From Prochlorococcus sp. AG-449-P16 (GTDB lineage Bacteria > Cyanobacteriota > Cyanobacteriia > PCC-6307 > Cyanobiaceae): 64,000 nt of DNA. Positions 1-64,000 of this stretch are shown piece by piece. The first letter of the stretch is position 1; every line of letters starts with the position of its first letter. The stretch lies in contig QCQN01000004.1 in the NCBI GenBank assembly GCA_003212175.1, forward strand, positions 10,506-74,505, given 5' to 3'. The position numbers and the translations under genes were made by a program. Below the pieces are notes generated by a model that ran no database searches, was not told where the DNA came from, and saw nothing but the letters and a program-made list of their open reading frames with translations.

Positions 1-1
1 A

Positions 2-1018
2 CAATCTGATATGGCAACTTTATGGATTGCATCATATGATCCAATCATTAAATGTAATCTAATTAAAAAAGAAATAATTATCGAAGGCACGGACTTATAT
101 GAACTGATGAATTATAAAAATATAATCAACAATATAAAAACTTTTGAAGAAGCCAATATTATGCAAACAAATTTAAATTTTGATTTTTCAAGAATTAATT
201 TGGACGAAATGGCTACAAAATTTCAAAAAAATATTTTAAAATTGAAAAAATTAATTTCTTCAGGCGATTTATTTCAAGCAAACCTAACAACTAAATGCGA
301 AATTGAATCTGCCAAAAACTATAGTCCTCTAGATATATATTTAAAAATAAGAAGTAAATTAAGAGCTCCCTTTGGAGGAATAATAGTAAATGATCACTAT
401 AAAGAGGCGGTATTATCTACCTCCCCGGAAAGATTTATAAAAAAAGATAGTAAAAATTTTGTAGAATCAAGACCTATCAAAGGAACTAGATCCAGAGATA
501 AGGATTTAAATCAAGACGCACTTAATGCCATCGATTTAATAACGAACGAAAAAGATAGAGCCGAAAACATTATGATTGTTGACCTAATAAGAAATGATTT
601 GAGTAAAGTTTGCGAAACAGGAAGCATTATGGTGCCAGAAATATTAAAACTTGAAAGTTTCTTAAAAGTTCATCATCTAACTTCAGTAATCAGAGGTAAA
701 TTAAAAAAAGACAAGAACTGGATTGATTTGCTAAAAGCTTGTTGGCCTGGGGGTTCTATAACTGGAGCACCTAAATTAAGGTCATGCCAGAGACTTTTTG
801 AATTAGAAGAATGTGAACGCGGACCATACTGTGGCTCATTTTTGAAGCTTGACTGGAATGGAGAGTTTGACAGCAATATATTAATAAGATCATTTTTAAT
901 CAAAGAGACAAAAATCAATATATATGCTGGTTGCGGAATAGTTATTGACTCTAATCCTGAAGAGGAAACCAATGAACTCAAGTGGAAACTTTTACCATTA
1001 ATTGATTCACTAAAATGA
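2..1018 (+). CDS. pabB: Aminodeoxychorismate synthase component I / anthranilate synthase component I family (5'-truncated by window edge)
   Basis: SPERF, RPIKGT, AENIMIVDLIRNDL, PGGSITGAPK and YAGCGIV chorismate-binding motifs; frame is open to the window start; adjacent to a class IV aminotransferase. Confidence 0.85.
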   Translation, partial: QSDMATLWIASYDPIIKCNLIKKEIIIEGTDLYELMNYKNIINNIKTFEEANIMQTNLNFDFSRINLDEMATKFQKNILKLKKLISSGDLFQANLTTKCEIESAKNYSPLDIYLKIRSKLRAPFGGIIVNDHYKEAVLSTSPERFIKKDSKNFVESRPIKGTRSRDKDLNQDALNAIDLITNEKDRAENIMIVDLIRNDLSKVCETGSIMVPEILKLESFLKVHHLTSVIRGKLKKDKNWIDLLKACWPGGSITGAPKLRSCQRLFELEECERGPYCGSFLKLDWNGEFDSNILIRSFLIKETKINIYAGCGIVIDSNPEEETNELKWKLLPLIDSLK

Positions 1019-1842
1019 TAGGATCATTAGGATGGTACAAGGATCAATGGTCAGATATTGATAGAATATTTATTGCGGCTAATAATAGAGGATTAAAATT
1101 TGCTGATGGTATATTTGAAACCATCTTAATAAAAGAAAACAAACCTGTTCTTTTTGATGAACATCTGAAAAGGTTAGAAGAAAGTAGCAAAATTTTAAAT
1201 ATTAATCTCAAAATAAATAAATTAACTTTGAGACAACTTATTAATGATGGAATTAGAAAGTTATCGCTTAAGAATGATCAATTTGCTTCAGTAAGAATAA
1301 ACTATAGTCGAGGGGCTAATGAAGGAAGAACACTTAGAATTAATAGCACTTTAGAAACAAAAGATTTAGATAATTTATGGATTGAGTTCTATAGAATAAA
1401 ACCAAATTTTAATCCTATAAGCGTTTTTATTAGTCAAACAGAAAAAATAAATGAATTCAGTCTTGTAAGTAAATGCAAGACATTTTCATATAATCAAGCT
1501 ATACAAGTTTTGACAGAGGCTAATGAAAAATCATTTGATGATTCTATCCTGTTGAATACGTCAGGTGAACTTTGTTGTGGAAGCACATTTAATCTTCTAA
1601 TTAAAAGAAATAATCAATGGATAACGCCTAGAAAAGAGAGCGGCTGTTTAGAGGGGATTATGATTTCTAAAGCTTTAAAATTGAAAATTGTAAAAGAAGA
1701 ATTAATTTCTCCAGAATTTCAAAAAGATGACATAATATTTGCAATTAATAGTTTATCTTGCAGACAAATTACTCAAGTTAATGATTTAAAGCTTAAACCT
1801 AAATTCGATCCAATTTACTTTTGGGATTTATTGTATAGTTGA
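1015..1842 (+). CDS. pabC: Class IV aminotransferase, probable 4-amino-4-deoxychorismate lyase
   Basis: RGLKFADGIFET, HLKRL and GCLEGI motifs; ATGA overlap with pabB. Confidence 0.75.
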   Translation: MIGSLGWYKDQWSDIDRIFIAANNRGLKFADGIFETILIKENKPVLFDEHLKRLEESSKILNINLKINKLTLRQLINDGIRKLSLKNDQFASVRINYSRGANEGRTLRINSTLETKDLDNLWIEFYRIKPNFNPISVFISQTEKINEFSLVSKCKTFSYNQAIQVLTEANEKSFDDSILLNTSGELCCGSTFNLLIKRNNQWITPRKESGCLEGIMISKALKLKIVKEELISPEFQKDDIIFAINSLSCRQITQVNDLKLKPKFDPIYFWDLLYS

Positions 1843-2630
1843 ACTTTATTAATATCTGATAAATAGACATCAGATACCTTAGTTATGTTGTTGTTGACCT
1901 TAAATTCAACAATTTTTCCAATAATGATAATTGATGGAGATAAAAATTCTTTATCTTTAATTTTATCTGCGAGATTATCTAATTTCTCTATAAAACATTT
2001 TTGATTTTTCAAAGTAGCTTCCTGGATTACAGCGCATTTTGTATTCTTACATAAGCCGCCCAAAATTAACTCTTCTACAATAAATTCAATATTTTTTATA
2101 CCCATAAAGATAACTAAGCTATCTGAAGATTTAGCTAAATCTCTCCAATTAACGCTCTTTTTTTCCTTATCAACATGCTCATGACCGGTTACGAAAGTTA
2201 CAGAACTCGCAGCATCTCTATGAGTAAGTGGAATACCAAAATATGTGGGAGCAGCAATACCAGAAGTGATCCCAGGAACGATTTCAACTGAAACTCCATT
2301 TTTTTCTAAAAACGATACTTCTTCACCACCCCTAGAAAAGACAAATGGATCTCCCCCTTTAAGCCTGACAACATTTTTGCCTTCTTTTGCCAATTTCAAA
2401 ATAAGAGCATTAGTTTCAGCCTGAGGTACAGAACACTTTCCAGCTCTTTTACCTACATGGAAAATTTGTGTATTTTTTCCTGCCTCTTTTGTTATTTTAT
2501 CCGGGATTAAAGCATCATGAACTAATGCATCACAATTTTTTATTAGGCGTAAAGCTTTTAGAGTTAAAAGCTCAGGGTCACCAGGACCTGCTCCAACTAA
2601 ATAAACAATGCCGGGCACAATATTCTCCAT
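1815..2630 (-). CDS. cobA: Uroporphyrinogen-III C-methyltransferase
   Basis: VYLVGAGPGDPELLT, RLKGGDPFVFSRGGEE and VPGITS motifs; ATG at 2630 chosen as start. Confidence 0.95.
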   Translation of the reverse strand: MENIVPGIVYLVGAGPGDPELLTLKALRLIKNCDALVHDALIPDKITKEAGKNTQIFHVGKRAGKCSVPQAETNALILKLAKEGKNVVRLKGGDPFVFSRGGEEVSFLEKNGVSVEIVPGITSGIAAPTYFGIPLTHRDAASSVTFVTGHEHVDKEKKSVNWRDLAKSSDSLVIFMGIKNIEFIVEELILGGLCKNTKCAVIQEATLKNQKCFIEKLDNLADKIKDKEFLSPSIIIIGKIVEFKVNNNITKVSDVYLSDINKVQLYNKSQK

Positions 2631-2660
2631 TAACAAGTATGGTAGTAGAAGTTAATCGAA

Positions 2661-3938
2661 ATGAAGGAAAATATTGTGAAAGAAAGTTTATTAAAATCAA
2701 ATAAAAAATTTACTCTCCTTAGCGCGTTTATTACTCTTCTAAATGATCGTTTAAGTGAAAGTATACTTTTACCCATATTACCCTCTTTTGTTTTACTTTT
2801 TGACTCTAAAGCAAGTACATATGGTTTACTATCATGCACTTACCAATTAGCTCAATTTACAGCTTCTCCTTTCATAGGACTTATGAGTGATAGATATGGA
2901 AGAAGACCCGTCACTCTTTTTTGTATTACTGGTTCAGTCATAGGAATATCAATATTATCATTTACGGTTCTTTTTAACTGGTCAAATTCAATAGCCTCCA
3001 TTCCGTTATTTTTATTATTTTTAGCGAGACTAATTGACGGTTTGAGTGGGGGGACTGCAGCTACAGCAACAACAATTCTGGCAGATATTTCAAGTCCTGA
3101 AAAAAGAGCAAAAACATTTGGTCTTATTGGTGTAGCTTTTGGTTTAAGTTTTTTCTTAGGTAATATTTTTGTTGTAATTTTTGCAAAAAATACAAATAAT
3201 AATTTTATTATTCCAGTTTTGATAGCCTCAATCATTCCAATAATCAATTTTCTCCTTGTATTTCTCTACTTACCAGAAACCAAGCCTAATAATGACTCAA
3301 ATCAATCAATAACTATTTTAAAAAACCCTTTAAAAGAGCTATTTACAGTTTTCAAAGAAGAAAAGATTAAAAAATTATCATTAGCATTTTTTATTTATTT
3401 TATTGCTTTTACTGGATTGACCAATATCCTTATATTTTTCCTTCAAGAATCTTTAAACTGGACGACCAAAGCATCAAGTGGAACTCTTGTGGTAGTAGGA
3501 ATTATTGCAATTATCGTTCAGGGAGGACTCATTGGGCCTCTTGTAAAACAATTTGGCGAAATGCGATTAACGCTTATCGGATCAGGCTTCATTCTTGTGG
3601 CATGTGCTCTATTAATAACTGCTCCAAAAGAAAATGCAACAATAAATATTTATTCAGCTGTTTCATTTCTGGCCATTGGGGCAGGGTTAATCACCCCCAC
3701 CTTAAGAGCACTAATATCAAAGAAATTAGACGTTGATAAACAAGGATCAATTCTAAGTAACCTTCAAGGTCTTCAAAGTCTTGGAGGAGTCTTAGGAATT
3801 GCAATGGCCGGTAAGGTTTATGATAGTTTTGGTCCTAGATCACCTTTTATAGCTGGTTCCGTTATCTTACTTTTCATGATATATCTTATTGCAGAGGGTA
3901 AAAATAATAATCCTGTAATAATCAAAAACCAAAAGTAA
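2661..3938 (+). CDS. MFS transporter (TetA/multidrug-efflux-like)
   Basis: About 12 hydrophobic segments; motif A GLMSDRYGRRP; ARLIDGLSGG. Confidence 0.9.
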   Translation: MKENIVKESLLKSNKKFTLLSAFITLLNDRLSESILLPILPSFVLLFDSKASTYGLLSCTYQLAQFTASPFIGLMSDRYGRRPVTLFCITGSVIGISILSFTVLFNWSNSIASIPLFLLFLARLIDGLSGGTAATATTILADISSPEKRAKTFGLIGVAFGLSFFLGNIFVVIFAKNTNNNFIIPVLIASIIPIINFLLVFLYLPETKPNNDSNQSITILKNPLKELFTVFKEEKIKKLSLAFFIYFIAFTGLTNILIFFLQESLNWTTKASSGTLVVVGIIAIIVQGGLIGPLVKQFGEMRLTLIGSGFILVACALLITAPKENATINIYSAVSFLAIGAGLITPTLRALISKKLDVDKQGSILSNLQGLQSLGGVLGIAMAGKVYDSFGPRSPFIAGSVILLFMIYLIAEGKNNNPVIIKNQK

Positions 3939-3942
3939 TTTA

Positions 3943-6033
3943 ATGAACAGCCAAGCTGATGTTTTTATTAATAGAGAATTAAGTTGGATTGAATTCAATA
4001 AAAGAGTGCTCCTAACTGGTTTTGAAAAGGAGTACAAAATCCTAGATAAAGTAAAATTTTGTTCGATTTTTAGTAATAATCTTGATGAGTTTTTTATGGT
4101 AAGGGTAGCTTCATTAAAGGCTCAAGTTGAAGCAGGAATTACTAAAAAAAGTATTGACGGACTTACCCCTAAAGAACAATTAACAAAAATCAACAACGAA
4201 GTAAAAAAATTAACTACTCTTCAAGAAAGCTTTGTAAATAATGAATTAAATAATGAATTAAAAGAAAAAGGTGTCATTTTAAAAAAATATAAGGACTTAA
4301 GTGAAAATCAAAGAAATTGGTGTAATAACTTCTTCACTACATCTATTTTCCCTTTATTAACCCCATTAGTTGTTGATCCGGCACATCCATTTCCTTTTAT
4401 TAGTAATCTAAGTCTAAATTTGGCAGCTCTAATAAGGGATGGTGAAAATGCTAAAAATCAATTTGTCAGAATAAAAATACCAACAAAAAATATAAATAGA
4501 TTTATACAAATTCCAAATGAAATTATTCAACATAGTGATGAAAGTACATATTTATTCATAAGTGTTGAAGATTTAATTGGGAATAATATAAATACTTTAT
4601 TTAACGGAATGGAATGCATAAATTACTCTTTTTTTAGAGTGACAAGGGATGCAGATTTAGAATTAAAAGAACTTGAAGCTGATGATCTTCTTTTAGCAGT
4701 TGAACAAAGTTTGCAAAAGAGAAGATTAGGTGGAGACGTAGTTAGATTAGAAGTTGAATCGGATACACCAGAGAATATTCTAAAATTACTAATTGAAAGT
4801 ATCTCAATACAAAAAGAATATATTTACTTTTGCAAAAGTTTTTTAGGCCTTGACGATTTAAATCAGCTTACAAAAATTAATAGAGATGATTTAAAAGAAA
4901 ATCTACTAATTGGGAAAACTCACCAACATTTAAAAAATTTAGATTTGCCTTCAAGCAAAAAACTCAATTCTATTTTCAAGATACTTAGAAAAAAAAATAT
5001 TCTGCTACATCATCCCTATGACTTATTTAAAACTTCAGTGGAGGAATTTATAAACAGAGCCGCCGATGATCCACTTGTAATGGCTATAAAAATTACTTTA
5101 TATAGAGTTTCCAAGGATTCGCCTATCATCTCTGCTCTAATGCGAGCTGCAGAGAATGGTAAAGAAGTAATGACCTTAGTTGAACTTAAAGCTAGATTTG
5201 ATGAAGATAATAATATTCAATGGGCGAAACAACTTGAGCAGGCTGGGATCCATGTAGTGTATGGCATAATAGGTTTTAAAACCCATACCAAAATAGCTTT
5301 AATCGTAAGGAGAGAAAAAGGAAGATTAAGAAATTATTTCCATATAGGGACTGGTAATTATAATTCAAACACTTCCCGTTTCTATACAGATATAGGATTA
5401 TTATCCACTGATCCAGAAATTGCCTCTGACTTAATAGAACTATTTAATTACTTATCGGGATTTTCTAAACAAAAAACTTACCAAAAATTATTAGTATCTC
5501 CATCATCTTTAAGAACAAAATTTATTTATTTAATCAATCGTGAGATTGAAAATGCTAAGCAGGGTAAGGAAGCGAAAATCATCGCAAAAATGAATTCCTT
5601 AGTGGATCCAGAAATAATTGAATTATTGTATTTTGCATCACAAACTGGAGTTCAGATTAATTTAATTGTTAGGGGGGTTTGTTGTTTATATCCACAAAGA
5701 AAAAATTTGAGTGAAAACATAAAAGTTAAAAGTATAATCGGCCACTTTCTTGAACATTCAAGAATATTTTGGTTCTACAATAACAATAATACAGAGGTTT
5801 TCATTGGAAGCGCAGACTGGATGAGAAGAAATCTAGATAGAAGGATTGAGGCTATTACTCCCATAGAAGATTTAAAATTAAAATCTCAACTACATAATCT
5901 TTTAAAAACTTATATAGATGATAACTACTACTCATGGCTTATGAATCCAGATGGGAGTTACAAAAAATCATCTGAAGAAAAACTATCAAATCGCTCTCAA
6001 TTTGACTTAATAGAGAGTTGGCAAAATAGTTGA
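3943..6033 (+). CDS. ppk1: Polyphosphate kinase 1
   Basis: NRELSW, NLDEFFMVRVA, HHPY, ELKARFDE, KTHTK, FLEHSR and SADWMRRNL motifs. Confidence 0.97.
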   Translation: MNSQADVFINRELSWIEFNKRVLLTGFEKEYKILDKVKFCSIFSNNLDEFFMVRVASLKAQVEAGITKKSIDGLTPKEQLTKINNEVKKLTTLQESFVNNELNNELKEKGVILKKYKDLSENQRNWCNNFFTTSIFPLLTPLVVDPAHPFPFISNLSLNLAALIRDGENAKNQFVRIKIPTKNINRFIQIPNEIIQHSDESTYLFISVEDLIGNNINTLFNGMECINYSFFRVTRDADLELKELEADDLLLAVEQSLQKRRLGGDVVRLEVESDTPENILKLLIESISIQKEYIYFCKSFLGLDDLNQLTKINRDDLKENLLIGKTHQHLKNLDLPSSKKLNSIFKILRKKNILLHHPYDLFKTSVEEFINRAADDPLVMAIKITLYRVSKDSPIISALMRAAENGKEVMTLVELKARFDEDNNIQWAKQLEQAGIHVVYGIIGFKTHTKIALIVRREKGRLRNYFHIGTGNYNSNTSRFYTDIGLLSTDPEIASDLIELFNYLSGFSKQKTYQKLLVSPSSLRTKFIYLINREIENAKQGKEAKIIAKMNSLVDPEIIELLYFASQTGVQINLIVRGVCCLYPQRKNLSENIKVKSIIGHFLEHSRIFWFYNNNNTEVFIGSADWMRRNLDRRIEAITPIEDLKLKSQLHNLLKTYIDDNYYSWLMNPDGSYKKSSEEKLSNRSQFDLIESWQNS

Positions 6034-6227
6034 TTTTTATGACATTTTGGAAAAATTACTTAATATTTTTAAAAATTTTATATTTCTATAAAACCCTTTC
6101 ATTGCAATACTTTTAAGGAAATATATACTAAAAATAATTTTTTTGTCTTTAAAGTTTCAAAGCAAAAGTAGTTTTTATATCGATTTCAGTGCTAGCTTTT
6201 TAAAAAATCCACTTGTAGGAGGCCAGG

Positions 6228-7250
6228 GTGATGGGGATCCCTCTGGAATCTTTTAAGGATTCTTCAAAAAATAACATTGAAGAACCTAGATTACCAAACA
6301 CAACGAGCAAAGCTCGTAACGCACAATCCAGCTCGACTGGTAAACAAAACCAAAAAAAATCTGGGAGACTTGCCTCAGATTCTATTGGTCATTATTTGAG
6401 TAGTATAGGAAGAGTTCCACTCCTTACTGCAGCAGAAGAAATTGAACTAGCTCATCATGTTCAAAACATGAAAAAATTGCTAGAAACTCCCGAAATTGAG
6501 AGAACACCTCGAAATAGACATCTAATCAGAGTTGGTAAAAAAGCTCGAGATAGAATGATGGCTGCTAATTTAAGACTGGTTGTATCTGTTGCAAAAAAAT
6601 ATCAAAATCAAGGCTTAGAGCTATTAGATTTAGTTCAAGAAGGGGCAATTGGATTGGAAAGAGCCGTTGATAAATTTGATCCAGCAATGGGCTATAAATT
6701 TTCTACTTATGCTTATTGGTGGATCAGACAAGGAATGACAAGAGCTATTGATAATAGTGCCAGAACTATAAGATTACCTATTCACATAAGTGAAAAATTA
6801 TCAAAAATGAGGAGAGTCTCTCGAGAACTGTCTCATAAATACGGAAGACAACCAACGAGATTAGAAATGGCAAATGCAATGGGAATTGAACAAAAAGACC
6901 TAGAAGATCTAATTTCTCAAAGTGCCCCCTGCGCTTCACTTGATGCTCATGCGAGAGGAGAAGAAGACAGAAGCACTCTTGGCGAGCTAATTCCTGATCC
7001 AAATTGTGAAGAACCTATGGAGGGAATGGACAGAACCATTCAAAAAGAACATTTAGGAACATGGCTAGCTCAATTAAATGAAAGAGAACAAAAAATAATG
7101 AAACTTCGTTTTGGGTTAGATGGAGCAGAGCCTTTAACTTTAGCCGAAATTGGAAGACAAATTAATGTATCAAGAGAAAGGGTAAGACAATTAGAAGCAA
7201 AAGCCATCCTAAAGCTTAGAGTAATGACAACTCACCAAAAAGCAGCTTAA
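6228..7250 (+). CDS. Group 2 sigma-70 factor (RpoD/SigA-like, no region 1.1)
   Basis: ANLRLVVSVAKKY, DLVQEG, KFSTYAYWWIRQ and region 4 SRERVRQLE; GTG 6228 or ATG 6231 start. Confidence 0.93.
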   Translation: MMGIPLESFKDSSKNNIEEPRLPNTTSKARNAQSSSTGKQNQKKSGRLASDSIGHYLSSIGRVPLLTAAEEIELAHHVQNMKKLLETPEIERTPRNRHLIRVGKKARDRMMAANLRLVVSVAKKYQNQGLELLDLVQEGAIGLERAVDKFDPAMGYKFSTYAYWWIRQGMTRAIDNSARTIRLPIHISEKLSKMRRVSRELSHKYGRQPTRLEMANAMGIEQKDLEDLISQSAPCASLDAHARGEEDRSTLGELIPDPNCEEPMEGMDRTIQKEHLGTWLAQLNEREQKIMKLRFGLDGAEPLTLAEIGRQINVSRERVRQLEAKAILKLRVMTTHQKAA

Positions 7251-7255
7251 TCAAA

Positions 7256-7900
7256 TTGTTGAAATTTGCCATAATTTTAATTTATATAATATTTGTATTT
7301 TTAATATCCATACTTTTCAAAAATCTTAATCCAAAAAAGAAAGAAGTTTTGAGAAAAATGATTCATATTGGGATAGGCCCACTTATTCCAATAGCAAAAT
7401 ATCTTGAGATTAATCAAATTGCAGCTCTCTACTTTACTGGAATAATTTCATTATTAATCATTTTTAATTACCTCTATAAGGTATTTCCAATCATTGAAGA
7501 TGTAGAAAGGAAAAGTTTTGGAACTTTATTTTATTGCTTTAGTCTATTTGTTTTAATTTATCTTTTTTGGGAAAGTGACCCAATATCACTAATTGTTGGA
7601 TTTTTTATAATGACTTTTGGAGATGGATTTGCTGGATTAATAGGGAAAAACATTCAATCTAAAAGTTGGTTTTTGTTTAACCAGAAAAAATCTATTTTGG
7701 GAACATTAACAATGTTCACTATTAGTTTGATAATAATTTTTGGTTTAAGTTATTACTCAGAATACTCTTTCAATTTTAATTTTTTTACTATAGCGGCGAT
7801 AGCAACAGCACTTGAACAGTTCAGCATTTTTGGAATAGATAATTTTACAGTTCCTATTTCATCAGCTATGTGCTTTAATTTTTTTATTACTAGATTATAA
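7256..7900 (+). CDS. Diacylglycerol/polyprenol (phytol/dolichol) kinase family membrane protein
   Basis: RKMIHIG, GDGFAGLIG, KKSILG and DNFTVP motifs; hydrophobic. Confidence 0.85.
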   Translation: MLKFAIILIYIIFVFLISILFKNLNPKKKEVLRKMIHIGIGPLIPIAKYLEINQIAALYFTGIISLLIIFNYLYKVFPIIEDVERKSFGTLFYCFSLFVLIYLFWESDPISLIVGFFIMTFGDGFAGLIGKNIQSKSWFLFNQKKSILGTLTMFTISLIIIFGLSYYSEYSFNFNFFTIAAIATALEQFSIFGIDNFTVPISSAMCFNFFITRL

Positions 7901-7901
7901 A

Positions 7902-8969
7902 TTAAGGAATTGATTCATACAATGTAGCAAGAAGATTTCTTGTAGTTTCAATATCTATGCAGGCATCAGTTATACTTCTGCCGAACTCAAGATTTTTTCT
8001 ATTAGAAAGTTTTTGATTACCCTCCTTCAGATGACTTTCAAGCATAACTCCTAAAATATTTTTTTCACCTTTACTAATTTGCATAGCTATGTTGTTTAGT
8101 ACTTCAGACTGTTTTCGAAAGTCTTTGTTTGAATTTCCATGACTGCAATCAATCATCACTTTTTCAGGAAGATTACATTGCTTTAATTCAGCAGAAATTC
8201 TTTGAACATGATGGCTTTCAAAATTTGGGCCTTTTGAACCGCCTCTTAAAACTATATGACCATCTGGATTCCCCGTAGTATTAACAATAGAAGCCATTCC
8301 ATTGGCATTTACACCTAAGAAATGATGCGATTTTGAAGCTGATTGCATTGCATTTATTGCAGTAGTAAAAGAGCCATCGGTTCCATTTTTAAAACCTATA
8401 GGCATAGATAATCCTGATGCCATCTCCCTATGCGTTTGACTTTCAGTAGTCCTAGCACCTATGGCTGTCCAACTTATCAAATCGGCAATATATTGAGGAA
8501 CAATTGGATCTAATAATTCTGTAGCAGAAGGTATTCCACGCGTGGCGAGATATGCGAGTAAACTTCTTGCCCTTCTTAAACCAGTGTTTATATCATATGA
8601 ATCATCTAAATGAGGATCATTTATAAGTCCTTTCCAACCGATAGTAGTTCTTGGTTTCTCAAAATATACTCTCATAATTATTTCTAATTTATCTTTATAA
8701 ATTTCTCGAAAGTTTTCGATGTATTTTGAATATTCTTTTGCCGCCTCTAAATCATGAATTGAACATGGACCTGCAATAACCAAAAGCTTTGGATCATTAT
8801 GGTGCAAAATATTTTGTATTGATCTTCTTGTTTTGGATACTGTATTGGCAGAGTTATGATCTAAAGGTATATCATTATGTAATGTGCTTGGAGGTATTAA
8901 TGGACGTGTTTCAACAACATGTAAATCTGATGTCTTTTCTAAAGCTGAATTACTTGATGATGTCGTCAT
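7902..8969 (-). CDS. aroF: DAHP synthase, class I-alpha
   Basis: GPCSIHD, RVYFEKPRT, IGARTTESQ, DCSHGNS and SITDACI motifs. Confidence 0.93.
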   Translation of the reverse strand: MTTSSSNSALEKTSDLHVVETRPLIPPSTLHNDIPLDHNSANTVSKTRRSIQNILHHNDPKLLVIAGPCSIHDLEAAKEYSKYIENFREIYKDKLEIIMRVYFEKPRTTIGWKGLINDPHLDDSYDINTGLRRARSLLAYLATRGIPSATELLDPIVPQYIADLISWTAIGARTTESQTHREMASGLSMPIGFKNGTDGSFTTAINAMQSASKSHHFLGVNANGMASIVNTTGNPDGHIVLRGGSKGPNFESHHVQRISAELKQCNLPEKVMIDCSHGNSNKDFRKQSEVLNNIAMQISKGEKNILGVMLESHLKEGNQKLSNRKNLEFGRSITDACIDIETTRNLLATLYESIP

Positions 8970-9066
8970 TGATTAATTAAGAAGTTTGAATATTTAAAAA
9001 AGCATTTATGAATACTCTCCTTTTCAATATTAAAAATAACAATAGATTAGGCATTAAACCTTACTA

Positions 9067-11640
9067 ATGAAGAATTTGGAAACATTGCTAAAAGAATATG
9101 CAGATCACGCCGCTGAAAGAACTGCCAAAGGAATACCTCCTTTACCTTTAAATGCTGAGCAAACAAATTGTATTACAAAATTATTGGAACAAGATAGTAA
9201 CTATGATTCATCATATTTACTAGACTTATTGATAAATAGAGTACCTCCTGGAGTTGATAAAGCTGCTTATGTAAAAGCAAGCTGGCTTACAGCTATTGTT
9301 AATTCTGAAAAATATTGCAAGTTAATAAACCCCGAAAAGGCAATTGAAATATTAGGCACAATGATAGGCGGATATAATGTAAATTCTCTAGTTGAAATTC
9401 TTAAAGGAAAAAATAATTTACTTGCGCAAAAAGCTGCAGAAGTTTTAAAAAATATTATTCTTGTTTACGACTCAGCTAATGAAATTTATGAATTATCGCA
9501 AAATAATATTTATGCAAAAAGGGTGGTAAATAGTTGGGCAAATGCAGAATGGTTCAAAAATAAACCAGTTTTAGAAAAAGAAATTACTTGTTTGGTGTTT
9601 AAAGTTGATGGAGAGACGAATACAGATGACTTATCTCCGGCTGTACATGCAACAACGCGACCCGATATACCAATGCACGCATTAGCTATGCTGGAATTTA
9701 AAAAACCAGATGGGCTAAAGATTCTTGATAATTTAAAAAAACAAAATTTACAAATCGCTTATGTTGGAGATGTTGTTGGGACAGGTAGTTCTAGAAAATC
9801 TGCTATTAATTCACTGATTTGGCACATAGGCAGAGATATCCCTTTTGTTCCAAATAAAAAAACAGGTGGGATAATAATTGGTACTAAAATAGCCCCTATT
9901 TTCTTTAATACCGCCCAAGATTCAGGAGCTTTACCTATAGAGGCTGACGTATCTCATATGAAAACAGGAGATATTATCAAAATATATCCTTATGAAGGTA
10001 TCATTAAAAAAATTGAAAAAGATTCAAAAACTGAAGAATTAATAAGCAAATTTGAATTAAGTCCATCAACTCTTACTGATGAAATTCAAGCTGGCGGCAG
10101 AATTAATCTCATGATTGGGAGATCTCTGACAGATAAAATTAGGAACAAATTAGATTATCAACCGAGTGAAATATTTATCCGACCACAAAATCCAGAAAAA
10201 AATGATTATGGCTTTACTCAAGCCCAAAAAATAGTAGGAAAAGCATGTGGTTTAGATGGAGTTAGGCCTGGAATGACCTGTGAACCAATTATGACAACAG
10301 TTGGTAGTCAAGATACTACTGGGCCAATGACAAGAGATGAACTAAAAGAACTAGCTTGTTTAGGATTCACAGCAGATTTAGTGATGCAAAGTTTTTGTCA
10401 TACAGCTGCATATCCTAAACCAGTAGATTTAGTTACCCACAAAGAATTACCTGATTTTATATCTCAAAGAGGTGGGGTCGCTCTTAAACCAGGAGATGGC
10501 ATAATTCATAGTTGGCTTAACCGAATGCTTCTCCCCGACACCGTTGGAACTGGTGGAGATAGTCATACCAGATTCCCTCTTGGTATTTCATTTCCTGGAG
10601 GTTCGGGCATTGTTGCCTTTGCAGCTGCAATAGGGTCAATGCCATTAAATATGCCAGAATCTGTACTCATTAAATTCAAAGGAGAATTATTACCAGGTAT
10701 TACTTTAAGAGATTTGGTTAATGCAATCCCTCTCTTCGCTATTAAAAAAGGATTCTTAACTGTTGAGAAAACAAATAAAAAAAATATATTTAACGGAAAA
10801 ATTATGGAAATTGAAGGATTACCTAACTTAAAGCTTGAACAAGCTTTTGAGCTAACTGATGCTACTGCAGAACGCTCATGCGCAGGTAGCACAATACTTT
10901 TATCCCAAGAAACTGTTCAAGAATACTTAAAAAGTAATATTTGCCTTCTTGAAAAAATGATTGAGAGTAATTATGAAGACTCCAAATCGATTTCAAGAAG
11001 AATAAATGATATGAAAAATTGGTTAAAAAACCCCTCATTAATTCAGCCAGATGCAAACGCTACTTATGAGGAAATCATTGAAATTGATCTAGCAAAAGTA
11101 ACAGAACCCATAGTTGCATGCCCTAACGATCCAGATAATGTAAAGGAAATCACTGATGTTGCAAATACAAATATTGACGAAGTTTTTATAGGTTCCTGCA
11201 TGACAAATATTGGTCATTACAGAGCTGCTGCGAAAATTCTTGAAGGTGCACAAAATTTAAAAGCTAAATTATGGATTTGTCCACCAACAAAAATGGATGA
11301 GGAAACTCTTAAAGCTGAAGGCTACTATAAAATTTTTGAGAATTGTGGTGCAAGATTAGAGTTGCCAGGCTGTTCTTTATGCATGGGAAATCAAGCCAGA
11401 GTTGATGAAGGGTCTGTAGTATTTTCTACTAGTACAAGAAATTTTGACAATAGACTTGGGAAAAATGCGCAAGTATTTTTAGGGAGTGCTGAATTAGCAG
11501 CAGTTTGCGCACTTCTTGGGAAAATTCCTGAAGTGGAAGAGTATCAGGATATTACTAAAAATAAAATTAATCCATATGCAGATGAACTTTATCGTTATCT
11601 TCAATTTGATGAAATAAACGATTTCAGCTTGTCAAAATAA
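9067..11640 (+). CDS. acnB: Aconitate hydratase B
   Basis: GETNTDDLSP, GSSRKSA, SQDTTGPMT, DSHTRF, GSCMTN and PGCSLCMGNQ motifs. Confidence 0.97.
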   Translation: MKNLETLLKEYADHAAERTAKGIPPLPLNAEQTNCITKLLEQDSNYDSSYLLDLLINRVPPGVDKAAYVKASWLTAIVNSEKYCKLINPEKAIEILGTMIGGYNVNSLVEILKGKNNLLAQKAAEVLKNIILVYDSANEIYELSQNNIYAKRVVNSWANAEWFKNKPVLEKEITCLVFKVDGETNTDDLSPAVHATTRPDIPMHALAMLEFKKPDGLKILDNLKKQNLQIAYVGDVVGTGSSRKSAINSLIWHIGRDIPFVPNKKTGGIIIGTKIAPIFFNTAQDSGALPIEADVSHMKTGDIIKIYPYEGIIKKIEKDSKTEELISKFELSPSTLTDEIQAGGRINLMIGRSLTDKIRNKLDYQPSEIFIRPQNPEKNDYGFTQAQKIVGKACGLDGVRPGMTCEPIMTTVGSQDTTGPMTRDELKELACLGFTADLVMQSFCHTAAYPKPVDLVTHKELPDFISQRGGVALKPGDGIIHSWLNRMLLPDTVGTGGDSHTRFPLGISFPGGSGIVAFAAAIGSMPLNMPESVLIKFKGELLPGITLRDLVNAIPLFAIKKGFLTVEKTNKKNIFNGKIMEIEGLPNLKLEQAFELTDATAERSCAGSTILLSQETVQEYLKSNICLLEKMIESNYEDSKSISRRINDMKNWLKNPSLIQPDANATYEEIIEIDLAKVTEPIVACPNDPDNVKEITDVANTNIDEVFIGSCMTNIGHYRAAAKILEGAQNLKAKLWICPPTKMDEETLKAEGYYKIFENCGARLELPGCSLCMGNQARVDEGSVVFSTSTRNFDNRLGKNAQVFLGSAELAAVCALLGKIPEVEEYQDITKNKINPYADELYRYLQFDEINDFSLSK

Positions 11641-11649
11641 TTATGGATT

Positions 11650-13008
11650 ATGCCGAACCTTTTTGCACAAAATATTCAAAATAAAAGTAATACTTCTTCT
11701 CGTAGCATCAAAAAATTATTAAAACAAAGATCTCTTGTAGTTGCATTATCTCTCTTATTAACAGGTTTAGGAGCTTCAATAACAAGCATTTCCTTTAAAA
11801 CTGGAATCTACTATATCAATAATTGGAGATTGACACTACTAGAACAATTTCCATCTTTTTTGGTATTACCAATTTTTGGAGCTTTAGGCGGAGCCATTGC
11901 AGGATATTTAATTAAAAATATTGCACCTGCTGCAAAAGGTTCAGGCGTAAGTCAAATCATGGGTTTTTTAAGGCATAAAAAAGTTCCAATGAATTTAAAA
12001 GTAGGATTAGTAAAGCTGATATCAGGAATTATCGCTATTGGTAGTGGTTTTCCTTTAGGTCCAGAAGGTCCATCAGTTCAAATGGGAGGATCTGTTGCTT
12101 GGCAAATGGCCAAATGGCTAAAAGCTCCCACAGCTTTCAGAAGAGTGATAGTAGCAGCAGGAGGTGGCGCTGGAATAGCTGCAGTTTTTAGTGCTCCCTT
12201 AGGAGGATTTATTTATGCAATAGAAGAGCTATTAAACTCTGCTAGACCAGTAATTTTGCTTTTAGTAGTAATTACAACTTTCATTGCAGATTCATCTGCT
12301 GATATTATTCAAGCCTTAGGCTTAGATCCTAAAGCAGGAGGCTTTGATTTTAATTTAGGATTTTTGATTCAAAAAGAATATGATCCCTCAGTTTTTTTCT
12401 TACCTATAGATTTTATTTACTTAGTTTTACTCGGAATCATTATTGGAATCTTTGCAGAAGTATACAGCAGATATATTTTGTTAATGCAAAATCTTGGGAA
12501 AAAGTGGTACAAAAATAAATTTATTTTAAAAATGAGTATTTGTGGCCTCATTTTAGGGAGTATTTACTCTTTTTTACCAAGTACATTTCATAATCTAGAT
12601 GAATTACAGAAAATAATAGCTGAGCAAAATACAAGTATTGAAATTGCTTTGTTAGCAGTATTCATATTATTTATCACGACAGGTTTAGCTGCAGCATCTG
12701 GGGCTCCTGGGGGACTATTTTATCCAATGCTTACTTTAGGAGGGTCAATCGGTCTAATAATGGGGAACTGGGTTGAAATTGCAACAGGCCATGCACCCAG
12801 TACTTACATTTTTGCGGGAATGGGAGCTTTTGTAGCAGGATGTTCACGAACACCAATAACAGCTATGTTTTTAGCTTTTGCCTTAACCAAGAATTTATTA
12901 ATCATGAAACCTGTCTTAATCAGCTGCATTGCCAGTTTCTTGATAGCAAGAGCCTTTAACGAAGAATCAATTTACGAAAGGCAAATACAAATAGAATTAG
13001 AAGAATAG
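11650..13008 (+). CDS. ClC-family H+/Cl- exchange transporter
   Basis: GSGVSQ, GPEGPSVQ and GGLFYP selectivity motifs; C-terminal SIYE. Confidence 0.93.
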   Translation: MPNLFAQNIQNKSNTSSRSIKKLLKQRSLVVALSLLLTGLGASITSISFKTGIYYINNWRLTLLEQFPSFLVLPIFGALGGAIAGYLIKNIAPAAKGSGVSQIMGFLRHKKVPMNLKVGLVKLISGIIAIGSGFPLGPEGPSVQMGGSVAWQMAKWLKAPTAFRRVIVAAGGGAGIAAVFSAPLGGFIYAIEELLNSARPVILLLVVITTFIADSSADIIQALGLDPKAGGFDFNLGFLIQKEYDPSVFFLPIDFIYLVLLGIIIGIFAEVYSRYILLMQNLGKKWYKNKFILKMSICGLILGSIYSFLPSTFHNLDELQKIIAEQNTSIEIALLAVFILFITTGLAAASGAPGGLFYPMLTLGGSIGLIMGNWVEIATGHAPSTYIFAGMGAFVAGCSRTPITAMFLAFALTKNLLIMKPVLISCIASFLIARAFNEESIYERQIQIELEE

Positions 13009-13017
13009 AAATTATTT

Positions 13018-13872
13018 TCAATCAAAAACAGCGGTTTTACTATTATAAACAAATACTTGATGATTTAAATGTAATCTAACCGCTCTTGCTAGAGCTATTC
13101 TCTCAATATCTCTTCCTTTTCTAATCAAATCATCAACTTCATCCCTATGACTTACATTAACTGTGCATTGCTCTATTATCGGCCCTTCATCAAGATCTTC
13201 AGTTACATAGTGCGCAGTTGCACCGATTAATTTAACACCCCTCTTCCATGCCCTATGATAAGGTTGCGCCCCCTTAAATGCAGGTAAGAAAGAATGATGA
13301 ATATTTATTATTCTCGAGAACTTTTTTAAAAAAGAGTCACTCAAAATTTGCATATATTTGGCTAATACAACAAGGTCAATTTCATATTCTTTTAGCAATT
13401 TTAAAAGTTGATCTTCAACATCAGATTTATTTATATTGAAGGTATCAATGTAAACAAATTTTGCTTTAAAGTCATTTGCAATATTTTCAAGATCAGTATG
13501 ATTTGAAATTATTAAAGGTACATTCATTTTTAATTCACCATTTCTGACTCGCCAAAGTAAGTCAATCAAACAATGATTTTGTTTACTCACGAAAATAGCA
13601 ACATTTGGAATTTCATCTGAATAATTGACATTAAATTTTCCATCAACTTCAGCTGCAATTTTTTTAAATTGACTATAAATTTCATCTCTATTAAAAGATC
13701 CATTTTCACTATTCCATTCAATTCGACTAAGAAACAAACCCGCATCTTGATCTGTATGATGATCTGAGTGCTTTATGTTGCCGCCATAATTTGAAATCCA
13801 ACCTGTAAGTAAACTTACAAGTCCAGGACGATCAGGGCAAACAATTTTGAATATAATTGAGGGATGTTCCAA
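13018..13872 (-). CDS. purU: Formyltetrahydrofolate deformylase
   Basis: ACT domain CPDRPGLV, INIHHSFLPAFKGAQPY and GATAHYVTEDLDEGPII; TTG start. Confidence 0.96.
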   Translation of the reverse strand: MEHPSIIFKIVCPDRPGLVSLLTGWISNYGGNIKHSDHHTDQDAGLFLSRIEWNSENGSFNRDEIYSQFKKIAAEVDGKFNVNYSDEIPNVAIFVSKQNHCLIDLLWRVRNGELKMNVPLIISNHTDLENIANDFKAKFVYIDTFNINKSDVEDQLLKLLKEYEIDLVVLAKYMQILSDSFLKKFSRIINIHHSFLPAFKGAQPYHRAWKRGVKLIGATAHYVTEDLDEGPIIEQCTVNVSHRDEVDDLIRKGRDIERIALARAVRLHLNHQVFVYNSKTAVFD

Positions 13873-13923
13873 AAACTTTTAAATTTTTTAAGCAAATGAA
13901 AAACAAGTATATCTAATATATCA

Positions 13924-15006
13924 ATGAAAAGCTTAAAAGAAAATTTTCAAAAAGCACACATCCTTATTATTGGATCAGGAATTATTGGGAAATTTAATGC
14001 TTTAGAATTATCAGAATTAGGTTTTCAAATAACAATTGTAGATCCATTCCAACGTAAAAATAGTAGTAATGCAGCTTTAGGCTTACTAATGGGTAATATG
14101 TATCAAAAAAGAAAAGGTAGAAGTTGGTCTCTAAGGAAACAAAGCATAGAATTATGGCCAAAATGGTTAGAATTACTGCAAAAATTTAATAATGAAGTAA
14201 ATATTGTAAAACCATTAATACAATTAACTACAAATGAAGAAACTTTTAAAAAATTAGAGAAATTTATTAATCTAATTAACGATCAAGACTTAAAAATTTT
14301 AGAGAAAGACTCAATTCTTATTAAAAATATTAGTAAAGCCTTTGAAGCAAAAAATATAAAAGGTATGATCTCCTTCAAAGATGGAAGAATAAATCCTGTA
14401 TCTTTACTAAGAACATTAGATACTTATCTCAAAAATAAAAAAGTAAACTGTTTAGAGGACGAAATAATAAAAATTAAAAAATTAAACAAGCAATGGATTG
14501 CTTCATCTAGAGCAAAAAAAGAAATCAAATCTGACGTTATTATTTTATGTAATTCCTTAAATACTATTGATTTAATCGATAATATTTCACACGACATCAG
14601 ATTAAAACCTGTACTGGGACAAGCTATAGAGATTGGCATAAATGATCAAGAAGTTGATTTATTATCACTTCCAAAACATTTCAATATAAATGGAAAAAAT
14701 ATAATTCCAATATCAAAAAATAAACTTATTATTGGTTCAACTGAAGAATATAGTACGGACCCAGAAAAAAATATTTTTCAAGAACTTACCAGTTTTTTAG
14801 ATAAACAACCAAGTTGGCTAGTTAAAGGGCATATCACAAAAAAATGGTATGGAATACGATCAAAACCCGAGGGAGAACCTTCACCAATAATGAAAAATTT
14901 TAAAAATGGTCTGCTTATATGTACAGGTTTTTATAAGAATGGAATTTTACTCGCTCCAGCTTGTTCTAAGTGGGTTTCAAGCGAAATTAAGAATTACCTA
15001 TCTTAA
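13924..15006 (+). CDS. FAD-dependent oxidoreductase (DAO/glycine oxidase family)
   Basis: GSGIIG dinucleotide fold; C-terminal [11 protein letters not shown]. Confidence 0.85.
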
Positions 15007-16913
15007 TCTTTTGTTTCAGTAAAGTCTGCATCTATTACATCATCTCCACCTTTACCATTTGAATCATTCTGTTCTGAAGCGCCTGCTGGTCCAGAAGATG
15101 GAGCCTGAGTGCCGGGTTGCTGATAAACTGATGAACCAACTGCATAAAGTTCTTGCTGAAGCTCTTCAAGAAGTTTCTTCATAGATTCATAATCTTCTTT
15201 TGATGTTGCCTCCTTTAAAGCCTTACTTTTTTCTTCAACCTTAGACTTTGCTGCAGCATCAATTTTATCTCCAAGTTCACCAAGTTGCTTTTCTGTCTGA
15301 TATACAAGTGTTTCAGCTTGATTTTTTAAGTCTATTTTTTCTCTTTTTTCTTTATCTGCAGATGCATTAGATTCTGCATCTTTTACCATTTTTTCAACCT
15401 CGTTATCAGAAAGAGTAGAAGCTCCTGTTATTGAGATGCTTTGTTCTTTTCCACTACCCTTATCCTTAGCCTTAACACTTAAAATTCCATTCGCGTCGAT
15501 ATCAAAGGTAACTTCGATTTGAGGCACGCCGCGAGGAGCAGAAGGAATCCCATCTAATCTAAAAGTTCCTAAGCTTTTATTATCTGAGGCCATTTCTCTT
15601 TCACCTTGAAGAACATGTATTTCAACATTTGTTTGGCCATCAACAGCAGTTGAATACGTTTCAGATTTTTTAGTAGGAACGGTTGTATTGCGAGTTATCA
15701 TTTTTGTCATTACTCCACCCAAAGTCTCAACACCTAAAGAGAGTGGAGTTACATCAAGTAATAATATGTCTTTAACCTCACCAGCTAAAACTCCTCCTTG
15801 AATCGCTGCTCCAACTGCGACAACCTCATCAGGGTTAACTGTTTGATTAGGGTCTTTACCCGTCACTCTTTTTACTAGTTCCTGAACGGCAGGCATTCTT
15901 GTTGAGCCACCAACCATAACAATTTCATCGATATCGCCTGTTGCGAGCTTGGCATCCTTTAAAGCTTGTTCAACAGGGACTCTGCATCTATCGATAAGTT
16001 TTGAAGCTAGTTCCTCGAAATTAGCCCTAGTTAAATTTAAGTCAAGGTGTTTAGGACCTTCTGGGGTTGCTGTAATGAAAGGTAGATTTATTTCACTTTG
16101 AGTAGCATTTGATAACTCTATTTTAGCTTTTTCAGCTGCTTCAGTTAGACGTTGCAATGCTTGCTTATCCTGTCTCAAGTCAATTCCTTCATTGGTCTTA
16201 AAAATGCTTGCCAAATGATCAACTATACATCTATCAAAATCATCTCCTCCAAGATGAGTATCTCCTGAAGTTGATAAAACTTCAAACACACCATCTCCAA
16301 CCTCTAAAACTGAAACATCAAATGTTCCTCCACCCAAGTCAAATACTAAGATTCTTTCATTACTTTTTTTGTCTAGTCCATAAGCTAGAGCAGCAGCTGT
16401 AGGCTCATTAATTATTCTTAAAACTTCTAATCCTGCTATTTTTCCTGCATCTTTTGTAGCTTGCCTTTGAGAGTCATTAAAATAAGCAGGAACAGTTATT
16501 ACAGCCTGAGTGATGTTTTCACCCAAATACTTACCTGCATCTTCAGAAAGTTTCCTCAAAACTTGAGCACTCACCTCTTCAGGGGAAAATTGCTTATCAA
16601 GAACAGGACATTTTAACTTTACATTTGATCCTGATTTTTCAACTCCGTAACTAACTTCTTTAGATTCTTCATTTACTTCATCAACTCTCCTCCCAACAAA
16701 ACGTTTAGCCGAATAAAAAGTATTTTCAGGGTTCATGACGGCTTGTCTTTTAGCAATTTGACCCACAAGCTGATCTTGATTCTTTGTATATGCAACAACA
16801 GATGGCGTAGTTCTGAAACCTTCTGCATTAGCTATTACAGTAGGTTTGCCACCTTCCATGACAGCAACGCAACTATTAGTTGTTCCTAAATCGATTCCTA
16901 CAACCTTCCCCAT
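15003..16913 (-). CDS. dnaK: Chaperone DnaK (DnaK2-type)
   Basis: [17 protein letters not shown] and C-terminal DDVIDADF; ATG at 16913 (MGKVVGID). Confidence 0.98.
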
Positions 16914-16982
16914 GGATAAATACTTTAATTTAATATTCTCCATGATCGGTCATCATCGTCATTATTGTTACTCAATGACGGG

Positions 16983-16997
16983 GTGTGGTTCCCGAAC
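16983..16997 (-). promoter_or_regulatory. K-box-like element upstream of dnaK
   Basis: Minus strand GTTCGGGAACCACAC about 70 bp upstream of the dnaK ATG; resembles the cyanobacterial K-box GTTCGG-NNAN-CCNNAC with a 3-nt spacer. Confidence 0.6.
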
Positions 16998-17027
16998 AGA
17001 TCACGATTTTTTTAATTTTTTCTAAAA

Positions 17028-17894
17028 ATGATTACAAGTAAAACATCATTTCTCGCTTTGATTGGAAATCCCGTAAACCAATCTTTATCGCCAATTATTC
17101 AAAACGCTGCGATTGAATATTTAGGTCTTGATTTAATCTACATAGCAATACCATGTCTTAATGAGGACCTAGAGATAGTAATTACTTCTCTTAAGAAAAT
17201 GAACTGCAAAGGATTAAATATTACAATTCCATTCAAACAAAAAGTTTTTAATCTCTGCAGTGAGGTATCCTCTGAAGCAAAAAAAGTCAAGGCTATTAAC
17301 ACACTTAAATTAAATTCAAATATGGAGTGGGTCGGAACAAATACTGATATTGAAGGATTCCTTTACCCTCTCAAAAACCTTAATCTCAAAATTAGCAATG
17401 CAATCATTCTCGGTTCTGGTGGAGCAGCTAGATCTGTGATTCAAGGTCTTATAAAATTAAGCTTATCAAAAATAACCATCTTTTCGCGTAACAAATCATC
17501 TTTACAAGAATTAATTAGAAACTTCAAAGATGAAATTCTCATTGAAGGATTAATATACGATGCTGATAAATTGTCAAAAATCAAAAATCTAATTGAAGAT
17601 TCAGATTTAATTGTGAACTCAACACCAGTAGGAATGCATTCAACAAAAGATACGAATCAATTACCATTCAGTCAAAACATTTGGGAAGCAATTAATTCCA
17701 AAACGATTGTTTATGATCTTATCTACAATCCTTCACCAACTCCGCTCTTAAAATTAAGTGACAAAAAAGGATGCTTAACTATTGATGGAAAGCAAATGTT
17801 GATTGCGCAAGGAGCTAAATCTTTATCATTCTGGACTAATAGACAAGATATACCCTTTGAAATAATGCATAATGCTTTAAAAAAATATCTTTAA
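17028..17894 (+). CDS. aroE: Shikimate dehydrogenase
   Basis: SLSP, GLNITIPFK, NTD, GSGGAAR, DLIYNP and DGKQMLIAQG motifs. Confidence 0.95.
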   Translation: MITSKTSFLALIGNPVNQSLSPIIQNAAIEYLGLDLIYIAIPCLNEDLEIVITSLKKMNCKGLNITIPFKQKVFNLCSEVSSEAKKVKAINTLKLNSNMEWVGTNTDIEGFLYPLKNLNLKISNAIILGSGGAARSVIQGLIKLSLSKITIFSRNKSSLQELIRNFKDEILIEGLIYDADKLSKIKNLIEDSDLIVNSTPVGMHSTKDTNQLPFSQNIWEAINSKTIVYDLIYNPSPTPLLKLSDKKGCLTIDGKQMLIAQGAKSLSFWTNRQDIPFEIMHNALKKYL

Positions 17895-17955
17895 TCAAAA
17901 AACAAATCATTAATAATGAACTATTTGACCTTGATACTGTATGGTTAATAATGCA

Positions 17956-18000
17956 CAGACGCTCACGAAATTAAATCGCGAGCCAAAATGACCTTGTCTG
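17956..18000 (+). promoter_or_regulatory. Structured rpsF 5' leader, S6:S18-binding-motif-like
   Basis: Outer stem CAGAC/GTCTG, inner hairpin GCTC-a-CGA/TCG-c-GAGC, CCA at the 3' base of the hairpin; ends 6 nt before the ATG. Confidence 0.55.
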
Positions 18001-18006
18001 AATACT

Positions 18007-18477
18007 ATGACTGATTATCAAATTTACTATGAAACAATGTATATTCTTCGCCCTGATATAGCAGAAGATGAAGTTTCTAATCACATTGATAAATACAACA
18101 AATTACTTGAAGAATTAGGAGGAAAAATTCTAGATAGCCAAATGAGAGGCAAAAGAAGGCTTGCTTATCAAATATCAAAACATAGAGAGGGTATTTATGT
18201 GCAACTTAGTCATCAAGGGGATGGTCAGCACATTTCTAAAATAGAGAAAGCTATGCGTCTTAGTGAAGATGTCATTAGATATATGACTGTTAAACAGGAA
18301 GGTCCCTTACCTACACCAAAATCTATAAATAAGGGAACAAATCAAACTGAAACAAAGAATAATGAAAATGTTGACACTACCAATAAACAAGAGTCCGAAT
18401 CAAAAAAATTTGATTCCAAAGAGAAAATCGATTCAAGTAATTCAACCAAAGAGGTCAAAGAACCTGTAGAAACCTAA
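18007..18477 (+). CDS. rpsF: 30S ribosomal protein S6 with long charged C-terminal tail
   Basis: [19 protein letters not shown] and EDVIRYM motifs. Confidence 0.97.
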
Positions 18478-18484
18478 GTCTCAA

Positions 18485-19696
18485 TTATTTATTTTTTAAA
18501 TTTGACTCTGCCCATATTTTATTAGACATGCCCCACATATAAATAAAACCCTCAGCATGCTTATGATTGAAAATATCCTTTTTGCTATAAGTTGCCAAGT
18601 CCTCTCGATATAAAGAATTTTTATCAGATGAACGGCCAATTACTATAGCATTACCCTTGTGTAGTCTAATTTTCACCTTCCCATTAACACTGGTTTGAGT
18701 AGATTCAATAAATGCATCTAAAGCCTTTTTTAAAGGGCCAAACCAAAAGCCCTGATAAACTAATTGACCCCATTTTTTTTCTACGGTATTTTTGAAATCT
18801 AATATTTCTGGATTCAATGTAATACTCTCCAATTCTTTATGAGCTTTTATAAGAAGCAATAGGCCGGGAGCTTCATATATTTCTCTACTTTTTATCCCAA
18901 CAACTCTATCTTCAATCATGTCGATTCTACCAAAACCATGTTCACCAGCTAAAACATTAGCCTTTTGAATAATTTTGGCAGGAGTTAAAAATTCGTTCCC
19001 TATAGATATAGGAAACCCATTTTCAAATACAATTTCTACATCTTGAGAAGAGTTAGGCGCATCATCTATAGAGGCAGTCATAGCAAAAACATCTTCATTA
19101 GGTTCTTGCATTGCATCTTCTAATAATCCTGCTTCGACACTTCGGCCAAGAAGATTCACATCAATTGAATAAGGTGATTTTTTTGATACTGGAGCAGGTA
19201 TTCCAAATTTTTCACCATACAAAATTGCTTCCTCTCTACTCATATTCCACTCTCTTGCAGGAGTTATTATTTTTAAATCGGGACCTAATGCGTTAATTGC
19301 TAAATCAAATCTTACTTGATCATTTCCTTTTCCCGTACAGCCGTGGGCTACTGCATCAGCACCTAATTTTCTTGCTACATGTACCAGATTCTCAGCTATT
19401 AATGGTCTTGCCAATGCAGTTGATAAAGGATATTTATCTCCATACAAAGCGTTAGCTCTAATTGCAGGGAATGCGTAACGTTCTACAAAATCATCAAGTA
19501 AATTCCCAATCACTGCTTCAGTTGCGCCCGAGTTTAATGCTTTTTGTCTTATATCCTCTAGATTTTCTCCTTGACCAAGATCTGCTACAAAAGTTACTAC
19601 TTCTGGAATTCCATATTCGTTTTGTAAATAAGGGATACATACGCTTGTATCAACTCCACCAGAGTAAGCGAGAACTACTTTCTTTATTTGCTGCAT
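18485..19696 (-). CDS. argG: Argininosuccinate synthase
   Basis: [23 protein letters not shown] and KSREIYE motifs; ATG at 19696 chosen as start. Confidence 0.97.
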
Positions 19697-19727
19697 TAAT
19701 TTTACCTCCATTAAAATCTTGGCACAC

Positions 19728-19922
19728 TCAAGATTTCAAAAATTTGTTAGATACTAATATTAGTGTAACTAAAAGAGCAGGACCAAAAACTAGTGAGAGA
19801 ATAAGATAATTATTAATTAATAAATTGTCTGGATTCAAATAACCTAACACCTTCAATAATGTGGTTAAAAGTATAGAAATTAAACAAATTAAAAAAATTT
19901 TTGAATTTTCTTGATCAAACAA
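19728..19922 (-). CDS. Small hypothetical membrane protein (two TM segments)
   Basis: 64-aa ORF with a TTG start and two hydrophobic helices; fills the gap upstream of argG. Confidence 0.55.
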
Positions 19923-19977
19923 AATTTTATTATTGTATAGTTGTGTATTATTGTATAAGTACGGCTACCTTTTTTAT

Positions 19978-20256
19978 ATGGATTCTAATAAATTAAGAAT
20001 TAGGTTAAATGAAATTGCTGAAGTAAACCCTGCACTAAGTTGCTATCACAGGGATGATCACGCACCTGTTTTACCTTTAAGAGAAGAGCCTGATTTATTA
20101 TCTTGGCTTGAAGATACAGGTAGATTAGTTACGGAAAATGAAAATGACTCTCAAGAAATAAGCACCATAGAGGAAGAAGAACTATCAGCTTTAATGGGAG
20201 AAAAAGAAGATTATAAAACTGACGAGGATTCTGTAGAGGATGATTGGGAAGATTAA
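19978..20256 (+). CDS. Conserved cyanobacterial acidic protein (DUF3134-like)
   Basis: NPAL...APVLPL...LLSWLEDTGRL motif and acidic tail; ATG at 19978; overlaps the mraY start. Confidence 0.75.
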   Translation: MDSNKLRIRLNEIAEVNPALSCYHRDDHAPVLPLREEPDLLSWLEDTGRLVTENENDSQEISTIEEEELSALMGEKEDYKTDEDSVEDDWED

Positions 20257-21316
20257 AAAATCTAGTTATACTTTTTTATTTTTTTTTATTTCATTTGCTT
20301 TAGTAATTAATACATACATATATCAAAGCTTTCTTTTTTTAAGCTTCTTTCTAACTTTTTTCTTTATTTCTTTAACGTTAACAAAATACGGTATTAGAGT
20401 AATAAATAAACTCAACTTTTTACAAAATATAAAAACTGAAAGTCCCTCCAGTCATCAAAAGAAAAAAAATACCCCCACAGTTGGAGGAATATTTATTATT
20501 TGGCCTTTTTTAATATTACTTTTATTCATAAAAATTAAACTTGAATCTATAGCCTTAGCACTATTATTTGTCTGTATTCTTTCATTCTTTATTGTAGGTT
20601 TTATTGATGACTATTTAAGTATTAACAAGAAAGATAATACAGGATTAAAGCCTTACGAAAAATTTTTATTTCAAACTCTAATTGCAAATTTTTTCATAAT
20701 TTTGTCATTCAACAAAGGTTATATTAATTCACCGATAATGATATCTGATAACTGGTCAATAGATTCTAATTTAATGATTTTGCCAATCGCATTTATAACG
20801 TTAGTTGGATTAAGTAATGCAGTAAATTTAACTGACGGACTAGATGGATTGGCTTCTGGGTGTAGTGCAATAGTGTTTTGCGGACTTGGGACAGAAATAT
20901 TGCTCAACAATGATCAGGAGTTAATGGTTTATAGCCTACTTTGTTTTGCGATGTCAGGATTATGTATGGGTTTTCTAAAATTTAATAAATATCCTGCAAA
21001 AATTTTTATGGGCGATACTGGATCTTTAGCAATTGGTGCAACATTAGGTTGTATATCAATTTTAACTACTAGCTACCTTACGTTATTTATTTTTTCAGGA
21101 ATATTCATCATCGAAGCTTTATCTGTTCTTATACAAGTAACTTTTTTTAAGTTGACCAAAAGATTTTTTAAGAAAGGAAAAAGATTATTTTTAATGACTC
21201 CAATACATCATCATTTTGAACTTATGGGTGTAAAAGAAGAAAAAATAGTTGAAAACTTTTGGAAAACCAACATTTTATTAGTAATTTTAGGTATAGTTTT
21301 AAAGATTAACCTATGA
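20240..21316 (+). CDS. mraY: Phospho-N-acetylmuramoyl-pentapeptide transferase
   Basis: KKNTPTVGG, GFIDDY, NAVNLTDGLDGL, FMGDTGS and PIHHHFEL motifs. Confidence 0.96.
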   Translation: MIGKIKKSSYTFLFFFISFALVINTYIYQSFLFLSFFLTFFFISLTLTKYGIRVINKLNFLQNIKTESPSSHQKKKNTPTVGGIFIIWPFLILLLFIKIKLESIALALLFVCILSFFIVGFIDDYLSINKKDNTGLKPYEKFLFQTLIANFFIILSFNKGYINSPIMISDNWSIDSNLMILPIAFITLVGLSNAVNLTDGLDGLASGCSAIVFCGLGTEILLNNDQELMVYSLLCFAMSGLCMGFLKFNKYPAKIFMGDTGSLAIGATLGCISILTTSYLTLFIFSGIFIIEALSVLIQVTFFKLTKRFFKKGKRLFLMTPIHHHFELMGVKEEKIVENFWKTNILLVILGIVLKINL

Positions 21317-21329
21317 TTTATAGTTAGTT

Positions 21330-21575
21330 ATGAGTTTCTTTACTTGGAAAGATAATGGCCTAACAAGTGACTGTTCAAGTCTTGATGCTATGGCATCTAG
21401 ATTTGAAGAAACAGCTAGTTTAATGAAAAAGTTATCACAAAAAGGTTTTAAATTAAAAAAAACGCCAAAAGAACAACTCATAATACACCCTGATCCCAAA
21501 ATTTTTGATCAATGGGGTTTTATAAGTGAAGAAAAACCCTTTAAGCAACTTTGCTTGATACCAAATGATGACTAG
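21330..21575 (+). CDS. Conserved hypothetical protein
   Basis: 81-aa ORF with an ATG start and protein-like composition, directly after mraY. Confidence 0.7.
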   Translation: MSFFTWKDNGLTSDCSSLDAMASRFEETASLMKKLSQKGFKLKKTPKEQLIIHPDPKIFDQWGFISEEKPFKQLCLIPNDD

Positions 21576-22923
21576 TAATTGAAGATTTGTTTTGTTGATC
21601 CATTAAAACTGATAAATAGTTTCTAACGTGATTATTCCAACTAAAAAGCCTATGAACCCCTTCTATACCATTACTGCTCCATAGTTTCCATTGAGAATTA
21701 TTTGCAATCCCTTTTTCAATAACAACTTTTAACTGGTTGACATCAGTCACATCTACTAATAATCCATTTTGACATTTTGAATGAATTTCTTTAGGTCCTC
21801 CATCGTCAGTCGCGATAATTGGCAGACCACATGACGATGCTTCAAGCAGAGTTAAACCAAAAGGTTCAGTTAGCGCAGGATTAACGAAAAGACCGCCCTT
21901 ACTTGCACCCCATCTATACAAAGCAGGAATATTTTCTGGCTTATGTTTTTTTGGATAAGCGACTTTGCCATAAAGATTATATTTATCGATCATTTCAAAA
22001 ATCTTTTGAAATACATCTTTCTGTTGAGAATCAAGTTTTAATGTATTTTCTCTGCAACCTAAAATTAAAATCAAATTTGTTTTTCTTTTTAATTTTTCGG
22101 AACGTCCATATGCTTCAACTAGAGAAGGAATATTTTTTCTTCTAACCGCCCTAGAAATTGCCAATAGAGGAGGTTTTGTTAAATCTCTTAAAAATGGATA
22201 CATTATATTGTCAATTTCAGAATTTTCAGTTGTTGAATGTATATGATGAAATTTCGTACGGTCAACTCCGGGGGGAATAACTTTAGCTTTTTGAGGAGAA
22301 AAAGAACAATACTGAGAATATTGATGTACAGATTCTTGTTTTGTGCTTGTCACAACAATATCAGAAAACTTTAAAGCCTCTTCTTCTGCTTTAATTCTTT
22401 TACTAATAAAGTATGTTTTTTCAATTTGATTAATTTTTAAACCAGCATCTAATAATTTTCTTTTTTTCTCTCTTCCTAATGAATGAGCTGTAAAAATTAA
22501 AGGTACTTGAAGAAATTGACTCAACTTAACTCCAACATATCCAGCGTCAGCGTAATGAGCATGAATAAAATTTGGCTTGTTTTCAGATTTTTGATAAAAA
22601 CTAAAGAGACTTATTACTAGTTCATCTAAATATGGCCATAACAATTCTTTTCTTAAATATTTTTTAGGACCAAATTGAAATCTTAAAATTTTAGCACCAG
22701 GTACTATAAATTCTCTCTCCTTAGAATAATCATTATGTACTTTAGAATCATCAATTAGACGAGTAACTAAATCTACCTGATCAACTTCAGTTGTATTAGC
22801 TAGGGCCTTAACTAGTTCTAGTACATATTGAGTTTGACCTCCAGTATCTGAGTCTTTGCCTAATTCAAGATCGCTTGAACGTATTAAACCATGCAAATGT
22901 AAATGTAAAAATTTAAGACCCAT
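21541..22923 (-). CDS. sps: Sucrose-phosphate synthase (glycosyltransferase domain only)
   Basis: HGLIR...ELGKDSDTGGQ, HAHYADAG, HSLGREK and NPALTEPFGLTLLEA motifs; ATG at 22923. Confidence 0.92.
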   Translation of the reverse strand: MGLKFLHLHLHGLIRSSDLELGKDSDTGGQTQYVLELVKALANTTEVDQVDLVTRLIDDSKVHNDYSKEREFIVPGAKILRFQFGPKKYLRKELLWPYLDELVISLFSFYQKSENKPNFIHAHYADAGYVGVKLSQFLQVPLIFTAHSLGREKKRKLLDAGLKINQIEKTYFISKRIKAEEEALKFSDIVVTSTKQESVHQYSQYCSFSPQKAKVIPPGVDRTKFHHIHSTTENSEIDNIMYPFLRDLTKPPLLAISRAVRRKNIPSLVEAYGRSEKLKRKTNLILILGCRENTLKLDSQQKDVFQKIFEMIDKYNLYGKVAYPKKHKPENIPALYRWGASKGGLFVNPALTEPFGLTLLEASSCGLPIIATDDGGPKEIHSKCQNGLLVDVTDVNQLKVVIEKGIANNSQWKLWSSNGIEGVHRLFSWNNHVRNYLSVLMDQQNKSSITSHHLVSSKVA

Positions 22924-23123
22924 TTTGCACTTCCTGTTTACATTCCTTAAATACAAATAAACTGAATTTAAGAAGCAAATATTAAGAAACAATTATGATT
23001 TTATAATTAATAAATAACAAAATCACTAAGAATGACTACTACTATTGAAATTAGAAAGTTTTAAAAAAATTTTTTTTTTAGTTATTAAAAAAATAATACG
23101 AAGAAATACAACAAGATAGAGAG

Positions 23124-26024
23124 CTACATTAGAGCCTTTTTTAAATATTTTGCTGTATGGCTTGTAGGATGCTTAGATACTTCCTCGGGTGTACCTTCAG
23201 CAATTATTTCTCCACCTTTATCACCTCCATCAGGTCCCAGATCAATTACCCAATCAGAACATCTAATAACATCTAAATTATGTTCAATTACAAAAACAGA
23301 GTTACCTTTATCTACTAACCGTTGAATAACATCCATTAACTTATGAACATCATAAAAACTTAAGCCTGTAGTAGGCTCATCAATTAAATATAAAGTTTTT
23401 CCAGTTGCTCTTTTAGATAATTCTGTTGCTAATTTAACTCTTTGAGCTTCTCCTCCCGATAATGTTGGTGCTGGTTGGCCTAGTTTGACATAGCCAAGGC
23501 CAACATCAACTAATGTCCTCAATCTGTCAGCAGCTTGTGGAATTGCAGAAAAAACTTCAGCAGCTTGTTCAACAGTCATTTCTAAAACGTCTGAGATATT
23601 AAAACCTTTATATTTAACTTGAAGAGTTTCTCTGTTAAAACGCGCCCCCTTACATACCTCGCATTGAACATATACATCAGGAAGAAAATTCATCTCTATA
23701 ACATTAACTCCTTGCCCTTTACATGCTTCACATCTACCACCTTTCACATTAAAACTAAATTGCCCTGCTTGATAGCCTCTCGCTTTTGCCTCTACTGTTG
23801 CAGTGAATACCTGTCTTATAGGATCAAAAGCTCCAGTGTAAGTGGCAGGATTAGATCTAGGCGTTCTTCCAATTGGTGATTGATCAATAACAATTACTTT
23901 ATCAATAGCTTTAATACCTTTTAAATCTTTGACACCTTTAGGGAAAGGAACTTTCAATCCAAGAGAATGACACAGAGCAGGATGTAGTAATTCATTTATC
24001 AATGTACTTTTCCCGCTACCACTGACTCCGGTTACAGATACAAGTCTTCCTAAAGGGAACTCAACAGAAATATTTTTAAGATTATTCTTCACACAATTAT
24101 TTAAAATTAAACTTTTTTTTACAGAAGATCTCCTTTCTTTTGGAGTAGGTATAAATCTTCTTCCACTGAGATATGCTCCGGTTAAGGATTTTTCAGATTT
24201 CAAAACTTGGTCGAAAGTTCCTTCCGCAATAATTTCCCCTCCATAAACTCCAGCACCAGGACCAATATCAACTAAATAATCCGCAGATCTCATAGTATCT
24301 TCATCATGTTCTACAACTACTAAAGTATTTCCTAAATCTCTGAGACTTTTTAGAGTTGCCAATAATCTATCATTATCTCTTTGATGAAGCCCAATACTTG
24401 GTTCATCTAGTACATATAAAACTCCTGTTAGGCCTGCTCCTATTTGGGTAGCAAGTCTAATGCGTTGAGCTTCACCTCCAGATAAAGTCATAGCAGGCCT
24501 ATCTAAAGTAAGATAATCCAACCCAACATTAATAAGAAATTGGAGACGTAGACGAATTTCTTTGAGAACTAACTCCCCTATTTGTTTTTGTTTTTCAGAT
24601 AACGATATATCTTCCTTACTTTTCTTGCTCAATCCCATGATTTTTTCTACATGAGACAAGGTTTCAGAAACACTTATTGAAGTTAAGTCTGTTATGTTAT
24701 AAGGCCCAAGCTTAACAGCGAGTGCTTCTGGTCTTAACCTTTTCCCAGCACATGTTTTACAAGGAACCAACTCTAAATATTTTTCAAGCTTTTGTTTGAC
24801 CGATTCACCATTCGCTTCGCTTAATTGCCTCTCGAGTATAGGTAATATACCTTCAAAAGGCCTTTGAAAACCACTTGTAGTTTTGAAACGGCTATCGGCT
24901 TGAATTAAAATCGGTTTATCTGAACCTGTTAGTAGAATATTTTTTTGAACATCAGTTAAATCCTTCCATGGGGTTTTTAATTCAAAACCATAAGCCTGAC
25001 CAACTGAATAAAGTAATGAAAAATAATATGTATTATCTTTTTCACTCCATGGAGCTATTGCTGCATAAACAGGTAAGGAAGTATCTGGAATAACTCTATC
25101 TGCAGTAAATTTTTTTAAATATCCTATTCCATGACAATCTGGACATGCACCATAAGGGCTATTAAAAGAAAATAATCTCGGAGAGAGTTCCTCCACAATA
25201 GAACCATGAATGGGACAAGCATAATTCTCTGAGAACAACTTTTCTCTTTGAATATCTGGAGGTAAAGTTTCTCCTTTTTTAGGTACAACCTCTACTATTG
25301 AAAGTCCATCACCTCTTTTAAGACAAGTTTGCAACGAATCACTTAATCTCTCTTGAATTCCATCTCGAGCGATTAATCGGTCAACTACAACTTCAATATT
25401 ATGGATATGATTTTTATCTAATTCTATGCTGTCTGCAAGATCTCTTACTTCTCCATTAATTCTTACGCGAGCAAAACCTTCAGCTGCTAAACCGCTAAGT
25501 AATTTTGCATGAGTTCCCTTTTTCCCCCTAACTACGGGTGCAAGTAACTGATATCTCGTTCCATCAGGGAGCAAAACTATTTGATCGACCATTTCATCAA
25601 TCGTTTGAGGAGAAATAGGGACTCCACAATGATGACAATGGGGCTCTCCCGCTCTCCCAAATAATAATCTTAAATAGTCTTGTATCTCTGTTACAGTACC
25701 AACTGTTGAACGGGGATTATGACTTGTGGATTTTTGGTCAATTGATATTGCGGGTGACAATCCCTCAATATTGTCAACGTCCGGCTTATCTATTTGACCT
25801 AAAAACTGTCTTGCATAAGCGGAAAGACTCTCTACATATCTTCTTTGACCTTCAGCAAAAATTGTATCGAAAGCTAAAGAACTTTTTCCACTGCCACTAA
25901 CTCCAGTAAAAACAATAAACTTGTTTCTTGGAAGTGTGAGGTCTACATTTTTTAAATTATGTTGACGTGCTCCCCTAATCCTTATAGCTTCATCCCTATT
26001 AATACTATTATTTTTTTTAACCAT
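23124..26024 (-). CDS. uvrA: Excinuclease ABC subunit A
   Basis: Two GVSGSGKS Walker A motifs, two LSGGEAQR signatures and zinc-finger cysteines. Confidence 0.98.
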   Translation of the reverse strand: MVKKNNSINRDEAIRIRGARQHNLKNVDLTLPRNKFIVFTGVSGSGKSSLAFDTIFAEGQRRYVESLSAYARQFLGQIDKPDVDNIEGLSPAISIDQKSTSHNPRSTVGTVTEIQDYLRLLFGRAGEPHCHHCGVPISPQTIDEMVDQIVLLPDGTRYQLLAPVVRGKKGTHAKLLSGLAAEGFARVRINGEVRDLADSIELDKNHIHNIEVVVDRLIARDGIQERLSDSLQTCLKRGDGLSIVEVVPKKGETLPPDIQREKLFSENYACPIHGSIVEELSPRLFSFNSPYGACPDCHGIGYLKKFTADRVIPDTSLPVYAAIAPWSEKDNTYYFSLLYSVGQAYGFELKTPWKDLTDVQKNILLTGSDKPILIQADSRFKTTSGFQRPFEGILPILERQLSEANGESVKQKLEKYLELVPCKTCAGKRLRPEALAVKLGPYNITDLTSISVSETLSHVEKIMGLSKKSKEDISLSEKQKQIGELVLKEIRLRLQFLINVGLDYLTLDRPAMTLSGGEAQRIRLATQIGAGLTGVLYVLDEPSIGLHQRDNDRLLATLKSLRDLGNTLVVVEHDEDTMRSADYLVDIGPGAGVYGGEIIAEGTFDQVLKSEKSLTGAYLSGRRFIPTPKERRSSVKKSLILNNCVKNNLKNISVEFPLGRLVSVTGVSGSGKSTLINELLHPALCHSLGLKVPFPKGVKDLKGIKAIDKVIVIDQSPIGRTPRSNPATYTGAFDPIRQVFTATVEAKARGYQAGQFSFNVKGGRCEACKGQGVNVIEMNFLPDVYVQCEVCKGARFNRETLQVKYKGFNISDVLEMTVEQAAEVFSAIPQAADRLRTLVDVGLGYVKLGQPAPTLSGGEAQRVKLATELSKRATGKTLYLIDEPTTGLSFYDVHKLMDVIQRLVDKGNSVFVIEHNLDVIRCSDWVIDLGPDGGDKGGEIIAEGTPEEVSKHPTSHTAKYLKKALM

Positions 26025-26078
26025 GCTTAAATCTTAAGTTGATTTAAAGAATTCTTATTATAGTGGAAATTTATAAGT

Positions 26079-27758
26079 TTACGCGGCTGCTCTATCTAAG
26101 AGTGAAGACGCGTAATGATTTGCATCATTAAAACTGCCTCCAATAAGTTCTATTAACTCGCTTTGTTTTTCATTTTTTGTATTTAATTTTGCTATTGATG
26201 TAAAGGTTGCGCCATTTATTACATTTTTTTTAACTTTAAAATGCGCATTTGCATTGGCAGCTAAAAAAGGTTGATGTGTAATACACAAAACTTGTCTTTG
26301 TTGTGAAATATTTTTTATTAATTGAACCAAAGAAAACAGAGATTTTCCGCTTAAACCATTATCAATTTCATCCAAAAAGAAAGTATCAGCTTTTTTTGAA
26401 ATACTTGATTTCATTGCAAGCAAAAACCTTGACATTTCACCTCCTGAAATAATTTTAGAAAGTGGAGCTAGCTTCTGATCTGGATTTGCAGAGAATAAAA
26501 AGTTTATTACATCTACTCCATCCGCAGATGGTTTGACCCTAGAAAAATCAATTGAAAAGTTAGCATTAGCTAAACCTAAATTTTTTAATATTGCGAGAAC
26601 CGATTCTTTCAAGTTATTTGAAGTGTATTTCCTGAAAGATGTCTGAACCTCATAAAGATTATCTAATTCAATTTGCTTGCTATTAATTTCAGTTTCTAAA
26701 CAATTAATTTCCTCTACATATGAATTTGTATCTATATGAGATCTCAATTCATCTCTTTTTAATATTAGTTCTGGAAGCTCTAAAGAAAAAGTTCGCTCTA
26801 AATTTTGTAAAAAGAATAATCTATTTTGAATTTCATCAAGAGTATCTTCGTCATTATCCAATTGATCAAGATATTGAGTAAAAGAAATAATCATTTTTTG
26901 TACATTATGTTGTAAGTCAATCAAATTATTTTTTAAATCATTGATAGTACAATCAAAATCAGATATTTTGTCTAAGTGTTTTATTGCATCAGTTAACAAT
27001 GAACTAACTGATGGCATTTCATTTCCATAACCGTTTAAAACGTTAAGTGATAATTGCATCGAATTATTAATATCAAAATTCTTTGATAGCTTAATCTCCT
27101 TTGACTTTAAGTCATTTATTTCATGACTAGAATCAAGATTTGCTTTTATTAGGATATTGTACATCTCTTTAATTGCATAATTTTTTTCTTCAGCGTTTTT
27201 GTTAATAGCTATAAGTTGCTCTTTTCTTTTATATAGTTTGTTTAGTTCTTCCCATCTTTTTTTTACATTATCATTAACTTCTTTTAACTCTAGAGAGCCC
27301 ATATCATCAATTATTAATCTTCTATAGTCCTTACTTCCAAATAAAAAAGTATCTGATTGTCCTGCAAAGTCGATGAGAAACAGACCTAATTCTTCTAAAA
27401 GTTTTTTTACTATAGGTATTTTATTAACAGTAAAATTAGTATTTATTTTATTATTTTTTTTATAAGATTTTCTTGTAACTAAAATTTCATCACCTGTAAT
27501 ATTGATATTATTTTTCTTAAGCCAATTTTTCAAACCTTCAGAGCAAGAAAATCTAGCCTCAATCAAACAATGGTCTTTTCCTAGACGTATTAGTTGTTTT
27601 AAAGGTATATTAGACCCACCAAATAAAACATTTAATGAATCTAAAATCAGTGATTTTCCTGAACCAGAATCACCGGTAAAAATATTCAAACCTTTTTCGA
27701 AATTAATTTCTATAATCTCTATTAAGGCAATGTTCTTTAATTTTAACTGTATTAGCAT
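26079..27758 (-). CDS. recN: DNA repair protein RecN
   Basis: N-terminal TGDSGSGKS, coiled coil, FSANPD, ISGGEMSR, DEID and CITHQP; ATG at 27758. Confidence 0.92.
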   Translation of the reverse strand: MLIQLKLKNIALIEIIEINFEKGLNIFTGDSGSGKSLILDSLNVLFGGSNIPLKQLIRLGKDHCLIEARFSCSEGLKNWLKKNNINITGDEILVTRKSYKKNNKINTNFTVNKIPIVKKLLEELGLFLIDFAGQSDTFLFGSKDYRRLIIDDMGSLELKEVNDNVKKRWEELNKLYKRKEQLIAINKNAEEKNYAIKEMYNILIKANLDSSHEINDLKSKEIKLSKNFDINNSMQLSLNVLNGYGNEMPSVSSLLTDAIKHLDKISDFDCTINDLKNNLIDLQHNVQKMIISFTQYLDQLDNDEDTLDEIQNRLFFLQNLERTFSLELPELILKRDELRSHIDTNSYVEEINCLETEINSKQIELDNLYEVQTSFRKYTSNNLKESVLAILKNLGLANANFSIDFSRVKPSADGVDVINFLFSANPDQKLAPLSKIISGGEMSRFLLAMKSSISKKADTFFLDEIDNGLSGKSLFSLVQLIKNISQQRQVLCITHQPFLAANANAHFKVKKNVINGATFTSIAKLNTKNEKQSELIELIGGSFNDANHYASSLLDRAAA

Positions 27759-27827
27759 GTTTAATTCTACATACAAAAAAATTAACTTCTTTTTAAAGAA
27801 AATTAAAGGGTTTAAATAAATATAGTC

Positions 27828-29684
27828 ATGAATGGAAATTATACTGACTTTATTGAAGCTTCTGGTTTACTTGAGTATGAACCAGATACAATTAAAAAAA
27901 TTTATCAAAAAAACCCTCAACGTTTAATTAAAAGGCTCTGGCAAACACTGATTCCTATATTTATTTATATATTTTCAATAGGATGGGACAAGCTAACAGG
28001 AAAATTAAAAGTAGAAACGCAAGCAAGATTTAGGGCAAAACAACTTACAAATTTACTTGTAGAACTAGGACCTGCGTTTGTCAAAGCAGGTCAAGCATTA
28101 TCAACTAGGCCAGATATAATTCCTGTTATTTTACTTGAGGAATTATCAGAACTTCAAGATCAACTACCTGGATTTGATGGAGATAAAGCGATGGAGCTGA
28201 TAGAAGAAGACTTAAATAAAAAAATTGATGAAATTTTTTTATCAATAGAAAAAGAACCAATATCAGCTGCTTCTTTAGGCCAAGTTCATAAAGCGACCCT
28301 ACTTAATAATGAAGTTGTCGCCGTAAAAGTTCAACGTCCAGGCTTGAGAGAGCAAATTACACTAGATCTTTACATAGTTAGAAATATTGCTTATTGGTTA
28401 AAAAATAATGTTGGCCTAATCAGAAGCGATCTTGTTGCATTGATTGATGAATTAGGAAAAAGGGTCTTTGAAGAAATGGATTATTTAAACGAGGCTAAAA
28501 ATGCTGAAAAATTCAGAGCCATGCATATTCATAATAATAAAATTGCAGTCCCAAAAATTTATAACGAAAATACTTCGAGAAGAGTTTTAACAATGGAATG
28601 GATAGAGGGTACAAAACTTACAAATCTTGAAGGTGTGAAGAATTTAGGAATTGATCCCGATGAAATGGTTGATATAGGGGTTCAATGTAGTTTAGAGCAA
28701 TTATTAGAGCATGGCTTCTTTCATGCTGACCCGCACCCTGGAAATTTGTTAGCACTAAAAGATGGAAGATTATGTTATCTGGATTTTGGAATGATGAGTG
28801 AAGTTTCGAAAACTTCTAGGTCGGGCCTGATTCAAGCAGTTGTGCATTTAGTCAATAAAAATTTTGATAAATTATCTCAAGATTTTGTAAAACTTGGGTT
28901 TCTATCGGAAGAAGTTAATCTCGAACCCATAGTCCCGGCTTTTCAAGATGTATTTATTAACGCAGTTGAACTAGGCGTATCAAAAATGGACTTTAAGAGC
29001 GTTACTGATGATATGTCAGGAGTGATGTATAAATTTCCTTTCAAATTGCCACCATACTATGCTCTTATTATCAGATCTCTTCTAACGCTAGAAGGAATTG
29101 CTCTAAGTGTAGATCCAAATTTCAAAATATTGGGTGCTGCTTATCCATATTTTGCAAGAAGGTTAATGGAAGATCCTGATCCTCAATTGAGAGAAAGTCT
29201 TAAAGAAATGCTTTTTGATGATAAAAAATTTAAATGGGACCGTCTAGAAGATCTTTTATCAAATGCTGCAAAGCAAACAAATCTTGATCTTGAAAAACTT
29301 CTCGATGAAGTCATAAAACTATTATTTTCTGCAAAAGGAGGATTCCTAAGAAATGAAATAATTGAAAGTATTACTAATCAAATAGACATGGTTGGATTAA
29401 GTTTATTAAAAAGCGTCAATAACTATTTGCCTAAATCAATTAGATTAAATGTAGAAACAAATACCAATTATATAAACGATTTGATTTTAAACGTTGAGCC
29501 TCTTAGAAATTTTTTTGAAATTTTGCAAAAAGTTCCAGGATATTCAATAGATATATTTATTAAAAGAATTCCAAGACTTTTGAACGAACCTTATACCAAA
29601 GAAATGAGTTTTAAAATAGCAAAAAAAGTTACTGAAAAAGGAGTAGTGAGACTTGTGAAAATTGCAGCTGGTGCAAACATTTAA
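27828..29684 (+). CDS. AarF/ABC1/UbiB-family atypical kinase
   Basis: LGPAFVKAGQ, AASLGQVH, VAVKVQRP, HADPHPGN and LDFGM motifs. Confidence 0.95.
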   Translation: MNGNYTDFIEASGLLEYEPDTIKKIYQKNPQRLIKRLWQTLIPIFIYIFSIGWDKLTGKLKVETQARFRAKQLTNLLVELGPAFVKAGQALSTRPDIIPVILLEELSELQDQLPGFDGDKAMELIEEDLNKKIDEIFLSIEKEPISAASLGQVHKATLLNNEVVAVKVQRPGLREQITLDLYIVRNIAYWLKNNVGLIRSDLVALIDELGKRVFEEMDYLNEAKNAEKFRAMHIHNNKIAVPKIYNENTSRRVLTMEWIEGTKLTNLEGVKNLGIDPDEMVDIGVQCSLEQLLEHGFFHADPHPGNLLALKDGRLCYLDFGMMSEVSKTSRSGLIQAVVHLVNKNFDKLSQDFVKLGFLSEEVNLEPIVPAFQDVFINAVELGVSKMDFKSVTDDMSGVMYKFPFKLPPYYALIIRSLLTLEGIALSVDPNFKILGAAYPYFARRLMEDPDPQLRESLKEMLFDDKKFKWDRLEDLLSNAAKQTNLDLEKLLDEVIKLLFSAKGGFLRNEIIESITNQIDMVGLSLLKSVNNYLPKSIRLNVETNTNYINDLILNVEPLRNFFEILQKVPGYSIDIFIKRIPRLLNEPYTKEMSFKIAKKVTEKGVVRLVKIAAGANI

Positions 29685-30256
29685 TGAAGATTTTTAAAGC
29701 TGTAATACCTAAAATATTTCTGGTAATAATTTCTAGTCAAATTTTTTTTAATGTTCAAGGAGTTAAGTCTGCAGAAAATATCAAAATAATTTACAGTATT
29801 TTCTCCAGAACAATAACTGTTGAATCGTTGGAAAATTTTGCCCAAAATGGAAATTCGAGTGATAAATTGAGAAGAATTTTTAAAGCAACTGGATCATCAG
29901 ATATTGAAATTAGATCAGTATTAAATAAAGATTTTGAAATTCCTATAACAATAGCTAGCAAAGTAGTCTATTCCGAAATAGGTAGTGTTTTTTTAAAAAG
30001 ACTTTCTTCAATAATTCATCCTCCAAAAGCAACAGACGAAATAACAGGGATGTTGGCTCTAAGAGCAAGCTTAATACAAGGTCTTAATTTAGGAGATGAG
30101 AAAATAAATCTTATAAACTTTTTCAAAAGTTATCCCACAAAAACTGTTATTTTAGATGTAAATGCCTTAAGTAAAGTTATGAATAAAGTAGAATCGATTT
30201 CGGAATTATTAGAATTTTTCATGAATTCTCCACTAGAAAAAATCAAAAGCAATTAA
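29684..30256 (+). CDS. Cyanobacterial alpha/beta-hydrolase-associated protein (DUF1400-like) with signal peptide
   Basis: N-terminal signal followed by AENIKIIY...LE.FA..G, ALRASL and F.KSYP; TAATG coupling to the upstream gene. Confidence 0.7.
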
Positions 30257-30258
30257 TT

Positions 30259-31362
30259 ATGTTGTTATTAAGCAAAATTAAGAATAAAATTCGCCCAAAT
30301 TATAGAAAAAAAAAATGGCCAGGATTAATTAATGCTTATAAAAAATATCTACCAGTTTCTTCCAAAACACCCATTGTTACCCTTAACGAGGGTAATACCC
30401 CATTAATTTTTAGTCAGAAAATCAGTGAATTAATTGGAAATGATACAAAAGTCTATTTAAAATATGATGGTTTGAATCCTACTGGATCATTCAAAGATCG
30501 TGGAATGACAATGGCTATTAGTAAAGCCAAAGAAGAAGGAAGTGAAGCAGTAATATGCGCTAGCACTGGAAACACTTCAGCGGCAGCAGCAGCTTACGCA
30601 TCCAGAGGAGGTTTAAAGTCTTTTGTTTTAATACCCGATGGATTTGTAGCGCAAGGAAAGCTTGCTCAGGCTTTAATGTATGGGGCAGAAATTATATCAA
30701 TACAAGGCAATTTTGATAAAGCATTAGAAATTGTTAGAGATTTATCTTCAAATTATCCAATAAATCTTGTAAATTCCGTGAATCCATATCGAATTCAAGG
30801 TCAAAAAACAGCAGCTTTTGAAATAGTGGATGACTTGGGATTTGCACCTGACTGGCTTTGTATACCAATGGGAAATGCGGGTAACATAACTGCCTATTGG
30901 TTAGGATTTAAAGAATACTCCAAAATCAAAAGAAACCTAAAATTACCAATAATGATGGGATTTCAAGCTGAAGGGTCAGCTCCTTTGGTAAAAAACATTA
31001 TTGTAAAGAATCCTGAAACGTTAGCCACCGCAATTAGAATTGGAAATCCAGTCAATAGAGAAAAAGCAAAAAAAGTAAAAAAAGAAAGTAAAGGGGATTT
31101 TCAATCAGTAACCGATAAAGAAATTATTGATGCTTATAAAATTCTTGCAAAAGAAGGTGTCTTTTGTGAACCAGCAAGCGCAGCATCAGTAGCAGGATTA
31201 ATTAAAAACAAGAATAGACTTAAAAAGCAATCAACTATAGTTTGTGTACTTACTGGAAATGGGTTAAAAGATCCAGATTGTGCAATTAAAAATAATGAAG
31301 CAATATTTCGAAAGAATTTAGAACCTTCACTGGATAACATTATCAAAACATTGGGTTATTAA
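30259..31362 (+). CDS. thrC: Threonine synthase
   Basis: [16 protein letters not shown] (PLP lysine), [16 protein letters not shown] and TGNGLKD motifs. Confidence 0.96.
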
Positions 31363-31704
31363 TTAGACAAAAATTTTTGTGTCTGTGGAATTACTCAAAA
31401 ACTGTTTTAAATCTGTTGAAAATTATTTAACATTAAAAATTTTTTGTTGATTAATTAAAAAATTTTTTTGAATTCAAAAAATTACTCCACATAATTTAAA
31501 AACATTCCACTTTAAAAGCTCCACTTTATCATTGTGATAGTAATAAATTTAACAACTTTTCCACAGTTTCCCCAATATCTACTACTACTAATAATAAATT
31601 ATTAATAAAAAATAAGAACTATAGAGTCAAATTTAAAATGAATAATTTTTAATTGGAATTATCAATAAAATGCATTTAGTATATGTATAAAGTGAAGAAA
31701 TCTA
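31363..31704. other. Chromosomal replication origin (oriC)
   Basis: 342-bp AT-rich intergenic region upstream of dnaN; DnaA-box matches at 31384-31392(-), 31414-31422(-), 31483-31491, 31557-31565 (TTTTCCACA) and 31566-31574; CTA trio repeats at 31579-31596. Confidence 0.85.
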
Positions 31705-32862
31705 ATGGAGATTATTTGTAATCAAAATGAATTTAATAATGCCATTCAATTAGTTAGTAAAGCTGTTGCCTCAAGACCTACTCATCCTATTTTAGCAAAT
31801 TTACTTTTAACAGCTGATCAAGGAACAAATAAAATTAGTCTTACTGGGTTTGATTTGAACTTAGGAATACAAACGTCTTTTGATGCAACTGTAAAAAAAA
31901 GCGGAGCAATTACAATTCCTTCAAAACTTTTATCAGAAATAGTAAATAAATTACCTAGTGATGTCCCTGTATCATTGGATGTGGATGAGGATTCTGAGAA
32001 TATCTGTATAAAAAGTGATACGGGGTCATTTAACCTAAAAGGGATACCATCTGATGATTATCCAAATTTACCATTTGTAGAGAGTGGTACTTCTTTAAAT
32101 ATTGATCCAAATTCATTTTTAAAAGCCTTAAAATTAACCATTTTTGCTAGTAGTAATGATGATTCAAAACAGTTACTAACAGGAGTTAATTTTACCTTTA
32201 AGAAAAAATATCTGGAATCGGCAGCAACTGACGGTCATAGGTTAGCTGTCGTCTTAGTAGATAATGAAGATAATATTCAGGAGAAAGACGACTATTTAAG
32301 TAATGAAGAGAATTTATCTGTTACTATTCCAACAAGATCACTGAGAGAAATCGAAAAACTTGTAAGTCTTAAAACTTCTGAAAGTTTAATAAAACTTTTT
32401 TATGATAAAGGGCAGGTTGTATTTATTTCTTCAAATCAAATAATTACTACTAGAACTCTTGAAGGAACTTATCCAAATTATTCTCAGTTAGTACCAGATA
32501 CTTTTTCAAAACTTTTTACTTTTGAAACAAAAAAATTTACTGACGCATTAGAAAGAATAGCTGTTTTAGCAGATCAACAGAGTAGCGTTGTTAAAATTAA
32601 ATTTGATGAAAGTAATTTAGCTTTAATTAGTGCTGATGCTCAAGATATTGGAAATGCTTCTGAATCTTTATTAGTTTCAGGAGAAGGTGAAGAATTTGAT
32701 ATTGCCTTTAACGTTAGATATCTCTTAGAGGGATTAAAAGTTATTACTAGTCAAAACGTTATTCTTAAATGTAATCTTTCAACGACGCCTGCCATTATAG
32801 TTCCCGAAGATAATGTTAATGCCTTTACATATCTAGTTATGCCTGTTCAGATAAGATCCTGA
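31705..32862 (+). CDS. dnaN: DNA polymerase III beta sliding clamp
   Basis: ATDGHRL, LEGTYPNY, IAFNVRYL and YLVMPVQ motifs. Confidence 0.98.
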   Translation: MEIICNQNEFNNAIQLVSKAVASRPTHPILANLLLTADQGTNKISLTGFDLNLGIQTSFDATVKKSGAITIPSKLLSEIVNKLPSDVPVSLDVDEDSENICIKSDTGSFNLKGIPSDDYPNLPFVESGTSLNIDPNSFLKALKLTIFASSNDDSKQLLTGVNFTFKKKYLESAATDGHRLAVVLVDNEDNIQEKDDYLSNEENLSVTIPTRSLREIEKLVSLKTSESLIKLFYDKGQVVFISSNQIITTRTLEGTYPNYSQLVPDTFSKLFTFETKKFTDALERIAVLADQQSSVVKIKFDESNLALISADAQDIGNASESLLVSGEGEEFDIAFNVRYLLEGLKVITSQNVILKCNLSTTPAIIVPEDNVNAFTYLVMPVQIRS

Positions 32863-32863
32863 T

Positions 32864-33577
32864 TTGAAATTACCAAAAGAATTTTTATTGAGTGAATTAT
32901 TAAATCTTAATGTGAGGGGAAATATTAGTTTTTACTATGGGACTGGAGAAAATGTTTGGATGCATCCACCTGTTCATCGTATTTTAGGATGGTATTCACG
33001 TCCCTCAAATTTTGATTTAAAAAGGAATGTTTGGAGGCTTAATCAAATTAATCAAATAATAGATAATGATATTTATGTTAAAGGCGATCCTGCAATTTCT
33101 GATTTAGCAACTTTAAATAGATTCCCTAATTTGATAGGTGCAAATCTTATAAATACTGAAGGATCAAAAATAGGAGTTATTGCAGATTTTTTGTTTAATA
33201 TGAAAACAGGTAGTATAAGATTCTATTTGATTTCAAGATCAAATCCTAAAATTCCTGGTTCGAGTAGATGGAGATTAGATAAAGAAGACATTGTTGATCA
33301 ACAGCCTGGATTAGTTTTTTCTTCATGTACGACTTTAGAGGATCTATCATTAGTAAAATCAAGTTTAAAACATCAGTTTTTTAAAAAAGGAAAGAAAATT
33401 ATTGATCGTTTTGATGAAATGAAAAATATTGCATCTGATAGATTAGAAGATTGGCTTGAAGAAGATGAAGATATAAACCAAAACAGTGATTTTGAAGGAA
33501 AAAGTTTTTATAATATTAATCAAGAAGAAAAGCTAAATTCCTTCAAAAATAAAAGAGACGATGATCCTTGGATTTGA
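32864..33577 (+). CDS. PRC-barrel domain protein
   Basis: LIGANLINTEGSKIGVIADFLFNMKTGSI resembles a PRC barrel; acidic C-terminus DDPWI; TTG start 1 nt after the dnaN stop. Confidence 0.7.
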   Translation: MKLPKEFLLSELLNLNVRGNISFYYGTGENVWMHPPVHRILGWYSRPSNFDLKRNVWRLNQINQIIDNDIYVKGDPAISDLATLNRFPNLIGANLINTEGSKIGVIADFLFNMKTGSIRFYLISRSNPKIPGSSRWRLDKEDIVDQQPGLVFSSCTTLEDLSLVKSSLKHQFFKKGKKIIDRFDEMKNIASDRLEDWLEEDEDINQNSDFEGKSFYNINQEEKLNSFKNKRDDDPWI

Positions 33578-33580
33578 ATA

Positions 33581-35923
33581 ATGATTAATTCTTTAGATAA
33601 TAAAAATTATGATTTAGAAGAATCATTAAAAGTAGAAAATTTAACTTCAAGTGACTATGAGGAGATATGTAAGAGATTAGGAAGAAAGCCGAATAGAACA
33701 GAATTAGGGATGTTTGGAGTGATGTGGTCCGAACATTGTTGTTATAGAAATTCAAAACCTTTGTTATCAAGGTTTCCAACGTCAGGAAAGAATGTTTTAG
33801 TAGGCCCTGGCGAAAATGCAGGAGTTATAGACGTTGGCAATAATCAAAAGTTAGTTTTCAAAATAGAGAGTCATAATCATCCTTCTGCAATTGAACCTTT
33901 TCAAGGAGCAGCTACAGGAGTTGGAGGCATATTAAGAGATATTTTTACTATGGGAGCCAGACCAATAGCCGTTTTGAATTCATTACGATTTGGAAATCTT
34001 GATAAGGCTTCTAATATCTCTCTTCTTAGAGGTGTAGTTTCTGGTATATCTCATTATGGAAATTGTGTAGGAGTTCCTACTGTTGGAGGCGAAATAGATT
34101 TTAATGAGAGTTATTCCGGAAATCCTCTTGTTAACGTCATGGCTTTAGGCTTACTGGAAACAGATGAAATAGTTTGCTCTGGGGCCAGTAAAATTGGCTC
34201 GCCTGTCTTATATGTTGGTAATACAACAGGAAGAGATGGGGTTGGGGGTGCTAGTTTTGCTAGTTCAGAACTAACCACTAATTCATTAGATAATAGACCT
34301 GCAGTACAAGTAGGAGATCCATTTATTGAAAAAAGTCTTATTGAAGCTTGTTTAGATGCTTTTAAGACAGGAGATGTAATTGCTGCTCAAGATATGGGAG
34401 CTGCTGGATTAACGTGTAGTAGTGCAGAGATGGCAGCAAATGGAGGTTTAGGTGTATCAATTAACTTAGATTTAGTTCCTGCAAGAGAAAATAATATGTC
34501 ACCTTATCAATATTTATTATCTGAATCTCAAGAAAGAATGTTGCTTGTTGTTAAACAAAATAAACTTAATGAACTTATAAAACAATTCCAGAAGTGGGGA
34601 TTGTATGCGCGTGTTATTGGTGAAGTTATATCAACTCAAGAAGTTATTATCTCGCACAAAAATAATGTTGTTGCAAAAATTCCTACTTCTGCTTTGTCTG
34701 ATGAGACTCCAATCAATATTCATAATGTATTAAGAGAACCTCCAGATTATTTATTGAATAAATGGAAATGGACGGAAGACCAATTACCATCTTTTAAAAA
34801 AAACGGGATTATTTCATTAAAAGATAAAAAAAAGTATTCTTGGTCAAATATAATTCTTAAACTTTTATCAAATCCATCAATAGCTTCTAAAAAATGGGTT
34901 TTCCAACAATACGATTCACAAGTACAATCGAATACTGTTTTTAAGCCTGGAGAGTCGGATGCTGCAGTAATAAGGCTTAGAAGCCAAGATGAAAAAGATA
35001 AAAAACAAAAATTTTCCGGTGTCGCAGCTTCTGTTGATTGCAATAGTAGATGGGTTTATTTAGATCCTTATAGAGGTAGTATTGCTGCAGTTGTAGAATC
35101 TGCCAGAAATGTTTCTTGTGTAGGAGCTGAGCCTTTAGCTATTACTAATAATTTAAATTTTTCATCGCCTGAAACAAAAATAGGATATTGGCAACTTGCT
35201 TCATCTTGTGAAGGTATTTCGGAGGCATGTATTGCATTGGAAACACCTGTAACTGGAGGTAACGTATCTTTGTATAATGAATCAAAAAATGAGAAAAATG
35301 AAATAACTCCAATTTTTCCTACTCCTGTAATAGGTATGGTTGGAAAAATTACTAATATTGATGATGCTATTTGTTCAGGATGGAAAAATGTAGGTGATCA
35401 AATTTGGATAATTGGTTCAAATAATTCTGAATTAACATTAGCTGCTAGTTCTTATCTTGAGTATTTCCATGGATTAATAACTGGCAGACCTCCAAAAATT
35501 GATTTGGATGACGAAAAATTATGTCAAAGTTTTTTAAGAGAATCAATTTTGAGCAACTATATAATTTCATCTCATGATGTTGGTGACGGAGGTCTGGCAA
35601 TTGCATTAGCTGAGTGTTGTATATTATCTTCAAAAGGAGCAACTATTAACTTAGAAGCTCAAAATAATCGCGAAGATAATTTATTGTTTAGTGAAGGTGG
35701 TTCAAGAATAGTTTTTTCGATTAACAGAAAAAATGAGTCTAAATTTGTTGAATTTACTAAAAAAAAGATTAAAAATCTAAATATTAATATATTTGTAAAA
35801 AAATTAGGATATGTTTCTCCGAAAAATTTTAATATAAGTTTTCAAGAAAAAGAAATTTGTAATATACGGGTTGATGAATTGACTGAAAAATTTAATAATG
35901 GTATTTCAAGTCATTTTAAATAA
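33581..35923 (+). CDS. purL: Phosphoribosylformylglycinamidine synthase subunit PurL
   Basis: [28 protein letters not shown] and GGNVSLYN motifs. Confidence 0.98.
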
Positions 35924-35957
35924 TGGATAAATATATTCAAAATTGTAAGATTTAGCT

Positions 35958-37418
35958 ATGTGCGGAATAGTTGGAATTGTTTCTTCTGATGATGTAAACC
36001 AACAAATATATGATAGTCTTTTGCTTCTTCAGCATAGAGGTCAAGATTCTACTGGGATAGCAACAATGGAAAATACTATTTTTCATATACATAAATCTAA
36101 AGGGCAAGTAAATACAGCTTATAGAACAAGAGATATGAGGAATTTAATCGGTAAAATTGGTTTAGGACACGTTAGATATGCAACTAAAGGATCCGCTGAA
36201 AGTGTTGAAGAAGCTCAGCCTTTTTATGTAAATGCACCTTATGGAATCGTCCTTATCCATAATGGAAATCTCACTAATACAAGAGATCTAGAAAAACAAT
36301 TATTTAATGTTGATAGGCGTCATACAAACTCTTCAAGTGATACTGAAATGTTATTAAATGTATTTGCAACTGAATTGCAGGAGCAAATTAATAATCAAGA
36401 GTTACAGCCAGAAATTATATTTAATGCAGTAAAAAGTTTACACAAAAGGATCCAAGGTTCATATGCATCAATTGCTTTAATTTCTGGTCATGGTTTATTG
36501 GCTTTTAGAGATCCTTTCGGGATAAGACCTTTGGTCCTTGGCAAAAGAATATCCATTGCTACACAGAAAGAGGAATGGATGGTTGCGAGTGAGTCATTAG
36601 TTTTAGAAAATAATGATTATCAAGTTGTAAGAGATGTTGAGCCGGGAGAAGCAGTTTTTATATCTCAAAATGGAGAATTTTTTTCTAGGCAATGTGCAGA
36701 AAATCCTATGCTATTCCCGTGTGCTTTTGAATATGTGTATTTGGCAAGACCAGATTCTATAATGAACGGGATTTCAGTATATAAAGCACGCCTAAAGATG
36801 GGCGATTATTTGGCTGAAACAATTAAGTCAACTTTAAATACAGGAGATGTTGATGTTGTAATGCCTATTCCTGATTCTTCTAGACCTGCAGCTATGCAAG
36901 TAGCTAGACAGTTAGGAATAGAATATAGAGAAGGATTTTTTAAAAATAGATATGTTGGTAGAACATTTATTATGCCAGGACATCAAAAACGTAAACAATC
37001 TGTTAGACAAAAGTTAAATGCAATGAGTACGGAATTTAAAAATAAAAATGTTTTAATTGTTGATGATTCAATTGTCAGAGGCACTACTTCTAAGCAAATT
37101 GTGCAAATGGCGAAAGACGCAGGAGCAAATAAAGTTTTTTTTACATCTGCGGCCCCTCCAGTTCGTTATCCTCATGTATATGGAATTAATATGCCCAATA
37201 GAGATGAGTTAATTGCTCATAACCGAACCACAAGCGAAATAGCAAAACAACTTGAAATAGATAATCTTGTATATCAAAGTGTGGACAATTTGCGAAAATC
37301 TATTATTAATGATTCTTCTATAGTGGATTTAGAGATGAGTTGTTTTACTGGATCTTATGTAACAGGCACCGTAAATCAAGAGTATTTAACCTGGGTTGAA
37401 AATGAATACAAATCCTAG
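35958..37418 (+). CDS. purF: Amidophosphoribosyltransferase
   Basis: N-terminal MCGIVG, QHRGQD, GHVRY and the PRPP motif [10 protein letters not shown]. Confidence 0.98.
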
Positions 37419-39856
37419 TCAATTAGATTTTCAATGCGGAAACAATTTTCAAGTAATTCTTCTTTTTCAAAATTTAAAAAAGCAATGTCAAGTAAATTTT
37501 TGTTTGAGTAAGAAGTTAGTTTTTTAAGATTTATTCTGGCTGATTTATTTTTATTTGTTTCAATATCTATAAATTGATTATTTGTAAGAATTTTTACAAA
37601 CATATCATTTTTAAGTTGAATTTTTTCATTTATATATCCTAATTTAGAATTATGAGAATCATAAATCTGATCAATCTTTAATTTAAAAATCTTGCATTTT
37701 TGAGAAACCAAATAAACGGTATCGCTATTTTTAGTTTTGCAACATGAAACTATTTTTTCTCTAGGTAATAATTTTACGAGCATTGAACCTTGAGATTGTT
37801 TGGAACTCGGGTAAAGATATTTATTAGAAATATTAAATTTAAAAATCCTACCGATAGAGGTCAGAATTACTAAAAATTCTTCATTCGTATAAATGCAAGA
37901 ATCAATGATTTTTATCGAGTTTTGCATTTTTGCAATTGAGAAAATACGATTAGATTTAATCATGTCTTCATCAAACAAAACTTTCTTAAATTTTCCATTT
38001 GAAGATAAAATACATAAATAATTTTTGGTATCAGTATCAAGATAATGGAAATTAATAATTTCTTTAGGGTCTAAATTTCCAAAAACTTTTTTATCTAATT
38101 TATAGTCATGCTCAATATTTGATTTCCAATCAATTTGAAGTAATTTTCCTTTAGATGTTATTCCAATAATTATTAAATTTTTTTTGATATCACATATAAA
38201 ATTTTGAAGGTTTTTACTATCAACTATTTTATTTTCTTGATCTAATAATTTTTTATAATTGATTAAATTAATTTTTTTTAGATAATGTCTATTATCTATA
38301 GAAAGTTTTGTTTTTCTGTTGATATGGTCTTCTAATATTTGATTTTTGATTGTATCTATTTCGTTTTTTTCATTTATATTTTTTAAGATATTTGTTTTTC
38401 TCTTTACAAGATATTTTTTCTTTAATAATTTAAGTTCTTCAATTAATTTTTCAAGTAACAACTCTCTATTATTGAGTAAATTATTAAGTTTTTTCTTTTC
38501 AATTGATAAATTTTTGATATCAATTTCTATTTGTTGCTTTTCTAAATTTGTTAACTTTTTTAGTGGCATGCTTAAAACAGCATTTGATTGCTTTTCGTTG
38601 AGAACGAGTTTGGCACTTAATTTCGATTGTGCTTCAGTTGCATTTTCTGAGCTTTGAATAATTTCAATAATATCTTTTATATTTTTAATAGCTATTGAGA
38701 AACCTTCTAAAATATCAAGTTTTTCCGAAGTTACTTTTAAAAAATATTTTGTCCTCCTTCTAACAGTTTCCTCTCTAAACTTTAAAAAATAATTAAGGTA
38801 TTTTTTTAAATTAAGTTGTACCGGTTTTCCATCAATTAAAGCTAAAAAGATTGCTCCGAAATTAGTTTGAAGTGATGTTTTTTTGAATAAATCTGAAATT
38901 ATAATTTCAGGATTAGAGTCTTTTTTTAACTCAATTAGAATTCTCATGCCATCTCTATCACTTTCATCTCTTATGTCGGATATTCCGTTTATTTTGCCTA
39001 GATTCACCAACTCAGCGAGTCTTTCTATCCAAGCCGCTTTATTAATTTGGTAAGGAAGTTCTGAAATTATTAAAGCTTTTCTTTTATGCTTACCTTTACC
39101 CAAAGACACTTCTTCTTTTTTTATTACTCCCCTCATTGTTATTGATCCTTTACCTGTAAGGTAAAGATCTTTTATTCCCTCGCTATTGATCAATTCTCCA
39201 CCAGTAGGGAAATCAGGGCCAAGGATATAACTTGATAATTTTTTGTCACTTATTTCTTTATCTTTAATCAAAACAATTAAAGCTTCTATGACTTCACCTA
39301 AATTGTGAGGTGGAATGTTAGTTGCCATGCCTACTGCGATTCCTGATGATCCATTTAAAAGTAAAAAAGGTAGTTGGGCGGGCAATATATCTGGTTCCTG
39401 TTGAGAACCATCAAAATTATTAGAATAACTTACAGTTTCTGAACCTATTTCTCCTAAAAAAGCTTCATGAGCTATTGGAGCAAGACGTGTCTCTGTATAA
39501 CGCATTGCAGCTGGAGGGTCGTTATCAATCGAACCAAAATTTCCATGGCCATCAAGAGTTGGGTATTTTGTTGAAAAATTTTGCACTAATCTCACTAAAG
39601 CGTCATAAACAGCTTGGTCTCCATGTGGGTGATATTTTCCTAAAACGTCTCCAACAACTCTTGCACATTTCCTAAAAGGACGATCAGGAGTAAGGCCTAA
39701 TTCATGCATAGCAAAAAGAATTCTTCTCTGTACAGGTTTAAGGCCATCTCTAGCATCAGGCAAAGCGCGTCCCACAATAACACTCATTGCGTATTCAAGA
39801 TAAGAACGCTGCATTTCTTCTTGAAGAGATATTGAAGTAAATTTTTCCTTTGTCAT
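37415..39856 (-). CDS. parC: Type IIA topoisomerase subunit A, ParC-like GyrA paralog
   Basis: [21 protein letters not shown] and catalytic AAMRYTE; degenerate C-terminal domain with no recognisable GyrA-box. Confidence 0.8.
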
Positions 39857-39946
39857 TAAAATAGAAATCTTACAAAATGCTTTGGTAAACTAAGTTAAGA
39901 TTAATAGGTAATTAAATATTTACCAGTTTGAATATTTTGGAAATTT

Positions 39947-40798
39947 TTAAATTTTACTTTTTGCCGTAATTATTTCTTGTTTAAGCATATTATTTTGAAA
40001 AAGTAATTCTGTAGATTTTTGTATTTTATCTCCCCATAGATGTTCTTTTCTATAGTCAAAATCAACATATTTCGGATTTATTTTTAAAGCTTTTTGAGCT
40101 AATAAAATAGCTTCATCAATATTTTTTGTTTTTAGACATGAAGCAAGTGCGAGTAAAGATTCTGCATTCTCCTCTAACTCAATGGCTTCTTTGAAATTTT
40201 TAATAGAAAGACTCAAATCATCTAATTCAAAAAATGCTAAGCCTTTATTATTGATTGCTTCCCAAAAGTTTGATTTAATTTTTAGAGCGTTATCAAACTC
40301 TTTTATTGCTTTCTCATAGCTTTTTTCCATAAGATATATATTACCTAATTGAAAAATTGCTTTATAGTTTGATGGGATAAGGTTGATTCCGGATTTAAGA
40401 GAGACTTTTGCTTTTTTTATTTTTTTTTCTTGAAGGTATATAGTACTTTTAGCAAAATATATTTGACCCATCATAGGGTTTATTTTATGGGCTTTTTCTA
40501 GTGAAACAAGTGCATCTTGATAGAGTTTGTTAGCAATTTGCGCTTCAGCAAGTATAGTCCATAAGGTTTCATTTGATTTATTAATTTTAACCCCTAGTTT
40601 TGCCAAATTTAGACTGTCTTTCACTTGTCCAAAGTATAAAAGTTGATAAGCTGTTTTTCCAATAGATAGGGCATCATCTTTTAAATTTTTTAACTGTGGT
40701 TTGTAATAATAAGGAATTACAGCTTCTACGCTTCGCGTTTGGAATTGAGGAAGAATAATTATCGAAAAAAATAGAAATTTGATTATGAATTGTTTCAT
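39947..40798 (-). CDS. Tetratricopeptide repeat protein with N-terminal signal/TM segment
   Basis: Repeated A..(L)G..Y...A...F..AL...P helices; ATG at 40798 avoids overlap with queG. Confidence 0.85.
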   Translation of the reverse strand: MKQFIIKFLFFSIIILPQFQTRSVEAVIPYYYKPQLKNLKDDALSIGKTAYQLLYFGQVKDSLNLAKLGVKINKSNETLWTILAEAQIANKLYQDALVSLEKAHKINPMMGQIYFAKSTIYLQEKKIKKAKVSLKSGINLIPSNYKAIFQLGNIYLMEKSYEKAIKEFDNALKIKSNFWEAINNKGLAFFELDDLSLSIKNFKEAIELEENAESLLALASCLKTKNIDEAILLAQKALKINPKYVDFDYRKEHLWGDKIQKSTELLFQNNMLKQEIITAKSKI

Positions 40799-40803
40799 AG
40801 GTA

Positions 40804-41745
40804 CTAGTTTTGCAAAATTGCTCTTATATTTCTTCTCCACATCCAAGGCTTTATCCTTTTTAAAGTACTTCCCTTTAGATTTAATTCCCATTGTTTATCT
40901 TCCCAATTTAGCGATTCATCATTGAGACTTTTTATCCAGTCTTTTGGCTTTGCTTCAACACTTTTATTGAATGGAACTGATTTATTCCACGGACAGACAT
41001 CCTGACATATATCACAACCTGCAATCCATCCATTCAAATTTGTCTCTATGCTTTCTGGAAAAGTTTTTTGTCTGTTTTCTATAGTATGGTAGGCGATACA
41101 TAAGTTTGAATTAATAACAAATGGCTCAGTAATTGCATTTGTTGGACATTTTTCAATACATTTTTCGCATTTTCCACATAGAGATCTTGATTGATTATCG
41201 GAGGTCAATTCTTTTGTGAGAATCATAAAACCTAAAGTTAGCCATGATCCAAATTTTTTATTAATTAGATTACTATTTTTACCTATCCACCCTATTCCTG
41301 CTTCTTCTGCCCATGCTTTTTCTAATAGAGGAGAAGTGTCTACACATATTTTCCATGTACAATCTTCAATTTCACTATCAATCCATTTACCTACATTTTT
41401 TAATTTTTTATAAATAAGTTTATGATAATCTTTTCCTTGGCCGAACTTTCCAACTTTAAAATTTGTATTTGTGTCGTGTTCTTCGCTCAGATAATTGTAG
41501 CCAACAGTTAAAACACTTTTTGCCCCCTCCAATAATAGTCCTACGTTTTTTCTTCTTTCTGCTTCCATCCATTTCATTTCACTATGATAGTGATTTTCTA
41601 ACCATCTTTCCAGTGCCTTGGTTCTTAATTTCAAGCGGGAACTTCCTGGGATACTTGCTATTCCAGAGACAACAAAGCCCTCTAATATAGCCCTTTCTTT
41701 TAGTCTGCTACTTAATTCTTTTTTATTTTGAATTGTATTTCCCAT
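40804..41745 (-). CDS. queG: Epoxyqueuosine reductase
   Basis: DYH, CVDTSPLLEK, AGIGWIGKN, CGKCEKCIEKCPT and GCDICQDVCPWN motifs. Confidence 0.95.
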   Translation of the reverse strand: MGNTIQNKKELSSRLKERAILEGFVVSGIASIPGSSRLKLRTKALERWLENHYHSEMKWMEAERRKNVGLLLEGAKSVLTVGYNYLSEEHDTNTNFKVGKFGQGKDYHKLIYKKLKNVGKWIDSEIEDCTWKICVDTSPLLEKAWAEEAGIGWIGKNSNLINKKFGSWLTLGFMILTKELTSDNQSRSLCGKCEKCIEKCPTNAITEPFVINSNLCIAYHTIENRQKTFPESIETNLNGWIAGCDICQDVCPWNKSVPFNKSVEAKPKDWIKSLNDESLNWEDKQWELNLKGSTLKRIKPWMWRRNIRAILQN

Positions 41746-41891
41746 TGTTTTATTATGATTTATTTTTTTTAAAAAGGTATTAAGAGTCAAAAAACTAATA
41801 AATAATTTAAATTTATTAAAAGAAAATATATCCCTATTAAATAAAACTAGTTAAATTATTAGTAAAATAAAATAAACTTAGGATTTTTAAT

Positions 41892-42626
41892 TTGGTTGAA
41901 TCTACTCAAAATCAAGATTCGAACCTAGGAACTAGGCTCCAACAAGATTTAAAAAATGATCTTATAGCAGGGTTATTAGTAGTTATCCCATTGGCTACTA
42001 CTATCTGGTTGTCATCAATTGTGAGTAAATTTGTGCTCACACTAGTTACATCTATCCCAAAACAATTAAATCCATTTATAACTTTAAATCCTTTATTACA
42101 AGATTTAATTAACTTAACTTTGGGTTTAACTGTCCCATTACTAGCAATTTTATTAATAGGTTTAATGGCCCGCAATTTTGTGGGTCGTTGGTTATTGGAA
42201 TTTGGGGAAGGTACATTAACTAAAATACCTGTAGCAGGAGCAGTATACAAAACACTGAAACAGTTACTTGAAACTTTTTTGAGTAATAAGTCAAATAGAT
42301 TCAGAAGAGTCGTCTTAGTAGAGTATCCTCGCGAGGGATTATTTAGTGTTGGATTCGTTACTGGTGATGTTGGGCCATCATTAAGACCTGACTTAGATGA
42401 GAAATTATTAAGCGTTTTTATTCCAACTGCACCAAATCCAACCACAGGTTGGTACACTTTAGTTCCTGAATCTTCTGTTAAAGATCTCAATATATCAGTT
42501 GAAGATGCTTTTAAAACAATAATTTCCGTTGGGATTGTTAATCCAGATCAAAAAGAAAATTCTACTAATCCTACATTTGCAAAATTATTTTCTCAATTAA
42601 GGGCTTCTACTAATACTTCTTCCTAA
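41892..42626 (+). CDS. DUF502 membrane protein
   Basis: AGLLVVIPL, VLVEYPR and VFIPTAPNPTTG motifs; TTG start. Confidence 0.9.
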   Translation: MVESTQNQDSNLGTRLQQDLKNDLIAGLLVVIPLATTIWLSSIVSKFVLTLVTSIPKQLNPFITLNPLLQDLINLTLGLTVPLLAILLIGLMARNFVGRWLLEFGEGTLTKIPVAGAVYKTLKQLLETFLSNKSNRFRRVVLVEYPREGLFSVGFVTGDVGPSLRPDLDEKLLSVFIPTAPNPTTGWYTLVPESSVKDLNISVEDAFKTIISVGIVNPDQKENSTNPTFAKLFSQLRASTNTSS

Positions 42627-42629
42627 TTG

Positions 42630-43259
42630 ATGCAAAATAAGAAATCACTATCTAGAGAATTATCGTTAATTGTATTAGGTCTTATTAGCGACAAAGAACA
42701 AAGTAGTTTCAATCAAAAGAAAATAGATGTTCTTTTTGAAGCTGCATTAGAACTGCTTATTACCCATTTGAGAGATGAATTAGATAATTGTGAATTAGAT
42801 TTAGAAAACGCATCACAAAGCATTTTAGAAAGTGAGTTAAAGGGGGGTGTTAATTCATCTATCGATGAAGTTAGAAATGAGATGAAAAAAGCTTTAACTA
42901 GAATTGAATCTGTAATGAATTCACTATCTATAACTTTAGATTTTCCTAGATTAATTTTTTCAAGTAGTCAAAGTGATATACGAAAAAATGTTAATAATAG
43001 AATTTTAACTGTAATAAATAATATTGAAAAAATTGATAATGAAATTGATGAAGTAATGGACGGATGGAGATTAAAAAGATTACCAAGAGTTGATAGGGAT
43101 ATTTTACGATTAGCTTATGCAGATATAAAAATTTTAAATACGCCCATCCCAGTTGCATGCGATGAAGCTGTAACTTTAGCTAATAAATATAGTGATACTC
43201 ATGGTAGAAAAATGATTAATGGAGTTTTAAGGAGATTGCAAAAAGTAAAAGTAAAATAA
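42630..43259 (+). CDS. nusB: Transcription antitermination factor NusB
   Basis: GWRLKRLPRVDRDILRLA, EAVTLANKY and MINGVLR motifs. Confidence 0.95.
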   Translation: MQNKKSLSRELSLIVLGLISDKEQSSFNQKKIDVLFEAALELLITHLRDELDNCELDLENASQSILESELKGGVNSSIDEVRNEMKKALTRIESVMNSLSITLDFPRLIFSSSQSDIRKNVNNRILTVINNIEKIDNEIDEVMDGWRLKRLPRVDRDILRLAYADIKILNTPIPVACDEAVTLANKYSDTHGRKMINGVLRRLQKVKVK

Positions 43260-43319
43260 TAATTTGATATAAATCAATAATTTTTTATAATTTAATACAA
43301 TAGGTTTTTAAAGATATCT

Positions 43320-44606
43320 ATGACAAATAATGAATCTGATAGTTCACGCGAATGGGCTGCGCAAGCTTTTGCATTGTTAAAACAAAAGCAGGAATTAAAA
43401 AAGCAAGAAGAACAGGAATTAAAAAAGCAAGAAGAACAGGAATTAAAAAAGCAAGAAGAACAGGAATTAAAAAAGCAAGAAGAACAGGAATTAAAAAAGC
43501 AAGAAGAACAGGAATTAAAAAAGCAAGAAGAGCAGGCGCGAATTTTAAATCAAAGTGTTTCAGAAACTAAAATTGAACCTGAAGCAGAATTAGGGGAATT
43601 TGATGAAGAATTTACTTGGTCTGCAATGGTATTAGCAGCTCAAGGTAAAAAACCTAACCAAATATCAATAGATGAAATAGATTGGTTAAGTAAATTAAAA
43701 AGGGGATTAGAACAAACTAGAAAAGGATTTGTTTCAGAATTATTAGATAAATTAGGAGATGATCCACTTACACCAGAATCTTTAGATGATTTAGAAACAC
43801 TATTAATAAGAGCTGATGTAGGGATTGATTCAACAGATAAAGTAATTAATTCTCTTAGAAAAAAATTAAATGAAGAAGTTGTAGATGGAGAAGAAGGAAT
43901 TAAATTTTTAAAAGAAGAGTTAAGGGCAATTATTGATGAACCAATTAAGAATTCAGGGAAAAATATTCTTACGCCTCAAAAAGGTAAATTAAATGTTTGG
44001 TTGATAGTAGGTGTTAATGGAGTCGGCAAAACTACTACACTAGGTAAGTTAGCTTATCTCTCTGCAAAAAGTGATTATAAAACTTTAATAGCGGCTGCCG
44101 ATACATTTAGAGCCGCTGCAGTAGAACAGATCAAGGTATGGGGCGAAAGAAGTAATGTAGATGTAATTTCTAATCAATCAAAAAATGCTGATCCGGCAGC
44201 AGTTGTCTTTGATGCAATTAATGCTGCAAACAAAAGAAAAAGTGATTTACTACTCGTTGATACTGCCGGTAGGCTTCAGACTAAAAATAATTTAATGGAT
44301 GAATTGTCTAAAATTAAAAAAATTATTGACAAAAAAGCTCCTGAAGCAATTATTGAATCATTATTAGTTTTAGATGCAAGTCAGGGCCAAAACGGATTAA
44401 AGCAAGCAAAAAGTTTTGCAAAATCAGCGAATTTAAGTGGTGCGATTATTACAAAATTAGATGGCACTTCTAGAGGAGGAGTATCTTTAGCAGTTGCAAA
44501 AGAAGTTTGTTTGCCAATAAGGTTTATAGGGGCAGGAGAGGGAATTAAGGACTTAAGACCTTTTAATAGTTTTGAATTTGTAGAAGCTTTGCTTGCTGAT
44601 AAATAA
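43320..44606 (+). CDS. ftsY: SRP receptor FtsY
   Basis: GVNGVGKTTT, DTFRAAA, DTAGR and TKLDGT motifs. Confidence 0.97.
   Translation: MTNNESDSSREWAAQAFALLKQKQELKKQEEQELKKQEEQELKKQEEQELKKQEEQELKKQEEQELKKQEEQARILNQSVSETKIEPEAELGEFDEEFTWSAMVLAAQGKKPNQISIDEIDWLSKLKRGLEQTRKGFVSELLDKLGDDPLTPESLDDLETLLIRADVGIDSTDKVINSLRKKLNEEVVDGEEGIKFLKEELRAIIDEPIKNSGKNILTPQKGKLNVWLIVGVNGVGKTTTLGKLAYLSAKSDYKTLIAAADTFRAAAVEQIKVWGERSNVDVISNQSKNADPAAVVFDAINAANKRKSDLLLVDTAGRLQTKNNLMDELSKIKKIIDKKAPEAIIESLLVLDASQGQNGLKQAKSFAKSANLSGAIITKLDGTSRGGVSLAVAKEVCLPIRFIGAGEGIKDLRPFNSFEFVEALLADK
43389..43532 (+). repeat. 24-bp tandem repeat x6 within ftsY (QELKKQEE)
   Basis: CAGGAATTAAAAAAGCAAGAAGAA at 43389, 43413, 43437, 43461, 43485 and 43509; the last copy ends GAG. 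Confidence 0.97.
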
Positions 44607-44673
44607 AAATTTAATTAATTTTTAAAAAAATCCATAATTTAATGTTAAAACATATCTATAGATACATTTTGTC

Positions 44674-46017
44674 TTGCTAAATAATCAACAAGAAAAATTA
44701 TTGTCGAATAAATCTATTCAAAAATTTTTTGATAATAAATATACATTAACTACCGATCGAAGTGATCAACTATTAGAAATTTTATCTTCTTTATCTTATT
44801 ATCTAAAATCATTTTCAAATATAAACAAATTTTTAGACTATAGTGCTCTAATTTCTAAACATATTTTTGATAATCAATCAACACTTATTATTCCATTAAA
44901 CGAAAAAGGCGAAATATGGACCGAAAACATTAAGTTCTCTGGAAATATTAAAGATTCAAATATTGATAATGAGATTAAATGTTATTTTGATAATTTAGAT
45001 TTTACAAAGAATTTCAAAATTAAGGAAATTTCATACTTTGACAGTGAACTTAGTAAAGAGTTTGAGGAATGTGAAATCAAATCTTATAAAATATTATCAA
45101 GGGGTAAATGTAGAGGGTTTTTCTATACTTTTAATCAAAGTTCTTCAAATAACAATTCTAGAAACGAGCATATTTTAAATTTTATTGTTAATTCTTTAGC
45201 TGCAGGCTTGGAAAATTATTCATTACTTAAGACAAAAAAAAAGCATGAAAATGTAGATAGAGAAATTAATACTGGAGCCGAAATTCAATCCCAATTACTT
45301 CCTGATTATTGTCCAATTATTTCCGGTGTAGATTTGGCTGCTCATTGTAGGCCAGCTCTTCAATTAGGGGGGGATTATTATGATTTTATGTCTCTCAAAA
45401 CAAATATTTCTGAAAAAAAAAGAGAGAAGGCCCGATGGGCATTAGTAATTGGTGATGTAATGGGCAAAGGTATACCTGCTGGACTTTTAATGACAATGCT
45501 ACGTGGAATGTTGCGTGCAGAAGTTTTAACAGGCCTGCCTCCAGATAGGATTTTACATGATTTAAATCAATTAGCTATTTATGATTTAGATCAATCGCAT
45601 AGATTTGTAACTCTGTTTTACTCAGATTATGATCCTAGAACAAAAAGACTAAGGTACGCTAATGCAGCTCATAATCCCCCTTTGTTATGGAAAAATTCTG
45701 AACAAAAAATAATAAAGCTCGATACTGAGGGACTAGTTCTTGGTTTGCAAAAAGAGGCTGAGTATCAATGTTGTCAAATTCAGTTAAAGAAAAATGATGT
45801 TATCATTTACTATACCGATGGAGTAACTGACACCTCTAACGCACGAGGGGAACGATTCGATGAGGAAAGACTAGTTAGCTGTTTTGTAGATTTATGCAAG
45901 CAGTCACTAGATTCAAAAATAATTTTAAATAAAATTTTCAAAACCTTAGATGATTTCACTGGTAAAAATAGGCAACTTGAAGATGATGCATCTATAGTTA
46001 TCTTTAGGGTGGAGTAA
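44674..46017 (+). CDS. PP2C/SpoIIE (RsbU-like) serine phosphatase with degenerate N-terminal sensor domain
   Basis: IQSQLLP, GGDYYDF, IGDVMGKG, YTDGVTD and EDDAS motifs; start codon uncertain. Confidence 0.9.
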   Translation: MLNNQQEKLLSNKSIQKFFDNKYTLTTDRSDQLLEILSSLSYYLKSFSNINKFLDYSALISKHIFDNQSTLIIPLNEKGEIWTENIKFSGNIKDSNIDNEIKCYFDNLDFTKNFKIKEISYFDSELSKEFEECEIKSYKILSRGKCRGFFYTFNQSSSNNNSRNEHILNFIVNSLAAGLENYSLLKTKKKHENVDREINTGAEIQSQLLPDYCPIISGVDLAAHCRPALQLGGDYYDFMSLKTNISEKKREKARWALVIGDVMGKGIPAGLLMTMLRGMLRAEVLTGLPPDRILHDLNQLAIYDLDQSHRFVTLFYSDYDPRTKRLRYANAAHNPPLLWKNSEQKIIKLDTEGLVLGLQKEAEYQCCQIQLKKNDVIIYYTDGVTDTSNARGERFDEERLVSCFVDLCKQSLDSKIILNKIFKTLDDFTGKNRQLEDDASIVIFRVE

Positions 46018-46030
46018 GTTTTCATAAAAG

Positions 46031-47410
46031 ATGTCTAAAGTTTGGAGTGATAGATTTGATACAAGCCTTAATCCTTTTATTGAGGAATTCAATGCCTCTA
46101 TTAATTTTGATAAGAAGCTAATTTTAGAGGACATACAGTGTTCTATTGCTCATGCAAAAATGCTTGGCAAGTCAAAAGTATTATCTTCTGAGGACTCTAT
46201 CAAGATTATTGAAGGTCTAGAAATTATTAAAGATCAATTTCTTAAAGGTACATTTTCCCCTCAGCCTCCATCAGAAGATATTCATTATTGTATTGAGGAA
46301 AAACTGATTAATTTAATTGGTGAAACTGGTAAAAAATTGCATACTGGAAGAAGCAGAAATGATCAGGTTGGAACTGATATAAGGTTATGGCTTAGAAAAA
46401 AGATTGATAAAATTGACGTCTTAATAGTTAACTTACAAAAGTCTTTATTAGTGCATGCAGATGCAAATTTATATACCTTGATTCCTGGGTATACTCATAT
46501 GCAAAGAGCTCAACCATTATCTTTAGCTCATCACCTTTTGGCATATGTTGAAATGTTTCAGAGAGATCGTCAAAGACTCCAAGAAGTTAGAGCTAGAGTT
46601 AACGTTTGTCCTCTTGGAGCAGCAGCATTAGCAGGTACAAAAATTAAAATTGATAGGTACTTTACTGCAGATGAATTGGGTTTTGATAGTATTTACAAAA
46701 ACAGCATAGATGCAGTAAGTGATAGAGATTTTTGTATTGAATTTGTTTCGGCTTCTGCTTTAATAATGTCCCATTTGAGCAGAATATCAGAAGAGATAAT
46801 TCTTTGGGTAACTGATGAATTTTCTTACGCGAAATTAACTGATAGATGCGCTACTGGAAGTAGCTTGATGCCTCAGAAAAAAAATCCTGATATACCTGAA
46901 TTAATAAGGGGAAAAACCGGACGAGTTTATGGTCACCTTCAGGCTTTGTTAACAATAATTAAAGGGGTACCTCTTTCTTATAATAAAGATTTCCAAGAAG
47001 ATAAAGAGCCTATTTTTGATACAGTTACCACTATTTCCAACTGTTTAAAAGCCATGACTATACTCATTGATGAAGGAATAGAGTTTAACGTTGACAATCT
47101 AACCGAAGCCGTGGAAAAAGATTTTTCAAATGCAACAGATGTCGCAGATTATTTGGTTGAGAAGAACGTGCCTTTCAGAAAGGCTTATCAAATAGTTGGA
47201 CAAATAGTTAAATATTGTCTAACAAAAAAAATACTATTTAAAGATCTAACCTTAGAGGAGTTTCAAAAATTTCATATACAATTTCAACAAGATATATTTG
47301 AGAATATCAATCCTGTAAATGTTGTAAAGTCAAGAAATAGCATAGGTGGAACTGGCTTTGATCAAGTAAAAATAGAATTGAATTCATGGAAAAAACAATT
47401 ATTAGCCTAA
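46031..47410 (+). CDS. argH: Argininosuccinate lyase
   Basis: [28 protein letters not shown] and YNKDFQEDK motifs. Confidence 0.98.
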
Positions 47411-47524
47411 AACTCTAATTAATTTTCTACAACATGGGTCGTCTTAAAGTAGAATGGTATTGTAATCTTAATAGGCTGCACTAATTGTAGTTTTCATAGT
47501 TATTATTTCAAAGTTGAGTTTCAA

Positions 47525-48115
47525 GTGAGTATTTTTGTTGGTAATTTGCCTTTCCGCGCAGAGCGAGAAGATGTTTTACAGTTATTTGCCCCTTTTGGTG
47601 AAGTAATGAATTGTTCTCTTCCTCTTGAGAGGGATACAGGGCGGAAAAGAGGATTTGCCTTTGTCGAAATGTCAGATGAATCCATAGAAGCAACAGCCAT
47701 AGAAGGTTTGCAAGGTGCTGAACTTATGGGTAGACCTTTAAGAATAAATAAGGCTGAGCCCAGAGGTGGTGGCTCAAGAAGAGGCGGAAACAGTGGTGGT
47801 CGCGGCGGCGGCTATGGTGGCGGCTATGGCGGCGGCAATAGTGGTGGCTATGGTGGTGGCAATAGTGGCGGCTATGGTGGTAGCAATAGTGGTGGCTATG
47901 GTGGTGGCAATAGTGGTGGCTATGGTGGTGGCAATAGTGGTGGCTATGGTGGTGGCTACTCTAATGCAAGTAATGAGAATAAACCTTCTGGAGCTGAGGG
48001 TTGGGAAGACAGAAGTTTTGGAAATTCATCTGAATCCTCAGATTATGAGAGTGGTAGAAGTAGAAGGAAAAGAGGAGTTTCTAGTAATCCTGACCTTAAT
48101 CAGGAAAGTAATTAA
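47525..48115 (+). CDS. rbp: RRM RNA-binding protein with glycine-rich tail
   Basis: RNP2 IFVGNL and RNP1 RGFAFVEM; GTG start. Confidence 0.93.
   Translation: MSIFVGNLPFRAEREDVLQLFAPFGEVMNCSLPLERDTGRKRGFAFVEMSDESIEATAIEGLQGAELMGRPLRINKAEPRGGGSRRGGNSGGRGGGYGGGYGGGNSGGYGGGNSGGYGGSNSGGYGGGNSGGYGGGNSGGYGGGYSNASNENKPSGAEGWEDRSFGNSSESSDYESGRSRRKRGVSSNPDLNQESN
47828..47947 (+). repeat. 24-bp imperfect tandem repeat x5 (GGGNSGGY) in rbp
   Basis: GGYGGYRGCAATAGTGGYGGCTAT units at 47828, 47852, 47876, 47900 and 47924. Confidence 0.92.
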
Positions 48116-49116
48116 TAACCCCTATTTTTTAGCTCTAAAGTAAGTTCCATTAAGTGATCAATACTTAATTCTTTTTTAATAGATTTGATGCAAATTTGAT
48201 TCCTCCAAATTTTTGCTCTGGGAATACCCTCTACCAAATTTATTAGATGTTTACATATGTCCCATGTTTTACCACCATTTTTAAGATGCTCTTCAATATA
48301 AGGTATTAAAGAAATAATTATATTTGAGGCTTTTTTGATTTGATTGTTGTACCCATAAATTCTTTGATCAATGCCTGACCATAATAAAGGATGTTTGTAT
48401 GCTGATCTTCCAATCATTACTCCATCGAATGTATTTAGTGCTTCTACGCATTGATCTAAACTGGAGAAACCTCCATTTATTTCTATAATTAGTTTTGGAT
48501 TAGTTTTTTTTAATTTTTCTACAACATCATATCTAAGTGGAGGTATAGTCCTGTTTTGTTTTGGATTGAGACCTTTTAAAATTGCTTTTCTTGCATGGAC
48601 TATAAATCTGTCAGCTCCAGCATTGGCAACTTCTTTGACAAAAATATCTAATTTTTTAAAATCGTCATAATCATCAACACCTATTCTATGTTTAATTGTT
48701 ATGGGTAAACTACAGTTACTTTTCAAAGAATCTATGCACTTTGCGACCTTAGTAGGGTCTTTCATAAGTAAAGCACCAAATTTGCCAGAACAGACTCTAG
48801 GACTAGGACAGCCAACATTAAAATTAATTTCATCATATCCCCAATCCTCTGCTATTTTGGCTGCTTCTTTAAGTAAATTTGGATCATCTCCTCCGAATTG
48901 TATTGATAAAGGGTGTTCTTCTTTATTAAAGCTTAAAAATTCTTTTCTTTTTTTTGTATAAATCAAACTTTGGGCGACTATCATTTCAGTGTAAAGAAGA
49001 GCTTTTGAAGAGATTTTTCGCATCAACATTCTAAAATGTTTGTCGGTGCAATCCATCATTGGAGCAACACTTATTTTGTGTTTATTTTTTATACAATTGT
49101 CTCTAGAGCTTTCCAT
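48112..49116 (-). CDS. dusA: tRNA dihydrouridine synthase
   Basis: APMMDCTD, NFNVGCPSPRV, KHRIG, HARKA and NRTIPPLRY motifs. Confidence 0.93.
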   Translation of the reverse strand: MESSRDNCIKNKHKISVAPMMDCTDKHFRMLMRKISSKALLYTEMIVAQSLIYTKKRKEFLSFNKEEHPLSIQFGGDDPNLLKEAAKIAEDWGYDEINFNVGCPSPRVCSGKFGALLMKDPTKVAKCIDSLKSNCSLPITIKHRIGVDDYDDFKKLDIFVKEVANAGADRFIVHARKAILKGLNPKQNRTIPPLRYDVVEKLKKTNPKLIIEINGGFSSLDQCVEALNTFDGVMIGRSAYKHPLLWSGIDQRIYGYNNQIKKASNIIISLIPYIEEHLKNGGKTWDICKHLINLVEGIPRAKIWRNQICIKSIKKELSIDHLMELTLELKNRGY

Positions 49117-49142
49117 AAATTCTATTTAAGATAATTGTTGAT

Positions 49143-49637
49143 ATGAATAAATTTTTATCAAGAAGATCTTTTATTTTAATTCTTATTATGCCACTATTAA
49201 AATTTATCTTTAAACCAAACAAAGTACTTGCTTCATCCTCTGCTTCTCAGGAGGATTGGAATTTACCAAAAGAGGCATGGAAAGAAAGACTTACTCCAGA
49301 GACTTACTATATTTTACGAGAAGAAGGCACAGAAAGAGCTTTTAGTAGCTCCCTCAATGAAGAGAAGAGAAAAGGGGTATTTCATTGTGCAGGATGTGAT
49401 TTACCTCTCTTTTCATCTGATACAAAATTTGATAGCGGTACTGGATGGCCAAGTTTTTGGGATTCATTAAAAGGTTCAGTAGGCACTAAAGTCGATTTTA
49501 AATTAATTGTGCCAAGAACAGAATATCATTGTTCAAGATGTGGTGGACATCAGGGCCACGTTTTTAATGATGGTCCTTTACCTACTGGCAAACGATATTG
49601 TAATAATGGACTTGCTTTAAGATTTGTTCCTGACTAA
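49143..49637 (+). CDS. msrB: Peptide methionine sulfoxide reductase B with Tat-like signal
   Basis: GTERAF, KFDSGTGWPSF, GHVFNDGP, RYCNNG and two CxxC pairs; N-terminal SRRSF. Confidence 0.95.
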   Translation: MNKFLSRRSFILILIMPLLKFIFKPNKVLASSSASQEDWNLPKEAWKERLTPETYYILREEGTERAFSSSLNEEKRKGVFHCAGCDLPLFSSDTKFDSGTGWPSFWDSLKGSVGTKVDFKLIVPRTEYHCSRCGGHQGHVFNDGPLPTGKRYCNNGLALRFVPD

Positions 49638-49645
49638 TTTAACTA

Positions 49646-49662
49646 GTGCGGCCTTCCGCAAC
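49646..49662. promoter_or_regulatory. GC-rich palindrome between msrB and grpE (K-box-like element or terminator)
   Basis: GTGCGG-CCTT-CCGCAAC in an otherwise AT-rich 77-bp gap. Confidence 0.45.
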
Positions 49663-49714
49663 TTGTATTGTGTCTCTCTTTCAATCAAAATGGTTTTAAT
49701 AAATTTTTAATGTG

Positions 49715-50434
49715 ATGGAAGAAAATCAAACAGACAATGTTGAAAATAGAGATGTAAAGGTTTCTGATAATGATAGTAATTCAGGTAATTCATCTGTTAC
49801 TGAAGATCAAATCAATGAAAATTTGGAAACACCTGATGATGAAAACGACAATATTAATGCTGATGATTTAAAAAATACTGTTTCTAATAATGATGCAAGG
49901 TTAGAACAATTAGAAAAAGAGCATGAGACTTTAAAAAGTCAATATGTAAGAATTGCTGCTGATTTCGATAACTTTCGAAAAAGGCAATCTCGTGATCAAG
50001 ATGATTTAAAAATACAACTTATATCAAAATCCCTTACAGCAGTTTTGCCTATTGTTGATAATTTTGAAAGAGCTAGGCAGCAATTAAAACCTGAAAGTGA
50101 AGAAGCTCAAACTTTACATAGAAATTATCAAGGTTTATATAAACAGTTAGTAGATGTTTTGAAACAACAAGGAGTTGCTCCAATGAGAGTAGTAGGTCAA
50201 CAATTCGACCCCAATCTGCATGAGGCTGTCTTAAGAGAACCAAGTCAGGAGTATAAAGAAGATATTATTATTGAAGAATTACAACGAGGTTATCATCTTG
50301 AGGGTAAGGTTCTAAGGCATGCATTAGTAAAAGTTTCGATGGGACCGGGACAAGAAAAGTCACAAGAACAGCAAGAACAGGATAAAGTTGAAGAAACAAT
50401 TGATTCGGAGACTAATGTCTCTGAGGAAAATTAA
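49715..50434 (+). CDS. grpE: Nucleotide exchange factor GrpE
   Basis: [18 protein letters not shown] and QRGY...RHALVKV motifs; GTG at 49712 is an alternative start. Confidence 0.97.
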
Positions 50435-50465
50435 ATCATTAAAATGAAAAGTTGAGAATTATCTA

Positions 50466-51590
50466 ATGGCTGACTTCTATCAAATACTTGGTGTTTCACG
50501 AGATGCTGATTCTGATACTTTAAAAAGGGCTTATAGAAAGTTAGCCAGGCAATATCATCCTGACGTAAACAAAGAACCTGGAGCAGAAGAGAAATTTAAA
50601 GAGATAGGTAAAGCTTATGAAGCTTTAGCCGATCCTGAAACTCGAGCTAGATATGATCAGTTTGGTGAGGCCGGGTTGGGAGGGGCAGCGGGCATGCCAG
50701 ATATGGGAGATATGGGTGGATTTGCAGATTTGTTTGAAACTTTTTTTAATGGTTTTGGTGGACAATCCCCGCAAGGAGGTAGATCACCTAGGAGAGGTCC
50801 TCAGCAAGGGGATGACTTGAGATATGACTTAAACATTGACTTTAAAGATGCTATTTTTGGACAACAAAGAGAAATTAAAATACCCCATTTAGAAACTTGT
50901 GAAGTATGTAGAGGAACCGGAGCGAAAAAAGGAACAGGTCCAACGACTTGTACAACCTGTGGAGGGAATGGACAAGTTAGAAGAGCTACAAGAACACCTT
51001 TTGGTAATTTTACCCAAGTTGCAGAATGCCCAAGTTGTAATGGGACTGGCCAAATAATTTCAGATCCGTGTACAAGTTGTGGCGGTAATGGTGTTAAACA
51101 GGTTAGGAAAAAGTTGCGTATTAATATACCTGCAGGAGTAGATACTGGAACAAAACTTAGAGTTTCTGGAGAAGGTAATGTAGGTCTAAAGGGTGGTCCT
51201 GCGGGAGATCTTTATGTCTTTATTAAAGTCAAAAATGATCCTAATCTAAAAAGAGATGGAGTTAATATTTATTCTGAAATTTCGGTAAGTTATCTTCAAG
51301 CTATTTTGGGGGATAATGTAGAGATTATTACTGTTGACGGAAAAGTTAATTTAAAAATTCCTAGTGGAACGCAGCCTAATAGTAAATTATCTTTAGAAAA
51401 TAAAGGTGTGCCCAGGCTTGGCAACCCAGTTGCAAGAGGTAATCATCAGGTGTTGGTCAAAGTTAAGTTGCCAACACGTATTACAGATAATGAAAGAAAT
51501 CTTTTGGAAAACTTAGCATCTCAGTATTCTGATCAAAATATTAGAACAAATAGTGGTCTATTCAGTAAATTTTTTGGTAAAGAGTTTTGA
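50466..51590 (+). CDS. dnaJ: Chaperone DnaJ (type I)
   Basis: J-domain HPD, G/F-rich region and four CxxCxGxG repeats. Confidence 0.98.
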
Positions 51591-51832
51591 ATCAATTCGC
51601 CAAAGTCTTGGATTTAAAATCAGTGCCGTGCCCTTTGAATGTAGTTAAATGTAAATTAGCTTTAGAGAAATTACCCTCTGATCAAATTTTGATAGTTCAT
51701 CTAGATAAAGGAGAACCAGAAATAATGGTTAAGAATAATTTATTTGAAATGCAATATTGTTTTGAAACGATTTACGAAGATGAGAGGACAATAAAAATTA
51801 AAATTTTTTATGAAAATGATAAAGAACTTTAA
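51587..51832 (+). CDS. TusA/SirA-family sulfur carrier-like protein
   Basis: [11 protein letters not shown] (CPxP-like) motif; TTG start overlapping the dnaJ stop. Confidence 0.8.
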
Positions 51833-52727
51833 AGCTCTAGTAACAAAGAAATTTAACGAGTTTTATATGGTTGAATTAATTGAAAATCTAAATTTAGAGT
51901 CAAATAATAAATTTTTATGTACAATCAGAAAATCTGTAAATTTTAAAAACCAACTGATTTTTGTTGGAGATAAGGTAATTATTAATCAAATAGATTTTGA
52001 AAATAAACGAGCAATAATAGAAAGTGTGGTTGAAAGAGATAATCTTTTAGAAAGACCCTCTGTTGCAAATATTTCTAATATATATGTTACTTTTTCAGTT
52101 GAAGAGCCAAGGCTAAATCTTTCTCAAGTTAGTAGGTTTTTAATATCTGCTGAATATTTGGGTGTAGAAGTTTCATTAGTACTCACTAAATGTGATCTTA
52201 TAACAGAAAAAAAAAGAATTTTTTTAATAGATAAATTTAAAACCTGGGGATATCAGGTTAACACTTTAAATTTGAATAATGATCAAAATTTTGCTAATTT
52301 ATTGGACAAATTATATACAAAAAACTGTTCAATATTTGTTGGTCCATCTGGCGTGGGTAAAACCACTTTACTCAACAGAATAATTCCTGGTCTTAAAAAT
52401 ATAACTGCTCCAGTATCAAGTAAAATAAAAAGAGGAAAAAATACAACAAGAAATGTAGAGTTATTTTCTTTATCAAAAGACAGTTTTATTGTTGATTCTC
52501 CTGGGTTTAATATGAGAATGCCTGAAATAGATATTAATTTATTGCCAAATTTGTTTCCTGAAATTTATAAGCAAATAGCCATTGAAGGAATAAAATGCAA
52601 ATTTCGCGATTGTCTACATATAAATGATAAGGGTTGTAAATTAGATAAAAATTTTGAAAGATACCACTTTTACAAGGAAATGGTTGACTCTCTTAAGAGT
52701 CAGAATTGTCTAATCCAGGAAGATTGA
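51810..52727 (+). CDS. rsgA: Ribosome small-subunit-dependent GTPase A
   Basis: [23 protein letters not shown] and CKFRDCLH...GC motifs. Confidence 0.95.
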
Positions 52728-53043
52728 GATTTAATCCGCCAGTTAATTCATTCATACGCTCTTTCATTGTAGAAGTCGAAGTTTCATGAGCTTTTTGAAA
52801 AGCTTGTAAAATGTTTTCTTCTATTTTGCTTTTTTCGCAATTTACAATATTTTCGTTGACTTCAACTTTAAGAGGAACTTGGTTACCGCTAATCCATACT
52901 TTTACCATTTCATCTTCACTCTTTCCTTCAATCTCCATATTTTCAAGCTCATCCTGTAATTTTTGAGCATCTTGTTGTATTTGTTTAGCTTTTTTGAAAG
53001 CTTCTGTTAGTTGTCCAAAGTTTGGAAGTCCAAAACCTGCCAT
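52693..53043 (-). CDS. ybaB: YbaB/EbfC nucleoid-associated protein
   Basis: [15 protein letters not shown]...EGKS...VKVWISGN; ATG at 53043. Confidence 0.9.
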
Positions 53044-53062
53044 TTGATAAAAAGTTTCTCTA

Positions 53063-53953
53063 TTAAGGATAGTCAAAACCTATCATTCTTACTTCAGGTT
53101 GAAGAAAAATACCTTTTTTTTGTAGTACTTTTTGTTGGATTACAGTTATCAACTCTAAAATTTCATTTGATTTCGCAGAAGAATGATTAACTATAAAATT
53201 TGCGTGCATTGACGATATTTGAGCACCACCAATTTTAAAACCTTTTAACCCTATTTCTTCTATTAATTTACCTGCATAATTATTTTTTGGATTAATAAAA
53301 ACACTCCCAAAGCTTGGCAAATGATATGGTTGAGTGGAGGTTTTCTTCTTAAGAATATTTTTTGTCGTTTTTAATAATTCATCAACATTACCATTGGTCT
53401 TAAATTTTAGTTTCGAGCTTATTATGACAAGATTATTTTCCTGAAAAGGACTGAATCGATATCTAAAATTTATCTCTTTTTTTGGTATTTCATAAATATC
53501 GAGAGTTCTGCTATCAATCACTCTTACTGATATGAGGTTTTTTTCTAGGGATAAGTTCCCTGATCCTGCATTCATGCAAATAGCTCCACCTATAGTGCCG
53601 GGAATACCAATTGTCCATTCACCACCTTCCAATCCATTTTTTGCCAGCAAATTTGAAAGAGTTGGAAGCATTACACCAGAATCAACTTCCACATTACCTA
53701 AGACAGGGTCTATTTTGATTGACTTCATCTTTTTTGTACATATTGTTAATCCCTTTAAAAAAATGTTATTGATTAATAGGTTTGATCCAGCTCCTATTAT
53801 TCGACATTCATTTTTATTAAAATTGGCCCATTTTATTAAATCAATGAATTCAAAAATATTATTAGGTTCAGCAAAGTATTCTGCCGAACCTCCAACTTTG
53901 ATAGTTGTATAATTTGATAGTTTTATTTTCTCTGCATAAGTAATTCTTTTCAT
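53063..53953 (-). CDS. murB: UDP-N-acetylenolpyruvoylglucosamine reductase
   Basis: [34 protein letters not shown] and HANFIVN motifs. Confidence 0.96.
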
Positions 53954-53969
53954 AAGCAACTTACATATC

Positions 53970-55382
53970 TTATCTTTTTTTCTTATTTAAGATTGACCAT
54001 AAATTATGACAATCTCCAGCGCCCATGTTTACTATTAAGTCGTTTTCTTTTGTTAAATTCAAGAAGTTATCTTTAATTGCATAATTATCTTTTAAGTACT
54101 TAACATTTTTGTTCTTTTTATAAATAGTATCAGTAATGATCTCTGAATTAATCTCATAATTGTTTTCTTCACCAGCACTATAAATATTTGTAATATAAAT
54201 AACATCAGCATTTGAGAGTTCTTCAGAGAATTCATTAATAAATTGCTTTACTCTTGAATATCTATGTGGCTGAAATACGACAACTAATCTACGACCTTCT
54301 TCATCAGTATTTTCATTTTTTTGTTTTAGAAATAATCTCGCTAAGTCAATAGTGGCTTTAATTTCATTTGGATGGTGAGCATAATCATCATATATAAATC
54401 TTTTATTCAGTTCACCTCGAAATTCAAATCTTTTCTTAGGTAATTTTAAGTATTTAATGTTTTTCTTTATTTCATGGAACTCAACCCCAATCATCCTAGA
54501 GGCTGCAATTGAAGCAGTTATGTTAGATAAATTATGTAATCCTGGAACTGGAATAATTAATCTATCAATAAATTTTCCATCTTCATAATATTCTCCAATT
54601 GTGCAGTCTTTATTGATAATAGAGGGTATTATTGCGTATGATACTTTTTCTACTTCTTTATTAGACCAATTATAATCTGATTTAAAGTTCTCTTTAATTA
54701 TTGTGCAATCATAATTAATTAACAATTTTTTTGAATTGTATGCGAACTCTTTAAATGAGGATATGACCTCTTCAACGTCAGAAAAATGATCGCAATGATC
54801 AAAGTCAATATTATTAATAATTCCTATATCTGAACTATAGTTGTTTAATGTCCCATCAGATTCATCCACCTCTGTTACCAAAAATTTCGTATTGCTTACG
54901 TGAGCATTTGATCTATAGATTGGAATAATTCCTCCTGTAATGGAAGAAGAATTTTGCGTACAGAGTTCTAACAAAGTTGAAAGAAATGTGCTTGTTGATG
55001 TTTTTCCATGACTACCCGCTATCGCTAATGAAGTATAAAATTGCATCAAAAATGAAAGAATTTCTGAACGATGTTTAATCGATAAATTATTCTTTTTGCA
55101 ATAACTTAATTCTTCATTTTCAGACTTAATTGCGGAGCTTACAACAAAAATTATGTTTTTGTTGGTAAATTTTGAGGTTAGAAAATCTATATTTTGTTTA
55201 ATTTGAGAATCAAATATAAGTGCACCCGATTGTTTTAATGCATTTGTTTCATTATTTTCAATTAAATCTGAACCTGAGACTGAGTAACCTCTTTTTAGTA
55301 AAGCCATTGCAATGCCTGACATTCCAATGCCTCCAACCCCTATGAAATGAAAATGACTTTTAATTAATAATTCTGTATTCAA
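53970..55382 (-). CDS. murC: UDP-N-acetylmuramate--L-alanine ligase
   Basis: GVGGIGMSG, GSHGKTST, EVDESD, DDYAHHP and FQPHRYSR motifs. Confidence 0.97.
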   Translation of the reverse strand: MNTELLIKSHFHFIGVGGIGMSGIAMALLKRGYSVSGSDLIENNETNALKQSGALIFDSQIKQNIDFLTSKFTNKNIIFVVSSAIKSENEELSYCKKNNLSIKHRSEILSFLMQFYTSLAIAGSHGKTSTSTFLSTLLELCTQNSSSITGGIIPIYRSNAHVSNTKFLVTEVDESDGTLNNYSSDIGIINNIDFDHCDHFSDVEEVISSFKEFAYNSKKLLINYDCTIIKENFKSDYNWSNKEVEKVSYAIIPSIINKDCTIGEYYEDGKFIDRLIIPVPGLHNLSNITASIAASRMIGVEFHEIKKNIKYLKLPKKRFEFRGELNKRFIYDDYAHHPNEIKATIDLARLFLKQKNENTDEEGRRLVVVFQPHRYSRVKQFINEFSEELSNADVIYITNIYSAGEENNYEINSEIITDTIYKKNKNVKYLKDNYAIKDNFLNLTKENDLIVNMGAGDCHNLWSILNKKKR

Positions 55383-55577
55383 TTTTTATCTACTACTTAA
55401 ATAAACATAACTTCTATGAAATACTATTGGTAATTTTAAAAATTTTTTTTAATTTTTTTCTCTGAATTAATACAAAAAAGGACTTATTTGCTTAATAAAT
55501 CAAAAAATACTTACGTTATTGCACAAAATTCTGTATGATCAGCAACTTAGGTTAATCATTTAGAAAATTTTTCAGTT

Positions 55578-56600
55578 ATGACATTGCGTGTTGCTATTAA
55601 TGGGTTTGGCAGAATTGGTCGAAACTTCATGCGTTGTTGGTTAAGTAGAGGTGCTTACACCAATATTGAAGTTGTGGGCATCAATGTTACTTCAGATCCT
55701 AAGACTAATGCACACCTTCTTAAATATGATTCAGTACTTGGTCAATTAGATGGTGTTGATATCAAATACACTGATGACACTTTTGTTATCAACAATAAAA
55801 CAATAAAGTGTTTTTCTGATAGAAACCCACTTAACTTACCCTGGAAAGATTGGGGTGTTGACTTGGTAATTGAATCAACTGGAGTTTTTAATACAGATGT
55901 TGGTGCAAGTAAGCATTTGGAAGTCGGAGCAAAAAAAGTTATTCTTACTGCACCTGGAAAAGGGGCAGGCGTTGGAACATATGTTGTTGGAGTTAATGCA
56001 GATAAATATAAACATAAAGATTTCGATATTTTAAGTAACGCAAGTTGTACAACAAATTGTTTGGCACCAGTAGTAAAAGTTTTAGATCAAACTTTTGGTA
56101 TTAATAAAGGTCTTATGACTACAATACATAGTTACACAGGTGACCAAAGGATTTTAGATAATAGTCATAGAGATTTAAGAAGAGCTAGAGCTGCAGCAAC
56201 AAATATAGTACCAACTTCAACAGGTGCTGCTAAAGCAGTTGCGTTGGTATATCCAGAAATGAAAGGAAAGTTAACGGGTATAGCAATGAGAGTCCCTACC
56301 CCAAACGTTTCAGCAGTTGACTTTGTTTTTGAATCTTCAAAGTCTGTTACAAGTGAAGAGGTTAATAATGCTCTAAAAGAAGCTTCTCAAGGTGCAATGA
56401 AAGGAATTATTAAGTACGGAGATGAACCTCTAGTATCTAGTGATTATGCAGGAACTAATGAATCTTCAATCGTTGATAGTGATTTAACAATGTGTATTGG
56501 AGATAATCTTGTTAAAGTTCTTGCTTGGTATGATAATGAGTGGGGCTATAGTCAAAGAGTGGTTGATCTAGCTGAGATTGTTGCACAAAATTGGGAGTGA
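55578..56600 (+). CDS. gap2: Glyceraldehyde-3-phosphate dehydrogenase (NAD(P)-dependent, Calvin cycle type)
   Basis: [32 protein letters not shown] and WYDNEWGY motifs. Confidence 0.95.
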
Positions 56601-57587
56601 TTAAAAGTGTTTGAAACTTTGAGAATTTAAAATTTTATTATTTTTATGATTTTCAATTTCAACTGAAGCTGTTCCTGACACGAAATAACCAATTTTTCTA
56701 ATATTTTTATCTAATGCCAAAAAATTGTTAGCCCATTTTTTTGGTAAAGAAAAGACTAATTTGTAATCTTCCCCTCCAAAAAAATAATATTCATCCCATT
56801 TATTTCCATCTGGCCAGTCTTTGTCTTTAGGAATATTTGCGTAATTAATAATTGCTTTACAATTACTAGCTAATGATAGATCTTGTACTGCTTGAAATAA
56901 TCCATCACTACTATCAGTGCAACCAATTCTTTTGATTTTCTGATTTGGACGAGTTTTTAAAAGTCTTTGCAAGAAATTAGTTTTCAGTTTTGGTCTGCAA
57001 AAATGTTCTATAGATTTATTTATTAATCTTTCTGAAAGGGGAGTATAGTTATCAAATTTATTTTCACTTCTTATTAATAAACCTAGTTTGCTAAGGCCAT
57101 GAATTCCAGTACTTAAAATAATTTCACCAGGCTTGCAAGCATTTCTTCGAAATTCAATTTCTCCCTGTACCCCCAAAGCAGTAATTGATATTATTTTTTC
57201 ATTTCCTAAAGAGCAATCACCCCCAAGAATTATTCCACCATATTTTTTCAAAGCTTGATTAATCCCTTTATATAGTTCTTCAATCCAGTCCCACTCTGTT
57301 TTTGCCGGTAATATTAAACTTATCGTAATTCCTAAAGTTTTTTTGCTTCCACTGGATAATAAGTCAGATATGTTGCTAACAACTGCTTTCCATCCAAGAT
57401 CTAATGGTGAGATTGTTTTTTCATTGAAATGGACATTTTCGACTAATGCATCTGTGTTTATAAGTAAATTATTATTCTCAGTTTTAAGAAAAGCACAGTC
57501 ATCTGCGATTTGATTTTTAGGCATAAATTTACCAATCCTTTTTATTAATTCTTTTTCGCCAATATCCTTTAATGATTCTTTATGCAT
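56601..57587 (-). CDS. thiL: Thiamine-monophosphate kinase
   Basis: GEKELI, DDCA, NISDL, GGDC, DSSDGL and GGEDY motifs. Confidence 0.94.
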   Translation of the reverse strand: MHKESLKDIGEKELIKRIGKFMPKNQIADDCAFLKTENNNLLINTDALVENVHFNEKTISPLDLGWKAVVSNISDLLSSGSKKTLGITISLILPAKTEWDWIEELYKGINQALKKYGGIILGGDCSLGNEKIISITALGVQGEIEFRRNACKPGEIILSTGIHGLSKLGLLIRSENKFDNYTPLSERLINKSIEHFCRPKLKTNFLQRLLKTRPNQKIKRIGCTDSSDGLFQAVQDLSLASNCKAIINYANIPKDKDWPDGNKWDEYYFFGGEDYKLVFSLPKKWANNFLALDKNIRKIGYFVSGTASVEIENHKNNKILNSQSFKHF

Positions 57588-58671
57588 TTAACTTGAGGTT
57601 TTCAATACCTGTTAAAACTTCAATGGATATAATCATGTCATCTTTGGTTAATTCTTCCAACACTTCAAAGCCGTCTACAACATATCCAAATGCAGCATTT
57701 CTACCATCAATTAGGTTTCGCCCTGCTGGGTTTAACTCTGCTTCATACAAAAAAAAGAAAAACTGTGATGAGCCGTCATCTACTTCTTGATTTGAATGGG
57801 ACCAACCTAAGGTTCCTAATGTTGCGAATGGTAATGTAGGAGTCTCTGTATAAAAGCCTAAGTCTTCAAAAGTCTGATTGTAAAAGGTTTCATCCTCATT
57901 TGGGACTCTTATTTCAAGTGGAACATGTCTTTCCTGATTGGTTTCTGGATCAATGTATCCAATCTCTTCACCGCTTGGATCTCCAGTTTGGAGAACAAAA
58001 AATTCCTCTGCTCTATTAATTGGTAAATTACTGTAAAAATCTTTTGATGATAAGTCAATAAATGCCCCAGCAGTAAGAGGTGCATTGAAACCATCAATTA
58101 TTGCTTGCATATCTCCTTTGGAAGTTTTGATATTTACCTTTGCACGACCAAGTAATCTTGGCAAATTATCAAATTCGCTTGGTATTGAATAAGGAAATTT
58201 CTTGGGTAGAAAATATTCTTCTAGTCCTCCTATTTTGTCTAAAGCCTCTTTTCTAGTTTTTATGAATGAGTATTTATCTTTTAATTTTGCTTCATCTTGA
58301 AGGTTATTAAAATCATTTTTTAATTCTAAAAATGTTTTTTCGGCAATTATTTGCTTATCATTTGGCAATTCTTGAATAATTTTATTTTGGTATTTTTTTA
58401 GTAAAGATTGACATTTTGTAACAGTTTTTGTTAGCGCAGGCCATCTCCCGCCTCTTACAAGGTCACTTGTGTCTTCTAATTGATGTTGTATTTCTTGAAG
58501 TTCGACTTGCTTGATGGGTAGTGAGTTTCTGAGTATTGCATTAGGATCTTTTACTGCGTTTCCTGTGGGTAAATCAGCTAAAACATGAATCGGTTTTAAG
58601 AGAAAAACTTGTATAAATATAATTATTAGAAGCAAACATTGTTTGTTCTGATTTGATAAGAATTTTTGCAT
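57580..58671 (-). CDS. Cyclophilin-type peptidyl-prolyl isomerase (thylakoid TLP40/CYP38-like) with signal peptide
   Basis: [32 protein letters not shown] and [10 protein letters not shown] motifs. Confidence 0.9.
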
Positions 58672-58714
58672 AGCACTCTTGCAGGTTTATGATCCTTGGG
58701 GATGTAATACAGGA

Positions 58715-59275
58715 ATGATTTCCAGTAATGATTTTCGCACAGGTACCACCATTGAAATAGATGGACAAGTTTGGCGGGTTGTAGAGTTTCTACATGTCAA
58801 GCCTGGTAAGGGTTCTGCTTTCGTGCGAACAAAATTAAAATCTGTTCAGACCGGCAATGTTGTTGAAAAAACTTTTCGAGCCGGGGAATCAGTACAACAG
58901 GCTATCCTTGAAAAGTCTAACCTGCAGCATACTTATGTGGAGGGTGGAGATTATGTTTTTATGGATATGACAAGTTTTGAAGAAACAAGACTAACAGCTG
59001 AACAAATAGGAAAGGGTTCAAAGTATCTGAAAGAAGGAATGGATGTTACTGTTATTTTTCATAATAGTAATGTTTTAGAAGTGGAACTTCCTATCTCAAT
59101 TACCTTAAAAGTTACTGAAACAGATCCTGGTGTTAAGGGAGATACAGCTAGTGGTGGCACAAAACCAGCTATCCTAGAGACTGGTGCTCAAGTTATGGTT
59201 CCTTTATTTATTTCTGTCGGCGAAATGATTAAAGTTGATACACGTAACGATAGTTATCTTGGACGTGAAAACTAA
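58715..59275 (+). CDS. efp: Elongation factor P
   Basis: [15 protein letters not shown] and PGVKGDT motifs; ATG at 58715. Confidence 0.98.
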
Positions 59276-59779
59276 ATGGCTATGAAACTAGATCATGATG
59301 ATTTAAATCGCTTAATTGAAAAAATTTCTTCAAGCGATATTCAAGAATTTTCTTTAGAAGGAGAGGATTTTAAACTTGAAATAAAAAGGAATTTGTTTGG
59401 TAGTAATCAATCAAATAACAGTTTAATTACTCAAAACGTTGATGAACCGCAAATTAGCACCGTTCAAAATGGTCAAAATGATATTTCAATAGGTTCCAAC
59501 CCTCAAGCGGCTCAGGTGCCACCTCCTGGACGCTCAGACCTTGTGGAAATAACTTCACCTATGGTTGGTACCTTTTATAGAGCAGCAGCCCCTGGAGAGG
59601 ACCCGTTCGTGGAGTTAGGGGCCAATGTAAAAGTTGGACAAACTATTTGTATTTTGGAAGCAATGAAGTTAATGAATGAAATTGAGTCAGAATTTAATGC
59701 CGAAATAGTAGAAATACTTGTTGAAAATGGGACGCCTGTAGAGTTTGGACAAGTTCTTATGCGTGTTAAACAGATTTGA
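59276..59779 (+). CDS. accB: Acetyl-CoA carboxylase biotin carboxyl carrier protein
   Basis: SPMVGTFY and the EAMKLMN biotinylation motif. Confidence 0.97.
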   Translation: MAMKLDHDDLNRLIEKISSSDIQEFSLEGEDFKLEIKRNLFGSNQSNNSLITQNVDEPQISTVQNGQNDISIGSNPQAAQVPPPGRSDLVEITSPMVGTFYRAAAPGEDPFVELGANVKVGQTICILEAMKLMNEIESEFNAEIVEILVENGTPVEFGQVLMRVKQI

Positions 59780-60794
59780 TTAATGTTAATTCAATAGCTG
59801 ACTTTATAGCTTCTTCCATGCTTTTAGATTGTGCAAATCCTTTTCCTGCAATATCAAACGCGGTTCCATGATCTGGAGATGTTCTGACAAATGGCAAACC
59901 CAAAGTCGTATTTACTGAATAATTTTGTGCTATCACTTTCATAGGTATTAATCCTTGATCATGATACATAGCTAGAATTCCATCATGTTTCTCTGCTTCT
60001 TTTTCTCTCCAAGCTTTTGCAGATGAGCTCCAGCAGGTATCAGGAGCAATTGGTCCAATTACTTTAACTTGTTTATTCTTTTCATTCCAATTAATAATTG
60101 TTTTATTAAGCCAATTTTTTTCTTCATCTCCTAACATGCCCTCTTCACCAGCGTGGGGATTTAAACCTGCTACTTTTAAAACCAGATTTTTTTTATCTTT
60201 TTTACAAAATTTTAAAAGCAAATCAAGTTTTGAATAGATTAGGTTGGTATTAAGCTTTTTGGGAACTTCACAAATTGGTATGTGTGTGGTTGCAAGCAAA
60301 GTATTAAACCTCCAACCTGTATATGGAGATTTTGCTGTAAATAACATTCCTACATTATTTGATTTGCAAGATTCAGCTAAAACTTCTGTTTGCCCTGAAT
60401 AATTGTGACCAGCAATCTCCCAAGATTTTTTGCAGATTGGCCCAGTGACTAGTGCTGAATCAGGAAATTGTTGAACAATTTCAATGCTTTTTTTTAAATA
60501 ATAAAAACTTGCATTACCATTTTTTAATCGTTGATTGTTAACCTCGCAGGGAATTTTCATATCATAAATATTTAGATTTTTTGGATCTACAATATTATTC
60601 ACCCCTAAGAATTTAAGTTTCTTATATGTACTTTCTAAGTTAATTTTCGACCCAACGATTAAAATATCAATATTTTTCGTTATTTCTTTAGAATGTAGGG
60701 CTTTTAGAATTATTTCTGGTCCGATCCCGGATTCGTCCCCTACACTGATTACGACTTTTATTTTTCTATTACTTTTATATTTTTGATGATTCAT
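59766..60794 (-). CDS. pdxA: 4-hydroxythreonine-4-phosphate dehydrogenase
   Basis: GDESGIGPE, LNPHAGE, AMYHDQG and RTSPDHGTAFDIAG motifs. Confidence 0.97.
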   Translation of the reverse strand: MNHQKYKSNRKIKVVISVGDESGIGPEIILKALHSKEITKNIDILIVGSKINLESTYKKLKFLGVNNIVDPKNLNIYDMKIPCEVNNQRLKNGNASFYYLKKSIEIVQQFPDSALVTGPICKKSWEIAGHNYSGQTEVLAESCKSNNVGMLFTAKSPYTGWRFNTLLATTHIPICEVPKKLNTNLIYSKLDLLLKFCKKDKKNLVLKVAGLNPHAGEEGMLGDEEKNWLNKTIINWNEKNKQVKVIGPIAPDTCWSSSAKAWREKEAEKHDGILAMYHDQGLIPMKVIAQNYSVNTTLGLPFVRTSPDHGTAFDIAGKGFAQSKSMEEAIKSAIELTLIKSV

Positions 60795-60884
60795 AGTAAG
60801 ATTTTTTGAACTTAAATTATGCTTTTCATTTAGGTATTTATCATATTTTTTCTAAATAAATTTTCAATTATATTCTTTAATTGA

Positions 60885-61766
60885 TTATTTAATATTAGCA
60901 AGACAATTATCTAACCCTAACTTGTAGTTTTTATAAATAAGTTTATATCCTAATTGATTACATAATAATTTATTTGAAACTTTCCTATTCTCTATCCAAA
61001 ATGATTGAGCTATGGGAGATAAATCTTTTTTTGCTTCTTCAAAGAGTATGGGTTTGGGCATTTGCAATCCAAGTATTTTGTATGCATATTTAATTACCTC
61101 TAGTTGAGAACAGGGCTTATCATCTGCAATATTAATAATTTGATGAAAATCTAATTTATTTTGATTTTTTAATAAATAAATAATTGCATTTGTTATGTCA
61201 GCTACATGTATTCTCGAAAATATTTGATTGTTTTTATGAATGATTTTTACCCTTTTACTTTTTATAGCCTCTAAAGAAGATCTCCCAGGACCATAGATAC
61301 CAGGTAATCTAAAAATTTGCACAGGCAATTTAGAATTAATCCATTCATTTTCACAATTTAAGCGTCTATGACTTCTTTCTTGAAAAGGGTTAGGCTTATC
61401 ATTCTCTGATACCCAGTTTCCATTGGTGTTTCCATACACTCCAGTTGTTGAAAGATATCCAATCCATTTAATGGGTAAATCTCTAATTGTATTTTTAAAG
61501 CTTTTTAATACAGGATCTTTACCATTTTTGTCTGGTGGTATGCAGCTTAAAATATGCGTAACTCCTTTAAAGACTTCTGAATCAGGCATTGAATTATTTT
61601 CACTATCAAATATAAAACTATCTGGATCATTTTTTTCAGAACGAGAGCTTGTCAGAGCCTTACATCCTAATTTTCTGATTGATTTTGCAAAATAATCTCC
61701 ACTAAAACCTCCTCCAAAAATAATAAATTTATTATTACTAAAAACTGAGGTTGCTAAATTAATCAT
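60885..61766 (-). CDS. NAD-dependent epimerase/dehydratase (atypical SDR)
   Basis: FGGGFSG, YLSTTGVYG, RLPGIYGPGR and SRIHVADI motifs. Confidence 0.9.
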   Translation of the reverse strand: MINLATSVFSNNKFIIFGGGFSGDYFAKSIRKLGCKALTSSRSEKNDPDSFIFDSENNSMPDSEVFKGVTHILSCIPPDKNGKDPVLKSFKNTIRDLPIKWIGYLSTTGVYGNTNGNWVSENDKPNPFQERSHRRLNCENEWINSKLPVQIFRLPGIYGPGRSSLEAIKSKRVKIIHKNNQIFSRIHVADITNAIIYLLKNQNKLDFHQIINIADDKPCSQLEVIKYAYKILGLQMPKPILFEEAKKDLSPIAQSFWIENRKVSNKLLCNQLGYKLIYKNYKLGLDNCLANIK

Positions 61767-61779
61767 TTTCCATTATAAC

Positions 61780-61795
61780 TAGTACAAATGTATTA
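61780..61795. promoter_or_regulatory. LexA (SOS) box in divergent promoter
   Basis: TAGTACA-AA-TGTATTA is one mismatch from the palindrome TAGTACA-N2-TGTACTA; it lies between TTGTAA and TATAAT on the minus strand and overlaps TATTAT on the plus strand. Confidence 0.7.
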
Positions 61796-61803
61796 TTACA
61801 AAA

Positions 61804-62040
61804 ATGAAGACAATAATTAAGCCTCGAGCTGAATTTAATACAATTACCCTTAGAAATGATGTTTATCATTGCCAAGATAATTTAACTAATCCAAAAATTG
61901 GATTTGATATTAAACTCTATCAAAAATTATTTCTGGTTTTGCTATCATTGTTTATTTTTTTAATATTTCCAGAATCACCAAAAAATTCTCAAGATATCTG
62001 TTATAAAAATAATTCAGTCAAGGCTTGCAATATTTGGTAG
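61804..62040 (+). CDS. Small single-pass membrane protein with C-terminal C-x8-C-x2-W
   Basis: 78 aa; TM segment LFLVLLSLFIFLIF followed by PESP...ICYKNNSVKACNIW. Confidence 0.75.
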   Translation: MKTIIKPRAEFNTITLRNDVYHCQDNLTNPKIGFDIKLYQKLFLVLLSLFIFLIFPESPKNSQDICYKNNSVKACNIW

Positions 62041-62445
62041 TCATGCGGCTTTATATTCATTATCTGTGTCTTTGAAATTTTTATTATTTTTTTGTTTGTA
62101 ATTAGGATTCGCCCATTGTAATAACCTTATTGCTAACCTAAGATCTCCCTCTAACCATGCTCTTATAGCCATTGCTCTTCTGGGATCATAAAATTTTTGT
62201 CTTCTGTACCAGTACAAAGCATTATTGTCTGATTTGTCTCCATTGCATGAAAGGCATGCTGGGACGCAGTTTTCTGTTGTACTTAATCCTCCTTGGCTTC
62301 TAGGTAGTATATGATCAATAGATTCGGAAGGGTTGCCACAATATATACAACTTTTTCCGGTAAACTTATGAATTGATTTTCGCCATTGTCTGAACTTAAA
62401 TTTAGGACATAAGTCTTCTAAAAAGACCGCATCTTTATTGTGCAT
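62041..62445 (-). CDS. HNH endonuclease family protein
   Basis: CIYCG...SIDHILPRSQGG....NCVPACLSCNGDK. Confidence 0.92.
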   Translation of the reverse strand: MHNKDAVFLEDLCPKFKFRQWRKSIHKFTGKSCIYCGNPSESIDHILPRSQGGLSTTENCVPACLSCNGDKSDNNALYWYRRQKFYDPRRAMAIRAWLEGDLRLAIRLLQWANPNYKQKNNKNFKDTDNEYKAA

Positions 62446-62617
62446 TCAGATTATTTAATTACATATAATATTGACTAATTTTTTTAAAAAGTCAACATTA
62501 ATTAGTTTATTTTGAAAATAAGTTAATTATTATTATATAGTAATTTTATGTATTAAATTATACTTAAAAAATATTATTTAATTTTATATAGTTAATTTAT
62601 TAGTTTATATTTTTATA

Positions 62618-63037
62618 TTAATAGCTATATCTATCGAATTCTTCATCAGAGATTTTATTACCTTTTTTTTCATTAAGTAACTCTTCTTTTTTTCGCCTCT
62701 TTTCTGCTCTGTTTTTTTCTAGTTGTAATTTTCTATCTGGATGTAGCTGATCTAAATATTCAACGCAATAAGAAAACTTTTCTCTTTCCCTCACTACTGT
62801 TTCAACTATTTGCCCGGCAGCTTGTTTCGGAGAAGTTTTAAAAATCCCACCCTTTTGTTTTTTAATATAGCTATATGCAGCTTCCCAACTGCTTTCATGA
62901 TCATTGCCGCCATCTCTCATCGTACAAAATATCTCTGCTCCAAAGGATCCTGCTTGCGCTTCAGAAATAAAAAAAACTGATGGAGCAAGCAATGTGATGA
63001 GTGGTATAAGTAATTTTAATCTTTTTTTTACTTGCAT
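62618..63037 (-). CDS. Conserved picocyanobacterial exported protein
   Basis: Signal peptide ending AQA; IFCTMRDGGNDHESSWEAAY and a second Cys. Confidence 0.75.
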   Translation of the reverse strand: MQVKKRLKLLIPLITLLAPSVFFISEAQAGSFGAEIFCTMRDGGNDHESSWEAAYSYIKKQKGGIFKTSPKQAAGQIVETVVREREKFSYCVEYLDQLHPDRKLQLEKNRAEKRRKKEELLNEKKGNKISDEEFDRYSY

Positions 63038-63093
63038 TGATTTTCAATATATATATAAAAAATATCTTTTATTTTAATTATGTCTAGGGATAA

Positions 63094-63606
63094 TTAAGAT
63101 TTTATTAATCCTAATAAATTAAGGGTTTTTACTACTAGTGGAAGTATTAAAAGGACTGTAATTAATCTCACAGCATGCAGAGTAGCCACGGCCGGACCTA
63201 CGCCATATTCAGAGCCTACAAGACTCATTCCACTAATACCTCCAGGAGCTGCTCCAAGAATTGTAGTAATTATATCAACTTTTAGTAATCTGCTAGTCCA
63301 TAAACCAATTGCCAATCCAGTTATCACTAATGTAAAAGTAATCAAAATTGCGGGCTTCCATAACGTTTGTAACTCCACTAAAGAATTTTTAGTTAAACTT
63401 GTTCCAATAATGGTTCCAATGCCAATTTCTAATATTGTTCTTGTTCCACTCGGCCAGTGAGCTGGTTCAATTTTTCCGCTAATACTAATTATACTTGCGC
63501 CCAATAATGCTCCTGCGAGAGGTGCAGCGGGTATCCCAGTTTTTAAAGCTAAAAGACCAAAAGCTGCACCTGCAAATAAATAATAGATTAGATTTATATT
63601 AGACAT
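63094..63606 (-). CDS. AbrB-family (ammonia-monooxygenase-like) membrane protein, single repeat
   Basis: IPAAPLAGA, IGTIIG, APGGISGMS and HAVRL motifs; ATG at 63606 preferred. Confidence 0.85.
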   Translation of the reverse strand: MSNINLIYYLFAGAAFGLLALKTGIPAAPLAGALLGASIISISGKIEPAHWPSGTRTILEIGIGTIIGTSLTKNSLVELQTLWKPAILITFTLVITGLAIGLWTSRLLKVDIITTILGAAPGGISGMSLVGSEYGVGPAVATLHAVRLITVLLILPLVVKTLNLLGLIKS

Positions 63607-63740
63607 TAAAATAGTTATGCAATTGGTGATAATGTTAGAAAAAAATTTCAATTCTTGAGTATTTTTCTAAAATAAGTTGATGTTTTTGCTGCGAAATGGG
63701 TCTTTTTATTGGCATAATATTACGTAAAGCATAATTAGCC

Positions 63741-63935
63741 ATGGCTTCACAAATTTTTAAAGGTAATAAAAATCCTATAAAAAAGAAATTTTCTTTTTTT
63801 GAGGGTGGACATCAACTAGAAAAGTTAGAGTTTGCTCTTGCTGTTGCTCAAACTAAGGGTGATCAAGAACTATCTTTAAAGTTAAGAAAAAAGATAGTTG
63901 AATTAGGAGGAAATGTTGAGGAACCTGGAACTTAG
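63741..63935 (+). CDS. Small conserved hypothetical protein
   Basis: 64 aa, ATG start; EGGHQLEKLEFALAVA...LGGNVEEPGT. Confidence 0.75.
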   Translation: MASQIFKGNKNPIKKKFSFFEGGHQLEKLEFALAVAQTKGDQELSLKLRKKIVELGGNVEEPGT

Positions 63936-64000
63936 ATTGTCTTGAGATCCTTCATGGCAATTTTTAATGCCTCTCCAGCTTGATTACATGAAATTTTACC
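63932..64000 (-). CDS. 3' end of a gene extending beyond the window (possibly a class V aminotransferase)
   Basis: Open frame ...GKISCNQAGEALKIAMKDLKTI* with the stop overlapping the previous gene; product is a guess from expected gene order. Confidence 0.4.
   Translation of the reverse strand, partial: GKISCNQAGEALKIAMKDLKTI

What the first reader, a model, noticed from the sequence alone, without database searches (positions are those of the whole stretch)
61767..62040. LexA-box-controlled 78-aa single-pass membrane protein: candidate SOS cell-division checkpoint inhibitor
Seen: TAGTACAAATGTATTA (61780-61795) is one mismatch from a perfect TAGTACA-N2-TGTACTA palindrome. It ends 8 nt before the ATG of an unannotated 78-aa ORF and overlaps its likely -10 (TATTAT, 61791-61796). 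The protein has a soluble N-terminus, one TM helix and a short C-terminal tail with C-x8-C-x2-W, a possible exported disulfide. Established: this motif is the cyanobacterial LexA operator (RGTAC-N3-DGTWCB). In several phyla the SOS division inhibitors are unrelated, lineage-specific small membrane proteins (Staphylococcus SosA, Bacillus YneA, Caulobacter SidA, Corynebacterium DivS). Inference: this ORF may be the equivalent DNA-damage checkpoint effector in marine picocyanobacteria, which face daily UV stress.
Basis: partly seen in the sequence, partly recalled or inferred. Interest (0 to 1): 0.72.

Follow-up and report, generated by a model that had tools for sequence, protein, structure and literature searches.

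The report
SOS-induced picocyanobacterial membrane microprotein
A small, misnamed membrane-protein gene found in nearly all Prochlorococcus-type cyanobacteria sits behind a conserved LexA-type (DNA-damage repressor) box; its counterparts are strongly switched on by UV and mitomycin C in published data, and it may be their still unidentified brake on cell division, which is untested.

Summary
The box and the 78-aa ORF are real. The box lies in a 37-bp gap between this ORF and a divergent epimerase-like gene. It is kept in 61 of 61 orthologous loci examined while the protein falls to 20-57% identity. The family occurs in at least 188 of 200 Cyanobiaceae genomes; no credible match was found in 227 other cyanobacteria.

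The gene is annotated, under spurious names ('TFIID', 'serine protease inhibitor'). Li et al. 2010 already predicted the box, but tabulated it mainly under the epimerase.

A conserved -35 faces the small gene. Published supplements show its syntenic counterparts induced by mitomycin C (CC9311, log2 +2.75; epimerase +0.40) and by UV (WH7803 up to +3.9; PCC9511 +1.9). SOS membership is therefore well supported.

The division-inhibitor role rests on analogy only: SosA-like anatomy, the only membrane protein among box-proximal genes, and no LexA box on the cyanobacterial 'sulA'. The scan had not noted this gene before, only analogous candidates in other phyla.

Verdict: probable SOS gene (~0.9); possible division brake (~0.4).

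The parts
61780..61795 (.). LexA-type operator (near-palindrome)
   Evidence: same 16-mer apart from one spacer base in 21 of 21 same-genus loci, core kept in 40 of 40 others; same site ranked 2nd in Li 2010 tables for several genomes
61804..62040 (+). 78-aa predicted single-pass membrane protein: variable N-terminus (predicted cytoplasmic), TM helix about 38-56, conserved PExP-x5-IC-x8-C-x-VW tail (predicted outside)
   Evidence: tail dN/dS 0.24-0.27; family named TFIID / serine protease inhibitor in NCBI
61751..61779 (+). candidate promoter of the small gene: TTGCTA, 17 nt, TATAAC, directly upstream of the box (inferred; no start site mapped)
   Evidence: TTG..-17-TA.. in 21 of 21 same-genus loci; TTGAC invariant in 40 of 40 other loci, TTGACA in 39 of 40
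61772..61801 (-). overlapping promoter-like site for the epimerase-like gene (TTGTAA-18-TATAAT) with the box in its spacer
   Evidence: 10 of 12 consensus matches; perfect TATAAT kept in only 6 of 21 loci
60885..61766 (-). divergent NAD-dependent epimerase-like gene (293 aa), followed by pdxA; shares the operator region
   Evidence: listed as a LexA regulon member in 18 genomes by Li 2010
62041..62445 (-). convergent HNH-domain gene whose stop abuts the small gene's stop
   Evidence: zero-base gap in 21 of 21 same-genus loci; HNH found beside the gene in 60 of 61 fetched loci

Best explanation
This is a conserved picocyanobacterial gene for a predicted single-pass membrane protein behind a conserved LexA-type box; its counterparts are induced by UV and mitomycin C in published data, and it likely acts as a damage-induced brake on late cell division. 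Shown: box, coding selection, family-wide synteny, published induction. Inferred with high confidence: LexA binds the box and blocks the promoter facing the small gene until RecA-triggered cleavage; the divergent epimerase promoter is probably partly co-repressed. Inferred with low confidence: the protein inserts N-in/C-out in the cytoplasmic membrane, its tail is closed by a C66-C75 disulfide, and the TM end plus tail bind the septal synthase FtsW/FtsI, as YneA does and SidA and SosA are reported or predicted to do, pausing constriction while DNA is repaired.
For: Box in 61 of 61 loci plus 3 of 3 genus-g22 loci. The -35 faces the small gene and is invariant at wobble positions of variable epimerase codons. 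CC9311 mitomycin C: sync_0036 log2 +2.75, 17th of 715 up-regulated genes, above lexA 2.51, umuC 2.25 and recA 1.48; epimerase +0.40. WH7803: +3.1 to +3.9 after 1-6 h of UV in high-light cells, where the epimerase is 0; r = 0.74 with lexA over 28 stress columns against 0.15 for the epimerase. PCC9511: PMM0030 +1.91 (adj. p 0.04) at 20:00 under UV, a comparison in which the text counts only 4 changed genes; epimerase +0.08. Only TM-like product among box-proximal genes at 7 and 8 exact-pattern sites in two complete genomes. The cyanobacterial 'sulA' (YfcH family) has no box in 5 of 5 genomes. Anatomy resembles the 77-aa SosA, whose membrane-proximal outer part is also the conserved part.
Against: No sequence, family or fold link to any division inhibitor. 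TM residues are poorly conserved, whereas YneA uses its TM helix to bind FtsW. Not adjacent to lexA, unlike the Gram-positive inhibitors. In PCC9511 the UV phenotype is a delayed S phase with lowered dnaA/ftsZ/sepF transcription and no obvious growth loss, which needs no membrane inhibitor. No cell-size change 2 h after mitomycin C (short against the generation time). SYNW0037 is not among the WH8102 significant genes (array coverage not checked). The protein could sit in thylakoids.
Confidence: 0.4

Rival explanations
1. A LexA-controlled, damage-induced membrane protein with a job other than division: for example adjusting envelope or thylakoid electron flow, lowering membrane potential for dormancy (TisB/DinQ-like role, recalled), or assisting DNA uptake for recombinational repair.
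For: Same regulatory evidence as the main reading. dprA is reported as a UV-induced, suggested LexA-regulon gene in WH7803. The UV phenotype is a replication delay. The conserved part is the disulfide-type tail, not the TM helix.
Against: No family or fold hint for any such role. Size and bitopic anatomy match the known SOS division inhibitors. Not induced by high light alone in WH7803.
Confidence: 0.42
2. The box mainly represses the divergent epimerase-pdxA unit, as Li 2010's conserved-regulon table lists it; the small gene is a passenger.
For: The box touches the epimerase ATG in 31 of 40 loci. The best promoter-like site in the window points at the epimerase. The epimerase rises under UV in low-light WH7803 (to +2.35) and slightly in CC9311 and PCC9511.
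Against: The small gene responds more strongly and more specifically in all three data sets. The invariant TTGAC faces the small gene. The epimerase persists without a box in 5 of 5 genomes checked, 4 of them from the genus where the small gene is not found; those 4 also lack the exact motif genome-wide, so this is weak.
Confidence: 0.08
3. The purpose of the induced transcript is antisense interference with the abutting convergent HNH gene; the protein is secondary.
For: Zero-base gap in 21 of 21 same-genus loci, overlap in 10 of 40 others; no terminator found; HNH falls (-0.65) under mitomycin C in CC9311.
Against: Purifying selection on the tail and invariant P59, C66, C75. The HNH gene is up, not down, in WH8102, is 422 bp away in one locus and was not found in the fetched stretch of another.
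Confidence: 0.05

Closest known systems
SosA of Staphylococcus aureus (PMC6851548, passages read)
   Same: 77 aa; LexA-controlled; one TM helix; conserved membrane-proximal extracellular C-terminus; no LysM domain; lineage-restricted
   Different: no sequence similarity detected; sosA is divergent from lexA; its TM helix is near the N-terminus; the inhibitory activity and CtpA turnover of SosA are shown, here untested; a Cys pair is invariant here
YneA of Bacillus subtilis, ChiZ, SidA (PMC13396833, passages read)
   Same: small damage-induced membrane proteins; FtsW is the shown or predicted target and the natural first test here
   Different: YneA and ChiZ carry a LysM domain; YneA binds FtsW through its TM helix, which is variable in this family; no homology found
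Predicted LexA regulon of Prochlorococcus and marine Synechococcus (Li et al. 2010, PMC3091678; Kolowrat et al. 2010, PMC2921402)
   Same: this very site is listed: rank 2 for PMT9312_0030, A9601_00291 and P9301_00291; rank 2 in MED4 under PMM0029-pdxA; the epimerase is second only to recA in the conserved-member table
   Different: the small gene is absent from the conserved-member table, carries the name TFIID, and was not recognised as a membrane-protein family or given a role
Cyanobacterial 'SulA' (slr1223; taken here as YfcH/TIGR01777, recalled), proposed as the SOS division inhibitor in PMC5101192
   Same: proposed for the same role in these organisms
   Different: soluble epimerase-fold family; no LexA box within 500 bp upstream in 5 of 5 genomes; unrelated to this protein

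Membership tests
Picocyanobacterial LexA (SOS) regulon | operator matching TAGTACA-N2-TGTACTA over a promoter | tested here: met
Picocyanobacterial LexA (SOS) regulon | operator conserved in orthologues | tested here: met
   61 of 61 loci plus 3 of 3
Picocyanobacterial LexA (SOS) regulon | induction by DNA damage, parallel to lexA | tested here: met
   published supplement rows for three strains; orthology by gene order and names, not by sequence; WH8102 tag not listed
Picocyanobacterial LexA (SOS) regulon | direct LexA binding and repression | not testable with these tools
   needs EMSA/ChIP or a lexA mutant; lexA not found in this 64%-complete genome
SOS membrane division inhibitors (SosA/YneA/ChiZ/SidA kind) | small single-pass membrane protein with extracytoplasmic C-terminus | tested here: met
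   prediction only: one hydrophobic segment in 61 of 61 (KD max 1.38-3.18); more K/R on the N side in 47, equal in 9, fewer in 5; helix 36-54
SOS membrane division inhibitors (SosA/YneA/ChiZ/SidA kind) | gene next to lexA (Gram-positive members) | tested here: not met
   neighbours are the epimerase and HNH genes; not required for SidA (recalled)
SOS membrane division inhibitors (SosA/YneA/ChiZ/SidA kind) | sequence or domain homology (e.g. LysM) | tested here: not met
   no Pfam or NCBIfam family above cut-off in 48 members; PDB profile search best E 1.6
SOS membrane division inhibitors (SosA/YneA/ChiZ/SidA kind) | binds FtsW or another late divisome protein | not tested
   complex prediction not available
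SOS membrane division inhibitors (SosA/YneA/ChiZ/SidA kind) | overproduction blocks division; protease turnover permits recovery | not testable with these tools
   bench test
TATA-binding protein (TFIID) / squash serine protease inhibitor (database names) | match to the corresponding Pfam family | tested here: not met
   0 of 48 members match either at E up to 0.1; names

The most novel reading that the evidence does not exclude
This family is the DNA-damage division checkpoint effector of Prochlorococcus, marine Synechococcus and Cyanobium: an independently evolved, disulfide-tailed FtsW inhibitor that is pulsed at dusk and under UV to hold division until repair ends, the first such inhibitor in cyanobacteria.
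Probability: 0.35. Interest if true: 0.75.

Novelty: new member of a known kind. Interest (0 to 1): 0.52.

Why it matters
Prochlorococcus and marine Synechococcus are thought to run an E. coli-like SOS response, and a UV cell-cycle checkpoint has been discussed without an effector. The gene usually cited as 'sulA' has no LexA box in the five genomes checked. This misnamed near-core gene is among the strongest damage-induced genes in three published data sets. It is the obvious first knockout and overexpression target, and a compact marker of DNA damage in ocean metatranscriptomes whatever its function proves to be.

Tried and rejected
Complex prediction with FtsW (alignments A5 and A4): tool not available; no result either way.

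ESM Atlas: not completed with hits.

Structure: the AlphaFold model is weak (pLDDT 66, pTM 0.30); Foldseek gave 0 matches and VIA-align a best Z of 3.1, which is uninformative.

Phage origin: no match in 50,697 phage records or in viral contigs.

Start-site mapping: only contigs were available; 1 of 4 runs laid on a relative's locus, uninformative. The TSS paper and Blot 2011 are not held.

Homologues outside Cyanobiaceae: 13 of 227 genomes gave partial hits at E 0.0055-0.05, treated as noise and not inspected.

Long 'fused' representatives: one is a 20-fold repeat and several look like chimeric assemblies; dropped.

Rejected: the TFIID and protease-inhibitor names; TATTAT as the conserved -10.

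Literature searches found no paper on this gene's function. One listing (PMC1838522) contains 'PMM0030' once and was not read. Subscription papers, Li 2010's .doc tables and the bioRxiv MED4 LexA iModulon supplement were not seen and may name the gene.

Full report
OBSERVATION. The window's genes match those of a Prochlorococcus-like genome (about 31% GC, 64% complete). The 16-mer at 61780-61795, the 8-nt gap and the 78-aa ORF at 61804-62040 are as described. Alone the site is only modestly unlikely: 13 of 100 shuffles reach one site at up to 2 mismatches, and the exact degenerate motif is not enriched genome-wide. The genome has 5 sites within 2 mismatches, all upstream of ORF starts, one of them recA. 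lexA itself was not found in this incomplete assembly.

CONSERVATION. Orthologues were found in 20 of 24 same-genus genomes. All 21 loci, this one included, carry the same 16-mer apart from one spacer base, while the proteins are 35-44% identical to ours. A profile found the family in 177 of 200 Cyanobiaceae genomes. Of the 23 misses, 20 were retested with a core profile and 11 matched, 2 of them short fragments; 9 did not (7 of genus g23, 1 g33, 1 g54); 3 were not retested. I fetched 40 of the 164 hits outside the window's genus, chosen for genus spread. All 40 have the box; the divergent epimerase was seen in all 35 rows displayed, 5 being cut from view; HNH lies beside the gene in 60 of 61 loci. 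Three g22 loci show the same layout. In a class-wide draw 23 of 23 family genomes matched at E 3e-13 or better; 13 of 227 others gave only weak partial hits.

WHICH GENE THE BOX SERVES. In the 40 non-g1 loci TTGAC is invariant (TTGACA in 39) 14 nt before the box, on the strand of the small gene. It lies in epimerase codons whose amino acids vary, with wobble bases fixed, and persists where the epimerase ATG has moved, so the constraint is on the DNA. The hexamer 17 nt on (TACANN) is not a canonical -10, so the exact promoter is inferred. In the window a minus-strand TTGTAA-18-TATAAT also brackets the box, so both promoters may be covered. Four g23 genomes and one outside genome keep the epimerase with no box. 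Two g23 genomes checked keep lexA, but 4 of 4 have no exact motif anywhere: the gene is missing where the boxed regulon is missing, a single lineage event.

PRIOR KNOWLEDGE. Li et al. 2010 (PMC3091678; passages and supplement S6 rows read) predicted this site: rank 2 for PMT9312_0030, A9601_00291 and P9301_00291 ('possible TFIID'), rank 2 in MED4 under PMM0029-pdxA, and 18 genomes under 'NAD dependent epimerase' in the conserved table, which omits the small gene. Family members are named 'transcription factor TFIID' or 'serine protease inhibitor' in NCBI; no Pfam or NCBIfam family supports either name.

EXPRESSION (published supplement rows; locus tags tied to this family by gene order, box position and names, not by sequence). 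CC9311, mitomycin C (PMC3744912; passages, section 12, supplement part 1 and rows): sync_0036 log2 +2.75, 17th of 715 up-regulated genes; lexA 2.51, umuC 2.25, recA 1.48, epimerase 0.40, HNH -0.65. In a later block, presumably ethidium bromide (header not seen), it is +1.07. SYNW0036 and SYNW0037 are not in the WH8102 lists. PCC9511, UV (PMC2921402; passages and rows): PMM0030 +1.91 at 20:00 (adj. p 0.041), +1.12 at 22:00 (not significant after adjustment), no significant change at 15:00 or 18:00; epimerase +0.08 at 20:00 and +0.49 at 18:00. WH7803 (PMC7393227; passages and rows): 1.6/3.1/3.3/2.8 under UV in low-light cells and 0/3.1/3.9/3.9 in high-light cells; 0 under high light; not raised by cold; one +1.8 on day 3 of heat; diel peak at 18 h at 21 C, like lexA. 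The epimerase reaches 2.35 under UV in low-light cells but is 0 in high-light cells. Correlation with lexA over 28 stress columns is 0.74 against 0.15 for the epimerase (columns are not independent).

PROTEIN. Lengths run 55-119 aa (median 76), all variation being N-terminal. Each has one hydrophobic segment and a 21-26-residue tail; K/R bias favours N-in in 47 of 61. Across 48 sequences P59, C66 and C75 are invariant and P56, W78, V77 and E57 nearly so, while TM columns vary. Tail dN/dS is 0.24-0.27; the N-terminus is 0.40 and 1.24 in the two groups. The disulfide is inferred. The model shows a TM helix and two short helices at low confidence, with no fold or sequence match.

FUNCTION. Known SOS division brakes outside E. 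coli are unrelated small membrane proteins acting late, several on FtsW (PMC13396833, PMC6851548; passages). In two complete genomes the exact motif marks 7 and 8 sites; this gene's product is the only box-proximal one with a TM-like segment (KD 1.8; other small proteins 1.2 or less; RecA 1.46), though the exact pattern misses sites such as umuD. The 'sulA' proposed for these organisms (PMC5101192, passages) has no box in 5 of 5 genomes. Against: no homology, variable TM helix, no lexA linkage, a UV phenotype explained by replication delay and lower ftsZ/sepF transcription, and no size change at 2 h of mitomycin C. The FtsW complex could not be predicted, so binding is open. I put SOS membership near 0.9 and the division-brake role near 0.4, about level with all other membrane roles taken together.

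NOVELTY. The site and the expression rows are in print; the reassignment to the small gene, the family definition and the candidate role were not found in nine literature searches, within the library's limits. PMC9426592 and the bioRxiv MED4 iModulon paper were read as passages only and added nothing on this gene.

Noticed in passing
G000:C6:26686, C6:23662, C20:3438, C1:100220: Other LexA-type boxes in this genome: before a 68-aa soluble protein, an 82-aa ORF, a 102-aa protein that begins like the DUF1651 proteins of relatives, and recA.
   Followed up: partly
L142:1523-1750, L135:1520-1747, L139:1529-1756: A 76-aa Cys-rich soluble protein without a Pfam match sits behind a perfect LexA box in 3 of 3 genomes scanned; possible metal-binding SOS protein.
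   Followed up: no
window 61774-61780; L135, L142; non-g1 loci: Several LexA-boxed promoters have TA-N4-T instead of TA-N3-T about 17-18 nt after the -35; unexplained.
   Followed up: no
G046, G085, G111, G177 (genus g23): No exact RGTACANNTGTAYY site in 4 of 4 genomes although the two checked keep a full lexA; the operator may have diverged or the regulon collapsed.
   Followed up: partly
G084:C9:58356, G045:C11:240973, G110:C15:30161: In genus g22 a LexA-peptidase-domain gene (probably umuD, inferred) lies about 3 kb from this locus.
   Followed up: no
window 62038-62043: Small gene and HNH stop codons abut with no gap and no terminator; in 10 of 40 other loci the HNH frame overlaps the gene end by a fixed 55 bases.
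   Followed up: partly
window 63741-63935: 64-aa ORF without a Pfam match next to an AbrB-family membrane gene and a DUF6554 gene.
   Followed up: no
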